Below, piece after piece: positions 1 through 4,923 of a stretch of 4,923 bases of DNA; positions within the stretch are counted from its first letter, which is position 1; the number at the start of each line of letters is the position of its first letter. Made by a program: the position numbers and the translations under genes. The notes under the pieces are model-generated. The model had not been told where the DNA came from, did no database searches, and worked only from the letters and a program-made list of their open reading frames with translations. The stretch is from a virus. Lineage: Duplodnaviria > Heunggongvirae > Uroviricota > Caudoviricetes. The DNA lies in the IMG/VR virus record IMGVR_UViG_2541047861_000004. One strand, given 5' to 3'.

Positions 1-2
1 GC

Positions 3-197
3 ATCAATGGTCTTTACAAAGCGGAGGTAATACACCGTAAGAGCTGGAAAAACCGTGCAGAAGTGGAACTGGCCACACTCACGTGGGTGGACTGGTATAA
101 CAATCGACGATTGCTGGAAAGGCTGGGCCATACTCCTCCGGCAGAAGCAGAAAAAGCTTATTATGCTTCCATCGGAAACGATGATCTGGCAGCCTGA
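3..197 (+). CDS. IS3-family transposase OrfB, C-terminal fragment (5' end outside window)
   Basis: Translation INGLYKAEVIHRKSWKNRAEVELATLTWVDWYNNRRLLERLGHTPPAEAEKAYYASIGNDDLAA, stop TGA at 195-197. The WxxWYNNRRxxxxLG motif is typical of the C-terminal end of the integrase-like catalytic domain of IS3-family transposases. Confidence 0.85.
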   Translation: MNGLYKAEVIHRKSWKNRAEVELATLTWVDWYNNRRLLERLGHTPPAEAEKAYYASIGNDDLAA

Positions 198-214
198 GTT
201 CACAGATAAAACAC

Positions 215-239
215 TCTCCAGGAAACCCGGGGCGGTTCA
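215..239 (+). repeat. Terminal inverted repeat (IRR) of the IS element
   Basis: tctccaggaaacccggggcggttca; reverse complement TGAACCGCCCCGGGTTTCCTGGAGA, starting TG as IS3-family ends do. The partner repeat lies outside the window, so this cannot be confirmed here. Confidence 0.6.
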
Positions 240-290
240 GACCTCTCCGCGCCGCCATGATTGTCTTTCTCCTGATGCAGGAGGCCAATA

Positions 291-485
291 ATGCTTAGCC
301 CATCTCAATCCCTTCAATACCTGAAAGAAAGCATAGAGCGGGCTTCAATGTGCACAGAGTGGATTCTATCTAGGTTTAGCGCATACAGAAGATTGCCGGT
401 AAAGGGCATGCCAAGCAAGTCGATGCTGCATATGCAAAAGAATGCGCGCTGGAAGGTATGGCGAGAACACAGGTTATGTGGCTGA
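291..485 (+). CDS. Hypothetical 64-aa ORF with strong Shine-Dalgarno; possibly a chimeric or spurious ORF at a mosaic joint
   Basis: ATG at 291 preceded by AGGAGG (280-285) in the spacer window. I do not recognise the product. Its 3' part overlaps the ybcO-like remnant in another frame, so both cannot be genuine. Confidence 0.3.
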   Translation: MLSPSQSLQYLKESIERASMCTEWILSRFSAYRRLPVKGMPSKSMLHMQKNARWKVWREHRLCG

Positions 486-508
486 AAGAGGGGGTTATTA
501 AGGCGTGA
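380..508 (+). pseudogene. ybcO: ybcO-like (DUF1364) 3' remnant with no start codon
   Basis: Frame-2 translation [42 protein letters not shown] ; the last ~27 residues match my recollection of the YbcO C-terminus. In-frame stop at 377-379 and no ATG/GTG start between it and the conserved part. Its stop (506-508) overlaps the rusA GTG start (505-507), as in the DLP12 ybcO-rusA junction. Confidence 0.45.
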
Positions 509-867
509 ATACCTACAGCATCACATTACCCTGGCCTCCGAGCAATAATCGCTATTACCGCCATAATCGCGGGCGCACGCACGTCAGCGCAGAGGGGCAG
601 GCATACCGCGATAACGTCGCCCGAATCATTAAAAACGCAATGCTGGATATCGGCCTGGCTATGCCTGTGAAAATCCGCATTGAGTGCCACATGCCGGATC
701 GCCGTCGCCGTGACCTGGATAATCTGCAAAAAGCCGCTTTTGACGCACTCACTAAAGCAGGTTTCTGGCTGGATGATGCTCAGGTCGTTGATTACCGCGT
801 TGTGAAGATGCCTGTTACCAAAGGTGGGAGGCTGGAACTGACCATCACCGAAATGGGGAATGAATGA
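505..867 (+). CDS. rusA: RusA Holliday junction resolvase (120 aa), GTG start
   Basis: Translation [120 protein letters not shown] matches RusA as I recall it. The residues I recall as catalytic (D70, D72, D91) and K76 are present at those positions. Start is GTG at 505. Confidence 0.93.
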
Positions 868-1004
868 TGTTTGAGTTTAATATGGCAGAACTTCTTCGCC
901 ACCGCTGGGGGCGTCTGCGCTTATATCGTTTCCTCGGTTCTGTTTTGACCGATTACCGAATACTGAAGAATTACGCCAAAACCCTGACAGGAACAGGAGT
1001 ATGA
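864..1004 (+). CDS. ylcG: YlcG-like small protein (46 aa), overlapping the rusA stop
   Basis: ATGATG at 864-869 overlaps the rusA stop (865-867). Translation [46 protein letters not shown], matching my recollection of DLP12 YlcG. It is below the length cut-off of the supplied ORF track. Confidence 0.7.
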
Positions 1005-1089
1005 AGTCAGAGATAACAATCAACTAATACTGTTTTGTTGATTTTTGCTTGTAATTGGCGTTCTGGTCTGATTTTTGTGGAGTAAGTTG

Positions 1090-1473
1090 ATGCGTGATAT
1101 TCAGATGGTTCTTGAGCGTTGGGGTGCGTGGGCGGCTAATAATCATGAAGATGTGACCTGGTCGTCCATTGCCGCCGGTTTTAAGGGATTAATTCCTTCA
1201 AAAGTAAAATCTCGCCCGCAATGTTGTGACGATGACGCGATGATCATTTGCGGGTGCATGGCCCGTCTGAAAAAGAACAACAGCGATTTACACGATTTAT
1301 TAGTAGATTATTATGTATGTGGTATGACATTCATGTCACTGGCAAGTAAGCATTGCTGCTCGGATGGTTATATCGGGAAAAGGTTACAGAAGGCTGAGGG
1401 CATAATTGAAGGGATGTTAATGGCATTAGATATCCGGTTAGATATGGATATCGTTGCTAATAATTCTAATTGA
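1090..1473 (+). CDS. quuD: Q-family late-gene antiterminator (QuuD-like, 127 aa)
   Basis: Translation [130 protein letters not shown] at 1090 preferred over TTG at 1075 because GGAG (1079-1082) sits 7 nt upstream of it. Position between rusA and the lysis genes, plus the Cys-rich pattern, fits a Q antiterminator. Confidence 0.85.
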
Positions 1474-1494
1474 TATGCAATTGTTTACTAAAAG

Positions 1495-1524
1495 TTATTA
1501 AAAATGGGGCGTGGAAACGCCCCC
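1495..1524 (-). terminator. Intrinsic terminator for the porin transcript (minus strand)
   Basis: Minus-strand RNA reads GGGGCG-UUUCCA-CGCCCC followed by AUUUUUAAUAACUUUU (6-bp GC stem at 1506-1511/1518-1523, U-tract toward lower coordinates). On the plus strand the same hairpin is followed by CAAAAUAAAGGG, so it is unidirectional. Confidence 0.65.
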
Positions 1525-1661
1525 AAAATAAAGGGTAATATATAACAGAAGGTTTATATAGTAAGAAGCAAGGTAGTGCTTCTAAAGGAAGTGGCTTGAG
1601 GGCTCCACTTATATGTTGCGGAGGCAAAGCCTCCCGCAACATATCTTTTTCGTAAGTCAGA
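1498..1661 (-). ncRNA. ipeX: IpeX-like regulatory 3' UTR of the porin gene
   Basis: About 164 nt of untranslated sequence between the nmpC stop (1662-1664) and the minus-strand terminator. The inhibitor-of-porin-expression RNA IpeX was mapped to the untranslated region between the nmpC/lc stop and its terminator in DLP12 and PA-2. Assignment is by position and established knowledge, not sequence comparison. Confidence 0.5.
1611..1650 (+). terminator. Intrinsic terminator, plus strand, downstream of quuD (tR'-like candidate)
   Basis: atatgttgcggagg-caaag-cctcccgcaacatat forms a ~14-bp stem with one bulged C, followed by cttttt (1645-1650). On the minus strand the hairpin is followed by AAGUGGAG, so it is plus-strand specific. 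Confidence 0.6.
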
Positions 1662-2744
1662 TTAGAACTGATAAACCAGACCTACAGCGACGATGTCGTC
1701 GGTATCAATACCAGCTGTTTTGGTAAACTTACTATCGTCAATTAAGTTGATTTTGTAATCAACAAAAGTGGACATGTTTTTATTAAAGTAGTAAGTAGCA
1801 CCGACATCGACATACTTGACTAAGTCTCGGTCACCATGAACACCAAGGTCTTTACCTTTTGACTGAAGGTAAGCAACAGATGGACGCAGACCGAAGTCAA
1901 ACTGATATTGTGCTACTGCTTCAAAGTTTTGTGCTTTGTTTGCAATATGGTTATTACCAAAAACGGTCATATTCTGAGTTTCAGAATATGTGGTAGCCAG
2001 ATAGATATTGTTCGCATCATATTTCAGGCCTGCAGCCCATACTTCCGCATTTTTGCCGGAGGCATTGAATTTGCTCTTACCATAGGCGACCTGACCGTCA
2101 GTGCGATCTGATTTAGCATAGGTTGCACCCACGCCGAATCCTTCATACTCATAAGTAGTGGAGAAACCGAAACCATCACCATTGGCTTCAGTTACGTCAG
2201 TGCGGTCATTTTTACCCTGATACTGAGCAGCAAAGTTCAGGCCATCGACCAGACCAAAGAAGTCGTTGTTACGATAAGTTGCAACACCAGTAGTGCGACC
2301 AGTCATGAACACATCTGTTTGGGTCCAGGTATCACCACCGAATTCTGGCAGAACGTCAGTCCACGCACCGATGTCGTATGCTACACCGTAGTTACGGCCG
2401 TAATCGATTGAGCCGTAATCACCAAATTTCAGGCCTGCAAATGCAAGACGGGTTTTGTCTTTGGAAGAACCTTGAGATTCAGCACGGTTGCCTTTGAATT
2501 CATATTCCCACTGACCGAAACCAGTCAGTTGATCGTTGATTTGGGTTTCACCTTTGAAGCCAAGACGGGCATAAGTAGTATCACCATCATCTGCATCATT
2601 AGAGGAGAAGTAGTGCTTGGCATTAACTTTCCCGTATAGATCCAGCTTGTTACTGTCTTTATTATAAATTTCAGCTGCCTGAGCAGACATCGCCATCAGT
2701 ACTGATGCAGCTACAGCAGAAATTGCCACTGTTAATTTTTTCAT
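1662..2744 (-). CDS. nmpC: Outer membrane general porin of the NmpC/Lc/OmpC family, apparently intact (360-aa precursor)
   Basis: Translation from the internal Met gives signal peptide [23 protein letters not shown] then mature [17 protein letters not shown]...; motifs [25 protein letters not shown] and C-terminal GLVYQF align with OmpC as I recall it. The ATG at 2804 in the ORF track is rejected because it would place 20 residues ahead of the signal peptide. Confidence 0.92.
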
Positions 2745-2900
2745 TGTACGCCCTTTTTTTGAACTATTATTAAAAAATGATGTCACTGCGCGATAAATAT
2801 TCATCTAATCAATGTGATTATTTCAAGATGTAAGTTTTAGTTTCTCATTTAATTTGTGAAGTAGATCTCTATTTTTATCTGAACCTTTTCTATCTAATCC
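2745..2900 (-). promoter_or_regulatory. Porin gene promoter/5' control region with OmpR-box-like motif
   Basis: AT-rich. Minus-strand sequence corresponding to plus coordinates about 2808-2827, CTTACATCTTGAAATAATCA, resembles the OmpR site consensus as I recall it (TTTACATTTTGAAACATCTA), roughly 60-85 nt upstream of the ATG. No clean sigma-70 -35/-10 pair could be fixed by eye. Confidence 0.3.
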
Positions 2901-2955
2901 TATTCATGGCTCTTGTCTGAACAAAAATAAATCTATTAGCTAATTTATATTAATG

Positions 2956-2973
2956 GCACTTATTTATAAGTGC
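2956..2973. repeat. Perfect 8-bp inverted repeat with 2-bp spacer
   Basis: gcacttat-tt-ataagtgc, about 210 bp upstream of the porin start within the AT-rich intergenic region; candidate dimeric protein-binding site. Confidence 0.5.
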
Positions 2974-3112
2974 TCTATAATTCTTTAGCTTAATTTAAAC
3001 AAACTAAAAATAACATCGGAAATTATTAACTGGTTATTTGTTGAAGTTTTCTTATGCATTTGTGGTGGTGTTTTGAACACTCGGTGGCATTCTCACAAAT
3101 ATCATTTAGTAG

Positions 3113-3126
3113 TTTACGTACGTAAA
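3113..3126. repeat. Perfect 14-bp palindrome tttacgtacgtaaa
   Basis: Self-complementary over its full length, 45 bp upstream of the 3171 terminator hairpin and about 210 bp upstream of the holin start. Confidence 0.5.
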
Positions 3127-3170
3127 AAATTGGTTATGCTGTTAAGAGTGGTTACTTCGTCACACAGCTT

Positions 3171-3203
3171 AAACCCGCCGTCGAGCGGGTTTTTCCATTT
3201 TTT
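3171..3203 (+). terminator. Strong intrinsic terminator, plus strand, upstream of the lysis cassette
   Basis: aaacccgc-cgtcga-gcgggttt forms an 8-bp stem (3171-3178/3185-3192) followed by ttttccatttttt. On the minus strand the hairpin is followed by AAGCUG, so it is plus-strand specific. Confidence 0.7.
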
Positions 3204-3332
3204 GAGTCTCGATATTAGCTGATAACCCAATACCTGAGTTATTCACTGACTCCGAATCTGTTACGTTTCTGCCTTTATTGCGATACGTAGTATCCCCTTA
3301 ATTTACACCCGCTTTGTCTGCGAGGTGGGGTT

Positions 3333-3548
3333 ATGAAATCCATGGATAAGTTAACAACGGGTGTCGCCTATGGTACCTCAGCAGGTAGTGCCGGGTACTG
3401 GTTTTTACAGTTGCTCGATAAAGTCACGCCCTCACAGTGGGCGGCAATAGGTGTGCTGGGTAGCCTGGTATTTGGCCTGCTGACGTACCTGACAAACCTT
3501 TATTTCAAGATTAAAGAAGATAAGCGCAAGGCTGCGAGAGGTGAATAA
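3333..3548 (+). CDS. essD: Class II holin (phage 21 S-type pinholin, 71 aa) with dual-start motif
   Basis: Translation [71 protein letters not shown] closely matches S21 as I recall it. Met1-Lys-Ser-Met4 dual start, two transmembrane segments, charged C-terminus. RBS gaggtgggg at 3322-3330. Confidence 0.92.
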
Positions 3549-4045
3549 TGCCTCCATCATTACGAAAAGCCGTTGCTGCTGCTATTGGTGGCGGAGCAAT
3601 TGCTATAGCATCAGTGTTAATCACTGGCCCAAGTGGTAACGATGGTCTGGAAGGTGTCAGCTACATACCATACAAAGATATTGTTGGTGTATGGACTGTA
3701 TGTCACGGGCATACAGGAAAAGACATCATGCTCGGTAAAACGTATACCAAAGCAGAATGCAAAGCCCTCCTGAATAAAGACCTTGCCACGGTCGCCAGAC
3801 AAATTAACCCGTACATCAAAGTCGATATACCGGAAACAATGCGCGGCGCTCTTTACTCATTCGTTTACAACGTGGGTGCTGGCAATTTCAGAACATCGAC
3901 GCTTCTTCGCAAAATAAACCAGGGCGATATCAAAGGCGCATGTGATCAGCTACGTCGCTGGACATATGCTGGCGGTAAGCAATGGAAAGGTCTCATGACT
4001 CGTCGTGAGATTGAGCGTGAAATCTGTTTGTGGGGTCAGCAATGA
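3548..4045 (+). CDS. rrrD: SAR endolysin (phage 21 R-type lysozyme, 165 aa)
   Basis: N-terminal signal-anchor-release segment [20 protein letters not shown], then a lysozyme domain with E35, D44 and T50 at the positions I recall for the R21 catalytic triad. Start ATG overlaps the holin stop (taATG at 3546-3550). Confidence 0.93.
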
Positions 4046-4503
4046 ACAGAGTAACCGCGATTATCTCCGCTCTGGTTATCTGCATCATCGTCTGCCTGTC
4101 ATGGGCTGTTAATCATTACCGTGATAACGCCATTACCTACAAAGCCCAGCGCGACAAAAATGCCAGAGAACTGACGCTGGCGAACGCGGTAATTACTGAC
4201 ATACAGATGCGTCAGCGTGATGTTGCTGCGCTCGATGCAAAATACACGAAGGAGTTAGCTGATGCGAAAGCTGAAAATGATGCTCTGCGTGATGATGTTG
4301 CCGCTGGTCGTCGTCGGTTGCACATCAAAGCAGTCTGTCAGTCAGTGCGTGAAGCCACCACCGCCTCCGGCGTGGATAATGCAGCCTCCCCCCGACTGGC
4401 AGACACCGCTGAACGGGATTATTTCACCCTCAGAGAGAGGCTGATCACTATGCAAAAACAACTGGAAGGAACCCAGAAGTATATTAATGAGCAGTGCAGA
4501 TAG
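4042..4503 (+). CDS. rzpD: Rz i-spanin (153 aa)
   Basis: Translation [153 protein letters not shown] is near-identical to lambda Rz as I recall it. ATG at 4042 overlaps the endolysin stop (ATGA); the GTG at 4030 is rejected. Confidence 0.93.
4262..4444 (+). CDS. rzoD: Rz1 o-spanin lipoprotein (60 aa), embedded in the +1 frame of Rz
   Basis: Translation [60 protein letters not shown] has a lipobox (VVGC) and a proline-rich mature part, near-identical to lambda Rz1 as I recall it. AGGAG lies about 8 nt upstream. Confidence 0.88.
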
Positions 4504-4534
4504 AGCTGCCCATATCGATGGGCAACTCATGCAA

Positions 4535-4828
4535 TTATTGTGAGCAATACACACGCGCTTCCAGCGGAGTATAAATGCCTAAAGTAATAAAACCGAGCAA
4601 TCCATTTACGAATGTTTGCTGGGTTTCTGTTTTAACAACATTTTCTGCACCACCACAAATTTTTGCTGCATCGACAGTTTTCTTCTGCCCAATTCCCGAA
4701 ACGAAGAAATGATGGGTGATGGTTTCCTTTGGTGTTACTGCTGTAGGTTTGTTTCCAACAGTAAACGTCTGTTGAGCACATCCTGTAATAAGCATTGCCA
4801 GAGCGGCAGAAAACAACATTTTTTTCAT
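4535..4828 (-). CDS. borD: Bor lipoprotein (serum-resistance-associated, 97 aa)
   Basis: Translation from the internal Met: MKKMLFSAALAMLITGCAQQTFTVGNKPTAVTPKETITHHFFVSGIGQKKTVDAAKICGGAENVVKTETQQTFVNGLLGFITLGIYTPLEARVYCSQ, with lipobox LITGC, matching lambda Bor as I recall it. AGGA lies 8 nt upstream of this ATG; the longer ORF starting at 4876 is rejected. Confidence 0.9.
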   Translation of the reverse strand: MKKMLFSAALAMLITGCAQQTFTVGNKPTAVTPKETITHHFFVSGIGQKKTVDAAKICGGAENVVKTETQQTFVNGLLGFITLGIYTPLEARVYCSQ

Positions 4829-4923
4829 CTTATTATCCTGCATTGTTAAAAACGGCAGAATCCTATGTGACAACAATTAAACGATAGTTAAATGGATTGA
4901 TGAAAATTAAAACTACACAGGTG

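Follow-up and report, generated by a model that had tools for sequence, protein, structure and literature searches.

The 4,923-base stretch of DNA analyzed here, referred to as the window, is part of a lambdoid prophage in which an IS629 element interrupts the phage gene ninX at codon 95 of 113, leaving codons 95 to 113 in place. This is ordinary mobile-element erosion of a common E. coli prophage, and the sequence gives no sign of the downstream rusA gene being switched on. The junction at ninX codon 95 is likely an unexceptional insertion or deletion scar of IS629, one among many that are eroding this prophage. As a polymorphism it is unrecorded in the collections searched, and its kind is well known. 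The window carries the following features:

1 to 239, + strand: right end of IS629 (239 bp), with 0 mismatches to the CFT073/FY26 element and matches to rve_2/rve_3 and NF033516
240 to 298, + strand: 3' remnant of ninX (Phage_P22_NinX/DUF2591), codons 95 to 113, stop codon TAG at 296 to 298, assigned by identity to Nissle 1917
279 to 485, + strand: AGGAGG ribosome-binding site (279 to 284) and intact 64-amino-acid ninF-like open reading frame (ATG at 291, TGA at 483 to 485)
419 to 508, + strand: startless remnant of ybcO (DUF1364), last 30 codons, TGA at 506 to 508, assigned by homology to K-12 DLP12
505 to 867, + strand: rusA, Holliday junction resolvase gene, GTG start, 120 amino acids, intact (Pfam RusA, E = 6.9e-23)
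864 to 1004, + strand: ylcG, 46 amino acids, overlapping the rusA stop codon (NCBIfam NF033498, E = 8.5e-21; annotation in relatives)
1090 to 1473, + strand: quuD, Q-type late antiterminator (Pfam Phage_antitermQ, E = 6.7e-54; annotation in relatives)
1662 to 2744, - strand: OmpC/NmpC-type porin gene
3333 to 3548, + strand: essD, holin (Pfam, open reading frame list, annotation in relatives)
3548 to 4045, + strand: rrrD, lysozyme (Pfam, open reading frame list, annotation in relatives)
4042 to 4503, + strand: rzpD (open reading frame list, annotation in relatives)
4262 to 4444, + strand: rzoD, embedded in rzpD (Rz1 Pfam match recorded in a related locus)
4535 to 4828, - strand: iss/bor

The lysis cassette at 3333 to 4503 (essD, rrrD, and rzpD/rzoD) is intact. 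Searches for RNA genes over the window with Rfam (E ≤ 0.1) and for tRNAs returned none.

By its sequence, the inserted element is IS629, a member of the IS3 family, also known under the synonym IS1203v (PMC9330008). Window positions 1 to 239 aligned with 0 mismatches to the final 239 bp of the 1310-bp element found in CFT073, FY26, and other genomes, and the complete CFT073 element is 99.5% identical to Stx-phage copies annotated as "IS3 family IS629," which bears out the name given to it in the first-pass annotation. Frame 3 of this segment (positions 3 to 197, stop codon TGA at 195 to 197) encodes the last 64 residues of the transposase OrfB, which matched rve_2/rve_3, the C-terminal domains of the integrase core in Pfam, and covered the final 49 positions of the NCBIfam IS3-family transposase model NF033516. 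In relatives with identical full copies, the annotation includes a frameshifted OrfAB. The element ends in ...CCCGGGGCGGTTCA at position 239. This terminus is the right end of the 1310-bp element in finished genomes, the termini of which are inverted copies of TGAACCGCCCCGGG, and the boundary proposed earlier at 239 was thereby confirmed. The last two bases of the IS, CA at 238 and 239, are also found in the uninterrupted target, and the position of the joint is therefore uncertain by 2 bp.

The gene cut by the element is ninX. Positions 240 to 298 of the window match the 3' end of ninX in Nissle 1917 (6003 to 6061 of the uninterrupted Nissle locus) with 100% identity, and IS-free genomes carry the main part of this gene, which has 113 codons and belongs to the Phage_P22_NinX family, to the left of window position 240. 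The Pfam domain PF10765 (DUF2591) is recorded for intact ninX in relatives, and the complete 113-codon gene is absent from the window. IS629 thus destroys ninX, and it physically parts rusA, ylcG, and quuD from the early-operon genes cro, cII, O, P, ren, and nin. The ninX 3' end at 240 to 298 had previously been overlooked, and the view that the ybcO-like gene was the one hit by the IS fails on the ninX identity with Nissle 1917.

A startless ybcO-like remnant is indeed present upstream of rusA. From 419 onward it is homologous to K-12 ybcO, over the final 30 of 96 codons; it lacks an in-frame start codon, in-frame stop codons lie upstream, and its own stop codon (506 to 508) overlaps the rusA GTG. 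A Pfam search with the remnant gave no match, and a complete DUF1364 domain with a start codon is absent. However, the IS did not cause this truncation. The same 90-nt ybcO pseudogene is annotated in Nissle 1917 and CFT073, which have no IS at this site, and the remnant is base-for-base identical in the IS-free prophages of Nissle 1917 and UTI89 and in phage ev207, indicating that it is older than the IS.

An intact 64-codon open reading frame at 291 to 485, which had also been overlooked earlier, occupies most of the same interval. It has a strong ribosome-binding site, with AGGAGG 6 nt before the ATG, and stops 19 nt short of the rusA GTG. In a different frame it overlaps the ybcO remnant, and its last third corresponds to out-of-frame ybcO sequence. 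The predicted protein is 100% identical in phages ev207, 2G7b, PhiR63_2, ev017, and others, is annotated as "protein ninF" in NC_049949, and its gene is called in 2,407 blocks of the assembly collection. The NinF-length profile phrog_672 (58 positions) matched residues 1 to 22 only (E = 3.6e-4). Because IS-free prophages and phages carry both the same pseudogene and the conserved 64-amino-acid open reading frame, the interval between the IS and rusA reads as an old mosaic joint borne by phage genomes and unrelated to IS damage. The ybcO remnant and the ninF-like open reading frame are accordingly corrected to fixed features of the phage module rather than damage inflicted by the IS.

The prophage occurs in E. 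coli Nissle 1917, CFT073, UTI89, and several avian pathogenic strains. Window positions 238 to 900 are 100% identical in dozens of IS-free genomes, including Nissle 1917, ATCC 25922, UM146, and ABU 83972, and a later look-up showed that UTI89 also carries an IS-free version of the region. The 4,684 nt following the IS differ by 0 to 2 mismatches from eight related prophages, as follows for those named here and for K-12:

FY26, APEC E12053, MS20673, and NCTC11151: 0 mismatches over the 4,684-nt right flank
BEN5202: 1 mismatch over the 4,684-nt right flank
Nissle 1917 and CFT073: 2 mismatches over the 4,684-nt right flank
K-12 DLP12: right flank 91 to 98% identical, only from window position 419

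Positions 240 to 2982 also match phage ev207 with 100% identity across the region compared. The earlier guess that the host was not K-12 is borne out by these comparisons, with 0 mismatches to FY26, E12053, MS20673, and NCTC11151 against the partial, 91 to 98% match to DLP12. K-12 is not known to carry IS629. In E12053, MS20673, and NCTC11151, a truncated integrase of the prophage adjoins icd, and an identical IS629 is present in a record of phage 21 int from strain EC38.

None of the collections searched contained the exact junction, and thus no direct relative documents its history. A 101-nt query spanning the junction gave split matches only in 5,426 complete E. coli genomes, and a 31-nt exact junction pattern had 0 matches in each of genome_contigs and metagenome_contigs. 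The two junction-spanning open reading frames were looked up and are not on record, and the look-up of the 64-amino-acid open reading frame returned only IS-free or otherwise arranged contexts. A search of plasmids for a mobilized unit running from IS629 and rusA to iss yielded no plasmid with the junction; most of the long matches were chromosomal pieces filed as plasmids.

Other IS629 joints are common in this prophage, and the related genomes each contain about 13 to 17 IS629 right ends. The joints are listed below in coordinates of the uninterrupted Nissle locus:

51489: right flank at 5768 (ninX); simple insertion with target-site duplication GAC
BEN5202: right flank at 5859 (ninX); left flank unrelated
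FY26 and NCTC11151: right flank at 5962 (ninX codon 81); left flank at O nt 552, with 2,788 bp deleted
Window: right flank at 6003 (ninX codon 95); left flank outside the window
CFT073: right flank at 4541 (between ren and ninB); simple insertion with duplication GGT
MS20673: right flank at 4621 (in ninB); truncated int on the left
E12053: right flank at 3176 (in O); truncated int on the left

The ninX joints of the relatives lie 41, 144, and 235 bp further upstream than that of the window. The 2,788 bp lost from FY26 and NCTC11151 comprise O, P, ren, ninB, an adenine methyltransferase gene, ninE, and most of ninX. A further simple insertion of IS629, with the duplication GCGC, is located downstream of iss. 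We also considered a single ancestral insertion in O as the source of the joints in FY26 (left flank at 3173) and E12053 (right flank at 3176), and this was rejected, as 2 bp separate the joints and there is no overlap resembling a target duplication. The window begins inside the IS, and its left flank is therefore unseen. Taken alone, the window is equally compatible with a simple insertion, with a 3- to 4-bp duplication and no deletion, as in 51489 and CFT073.

If the closest relatives are a guide, upstream nin and replication genes have probably been lost on one side of the element, and we regard a deletion joint as somewhat likelier than a simple insertion. With those genes lost, the prophage would be unable to replicate. 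Deletions adjacent to IS629 that leave the IS intact are documented (PMC9330008), and the suggestion in the first-pass annotation of an IS-mediated deletion of the nin region holds for the nearest relatives, FY26 and NCTC11151, in which the arrangement is O(1-552)-IS629-'ninX with 2,788 bp lost; in the window itself, the corresponding left flank is out of view. It is possible, although less likely, that IS629 was instead inserted recently and simply into ninX, with a 3- to 4-bp target duplication and with the upstream nin and replication DNA retained to the left. The same element is flanked by duplications in 51489 (GAC), in CFT073 (GGT), and downstream of iss (GCGC), and the window says nothing about the left flank, all of which would suit a simple insertion. 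However, the two genomes with the nearest junctions, 41 bp away and with an identical flank, have lost 2,788 bp to the left of the IS, and most of the other IS629 copies in the prophage are deletion or rearrangement joints. An assembly artifact, in which a contig was mis-joined at a repeat, would fit the absence of the 31-nt junction from the 5,426 complete E. coli genomes and the two large contig collections, but it is scarcely credible as an explanation. The joint coincides exactly with the canonical IS629 terminus, the 2 bp common to the target are far too little for a repeat-driven mis-join, and genuine, different IS629 joints are found 41 to 235 bp away in finished genomes.

We additionally examined whether the insertion is likely to affect rusA. 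The RusA domain PF05866 extends over the whole protein and retains all of its catalytic residues, and all 120 residues are identical to the wild-type crystal-structure sequence of the E. coli K-12 enzyme (PDB 1Q8R). The inactive D70N variant (2H8C) differs from the RusA of the window only at residue 70. The distance of 265 nt from the end of the IS to the rusA GTG at 505 was confirmed, as was the location of both the transposase and rusA on the + strand, and the orientation of IS629 upstream of rusA permits transcription into the gene. A standard consensus scan of the + strand at 1 to 519 gave no sigma-70-like site. A relaxed scan, requiring at least 8 of 12 matches with spacers of 15 to 19, gave no -35/-10 pair on the + strand at 165 to 520, although weak or noncanonical promoters could escape a consensus scan. 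No extended -10 element was found at or after the junction, no promoter was found by the relaxed scan of a modeled IS629 circle junction (IRR-3 bp-IRL), and no sigma-70-like site with at least 9 of 12 matches was found in the whole IS629. The literature searched for an outward promoter of IS629 or read-through from it contained nothing usable.

Any effect on rusA would most plausibly be exerted by weak read-through of the transposase transcript. Such a transcript would cross 94 untranslated nt after the transposase stop codon, pass through the well-initiated 64-amino-acid open reading frame, and enter rusA. No + strand terminator is predicted in 1 to 505, and read-through from the weak transposase promoter is therefore possible. 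Outward -35 boxes or outward promoters are described for other IS3-family elements (PMC9330008 and PMC8860574), and some rise in rusA transcription is possible on this account as well. Since quuD lies downstream in the same direction, a transcript reading through from the IS into rusA would extend to quuD as well, and IS-driven expression of Q would be expected to turn on the lysis cassette. Strong constitutive transcription would presumably be harmful given quuD and the intact lysis cassette, and any read-through is thus expected to be weak. There is no sign that read-through into rusA was selected.

The precedent invoked in the first-pass annotation, the activation of quiescent rusA by upstream IS2 or IS10 in rus-1 and rus-2, was correctly described (PMC1636454, PMC10956419, and PMC3533792). 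In K-12, rusA is normally quiescent, and such insertions switch it on and suppress ruv defects (PMC1636454, PMC10956419, PMC2265524, and PMC3533792). Activation of rusA by IS629 would be an analogy with rus-1, to which the sequence lends no support. It is accordingly unlikely that the window contains a natural allele of the rus-1/rus-2 type, in which the co-oriented IS629 would supply constitutive transcription through the ninF-like open reading frame, either by read-through from the transposase promoter or from a weak outward promoter, and give active RusA in the lysogen. Besides the K-12 precedent, such an allele would be consistent with the co-orientation of IS629 at merely 265 nt from rusA, with the lack of a predicted + strand terminator in 1 to 505, and with the identity of RusA to the active K-12 enzyme. 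The 64-amino-acid open reading frame, with its AGGAGG and its end 19 nt before the GTG, would hold ribosomes on the transcript and thereby help transcription and translation to carry on, and right ends of IS3-family elements may bear outward -35 boxes, as illustrated by the IS3 outward promoter P3R (PMC9330008 and PMC8860574). However, no + strand -35/-10 pair was found at 165 to 520 (8/12), in the circle junction, or in the whole IS629, and no outward promoter of IS629 was found in the papers retrieved. The transcript would run on into ylcG and quuD, upstream of the holin-lysozyme-Rz cassette, which would presumably be harmful. A wild isolate is presumably ruv+, leaving no obvious selection for RusA, and the presence of IS629 at many other sites in the same prophage fits neutral erosion.

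A more elaborate form of this allele, in which read-through from IS629 would give constitutive RusA as a RuvABC-independent resolvase and the several ninX joints would represent successive deletions approaching rusA, is very improbable. The insertion-deletion-excision model (PMC8860574) would offer a parallel for successive deletions moving the IS closer to rusA. If this were true, wild pathogenic E. coli would gain a second, RuvABC-independent Holliday junction resolvase, and with rusA truly on, the laboratory rus suppressors would have their first counterpart in nature; the sequence holds no indication of this. The erosion by IS629 that we favor has little significance beyond strain typing. 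Among the genes of the prophage with the junction are iss, for serum survival, and a porin gene, and joints of this kind show how IS629 disables and fixes prophages in this strain group.

The arrangement resembles several known systems. With rus-1 (IS2) and rus-2 (IS10) in the DLP12 prophage of K-12, it shares an IS upstream of a quiescent rusA and an identical 120-amino-acid resolvase (PMC1636454 and PMC3533792). In contrast to those alleles, the element here is IS629, the prophage is a different one, and the target is ninX rather than the ybcO region of DLP12; no promoter-like motif was found, and this is a natural sequence that was not selected in a ruv mutant. O(1-552)-IS629-'ninX of FY26 and NCTC11151 has the same element, orientation, prophage, and target gene and a right flank that is identical over 4,684 nt. 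In these two genomes, the right junction lies at ninX codon 81, 41 bp upstream of that at codon 95 here, and the left flank is known.

In O157 enterohemorrhagic E. coli, the same element inactivates prophage genes and is associated with large adjacent deletions with the IS left intact (PMC9330008 and PMC9943667). An O157 prophage also has an IS629/IS1203 copy co-oriented upstream of ninE-ybcO-rusA, as here upstream of rusA. The flank of the window, however, matches Nissle 1917, CFT073, and avian pathogenic strains rather than O157, and the event does not depend on the excision enhancer IEE. In ev207 and related lambdoid phages, the nin order is ninE-ninX-ninF-rusA-ylcG-Q-porin. The identity of ev207 to the window over 240 to 2982 includes the ybcO remnant and the 64-amino-acid open reading frame; unlike the window, ev207 has a complete ninX and no IS.

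All of the IS629 copies found were co-oriented with rusA. An orientation bias was nevertheless rejected because the search pairs only pieces on the same strand. One related locus has an IS3-family transposase gene on the opposite strand at the place usually occupied by the O gene.

Right junctions of IS629 recur within ninX. In this 342-bp gene, four distinct right junctions were found in different strains, at positions 5768, 5859, 5962, and 6003 of the uninterrupted Nissle 1917 locus (Nissle coordinates). The ninX gene may be a hot spot for IS629, or it may be a frequent end-point of one-sided deletions. The junctions lie as follows.

Right junctions of IS629 in ninX
240, window
6240, FY26 locus (L001)
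4240, related locus L006
5240, related locus L007
4240, related locus L008

IS629 junctions were also present in replication gene O in strains FY26 and E12053.

IS629 junctions in gene O
4929/4930, FY26 locus (L001)
2739/2740, E12053 locus (L003)

In FY26 the left junction falls at Nissle 3173, and in E12053 the right junction falls at Nissle 3176, with 2 bp between them. A single ancestral insertion was considered for both and rejected; the two junctions do not overlap in the manner of a target duplication, and one such insertion is therefore insufficient to account for both. These two strains additionally carry a second, inverted IS629 directly after iss, flanked by the target duplication GCGC.

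Second IS629, inverted, 87 bp past window position 4923
11055-12364, FY26 locus (L001)
10341-11650, E12053 locus (L003)

At this post-iss site BEN5202 also carries a copy of IS629, which is frameshifted. The inverted copies flanking the segment from rusA to iss in FY26, E12053, and BEN5202 resemble a composite transposon. A search of plasmids found no plasmid-borne unit of rusA through iss bracketed by IS629. IS629/IS1203 copies were also detected upstream of ninE-ybcO-rusA, and co-oriented with these genes, in E. coli O157 FDAARGOS_293 (L011, 1430-2739) and in a cat isolate (L012), whose prophage adjoins a tRNA-Arg gene. The prophage of the window is therefore not alone in having an insertion sequence upstream of rusA.

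Between ninX and rusA lies a 64-aa open reading frame (ORF) with a perfect AGGAGG site.

279-485, plus strand, 64-aa ORF with its AGGAGG site

This ORF is absent from the automated RefSeq annotation of chromosomes, is labelled 'ninF' in phage ev207, and appears among the gene calls of 2,407 blocks in the assembly collection. Its likeness to a phage family of NinF length is confined to residues 1 to 22. Its last third, at the C-terminus, corresponds to ybcO in another reading frame, so the ORF is a chimera that arose at an old mosaic joint.

Farther downstream, an intact porin gene is located on the opposite strand, with Q on one side and the lysis genes on the other, and the region includes two strong terminator-like hairpins.

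1662-2744, minus strand, porin gene of OmpC/NmpC type, intact, encoding 360 aa (Porin_1, E = 1.9e-151)
1506-1523, minus strand, strong terminator-like hairpin, 3' of the porin gene
3171-3192, plus strand, strong terminator-like hairpin, about 140 nt 5' of the holin gene

The homologous nmpC of DLP12 in K-12 is interrupted by IS5. The hairpin at 3171-3192 may be the late-operon terminator acted on by Q. A Bacillus thuringiensis CT-43 plasmid record (HM037272.1) matched window positions 2496-4787 at 94%, a span with porin and lysis genes of E. coli, and within the plasmid record this stretch looks like foreign or contaminating DNA.

Follow-up and report, generated by a model that had tools for sequence, protein, structure and literature searches.

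In P22-like phages, the nin genes are arranged in the order ninE-ninX-ninF-ninG, and ninX and ninF overlap by 8 nt. The NinF protein is defined by a cysteine-rich core, CxxC...CxxCC, which corresponds to the 25-position Pfam model and occupies residues 20 to 44 of the 58-amino-acid protein. In lambdoid elements of the phage 82 and DLP12 type, the corresponding part of the genome carries ybcO-rusA-ylcG-Q, in which ybcO (orf96 in phage 82) encodes a putative nuclease of the DUF1364 family (PF07102). Insertion sequences of the IS629/IS1203 group are about 1,310 bp in length and have TG...CA ends, inverted repeats of about 25 bp, a two-ORF transposase with a programmed -1 frameshift, and 3-bp target duplications. 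Junctions at which alternative modules of the nin region are joined have been described, with rusA replacing rap/ninG downstream of orf/ninB (PMC4118853). In Escherichia coli K-12, rusA is normally quiescent and is switched on by IS2 or IS10 insertions upstream of it, known as rus-1 and rus-2 (PMC1636454; PMC4118853).

The window analyzed here, a stretch of 4,923 nucleotides from a virus record (IMGVR_UViG_2541047861_000004), covers the part of a DLP12-like lambdoid prophage that is concerned with late regulation and lysis. With annotation taken from identical copies in E. coli Nissle 1917 and FY26 and from the DLP12 prophage of K-12, its order is an IS end, a ninX remnant, the region at 240 to 508, rusA (505 to 867), ylcG (864 to 1004), quuD, a porin gene, essD, rrrD, rzpD/rzoD, and borD. 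The nmpC/ompC-like porin gene (1662 to 2804, minus strand) is intact in the window (PGAP "porin OmpC," 360 aa), whereas it is split by IS5 in K-12 DLP12. The region at 240 to 508, which is bounded by the right end of an IS629/IS1203-like element (position 239) and by rusA (GTG at 505), had drawn attention in an initial annotation due to its conflicting coding signals. We are confident that this region marks a fossil recombination joint, located among the nin genes of a lambda-like prophage related to DLP12, and that its 64-aa product is most likely a functionless by-product, because this product lacks the cysteine-rich core and its gene shows no purifying selection. The features on which this reading is based are as follows.

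1 to 239, plus strand: right end of an IS629/IS1203-like element (IS3 family), recognized by identity to the FY26 copy and by its terminal inverted repeat
240 to 298, plus strand: ninX remnant, with the translation of the Nissle 1917 NinX C-terminus
279 to 284, plus strand: ninF ribosome-binding site (AGGAGG), which falls within the 3′ end of ninX
291 to 485, plus strand: chimeric 64-aa ORF, made of a ninF stub, the filler, and the ybcO 3′ end out of frame
291 to 353, plus strand: ninF-homologous segment, 94% nucleotide identity to As3
354 to 418, no strand assigned: orphan 65-bp filler, restricted in the searches to this junction type and the AU6Stx1/EHEC type
419 to 508, plus strand: 3′ remnant of ybcO (DUF1364), 97.2% identical to K-12, partial according to PGAP
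505 to 867, plus strand: rusA, intact, 120 aa, GTG start, Pfam RusA at 82 bits

A search of the plus strand between 240 and 505 for a consensus promoter or terminator found none.

A P22-type ninX/ninF start joined to the 3′ end of ybcO

The ninX remnant consists of the final 19 to 20 codons of the gene (positions 239 to 298 translated as RPLRAAMIVFLLMQEANNA, followed by the stop codon TAG at 296 to 298), the bases at 238 and 239 (CA) being assignable either to the IS end or to ninX. In translation, it matches the C-terminus of Nissle 1917 NinX (113 aa) at every residue. The Pfam NinX model (PF10765) gave 14.3 bits on the remnant (cut-off, 22.6) versus 62.1 bits on the intact Nissle protein, and a full-length NinX of about 113 aa is absent from the window. 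The ninX stop overlaps the ATG at 291 by 8 nt (ATGCTTAG), and exactly the same overlap is found in Salmonella phage As3 (ninX at 1182 to 1514 and ninF at 1507 to 1683). The frame of ninX is also that of the YbcO-like stretch farther downstream, frame 2 of the initial annotation. That annotation had instead coupled the ATG to a stop in frame 1 (taATG); the TAA at 289 to 291 does exist, but it ends a mechanical ORF (55 to 291) that runs out of the IS, and the real upstream gene is ninX in frame 2.

The 64-aa ORF at 291 to 485 is present with the AGGAGG-ATG start that had been described for it, the AGGAGG (279 to 284) being located 6 nt 5′ of the ATG; phage As3 has AGGACG at the homologous position. 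The ORF ends with TGA at 483 to 485, 19 nt upstream of the first base of the rusA GTG. Positions 237 to 353 are 94% identical to As3 (positions 1453 to 1569 of the retrieved As3 locus, L006), and they cover the 3′ end of ninX and the first 63 nt of ninF, with the ninF-homologous segment comprising a start codon and 21 codons. Consistent with this, 17 of the first 22 residues of the product are identical to As3 NinF, and the similarity ends at residue 22. The product had been regarded as one that could not be placed. Its N-terminus can in fact be placed as NinF, but the rest of it is unrelated to that protein. The ORF thus resembles NinF of lambda and P22 (PF05810) in its ATG and ribosome-binding site, in following ninX directly with the 8-nt overlap, and in residues 1 to 21/22 (MLSPSQSLQY.KES.ERA), whereas the cysteine-rich core and the acidic tail are missing and 43 unrelated residues stand in their place. 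The Pfam NinF model did not match the 64-aa ORF even at an E value of ≤1, while it matched the As3 control at 50.4 bits over residues 20 to 44. Neither NinF nor the 64-aa ORF is represented by an NCBIfam model.

On the right side, positions 419 to 560 are 97.2% identical to K-12 ybcO (from nt 202 of 291) and rusA, and the alignment to DLP12/K-12 ybcO that had been proposed as a check places the breakpoint at window position 419, corresponding to ybcO nt 202. A tblastn search with intact YbcO/orf96 likewise found similarity beginning at the V of VDAAY (VDAAYAKE). The stub that remains comprises the final 29 codons and the stop; its frame has no start codon and is preceded by stops at 371 to 373 and 377 to 379 (both TAG). 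The initial annotation had read a YbcO-like C-terminus over 380 to 508, without a start and preceded by the latter stop, and this description holds except for its extent, since only 419 to 508 is derived from ybcO. We ruled out that 380 to 418 is a divergent ybcO allele, because intact YbcO from E. coli and from phages of Klebsiella, Enterobacter, and Cronobacter reads CHDEIDRRT(H/R)(F/L)VDA at that point (with all variants, ...CHDEIDRRT(H/R)(F/L/L)(V/T)(D/E)A...).

The Pfam YbcO model matched the window only at profile positions 62 to 92, with 17.7 bits (cut-off, 29.9), compared with 144.8 bits for K-12 YbcO; the complete domain of about 92 residues, with its Cys/His-rich N-terminal part and its own start, is not there. 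PGAP annotates 419 to 508 in Nissle 1917 and FY26 as an incomplete "DUF1364 domain-containing protein" with the N-terminus missing. In comparison with YbcO and phage 82 orf96, the stub retains the last 29 codons and the GTGA overlap with rusA at 97% identity to K-12, but it lacks the start and, with the 67 N-terminal codons, the conserved Cys/His motifs, in agreement with its status as a partial pseudogene in PGAP. The stub also holds the Shine-Dalgarno sequence of rusA (GAGGGGG, 488 to 494) in addition to the GTGA stop/start overlap. RusA itself (PF05866) matched at 82 bits over residues 9 to 114 of an intact 120-aa ORF with its own Shine-Dalgarno sequence and is annotated by PGAP in the identical copies. 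On the other hand, the final 22 residues of the 64-aa ORF are the same ybcO 3′ end read out of frame. This tail, ...MLHMQKNARWKVWREHRL(S/C)G, represents an alternative frame of ybcO, because it also ends the frameshifted full-length YbcO proteins (P0017 to P0020).

The orphan filler

The 65 bp at 354 to 418 contain the dinucleotide TA at 400 to 401, which is a recurrent breakpoint (see below), and a stretch resembling an IS100 target at 394 to 403 (TTGCCGGTAAA). The filler is too short for protein searches. When it was used in blastn searches (word size, 11) of 50,697 phage records, 72,556 plasmids, and 5,426 E. coli genomes, only two junction types were found, and a word-7 blastn search against the nin regions of As3, K-12, and ev207 gave no match. 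The junction type of the window, at ≥95% identity, was present in 585 complete E. coli genomes and 27 phage records; the other type, with about 89% identity (88 to 90%), occurred in 249 genomes, most of them EHEC. The latter is represented by the Stx1 phage AU6Stx1, in which an unannotated stretch just after ninE is 88% identical to window positions 325 to 425. In this phage (1977 to 2101 of its locus) and in the 249 EHEC-type genomes, there is a diverged copy (88 to 90%) of ninF codons 12 to 21, the filler, and the initial bases of the ybcO stub, which then breaks off into a moron region with a 524-aa protein encoded on the opposite strand.

Among 97 loci representing 24 haplotypes, the 92 bases at 352 to 443 (the filler and its immediate flanks) were invariant, 23 of them being fixed by the search pattern, whereas the ninF part had 8 polymorphic sites and the ybcO part had 9 sites with 10 variants. 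This pattern fits a situation in which the flanks import variation from homologous alleles in other phages and the filler has no such partner. Read in the frame of the 64-aa ORF, the polymorphisms were 7 nonsynonymous and 1 synonymous in the ninF part, 6 nonsynonymous and 4 synonymous in the ybcO part, and none of either kind at 352 to 443. The AU6Stx1 copy differed from the window by 8 nonsynonymous and 4 synonymous changes in each of the three frames. There is no indication of purifying selection in the polymorphism of the ORF.

Distribution and probable formation of the joint

At least 583 of the 5,426 complete E. coli genomes have the stretch from 238 to 900 as one contiguous piece, and the top matches listed are all 100% identical, among them Nissle 1917, UTI89, S88, APEC O1, and ATCC 25922. 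The 27 phage records with the joint include phages with K-12 as the recorded host, and ev207, ev017, 2G7b, PhiR11_1, and mEp332 are among the carriers; a scan of GTDB representatives added one further locus of the window type. Two of the carriers illustrate the arrangement free of the IS. Nissle 1917 has ninE, ninX (113 aa), a partial DUF1364 gene with the N-terminus missing, and rusA, and phage ev207 has genes for NinE, DUF2591/NinX, a 195-bp "protein ninF," and RusA.

As the sequence shows, a P22-type left module (ninE-ninX-ninF) was joined to a phage-82/DLP12-type right module (ybcO-rusA-ylcG-Q), and this joining removed all that lay between ninF codon 21 and ybcO codon 68, leaving the 65-bp filler. 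Because the translation start of ninF survives (AGGAGG, a 6-nt spacing, ATG, and the ninX overlap), ribosomes probably still initiate at 291. They would then read 21 codons of NinF, the filler, and the 3′ end of ybcO in the wrong frame, and would terminate by chance at 483 to 485, which is 2 nt before the Shine-Dalgarno sequence of rusA and 19 nt before its GTG. Such translation may even benefit rusA-ylcG-Q, as about 200 nt of otherwise untranslated mRNA would be covered by ribosomes, limiting polarity. The ybcO stub was probably kept because it carries the ribosome-binding site of rusA. The IS629-like element cut ninX at 239/240 later, in this genome, and did not contribute to the joint. Like the nin-region junctions described previously (PMC4118853), this joint connects alternative modules, but it is located inside two genes instead of at gene boundaries and includes a filler without an identifiable source.

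Is the joint a broken gene, an IS product, or a new gene?

The mosaic joint suspected in the initial annotation is therefore borne out, with a P22-type ninX/ninF 5′ end, an orphan filler, and a phage-82/DLP12-type ybcO 3′ end followed by rusA. That annotation had also considered an accumulated frameshift within a nin-region gene or a frameshift introduced by assembly, given that two frames each hold a part of a recognizable protein, and a frameshifted or misassembled ybcO (or other nin gene) would be restored by a single indel. However, no indel restores any single gene here, because ybcO lacks its first 201 nt and ninF its last 37 codons; homology to K-12 begins abruptly at 419, and the sequence 5′ of this position does not give YbcO in any frame. 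An assembly error is excluded by the 100% identity of 238 to 900 in many independent complete genomes, which number in the hundreds, and isolated phages, and we consider that this alternative has practically no chance of being correct. Hardly better are the prospects of an IS-mediated deletion that fused ninF to ybcO. An IS629-like element does lie 50 bp upstream, and four other genomes have such copies elsewhere in ninX, in some cases next to a deletion, but the ninF′-filler-′ybcO joint is identical in prophages and phages without the IS, and the IS boundary at 239/240 is inside ninX, at neither of the two joints. An older, since-lost element at 353/354 or 418/419 is possible.

A more serious alternative, although we still regard it as unlikely, is that the 64-aa ORF encodes a small phage protein that is real and under selection, representing a new NinF-like variant whose C-terminus is helical. 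The ORF is open in each of the 97 loci and in 24 of 24 haplotypes, always with exactly 64 codons, it has a very strong ribosome-binding site (AGGAGG plus ATG), and viable phages carry it. In RefSeq, it goes by the name "protein ninF" in the records of ev207 and ev099 (NC_049949, 1507 to 1701 of its locus; NC_049953) despite the absent NinF domain; judged from the sequence, this name for the 195-bp ORF is a misnomer. AlphaFold2, run on the single sequence with no alignment, confidently predicted a two-helix hairpin (pLDDT, 84.5), a model that is weak evidence either way as to function. Against a selected protein, the likeness to NinF is limited to residues 1 to 22 and leaves out the cysteine-rich core, the last 22 residues come from an out-of-frame ybcO end that is 97% conserved, and the nonsynonymous-to-synonymous counts of 7:1 and 6:4 reveal no constraint. 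A search of 5.8 billion proteins found only near-identical copies of the ORF together with fusion and truncation variants, and in natural variants (P0002 and P0005 to P0010) the ORF is truncated or replaced. PGAP leaves 330 to 405 without annotation in the 59 listed genomes that carry the filler. Since several spurious ORFs of 65 to 78 aa are found nearby among the mechanical ORFs, the length of 64 aa is ordinary by itself, and the nonrandom part is the inherited ninF start signal. The question of whether the frame 0 or the frame 2 product has a conserved full-length homolog thus receives a split answer, as neither is a conserved full-length protein. We retain the fossil joint with a by-product ORF as the preferred reading.

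The IS629/IS1203-like element upstream of rusA

The right 239 bp of the IS are in the window and are identical to the copy in FY26 (200 to 240 also in a direct nucleotide comparison with the FY26 IS end). They include the 3′ end of the transposase orfB, with its stop at 195 to 197, and the terminal inverted repeat at about 215 to 239, ending in ...GGGGCGGTTCA. The FY26 element is 1,310 bp in length as measured between its TGAACC... and ...GGTTCA ends, has inverted repeats of 25 nt with a 92% match, and encodes a transposase with a programmed frameshift and an AL1L pseudoknot according to PGAP, which labels a 95.6% relative as "IS1203 family." In four other genomes, the same IS is found in the same orientation elsewhere in ninX (loci L002, L125, and L126 among those seen besides window 1 to 239): 41 bp further upstream than in the window in FY26 and NCTC11151, which share the same offset, 144 bp upstream in BEN5202, and 235 bp upstream in strain 51489. 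The left flank of the IS is a truncated replication gene in FY26 (and NCTC11151) and IS66/IS110 remnants in BEN5202. Strain 51489 has a simple insertion with a 3-bp target duplication (GAC), the sole simple insertion among the ninX copies compared. The exact IS/ninX junction of the window was absent from the 5,426 complete E. coli genomes.

The distance from the IS to rusA is 265 nt, and the transposase gene is oriented toward rusA. By analogy, this arrangement recalls the classical activation of rusA by IS elements, which suppresses ruv mutations. It resembles rus-1 and rus-2 of K-12 (PMC1636454) in having an IS close upstream of rusA in a DLP12-like prophage with the transposase directed toward the gene, but the element is IS629-like and not IS2 or IS10, and there is no consensus promoter between it and rusA.

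A recurrent breakpoint at TA 400-401

About 120 loci containing GGGCATGCCAAGCAAGTCGATGC were collected, and in these, eight different left flanks abut the same block, TAAAGGGCATGCC..., which starts at the equivalent of window position 400 (401 in one case). The loci that document this endpoint (window positions 399 to 404, with the TA at 400 to 401) are L007 to L013, L018, L028, L081, L101, and L127. The left flanks are ninF′-filler (the window type), lambda P at codon 47, lambda P at codon 33, an Sf6-type cro, a sequence from the int-xis side (L018), a second junction 23 nt further along this same sequence (L101), a ral-side sequence, and a site in the left operon (L028). One more left flank, the ninth (L115), has its junction at a different place, near window position 377. 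All of the left partners are collinear with the lambdoid early region, and the junctions are therefore internal deletions, of very different sizes. In each of the six testable cases, the native partner continues with TA, giving a 2-nt microhomology.

There are also deletions that extend rightward. In L127, window position 401 is joined to 954 via a shared TA, the same dinucleotide, and in L129 and L130, position 476 is joined to 953 via a shared TTA. These three variants have lost the ybcO stub, rusA, and most of ylcG, and they reveal a second reused breakpoint, the TTA in ylcG at 953 to 955.

Several explanations for the fixed endpoint were rejected. A small mobile cassette starting at 400 was ruled out, as the right side is collinear with the window for 3 to 4.5 kb wherever the locus is long enough and no shared right end is present. 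Slippage driven by a hairpin at 400 was rejected in view of an unremarkable DNA fold of 370 to 450 (z = +0.72). IS629 was rejected as the cause, as no IS629 end joined to 400 was found either with a chimeric query of the IS629 end and T400 in the 5,426 genomes or by a pattern search of IMG/VR.

One IS100 insertion was found at the site. IS100 belongs to the IS21 family, is 1,954 bp in length, and generates 5-bp target duplications. In one draft E. coli genome, it is inserted exactly between the equivalents of window positions 403 and 404, as seen at the left junction (1603 to 1724 of locus L128). Given the 5-bp duplication, the right flank of this insertion would start with GTAAAGGGC, so that the expected right junction reads ...CCGTCGTTGACA immediately followed by GTAAAGGGC; no IS100 junction at this site, including this one, was found in IMG/VR. 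Six IS100 copies (L131 to L135 among the loci) share the left-flank motif (T)TGCC(N)GTA, and window positions 394 to 403 fit it, which suggests, from sequence comparison, a target preference that is matched at the hotspot.

Loss of IS elements with adjacent deletions and 2- to 4-nt microhomology has been documented for other IS families (PMC9943667), and an action of IEE has been demonstrated for the IS3, IS1, and IS30 families, while IS21/IS100 is only listed among the circle-forming elements (bioRxiv 10.1101/2023.06.07.543989). The junctions at 400 to 401, at least eight leftward and at least one rightward, resemble IEE-promoted IS excision in having one fixed endpoint, a variable other endpoint up to kilobases away, and joints within the 2- to 4-nt range of microhomology, with IS100 located exactly at this site in one genome. 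They differ in that no IS is left at the deletion joints, and the link to excision is putative. We tentatively suggest, at somewhat less than even probability, that TA 400-401 is a genuine hotspot of prophage deletion, at which IS100 repeatedly inserted into a preferred target and was then lost with adjacent DNA, a recurring and site-directed way of trimming lambdoid prophages while rusA, Q, and the lysis genes were kept. We hold the IS100 explanation only provisionally, because neither an IS100 right junction nor an IS629 end was found at the site.

Implications

The joint is a real and ordinary mosaic scar of a known kind, and public genomes already carry a PGAP annotation for it, a partial DUF1364 pseudogene. 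Its value lies mainly in annotation hygiene, in that the apparent coding conflict is explained and the RefSeq label "protein ninF" is recognized as misleading. The recurrent breakpoint is the only part of the finding that might repay further work. If true, a deletion endpoint that recurs with nucleotide precision and is linked to an IS target site would provide a concrete mechanism for prophage domestication.

Follow-up and report, generated by a model that had tools for sequence, protein, structure and literature searches.

We found that the minus-strand stretch behind the porin gene in the analysed DNA is almost certainly an allele of ipeX, and that the open linker of its RNA can, by prediction, pair with the translation-initiation region of the ompC mRNA. 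The analysed DNA, hereafter the window, is 4,923 nt long and covers the Q-to-lysis part of an Escherichia coli lambdoid prophage. Overall, the best explanation, to which we give a probability of about 60%, is that the ipeX allele yields an RNA from the porin transcript and that the linker of this RNA pairs with ompC. IpeX itself is a known element that has already been described, and the copy in the window is an allelic variant; the added value of the present analysis is a specific base-pairing model for this RNA.

According to reviews, IpeX is 167 nt long, was found as a multicopy suppressor of assembly-defective OmpC, lowers OmpC and OmpF, and is released from the porin transcript by processing; the reviews also describe that lysogeny by phage PA-2 lowers OmpC through the lc transcript. 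In the literature, the effect of IpeX on ompC is independent of Hfq, and some IpeX targets require Hfq. The first-pass annotation of the window had proposed that approximately 164 nt following the porin stop codon on the minus strand, ending in a clean intrinsic terminator, constitute an IpeX-like RNA, and had given a length of 167 nt for IpeX. All of this was borne out, as 1661-1498 comprises 164 nt with a terminator at 1523-1506, and position, strand, length and sequence all agree with ipeX. Specifically, ipeX is listed in a published table (PMC8313858, supplementary file 1) at NC_000913.3 574365-574531 on the reverse strand, with a length of 167 nt, the gene having been added by hand to the RefSeq GFF in that 2021 study. 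This interval opens with the T of the nmpC stop codon and closes with the terminator tail, and the corresponding stretch of the window, 1664-1498, is also 167 nt long, indicating that the 164 nt originally noted are the annotated ipeX minus the 3-nt stop codon. Alignment to the annotated ipeX, which the first-pass annotation had named as a check, gave 158 identical columns out of 168 over the full length, with 8 substitutions and 2 single-base indels between window 1664-1498 and MG1655 574531-574365, and the 3' end of the window RNA agrees with the annotated ipeX end. The 3' UTR of PA-2 lc is identical to the K-12 ipeX sequence, and the stretch in the window is 94-95% identical to both the K-12 nmpC-quuD intergenic region and the PA-2 sequence following lc. 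Note that an ipeX feature is absent from the RefSeq records of MG1655 and W3110; the MG1655 record annotates micF and micC as ncRNA genes and has none for ipeX (NC_000913.3 574340-574531). A search with Rfam 15 gave no relevant match (E <= 1) in the window or at the K-12 and PA-2 reference loci, and this result is uninformative because Rfam 15 has no IpeX model. The features of the window and of the RNA are listed in Table 1.

Table 1. Genes of the window and parts of the ipeX homologue with its predicted pairing segments.
Feature	Position	Strand	Remarks
IS3-family transposase, 3' end	1-197	+	NCBIfam E = 2.8e-11
rusA	505-867	+	
ylcG	864-1004	+	
Q antiterminator gene, quuD type	1090-1473	+	Pfam Phage_antitermQ, E = 6.7e-54
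ipeX homologue	1498..1664	-	167 nt; T of porin stop codon to terminator tail
Terminator tail	1498..1505	-	AUUUUUAA; RNA 3' end
Terminator stem-loop	1506..1523	-	GGGGCGTTTCCACGCCCC; 7 bp (6 G-C), 4-nt loop, -13.8 kcal/mol
Linker	1563-1524	-	AU-rich, largely unpaired, at most a -2 kcal/mol hairpin
Pairing block 1	1526..1534	-	CCUUUAUUU; predicted against ompC -23 to -31, 9 bp
AUUAC	1535..1539	-	looped out in the predicted ompC duplex; part of UAUUACCC
Pairing block 2	1540..1554	-	AACCUUCUGUUAUAU; predicted against ompC -7 to -21, 15 bp, one G.U
Stem-loop 3	1564..1583	-	7 bp, -7.8 kcal/mol, z = -4.7
Stem-loop 2	1589..1610	-	6 bp (8 bp in the K-12 allele), -5.4 kcal/mol, weak alone
Stem-loop 1	1611..1644		strongest hairpin, -22 kcal/mol on either strand
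A-rich 5' leader	1645..1661	-	UCUGACUUACGAAAAAG; mostly unpaired
Porin gene, nmpC/lc type	1662-2744	-	360 aa
Holin gene	3333-3548	+	
Lysozyme gene	3548-4045	+	
Rz gene	4042-4503	+	Rz1 embedded
bor/iss lipoprotein gene	4535-4828	-	last gene of the window

The porin gene upstream of ipeX belongs to the OmpC/PhoE/OmpF family (NCBIfam OmpC subfamily, 521 bits). Its minus-strand open reading frame extends over 1662..2804, the real start being the ATG at 2744 and the stop codon being the TAA at 1664-1662. The product shows 91% amino-acid identity to Lc of phage PA-2, and the region upstream of the gene is 92% identical to that upstream of lc. The gene is intact in the window; in K-12, nmpC is interrupted by IS5 58 nt before its stop codon, which places IS5 between ipeX and the nmpC promoter. 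A search of viral contigs with the porin as query returned 80 identical copies and hence no diversity. A promoter scan of the minus strand detected no sigma-70-like site from the porin to the terminator, which is consistent with IpeX being part of the porin transcript, and a terminator scan detected no second minus-strand terminator between the porin stop codon and 1523-1506. The window RNA thus shares with the IpeX of DLP12 and PA-2 its location directly 3' of the nmpC/lc stop codon, its convergence with Q, its strand, its 167-nt length (at 94% identity) and its predicted helices. It differs in the 8 substitutions and 2 indels, all of which lie outside the consensus helices, and in that the porin gene before it is intact and, over its 3' half, only 65-87% identical to lc. 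Two phage contigs (L025, 3598-4305; L242, IMG/VR contig IMGVR_UViG_2563366891_000011) have an insertion in the A-rich leader of IpeX, behind the porin stop codon and ahead of stem-loop 1. It is an IS200-like element of about 0.7 kb that encodes a Y1 transposase (Pfam E = 5e-38), and it separates IpeX from the porin transcript.

We next consider the fold of the RNA. The minus-strand RNA, taken as 175 nt, folded at -53.6 kcal/mol, compared with -31.4 ± 3.7 kcal/mol for dinucleotide shuffles (z = -5.9; none of 200 shuffles did as well), indicating more structure than expected by chance. The four helices predicted from this single sequence were recovered in the RNAalifold consensus of 21 distinct variants. 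At the 5' end, nt 1-10 of IpeX had an unpaired probability of 0.97 and nt 11-20 one of 0.4, and the linker was only partly open in silico, with an unpaired probability of 0.3-0.7. The terminator scan identified the stem GGGGCGTTTCCACGCCCC followed by ATTTTTAATA on the minus strand. As regards an Hfq-binding module, which would combine a U-rich sequence ahead of the terminator hairpin with a long U tail, the U-rich UUUAUUUU stands before this hairpin, but the tail AUUUUU has five U residues only. Variation among the alleles was concentrated outside the helices: 4 of 68 paired columns were variable, against 28 of 97 unpaired ones (Fisher p = 2e-4, with the consensus structure derived from that alignment itself), and none of the 10 differences from K-12 lies inside a helix. 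The stem of stem-loop 3 was invariant in all 21 variants, its loop alone varying, and all four one-sided pair changes were to G-U on the minus strand. Covariation support was negligible in this set of 21 distinct variants, which are 96% identical; a single compensatory change, C-G to U-A in stem-loop 1 of E. albertii, was observed, and 41 of 500 shuffles equalled it.

Some ipeX allele was found in 2,501 of 5,426 complete E. coli genomes (about 46%), with 678 records at least 99% identical to the window and 1,809 at 90-95% (the K-12/PA-2 type). The stretch is not a dispersed repeat, as carrier genomes have a median of one copy, and 36 deposited phage genomes carry it as well. When species representatives with NmpC/OmpD-like porins were compared, this UTR was present in E. 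coli and E. albertii only; chromosomal porins of genera such as Salmonella, Citrobacter and Enterobacter lacked it. In E. albertii, the homology ends directly after the terminator. The linker is the most invariant segment across the variants, E. albertii included. In comparison with PA-2, the UTR forms a conservation island: it is 92-97% identical, against 68% over the final 60 nt of the porin coding sequence, which is 93-100% identical to lc in its 5' half and 65-87% in its 3' half. A sharp mosaic boundary lies at the porin stop codon when 1662-2220 and 1498-1661 are compared with PA-2. Recombination breakpoints could be an alternative cause of the island, because the adjoining Q gene is equally similar (97% to K-12).

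Pairing was tested against the K-12 ompC, ompF and ompA leaders, the sRNA being restricted to the unpaired linker. The linker, through 1526-1554, was predicted to form 9 + 15 bp with the ompC mRNA from -31 to -7, the Shine-Dalgarno sequence included. In this predicted duplex, block 2 covers the ompC Shine-Dalgarno sequence GAGGG, and the two blocks are separated by an internal loop of 5 nt on one side and 1 nt on the other. The hybrid energy on ompC was -26.7 kcal/mol for IpeX versus -26.5 kcal/mol for the MicC 5' end. When the costs of opening both RNAs were included, the totals were -16.4 to -16.9 for IpeX/ompC, -17.6 for MicC/ompC and -18.8 for MicF/ompF. When the linker was dinucleotide-shuffled, 0-1 of 1,000 sequences reached the IpeX/ompC energy, and with a shuffled target 4-5 of 1,000 did, p-values that are somewhat optimistic because the linker was chosen after the fold had been seen; the positive controls were reached by 1 of 1,000 (MicC/ompC) and 0 of 1,000 shuffles (MicF/ompF). 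In addition, three independent sites among 92,113 genomic windows of 45 nt reached -26 kcal/mol, one of them being another porin leader, in a count that leaves out the E. albertii locus's own IpeX copy (an antisense self-match).

Both partners of the predicted duplex are conserved. The 29-nt pairing core was invariant in 19 of the 21 variants, and the change in E. albertii turns a G-C pair into G.U; for the ompC leader, identity was 99% or higher in 5,365 of the 5,426 E. coli genomes. Furthermore, nt 128-142 of K-12 IpeX (ACCCUUUAUUUUUGG) were reported to be accessible in vivo as a toehold-like region (assay cited in PMC8313858), and this region contains the 9-bp block. For a target call in that study, a predicted interaction had to involve 80% of the 15-nt region, which is probably the reason why ompC is missing from its target lists.

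The IpeX/ompC complementarity predicted here goes beyond the literature and is contrary to reviews. Reviews up to 2025, citing Castillo-Keller et al. 2006 as the primary study, deny any complementarity of IpeX to ompC and hold that the regulation proceeds without base pairing. The longest uninterrupted Watson-Crick runs in the predicted duplex are 10 and 9 nt, so that a BLAST search with 11-nt words would miss them, and this may be why the match was not reported earlier. Two broader calculations of our own were set aside. RNAduplex, when run on whole-length IpeX with the porin leaders, paired the RNAs over their full length, which is unrealistic. A windowed scan of the whole RNA, which was low-powered (its MicF/ompF positive control reached only z = -1.1), placed the best ompC match in stem-loop 1 and upstream of the ompC 5' UTR, and we rejected this match.

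For the other leaders, the picture was as follows. The linker sequence UAUUACCC can, by prediction, pair with the ompF Shine-Dalgarno region GGGUAAUA. This ompF pairing was not better than that of shuffles (about 17%), though ompF is also a reported target. A predicted accessible anti-Shine-Dalgarno seed performing better than chance was thus found for ompC and not for ompF. The shuffle test gave no significant pairing of the linker with ompA, and the leader of the prophage's own porin has no site of the ompC type. Post-transcriptional lowering of OmpC and OmpF but not of OmpA is a trait of IpeX, on which the predicted pairing, strong for ompC, weak for ompF and absent for ompA, bears indirectly.

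Comparison with known sRNAs places IpeX close to MicC in predicted target and apart from it in design. The target sites overlap (-15 to -46 for MicC; -7 to -31, predicted, for IpeX), GUUAUAU and CCUUUAUU occur in both RNAs, and the predicted duplex energies are equal. On the other hand, MicC is a stand-alone gene with its seed at the 5' end and does not cover the Shine-Dalgarno sequence, whereas the predicted seed of IpeX is internal, contains a 5-nt loop, lies over the Shine-Dalgarno sequence and resides in an mRNA 3' UTR; the two RNAs have no overall sequence homology. As for MicF, the likeness lies in the ompF Shine-Dalgarno region GGGUAAUA, which MicF covers and which UAUUACCC of IpeX can, by prediction, pair with, but the IpeX/ompF duplex is short, at -2.5 to -7.8 kcal/mol after opening costs versus -18.8 kcal/mol for MicF. 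CpxQ and SroC are 3' UTR-derived sRNAs that are processed from mRNAs. Like RNAs of this type, IpeX shares its terminator with the upstream gene, has no promoter of its own in our scan, is reported to need processing and carries a U-rich stretch before the terminator hairpin. It differs from them in being phage-borne, longer and more structured, in its tail of five U and in its reportedly Hfq-independent action on ompC. InvR of Salmonella SPI-1, which represses OmpD, is likewise a horizontally acquired RNA directed against a major host porin; however, it is an independent Hfq-dependent gene under HilD control and has no sequence relation to IpeX.

From the identity, the fold and the complementarity described above, we infer the following course of events. 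Transcription would start at the porin promoter, run through the porin gene and end at the terminator 1523-1498, and since the porin is intact in the window, IpeX should be made whenever the porin promoter fires. A stable 3' fragment would accumulate after processing. Its open linker would pair with the ribosome-binding region of ompC and block initiation, as MicC does on an overlapping site, and ompF would be hit more weakly through UAUUACCC/GGGUAAUA, perhaps with help from Hfq. In this way, the lysogen would replace OmpC and OmpF with the phage porin. OmpC is the receptor of PA-2, so that this replacement would also exclude superinfecting phage. We slightly favour the central step, namely that the linker pairs with the translation-initiation region of ompC. 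We hold at even odds the wider proposal that IpeX would be an ordinary antisense sRNA whose linker is a composite anti-Shine-Dalgarno sequence, engaging 24 nt of ompC and, more weakly, ompF. If this were true, the accepted statement that IpeX has no complementarity, which has stood since 2006, would be an oversight. A long duplex on ompC and a short one on ompF would fit the reported Hfq-independent effect on ompC together with the reported Hfq requirement elsewhere, and the pairing model, if true, would explain why the effect on ompC is Hfq-free and that on ompF needs Hfq.

Many antibiotics enter the cell chiefly through OmpC and OmpF, which also serve many phages as receptors. The mechanism of IpeX has been described as unexplained since 2006, and the ompC duplex offers a concrete model that is testable by point mutations. 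In addition, the location of IpeX behind an intact porin gene in the window leads us to expect natural expression, and not expression from a multicopy plasmid alone.

Other readings of the stretch have to be weighed against pairing with ompC. IpeX could act without base pairing, either by titrating an RNA chaperone or an RNase or indirectly via an envelope stress response, and the ompC complementarity would then have arisen incidentally, through AU-rich sequence or because the RNA descends from a porin leader. The reviews' statements on the lack of complementarity and on Hfq independence at ompC speak for such a mode of action, as do the unusual degree of structure in IpeX, with three stem-loops in addition to the terminator, and the non-significant ompF match. 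We nevertheless regard it as unlikely, given that the predicted ompC duplex equals the one formed by the validated MicC in strength and falls on the Shine-Dalgarno sequence, that at most 1 of 1,000 shuffles of the linker beat it, and that it uses the most conserved part of the RNA, which is accessible in vivo; the earlier negative statement would, moreover, be explicable by the 11-nt BLAST words.

Still less probable, in our judgement, is that the stretch is a passive 3' UTR in which face-to-face terminators insulate the porin from Q transcription and the hairpins stabilise the porin mRNA, the multicopy ipeX phenotype having no role at natural expression levels. Stem-loop 1 with the adjoining CUUUUUC does resemble a plus-strand terminator, 1523-1506 is a minus-strand terminator, and both the missing ipeX annotation in RefSeq MG1655 and the original evidence, a multicopy suppressor, suit this reading. 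Yet termination does not need a 40-nt unpaired linker, and this linker is the most invariant part of the RNA and is complementary to ompC; furthermore, PA-2 lysogeny itself is reported to lower OmpC via the lc transcript. Finally, a small protein could be encoded, either by the 58-aa minus-strand ORF at 1466-1642 that appears in the ORF listing or by a plus-strand ORF equivalent to ORF1, which the PA-2 record annotates over the 3' end of lc. We consider this extremely improbable, since the 58-aa ORF has no Pfam match, is made of hairpin arms and is shifted in frame by single-base indels between common alleles, and the ORF that corresponds to PA-2 ORF1 has, as judged by eye, about 37 codons before its stop versus 70 in PA-2. 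The absence of a Pfam match and the frameshifting indels led us to reject the 58-aa ORF as coding.

The plus strand of the same stretch has features of its own. At 1611-1651, stem-loop 1 reads as a hairpin of -21.9 kcal/mol followed by CUUUUUC (1645-1651). This structure may terminate transcripts leaving the Q gene, in which case the 3' UTRs of Q and the porin would overlap convergently by about 150 nt; a bulge in the stem kept the simple terminator scan from detecting the hairpin. Plus-strand 1526-1560 reads AAATAAAGG-GTAA-TATATAACAGAAGGTTTATA, a near copy of the ompC leader with its Shine-Dalgarno sequence, and its local alignment score against ompC was 32, compared with 17.7 ± 2.4 for shuffles. 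A relic of a porin 5' end on the plus strand was considered and rejected, as the similarity to ompC does not reach beyond the 33-nt pairing stretch. The pairing model also has a bolder extension, which is less likely: given the convergent overlap of the Q and porin 3' UTRs, a plus-strand transcript would carry a mimic of the ompC leader and be antisense to IpeX. If this extension were true, the lytic-lysogenic state could be coupled to the control of host porins.

As for the surrounding genes, the gene order of the window is that of the cryptic prophage DLP12 of K-12 and of a prophage in Nissle 1917. The order common to the window and DLP12/PA-2 is rusA, ylcG, Q, a porin on the opposite strand, holin, lysozyme, Rz and bor. 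The Q gene is 96.9% identical to K-12 quuD and convergent with the porin gene, the Q stop codon lying 25 nt from the IpeX end. Upstream of rusA, a short orphan ORF (291-485) adjoins the IS3-family transposase end (1-197), and in Nissle 1917 a truncated DUF1364 gene adjoins rusA; an IS has probably taken the place of part of the nin region in the window. Within the Q gene, the antisense minus strand has a sigma-70-like match at 1310-1339 (GTGACA-18-CATAAT), which is reminiscent of PaQ of phage lambda and may also be a chance match. The plus strand also has a promoter-like site at 2953-2981 (ATGGCA-17-TATAAT), approximately 200 nt upstream of a strong terminator-like hairpin at 3171-3192 (AAACCCGCCGTCGAGCGGGTTT followed by a T run) that lies directly before the holin gene, and the layout of 2953-3192 as a whole resembles a late promoter with a Q-dependent terminator.

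Follow-up and report, generated by a model that had tools for sequence, protein, structure and literature searches.

An intact NmpC/Lc-type porin gene lies as a cassette between the antiterminator gene Q and the predicted late promoter of a lambdoid prophage of Escherichia coli

A porin gene of the NmpC/Lc type stands between the late antiterminator gene Q and the lysis genes of a lambdoid prophage, on the strand opposite to both. Two questions arise at this locus: which porin is encoded, and whether Q-dependent late transcription has to cross the gene in the antisense direction before it reaches the lysis genes. The prophage NmpC/Lc porin gene has been known since the 1980s. According to the literature, the Salmonella counterpart of NmpC is OmpD.

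We analysed one stretch of 4923 bases, called the window here. Open reading frames, Pfam matches and RefSeq comparison identified it as the late-control and lysis region of a lambdoid prophage (Table 1).

Table 1. Features of the window (position 1 is its first base; the late promoter unit and its parts are predicted)
Feature	Position	Strand	Basis or remark
IS3 right end	1-240		adjoins truncated ninX
ninX and DUF1364 remnants, truncated	between IS3 end and rusA		
rusA	505-867	+	
ylcG	864-1004	+	
Late antiterminator Q, QuuD type, 127 aa, Q21 family	1090-1473	+	PF06530, E=7.7e-54
Porin 3'UTR, IpeX-type	1495-1661	minus	homologous to the DLP12 IpeX region
15-bp hairpin (one bulge) followed by CUUUUU	1611-1650	+	inverted repeat
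Porin CDS, NmpC/Lc type, 360-aa precursor	1662-2744	minus	Pfam Porin_1, E=1.9e-151
Porin upstream region, AT-rich	2745-3109	minus	about 28% G+C (flanks about 50%)
Cognate late promoter unit (pR'-tR'), predicted	3113-3205	+	conservation, phage 21 layout, Cappable-seq
-35 TTTACG	3113-3118	+	inside palindrome TTTACGTACGTAAA
Spacer, 16 nt	between -35 and -10	+	invariant CGTAAAA
-10 TATGCT	3135-3140	+	
Second -10-like hexamer AAGAGT	3144-3149	+	
Late start	3147	+	
Late terminator stem	3171-3192, T run to 3205	+	
S21-type pinholin, dual-start	3333-3548	+	PF04971; RefSeq essD
SAR endolysin	3548-4045	+	PF00959; RefSeq rrrD
Rz	4042-4503	+	PF03245; RefSeq rzpD
Rz1, embedded in Rz	4262-4444	+	PF06085
Bor/Iss lipoprotein gene	4535-4828	minus	

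Over positions 238-4923, identity is 100% to E. coli FY26 and 99.9% to the viable phage ev017, and the whole window matched the chromosomes of CFT073 and other ExPEC/APEC strains with a score of 100.0%. Compared with FY26, CFT073 and ev017, the window lacks 38 bp beside the IS3 end. The FY26 prophage has lost the N-terminal part of its integrase and its replication genes to three IS3 copies and is therefore probably defective. Several further observations were made on the neighbouring genes. The Q protein matched the Q21 structures with E=4e-8. The 90%-identity protein cluster that contains Q also holds many entries named 'porin, partial', its representative included, which looks like a clustering or naming artefact. 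The holin begins with an S21-type dual start (3333-3344, MKSM...), comparable to the annotated antiholin/holin pair of phages 21 and 434B, and the N-terminus of the endolysin resembles a SAR signal-anchor. The Bor-family lipoprotein gene is named iss (increased serum survival lipoprotein Iss) by RefSeq in FY26 and CFT073; alongside the porin, it is another conversion gene of this prophage arm.

The porin reading frame is open from end to end. It runs on the minus strand from an ATG at 2742-2744 to a stop codon at 1662-1664 (1083 nt, 360 codons plus stop), and neither an internal stop nor a frameshift was found across it. The match to Porin_1 (PF00267) covers the full profile (positions 1-337 of 337). 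Residues 24-360 aligned end to end with the solved chains of OmpC, OmpK36, PhoE and OmpF (E 1e-137 to 1e-111), all of which are 16-stranded trimeric porins. A 23-residue signal peptide is encoded at 2676-2744, identical to the 23 codons annotated in the PA-2 lc record, and the mature protein begins with AEIYNKD. The protein also carries LPEFGGD, which contains the PEFGG motif of L3, and ends in ...VGLVYQF with a terminal Phe. Some annotators use an alternative ATG at 2804, giving a reading of 380 aa in which 20 more residues simply precede the signal peptide; the 360/365-aa start was chosen in RefSeq and in the PA-2 record. Judged by its sequence, the product is a 16-stranded outer-membrane channel of the OmpC/OmpF class with a Sec signal peptide. 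The earlier note had described a complete general-porin gene with signal peptide and C-terminal Phe, located between Q and the holin on the opposite strand, and all of this was borne out.

The porin was then compared with its relatives. K-12 NmpC was rebuilt in silico by removing IS5B from the RefSeq pseudogene, Lc was taken from the PA-2 GenBank record, and OmpC, OmpF and PhoE were taken from MG1655. The window porin is 90.7% identical to the rebuilt NmpC and likewise 90.7% identical to Lc, in agreement with the NmpC/Lc type assigned to it earlier; between NmpC and Lc the identity is 98.9%. The identity to OmpC, PhoE and OmpF is 62.9%, 62.5% and 58.6%, respectively. The window porin shares with these host porins the fold family, the AEIYNKD N-terminus, PEFGG and the C-terminal YQF. 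It differs from them in that the identity is only 59-63% and in that the host genes are core-chromosomal, whereas the window porin is prophage-borne.

The divergence from NmpC is unevenly distributed. Residues 1-148 are identical to both K-12 NmpC and PA-2 Lc, and 33 of the 34 differences from K-12 NmpC are confined to six short segments. These segments coincide with the indel-rich stretches that separate OmpC, OmpF and PhoE, which are the surface loops. This restriction of changes to loop segments suggests exposure to selection at the cell surface. At the DNA level, the identity to K-12 and PA-2 is 64-85% over 1701-2300 and 91-100% in the 5' half and the flanks, which indicates that the allele is a mosaic rather than uniformly diverged. 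The pattern suggests that the loop-encoding 3' two-thirds of the gene may have been swapped by recombination. In E. coli LR-24 (NZ_AP027494.1, 4221473-4222004), a segment matching window 2580-3110 at 92% lies beside a gene annotated as phosphoporin PhoE; there the porin 5' end and upstream region appear to be joined to another porin allele.

Two known prophage porins provide the closest comparison. In PA-2, the lc gene (GenBank J02580) also lies between Q and S-R-Rz in the same orientation, so the PA-2 lc arrangement named in the earlier note was confirmed in both gene order and direction. Its upstream region, which includes the annotated CRP site, and its downstream spacer share 92-95% identity with the window. 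Unlike Lc, the window porin is five residues shorter and has the diverged 1701-2300 segment. DLP12 of E. coli K-12 shares the order rusA-ylcG-quuD-nmpC-essD-rrrD-rzpD-borD. Its IpeX-encoding spacer between Q and the porin is 94% identical (178/190), and its late promoter element is identical. In contrast to the window gene, which is uninterrupted and carries another loop allele, the K-12 nmpC (b0553) is split by IS5B 58 nt before its stop, just as had been claimed for an IS5 disruption.

The cassette is widespread. With positions 1474-3112 as the query and at least 80% of this length required for presence, it was found in 2464 of 5426 complete E. coli genomes. It occurs at 99% identity or more in 655 records, Nissle 1917 included. 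The exact 360-aa protein was found on at least 1000 contigs in a large protein collection, and about 36 sequenced lambdoid phages carry the porin cassette between Q and S. An intact NmpC/Lc porin gene is therefore an already known, ordinary and very common accessory gene; after several decades of acquaintance and with nearly half of the complete E. coli genomes carrying it, the intact copy is not news.

To locate the late promoter, we scanned species-representative genomes that bear this Q. The scan covered 30 loci from E. coli, Shigella, Trabulsiella, Citrobacter, Pantoea, Xenorhabdus, Providencia and Morganella. Among these, the porin was present only in three E. coli loci with a full-length Q match (127 aa, 96% identical), and the cassette was absent from 22 loci of the same Q family in eight genera. 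The motif TTTACG(T/A)(A/T)CGTAAAA, which spans the -35 and the spacer and whose conservation extends from E. coli as far as Xenorhabdus and Morganella, lay at -13 to 28 nt from the Q stop in 20 of the 22 porin-less loci, whereas in the window it stands 1639 nt past the Q stop. It was found as one copy per locus in 32/32 loci (for example L013, 5410-5500). In the window it occurs once, at 3113 on the + strand, even when 3 mismatches are allowed (0 expected). In the alignment of the loci, TTTACG, CGTAAAA, TAnnnT and a second nAnnnT hexamer were invariant, as was the 16-nt spacing; in the porin-less loci the second hexamer lies 3 nt beyond TAnnnT. Another 30-50 nt on, there is a G+C hairpin with a T run, which a strict scan detected in 17 of 24 loci, the window and Citrobacter braakii included.

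The porin-less relatives also delimit the inserted DNA. Homology of the Q region to them stops at 1448 (codon 120 of Q) and resumes at 3110 with 85-89% identity. In E. coli ECMA0423 the order is Q, promoter unit, four tRNA genes and an S21-type holin, and the segment directly after Q is 88% identical to window 3110-3194. This break in homology, together with the presence of the promoter unit only at 3113-3205, indicates that about 1.66 kb (1449-3109) is inserted between Q and the late promoter. Besides the porin with its 3'UTR and regulatory region, the inserted segment includes the final seven codons of Q. A search for flanking direct or inverted repeats that would point to an insertion mechanism gave none. 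As expected of a moron, it is absent at the same site in relatives, has its own terminator and deviates in base composition. A locus of Citrobacter braakii (L019, 5653-7619) holds other minus-strand cargo of 2.3 kb at the same junction, with a gene for a multi-pass membrane protein of 345 aa and two small ORFs (106 and 132 aa). The finding suggests that the junction of Q and pR' may be a recurrent insertion site.

The layout of the unit resembles that of phage 21 (Q21, pR', QBE, SDPE, tR'; curated record). Both Q proteins belong to PF06530. In phage 21, whose pR' has been studied by experiment, 7 nt separate the Q stop from the -35, and the QBE lies within the 16-17-nt spacer, comparable to the conserved spacer element of the window. 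A -10-like element at the start site, where phage 21 has its sigma-dependent pause element, a terminator within about 50 nt, and an S21-type pinholin and SAR endolysin downstream are common to both. The differences are a 1.64-kb porin cassette between Q and the promoter in the window, a spacer palindrome TTTACGTACGTAAA in place of the phage 21 direct repeats ATTGAGCA/AATGAGCA, and a Q of 127 aa versus 162 aa. In phage 21, tRNAs follow, and in the window there are none. The palindrome-bearing unit is probably the cognate pR' and Q-binding site of the QuuD-type branch of the Q21 family. In the literature examined, no description of a promoter-terminator unit next to a QuuD-type Q was found.

A CRP site annotated in the 1986 PA-2 record (PA-2 1067-1087) maps to window 3147-3167, AGTGGTTACTTCGTCACACAG, within the leader that the late promoter unit transcribes and that is conserved. 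Distant genera retain its dyad GTGnT...nTCAC, in part through paired changes. The site may be a Q/late-leader element and not a CRP site of the porin.

Start sites of K-12 were also consulted. To move coordinates from U00096.2 to U00096.3, we used an offset that we take to be +777 (IS1 in crl plus one base in ylbE) and that could be 1 nt off. The Cappable-seq list for MG1655 (PMC4782308, supplementary file 1, U00096.2 coordinates) gives + strand starts in the region at 572979, 573406, 575093, 575453, 576081, 576452, 576907 and 576971. The start at 576452 (score 1.7) falls on window 3147, +/-1 nt, seven bases past TATGCT, and this is the start base that the comparative model predicts. A pR' at 3113-3205 is thus predicted from comparative conservation, the analogy to phage 21 and one weak Cappable-seq peak. 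Another candidate, ATGGCA-17-TATAAT at 2953-2981 on the + strand, was the sole automatic match to the sigma-70 consensus; it was rejected as pR', as it is not the element conserved beside Q and no Cappable-seq start lies near the corresponding K-12 position (U00096.2 576293).

These results bear directly on the claim that Q-dependent late transcription must cross the porin antisense. The claim did not stand: the promoter unit was found only beyond the porin, and the K-12 start maps there too. With the cassette lying between Q and the late promoter, Q-dependent transcription can proceed without crossing the porin. The gene is not downstream of pR', as a member of the late operon would be. Moreover, all candidate starts for the lysis genes lie past the porin gene, so none of them requires the crossing.

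A different start has been favoured for DLP12. Q-responsiveness was reportedly assigned there, in work of Rueggeberg and colleagues from 2013 and 2015, to a sigma-E promoter, which falls near window 2793. This assignment disagrees with the choice of pR' at 3113. A sigma-E promoter near 2793 would also be downstream of the porin, and thus does not rescue the antisense-crossing claim. When the primers of the published '-121 to +650' DLP12 reporter were mapped, the +1 of essDp came to lie near window 2793, and a sigma-E-like GAACTA-N15-GTCACT at 2761-2787 (+) coincides with the published essDp. This motif is within the porin cassette and is absent from the porin-less relatives.

The AT-rich region upstream of the porin holds further signals. 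The CRP-type site at 2852-2872 is the PA-2 misc_binding feature 1363-1383 mapped onto the window. In a relaxed promoter scan of the minus strand, the best guess for sigma-70 was TTGAAA (2826-2821), an 18-nt spacer and GAATAT (2802-2797), which would put the porin start near 2790 and CRP at about -72. On the + strand, the strongest K-12 Cappable-seq start of the region (576081 in U00096.2, score 90.2) maps to about window 2777. It lies 33 nt beyond the porin ATG, is directed away from the porin, and has a -10 TATTAT at 2765-2770. Downstream of it, no + strand ORF of 20 aa or more was found before 3054 and no terminator before 3171, which points to an unannotated non-coding RNA of about 420 nt. 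This transcript may run divergently through the AT-rich spacer, in a geometry reminiscent of micF-ompC.

At its other end, the gene has a structured 3'UTR. According to the literature, IpeX is a 167-nt RNA from the phage porin promoter that forms part of the porin transcript and represses OmpC/OmpF; the nmpC mRNA is a target of RybB. The earlier note named the replacement of host porins, which is known from published work, but not IpeX, the mechanism described for it. We set the limits of the 3'UTR from the published IpeX length and the terminator, so they are approximate. The region folds into four hairpins (-53.6 kcal/mol, z=-6.1), the last being an intrinsic terminator with its stem at 1506-1523 followed by AUUUUUAAU on the minus strand. 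An Rfam scan of the whole window with E up to 1 gave two matches, both at chance level, and none over the IpeX region. The term-seq supplement (PMC7815308) had no entry for essD, nmpC, quuD or ipeX. Read on the + strand, the hairpin at 1611-1650 (-22.6 kcal/mol, z=-4.9) may act as a terminator for unmodified transcription that has passed Q; in the other direction it belongs to the IpeX-type 3'UTR.

Other readings of the locus have to be weighed against these data. The porin could lie inside the leader of the late operon, with pR' right after Q and Q-modified RNA polymerase transcribing the porin antisense to reach S. Such a position of pR' is found in lambda, phage 21 and most lambdoid phages, and the + strand hairpin with its U run lies where tR' might be expected. 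However, the interval 1474-1661 contained no copy of the Q-family element even with 3 mismatches allowed, the element being found at 3113-3145 instead, and no + strand sigma-70 match at the scan threshold; in K-12, Cappable-seq listed no + strand start between the Q stop and the nmpC stop. We regard this placement of pR' as very improbable. It might also be held that the porin is simply the host OmpC, as the RefSeq label 'ompC: porin OmpC' says. The protein does score 521 bits against NCBIfam NF007841 'porin OmpC' (cut-off 484), and RefSeq uses the name because that model was passed; yet NF007841 is a subfamily model and not an equivalog. The far higher identity to NmpC and Lc than to K-12 OmpC, and the location inside a prophage between Q and S, leave the OmpC identity with practically no credit.

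It is harder to dismiss that the gene, although intact, is not expressed and has no phenotypic consequence, being a quiescent or H-NS-silenced relic of a defective prophage riddled with IS3. The low G+C content upstream is typical of silenced DNA, and the near-identical FY26 prophage has lost genes to IS3, as described above. The title of a 1998 paper by Prilipov calls nmpC 'quiescent' in E. coli B. On the other hand, NmpC protein has been detected in CFT073, at higher levels in urine and at 37 C, although two nmpC-like genes exist there and 'c1560' could be either. CFT073 carries the identical porin accession WP_000737271.1. The perfect conservation of the ORF on its many contigs and the limitation of changes to surface-loop segments also speak against silence, which we consider unlikely.

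The reading we prefer is that an intact NmpC/Lc porin allele forms a self-contained cassette of about 1.66 kb (1449-3109) between Q and pR'-tR', outside the Q-dependent late operon; we put its probability at about 0.88. The cassette brings along an AT-rich regulatory region with a CRP site, a structured 3'UTR and a terminator of its own, and is oriented against rightward phage transcription. In the lysogen, going by published work on PA-2 and DLP12, the porin would be transcribed from its own promoter. Its 3'UTR would give rise to IpeX RNA, and OmpC and OmpF would be lowered, which is the published route of host-porin displacement; porin and IpeX would jointly shift the porin set of the outer membrane. 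Q-modified polymerase would start about 400 nt beyond the porin start codon and read away into S-R-Rz. Upon induction, a head-on encounter with the porin gene would be possible only for early pR transcription that continues beyond Q, and the + strand hairpin with its U run may limit this by halting unmodified polymerase.

The residual novelty of the locus is an apparently Q-family-specific promoter element, its conflict with the sigma-E essDp model reported for DLP12, and the strong, unannotated divergent transcript from about 2777; none of the three featured in the earlier note. We tentatively propose, at somewhat less than even odds, that QuuD-type Q uses a distinct palindrome embedded in the promoter, that the Q/pR' junction is a cargo point sparing accessory genes late transcription, that the essDp model needs revisiting, and that a divergent transcript starts at about 2777. 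If the palindrome is indeed the site of QuuD-type Q, the sigma-E 'essDp' model of Q action in DLP12 would have to be reconsidered.

In conclusion, our results correct the architecture of this prophage arm: the cassette lies between Q and the predicted late promoter, and prophage induction would not send Q-dependent transcription antisense across the porin. Under the RefSeq label 'OmpC', the NmpC/Lc identity of the protein and its relevance are concealed. When expressed, an NmpC/Lc porin together with its IpeX 3'UTR alters outer-membrane permeability, phage and colicin receptors and surface antigens, and the lineages concerned are ExPEC/APEC, such as CFT073, Nissle 1917 and UTI89.

Follow-up and report, generated by a model that had tools for sequence, protein, structure and literature searches.

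The window analysed here, a stretch of 4,923 nucleotides taken at its full length, has the arrangement of a lambdoid prophage of the DLP12/PA-2 type, and its segment 2745–3335 (591 bp), used as a query, matches with 100% identity a lambdoid prophage carried by E. coli UTI89 and by related ExPEC strains. At its left end, the 3′ end of an IS3-family transposase (1–197) adjoins a truncated remnant of a DUF1364/ybcO-like gene (region 1–485) upstream of rusA (505–867) and ylcG (864–1004), two genes placed from the RefSeq annotation of the UTI89 locus and the list of open reading frames. The Q antiterminator gene quuD (1090–1473, plus strand; RefSeq annotation of the identical UTI89 locus) encodes a protein of 127 amino acids. 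A porin gene of the ompC/nmpC/lc type occupies 1662–2744 on the minus strand, as assigned from RefSeq and from comparison with PA-2 and DLP12, and belongs to a minus-strand cassette (~1451–3112, junctions defined by alignment) that includes its 3′ terminators and its AT-rich promoter region. Further right, a plus-strand late leader (3204–3332) reaches the holin start, where the lysis cassette (3333–4503) opens with the holin gene essD (3333–3548) and continues on the same strand with the endolysin gene rrrD (3548–4045) and with rzpD (4042–4503), which contains rzoD (4262–4444). The minus-strand gene iss/bor (4535–4828) follows.

Two elements stand between the porin cassette and this late leader. 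The first is a perfect 14-bp palindrome, TTTACGTACGTAAA, at 3113–3126 (halves TTTACGT and ACGTAAA), present as a single copy in the window; the second, 45 bp further on, is the hairpin AAACCCGC/CGTCGA/GCGGGTTT at 3171–3192, which runs into TTCCATTTTTT up to 3203. The lysis genes essD, rrrD and rzpD/rzoD lie on the same strand as these elements and begin 130 bp past the T-tract, at the holin ATG (3333). A sequence-only reading of the window had located both elements and given the two distances correctly. It had also described an 8-bp GC stem, which is in fact made of five G-C and three A-T pairs (−12 kcal/mol), and had ranked the hairpin as the best terminator in the window, a place that goes to the stronger hairpin at 1611–1644 (−21.9 kcal/mol, followed by CTTTTTCG on the plus strand), whose bulge causes it to be missed by a simple scan. 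This latter hairpin could also stop plus-strand read-through out of Q. A minus-strand terminator is found at 1523–1506 between Q and the porin, and strong minus-strand 3′ ends are recorded by K-12 Term-seq at the positions homologous to both structures (574476 and 574367, the IpeX/nmpC end). When compared with shuffled sequences, TTTACGTACGTAAA was matched in just 3 of 200 even with two mismatches permitted, and the energy of the 3171–3192 hairpin is modestly unusual by itself (z of about −2.2 to −2.6). The strong evidence for the non-randomness of the palindrome and the hairpin comes from their conservation and not from the window alone.

Both elements are found in DLP12 of E. coli K-12 and in phage PA-2, which share the gene order of the window and are 90–99% identical to it in DNA, palindrome and hairpin included. 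The K-12 prophage differs by an IS5 in nmpC and by a 19-bp deletion in the leader (L003/L210, ~3211–3229), a segment that is present in the window and in PA-2. PA-2 (L002) differs by a G-to-T change at the equivalent of 3187, shared with about 11 viral loci, which turns the 3′ arm into GAGCTGG and weakens the hairpin from −11.5 to −5.3 kcal/mol. Promoter, dyad and terminator are absent from the annotation of both the DLP12 and the PA-2 records.

Judged by alignment, the region 3110–3203 forms one conserved module whose counterpart in Stx phages, to which it is homologous, comprises the late promoter pR′ and the first terminator after Q. A BLAST search of 3090–3335 against phage records returned 360 hits, about 286 of which, mostly Stx phages, cover only 3110–3194. 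In this segment, the window is 78–89% identical to the stretch that adjoins Q on its 3′ side in hundreds of Stx phages, VT2-Sakai and SC370 among them, and the records of these two annotate there a 'putative late promoter pR′', a 'putative Q-utilization' and a 'possible rho-independent terminator'. The homology extends from the palindrome through the first hairpin in phages of the 933W, VT2-Sakai/Sp5 and H-19B type, whose Q proteins have 144 amino acids. Common to these phages and the window are the −35 TTTACG, the 16-nt spacer, a −10 of the form TAnnnT, the core GWTAAGAGTGGTTAC and a CCCGC...GCGGG hairpin with its T-run. However, the module abuts the Q stop codon in Stx phages while it is found 1.67 kb off, behind the porin cassette, in the window, and the centre of the dyad is AT in the former and TA in the latter. 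The two also part downstream: in Stx phages, a second terminator and the region of the small RNA StxS precede tRNAs and stx, whereas the window passes straight into the holin leader. StxS is a 74-nt 3′ fragment of the Stx-phage pR′ transcript and lies at ~1420–1495 of the Stx-phage locus L005; no homologue of it is found in the window, the homology to Stx phages stopping at ~3194.

On the grounds of this homology, a late sigma-70 promoter is predicted at 3113–3140 of the plus strand, with the −35 TTTACG (3113–3118) and, after the 16-nt spacer, the −10 TATGCT (3135–3140), which aligns with the −10 TATCAT annotated for pR′ of VT2-Sakai and SC370. The pattern TAnnnT is retained in essentially all variants of the module. 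The palindrome thus covers the −35 together with the 5′ half of the spacer; it aligns with TTTACGATCGTAAA of the Stx-phage pR′, which is also a perfect palindrome and whose first six bases are the annotated −35. Directly 3′ of it on the plus strand comes an A-tract (3124–3130, the last three dyad bases and AAAT) at a position that is A/T-rich in nearly all module types. The −10 is followed by the conserved plus-strand core GTTAAGAGTGGTTAC (3141–3155), which would include the transcription start and probably a region of sigma-dependent pausing. By scanning viral contigs for GWTAAGAGTGGTTAC, we found a Q homologue upstream of the core in every one of the ~90 loci with enough upstream DNA; the core is identical among these viral loci, but it was itself the search pattern.

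We infer that transcription starts near A3147, the position expected 7 nt past the −10. In E. coli Sakai, the pR′ start seen by dRNA-seq lies 258 nt upstream of a 3′ end mapped by Term-seq (PMC7547250). Counting back this length from the T-tract of the second terminator (L005 1489–1495) gives a start at L005 1232–1238, equivalent to window 3141–3147; the count rests on the RNA length and the T-tract position, as genome coordinates differ by ~142 bp from those of the paper. No other non-coding stretch is as conserved among Q clades and genera as G(T/A)TAAGAGTG (3141–3150), which straddles the inferred start and is kept also in loci found via Q alone. It resembles TAAGCT, annotated as the sigma-dependent pause element (SDPE) of phage 21, but would be too far upstream of the start to act in the same way. 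As to SDPE candidates in the window, TAAGAG (3143–3148) straddles the inferred start and TACTTC (3153–3158) is without the final T present in the TACATT of Stx phages, and past the inferred start the window shows no −10-like pause element that is convincing. A possible 5′ leader hairpin, GUGGU/GUCAC, may form at 3148–3163 of the plus strand (+2 to +17). Over 49 variants, 88% of its cells are paired, and one pair occurs as G-C, G-U or A-U; its covariation statistics are weak (22 and 31 of 500 shuffles). A search of Rfam gave no covariance-model match in 3100–3340 at E values up to 1, and nothing relevant in a scan of the whole window.

In 174 modules, which have 95 unique upstream regions, ten or more distinct palindromes (8–16 bp) are all centred on one position, 21 bp upstream of the core. 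They include TTTACGTACGTAAA, TTTACGATCGTAAA, GCGTACGC, GCGGTCCGC and TTCGTTACGAA, and further types are TGTTATAACA, TGGAATTCCA, TGTCATGACA and TGTAATTACA; by comparison, a palindrome with an arm of at least 4 placed anywhere in 26 nt is reached in only 14% of shuffles. When Q proteins are clustered at 30% distance, the clades map one to one onto the dyad types, however far Q is from the module. Members of one clade all carry an unchanged dyad even as flanks, spacer and −10 drift, and this constancy spans Xenorhabdus, Photorhabdus, Yersinia, Pantoea, Trabulsiella and Providencia, from which the loci were retrieved through Q and not through the DNA motif. Moreover, once the Q proteins are aligned to a profile, the dyad type can be told at 156 of 156 loci from the second helix of the helix-turn-helix (HTH) predicted in Q, in the region of residues ~78–103 of the window Q. 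The sequence-only reading had suggested looking for the palindrome in other lambdoid late regions, and it is indeed conserved in related prophages: among 120 exact occurrences in viral contigs, 107 stand in the module context and at least 4 more in diverged modules.

[quoted passage not shown] The earlier proposal of an operator or a recombination site is in part borne out, in that the palindrome behaves like the recognition site of a protein; recombination finds no support beyond the mosaic junction that adjoins it. It is very improbable that the palindrome serves as the operator of another regulator, such as CRP or a porin regulator, marks a hot spot of recombination or insertion, or is a −35 that is symmetric by accident. 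Putative CRP sites are marked in the intergenic region of the PA-2 GenBank record, and the right junction of the porin insert falls within 4 bp of the palindrome. Yet the annotated CRP site maps to ~3148–3168, off the palindrome, which is present in porin-less phages as well and whose sequence follows the HTH of Q at all 156 loci; accidental symmetry is difficult to reconcile with the recurrence of one fixed centre in at least ten unrelated sequences. The CRP site itself (PA-2 record J02580, TGGTT-ACTTCG-TCACA) was rejected as a candidate: its left half has only 2 of 5 matches to TGTGA, and its TCACA half is not conserved, being CCACA or ACACA in other module types.

The dyad lies roughly where the QBEs of lambda and phage 21 are found. 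Phage 21 (Yin et al. 2019; OL657228) has a Q of the same family as that of the window (PF06530) and the same order and spacing of elements, with the −35, a Q site in the promoter, the −10, the start, a TAAG motif and a terminator; in detail, its QBE is in the spacer, the SDPE TAAGCT is annotated and the terminator ends near +49. An S21-type holin follows downstream in both. Nevertheless, the QBE of phage 21 consists of two 8-bp subsites (ATTGAGCA and AATGAGCA) in direct repeat at −27 to −12, whereas the clade-specific element of the window is a perfect inverted repeat located around −34 to −21. The dyad types have no conserved direct repeat in common, and the element differs in this from a QBE of the Q21 type. 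In Q21, the only structurally characterised relative, two protomers bind head-to-tail on the direct repeat (Yin et al. 2019). A Q protein of the 933W/QuuD subfamily that binds the dyad would presumably do so as a head-to-head pair. We propose, tentatively and with a little less than an even chance of being right, that Q proteins of this subfamily recognise a dyad-symmetric QBE placed over the −35 of pR′, with a specificity set by the second HTH helix. If so, their loading would differ both from that of the single protomer of Q-lambda and from that of the tandem protomers of Q21, and Q specificity could be read from a simple table of helices and half-sites.

The Q protein of the window belongs to Pfam PF06530 (E value of 7e-54), is homologous to Q21 (PDB 6P18) and is 81% identical to Q of VT2-Sakai. 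Its similarity to Q21 is detected by hhalign with a probability of 97.8% over the N-terminal 83 residues; beginning with the first HTH helix the two proteins diverge, and that of the window has 35 residues fewer. Q21 carries a 17-residue loop (residues 105–121) within its DNA-binding motif, which the shorter protein of the window may lack. Among Q proteins, the HTH region varies more than does the N-terminal half, which binds RNA polymerase (mean column entropy of 1.65 versus 1.03). In the TTTACGnnCGTAAA group, CSDG is associated with a TA dyad centre and CSDT with AT, with one exception. A single-sequence AlphaFold model of Q was unusable (pLDDT of 43).

The second element of the module, the plus-strand hairpin and T-tract at 3171–3203 (~+25 to +57 from the inferred start), resembles an intrinsic terminator and would represent the first late terminator, tR′. 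The suggestion that it is a backbone terminator of the tR′ type agrees with its homology to the Stx-phage terminator after pR′ and with the position of tR′ in phage 21. In 91 of 122 unique modules, compared with 38 of 366 shuffles, the interval from ~+25 to +60 contains a hairpin that folds at −7 kcal/mol or lower, with 5 or more T in 8 positions after it. The hairpins of the modules comprise 59 distinct sequences, a pattern such as would be expected for an intrinsic terminator maintained by selection. Termination at 3171–3203 thus appears likely. Alternatively, the hairpin could be an element of pausing, RNA stability or processing, with the real tR′ located further downstream or absent, which we regard as unlikely. 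Several observations speak for this alternative: the U-tract is interrupted (UUUUUCCAUUUUUU), the stem of PA-2 is weakened to −5.3 kcal/mol, and the Sakai pR′ RNA of 258 nt, with its 3′ end defined by Term-seq, extends beyond the homologous hairpin (PMC7547250). Indeed, since this RNA ends at the second terminator, at least some polymerases must pass the first hairpin in uninduced Sakai Stx phages. Published K-12 data were consulted for the 3′ ends that the sequence-only reading had asked for, and the Term-seq tables contain no plus-strand 3′ end between nmpC and essD, a result that is neutral to slightly negative for termination given that an RNA of ~50 nt could be lost. Against a mere pausing or processing element, the GC-rich hairpin and T-run, kept in 75% of diverse modules under 59 different sequences, carry the signature of an intrinsic terminator rather than of one particular structure, a documented terminator of phage 21 is situated at the same position, and a scan of the window revealed no other plus-strand terminator-like site from 3203 to the holin.

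The position of the module also bears on the history of the porin cassette. Alignment with the porin-less E. coli prophage L133 and with VT2-Sakai places the left junction of the insert at ~1451–1455, at about codon 120 of Q, and the right one at ~3109–3112, just 5′ of the palindrome. In L133, the identical dyad occurs 29 bp past the Q stop codon. An insertion of the porin moron within the late leader had been put forward as a possibility; it is not supported, because the pR′ homologue (3113–3147) lies downstream of the porin cassette and the L133 dyad comes right after Q where no porin is present. The alignments instead argue for an insertion between Q and pR′, with the porin outside the late operon and transcribed the opposite way, so that late transcription would not need to cross the porin gene. 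Q itself is upstream of the module on the same strand, non-adjacent in the window. In viral loci, the distance from Q to the core is either nil or short (adjacent, −1 to 39 bp) or 600–3000 bp, the window falling into the second class with 1668 bp. It is common for 600–3000 bp of inserted DNA to separate the dyad from the Q stop codon (loci L008–L209), and the inserts differ among phages; accessory genes thus seem to land preferentially in this gap.

A different layout can be imagined, in which pR′ would come right after Q (1474–1610), the late transcript would run antisense through the porin, 3171–3203 would be an old tR′ and the palindrome would be unrelated. Many lambdoid phages do have pR′ directly 3′ of Q, and a plus-strand hairpin with a T-tail is available at 1611–1644. 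In spite of this, such a layout has hardly any probability in our view. The homologue of the annotated or mapped pR′ of the closest Q relatives is at 3113–3147, no second copy of the core or the dyad exists near 1474–1610, and module and dyad are intact at 600–3000 bp from Q in dozens of loci. Furthermore, the K-12 hairpins equivalent to 1506–1644 correspond to minus-strand 3′ ends on the porin/IpeX side. It seems no more credible that the terminator at 3171–3203 acts as an insulator against read-through from upstream (from the early operon via Q or from promoters in the porin control region) rather than on pR′ transcripts. A plus-strand promoter-like site is located at 2953–2981, and any non-antiterminated polymerase coming from upstream would meet the hairpin too; the insulation of the lysis genes put forward in the sequence-only reading is thus a possible side effect. 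It is not what the conservation pattern indicates, since the hairpin accompanies the promoter module regardless of what precedes the two (the end of Q, a porin or other inserts), and the window contains fewer promoter-like sites than its shuffled versions do (5 versus 9.5).

In lambda, the promoter of the pR′-qut-tR′ region (6S RNA) is constitutive and contains the Q site; polymerase pauses close to it and then meets a terminator that it passes only when modified by Q. The module of the window appears to follow the same logic, even though Q-lambda belongs to an unrelated family, its terminated RNA is 194 nt long and there is no sequence similarity. The element is of an ordinary and known kind, a Q-dependent late regulatory cassette, with the homologous pR′ region of Stx phages and the phage 21 cassette, alike in family and layout, as its nearest relatives. 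It is highly probable from the comparisons that 3110–3203 constitutes the Q-dependent switch of the late genes, with the dyad and the terminator as two of its parts. According to this model, the host sigma-70 RNA polymerase would initiate at pR′, around A3147, and in the absence of Q most polymerases would stop at the hairpin and U-tract of 3171–3203, ~50–57 nt downstream, leaving the holin, endolysin and spanin genes silent. Once produced from 1090–1473, Q would recognise the dyad in the −35/spacer region and load onto the polymerase paused just past the start. The polymerase so modified would read through the terminator into essD-rrrD-rzpD/rzoD and later genes. As for the porin cassette, inserted between Q and the Q target and oppositely transcribed, it could be expressed in the lysogen.

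In this organisation, a standard Q switch governs the lysis genes of the window, and the porin, which is a gene of lysogenic conversion, stands outside the late operon, which would explain how the porin can be expressed without lysis. The comparison designates the gap between Q and its target as a frequent landing place for accessory genes. It also predicts, in a form open to testing, which DNA is recognised by a large subfamily of Q proteins, including the Q of Stx phages, which switches on Shiga toxin 2, along with a table linking variants of the recognition helix to variants of the half-site. In the literature searched, whose coverage is incomplete, we found neither a published binding element for the 933W/QuuD subfamily nor a description of an inverted-repeat Q site, which is weak evidence of novelty; a dyad-symmetric and clade-specific Q site is possibly the one new point of this work.

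Finally, the region that the switch would control has a mosaic structure of its own. The late leader, from the terminator to the holin ribosome-binding site (3204–3327), is ~73% identical to 2590–2714 of the Shigella phage SfII (L004), where it precedes a different holin (class I). Since the leader homology is shared upstream of different holins, a mosaic joint is placed at the holin start codon. This start is a dual one of the phage 21 type (3333–3344, Met1-Lys-Ser-Met4), giving the S71 antiholin and the S68 holin, and is annotated likewise in phages 21 and 434B.
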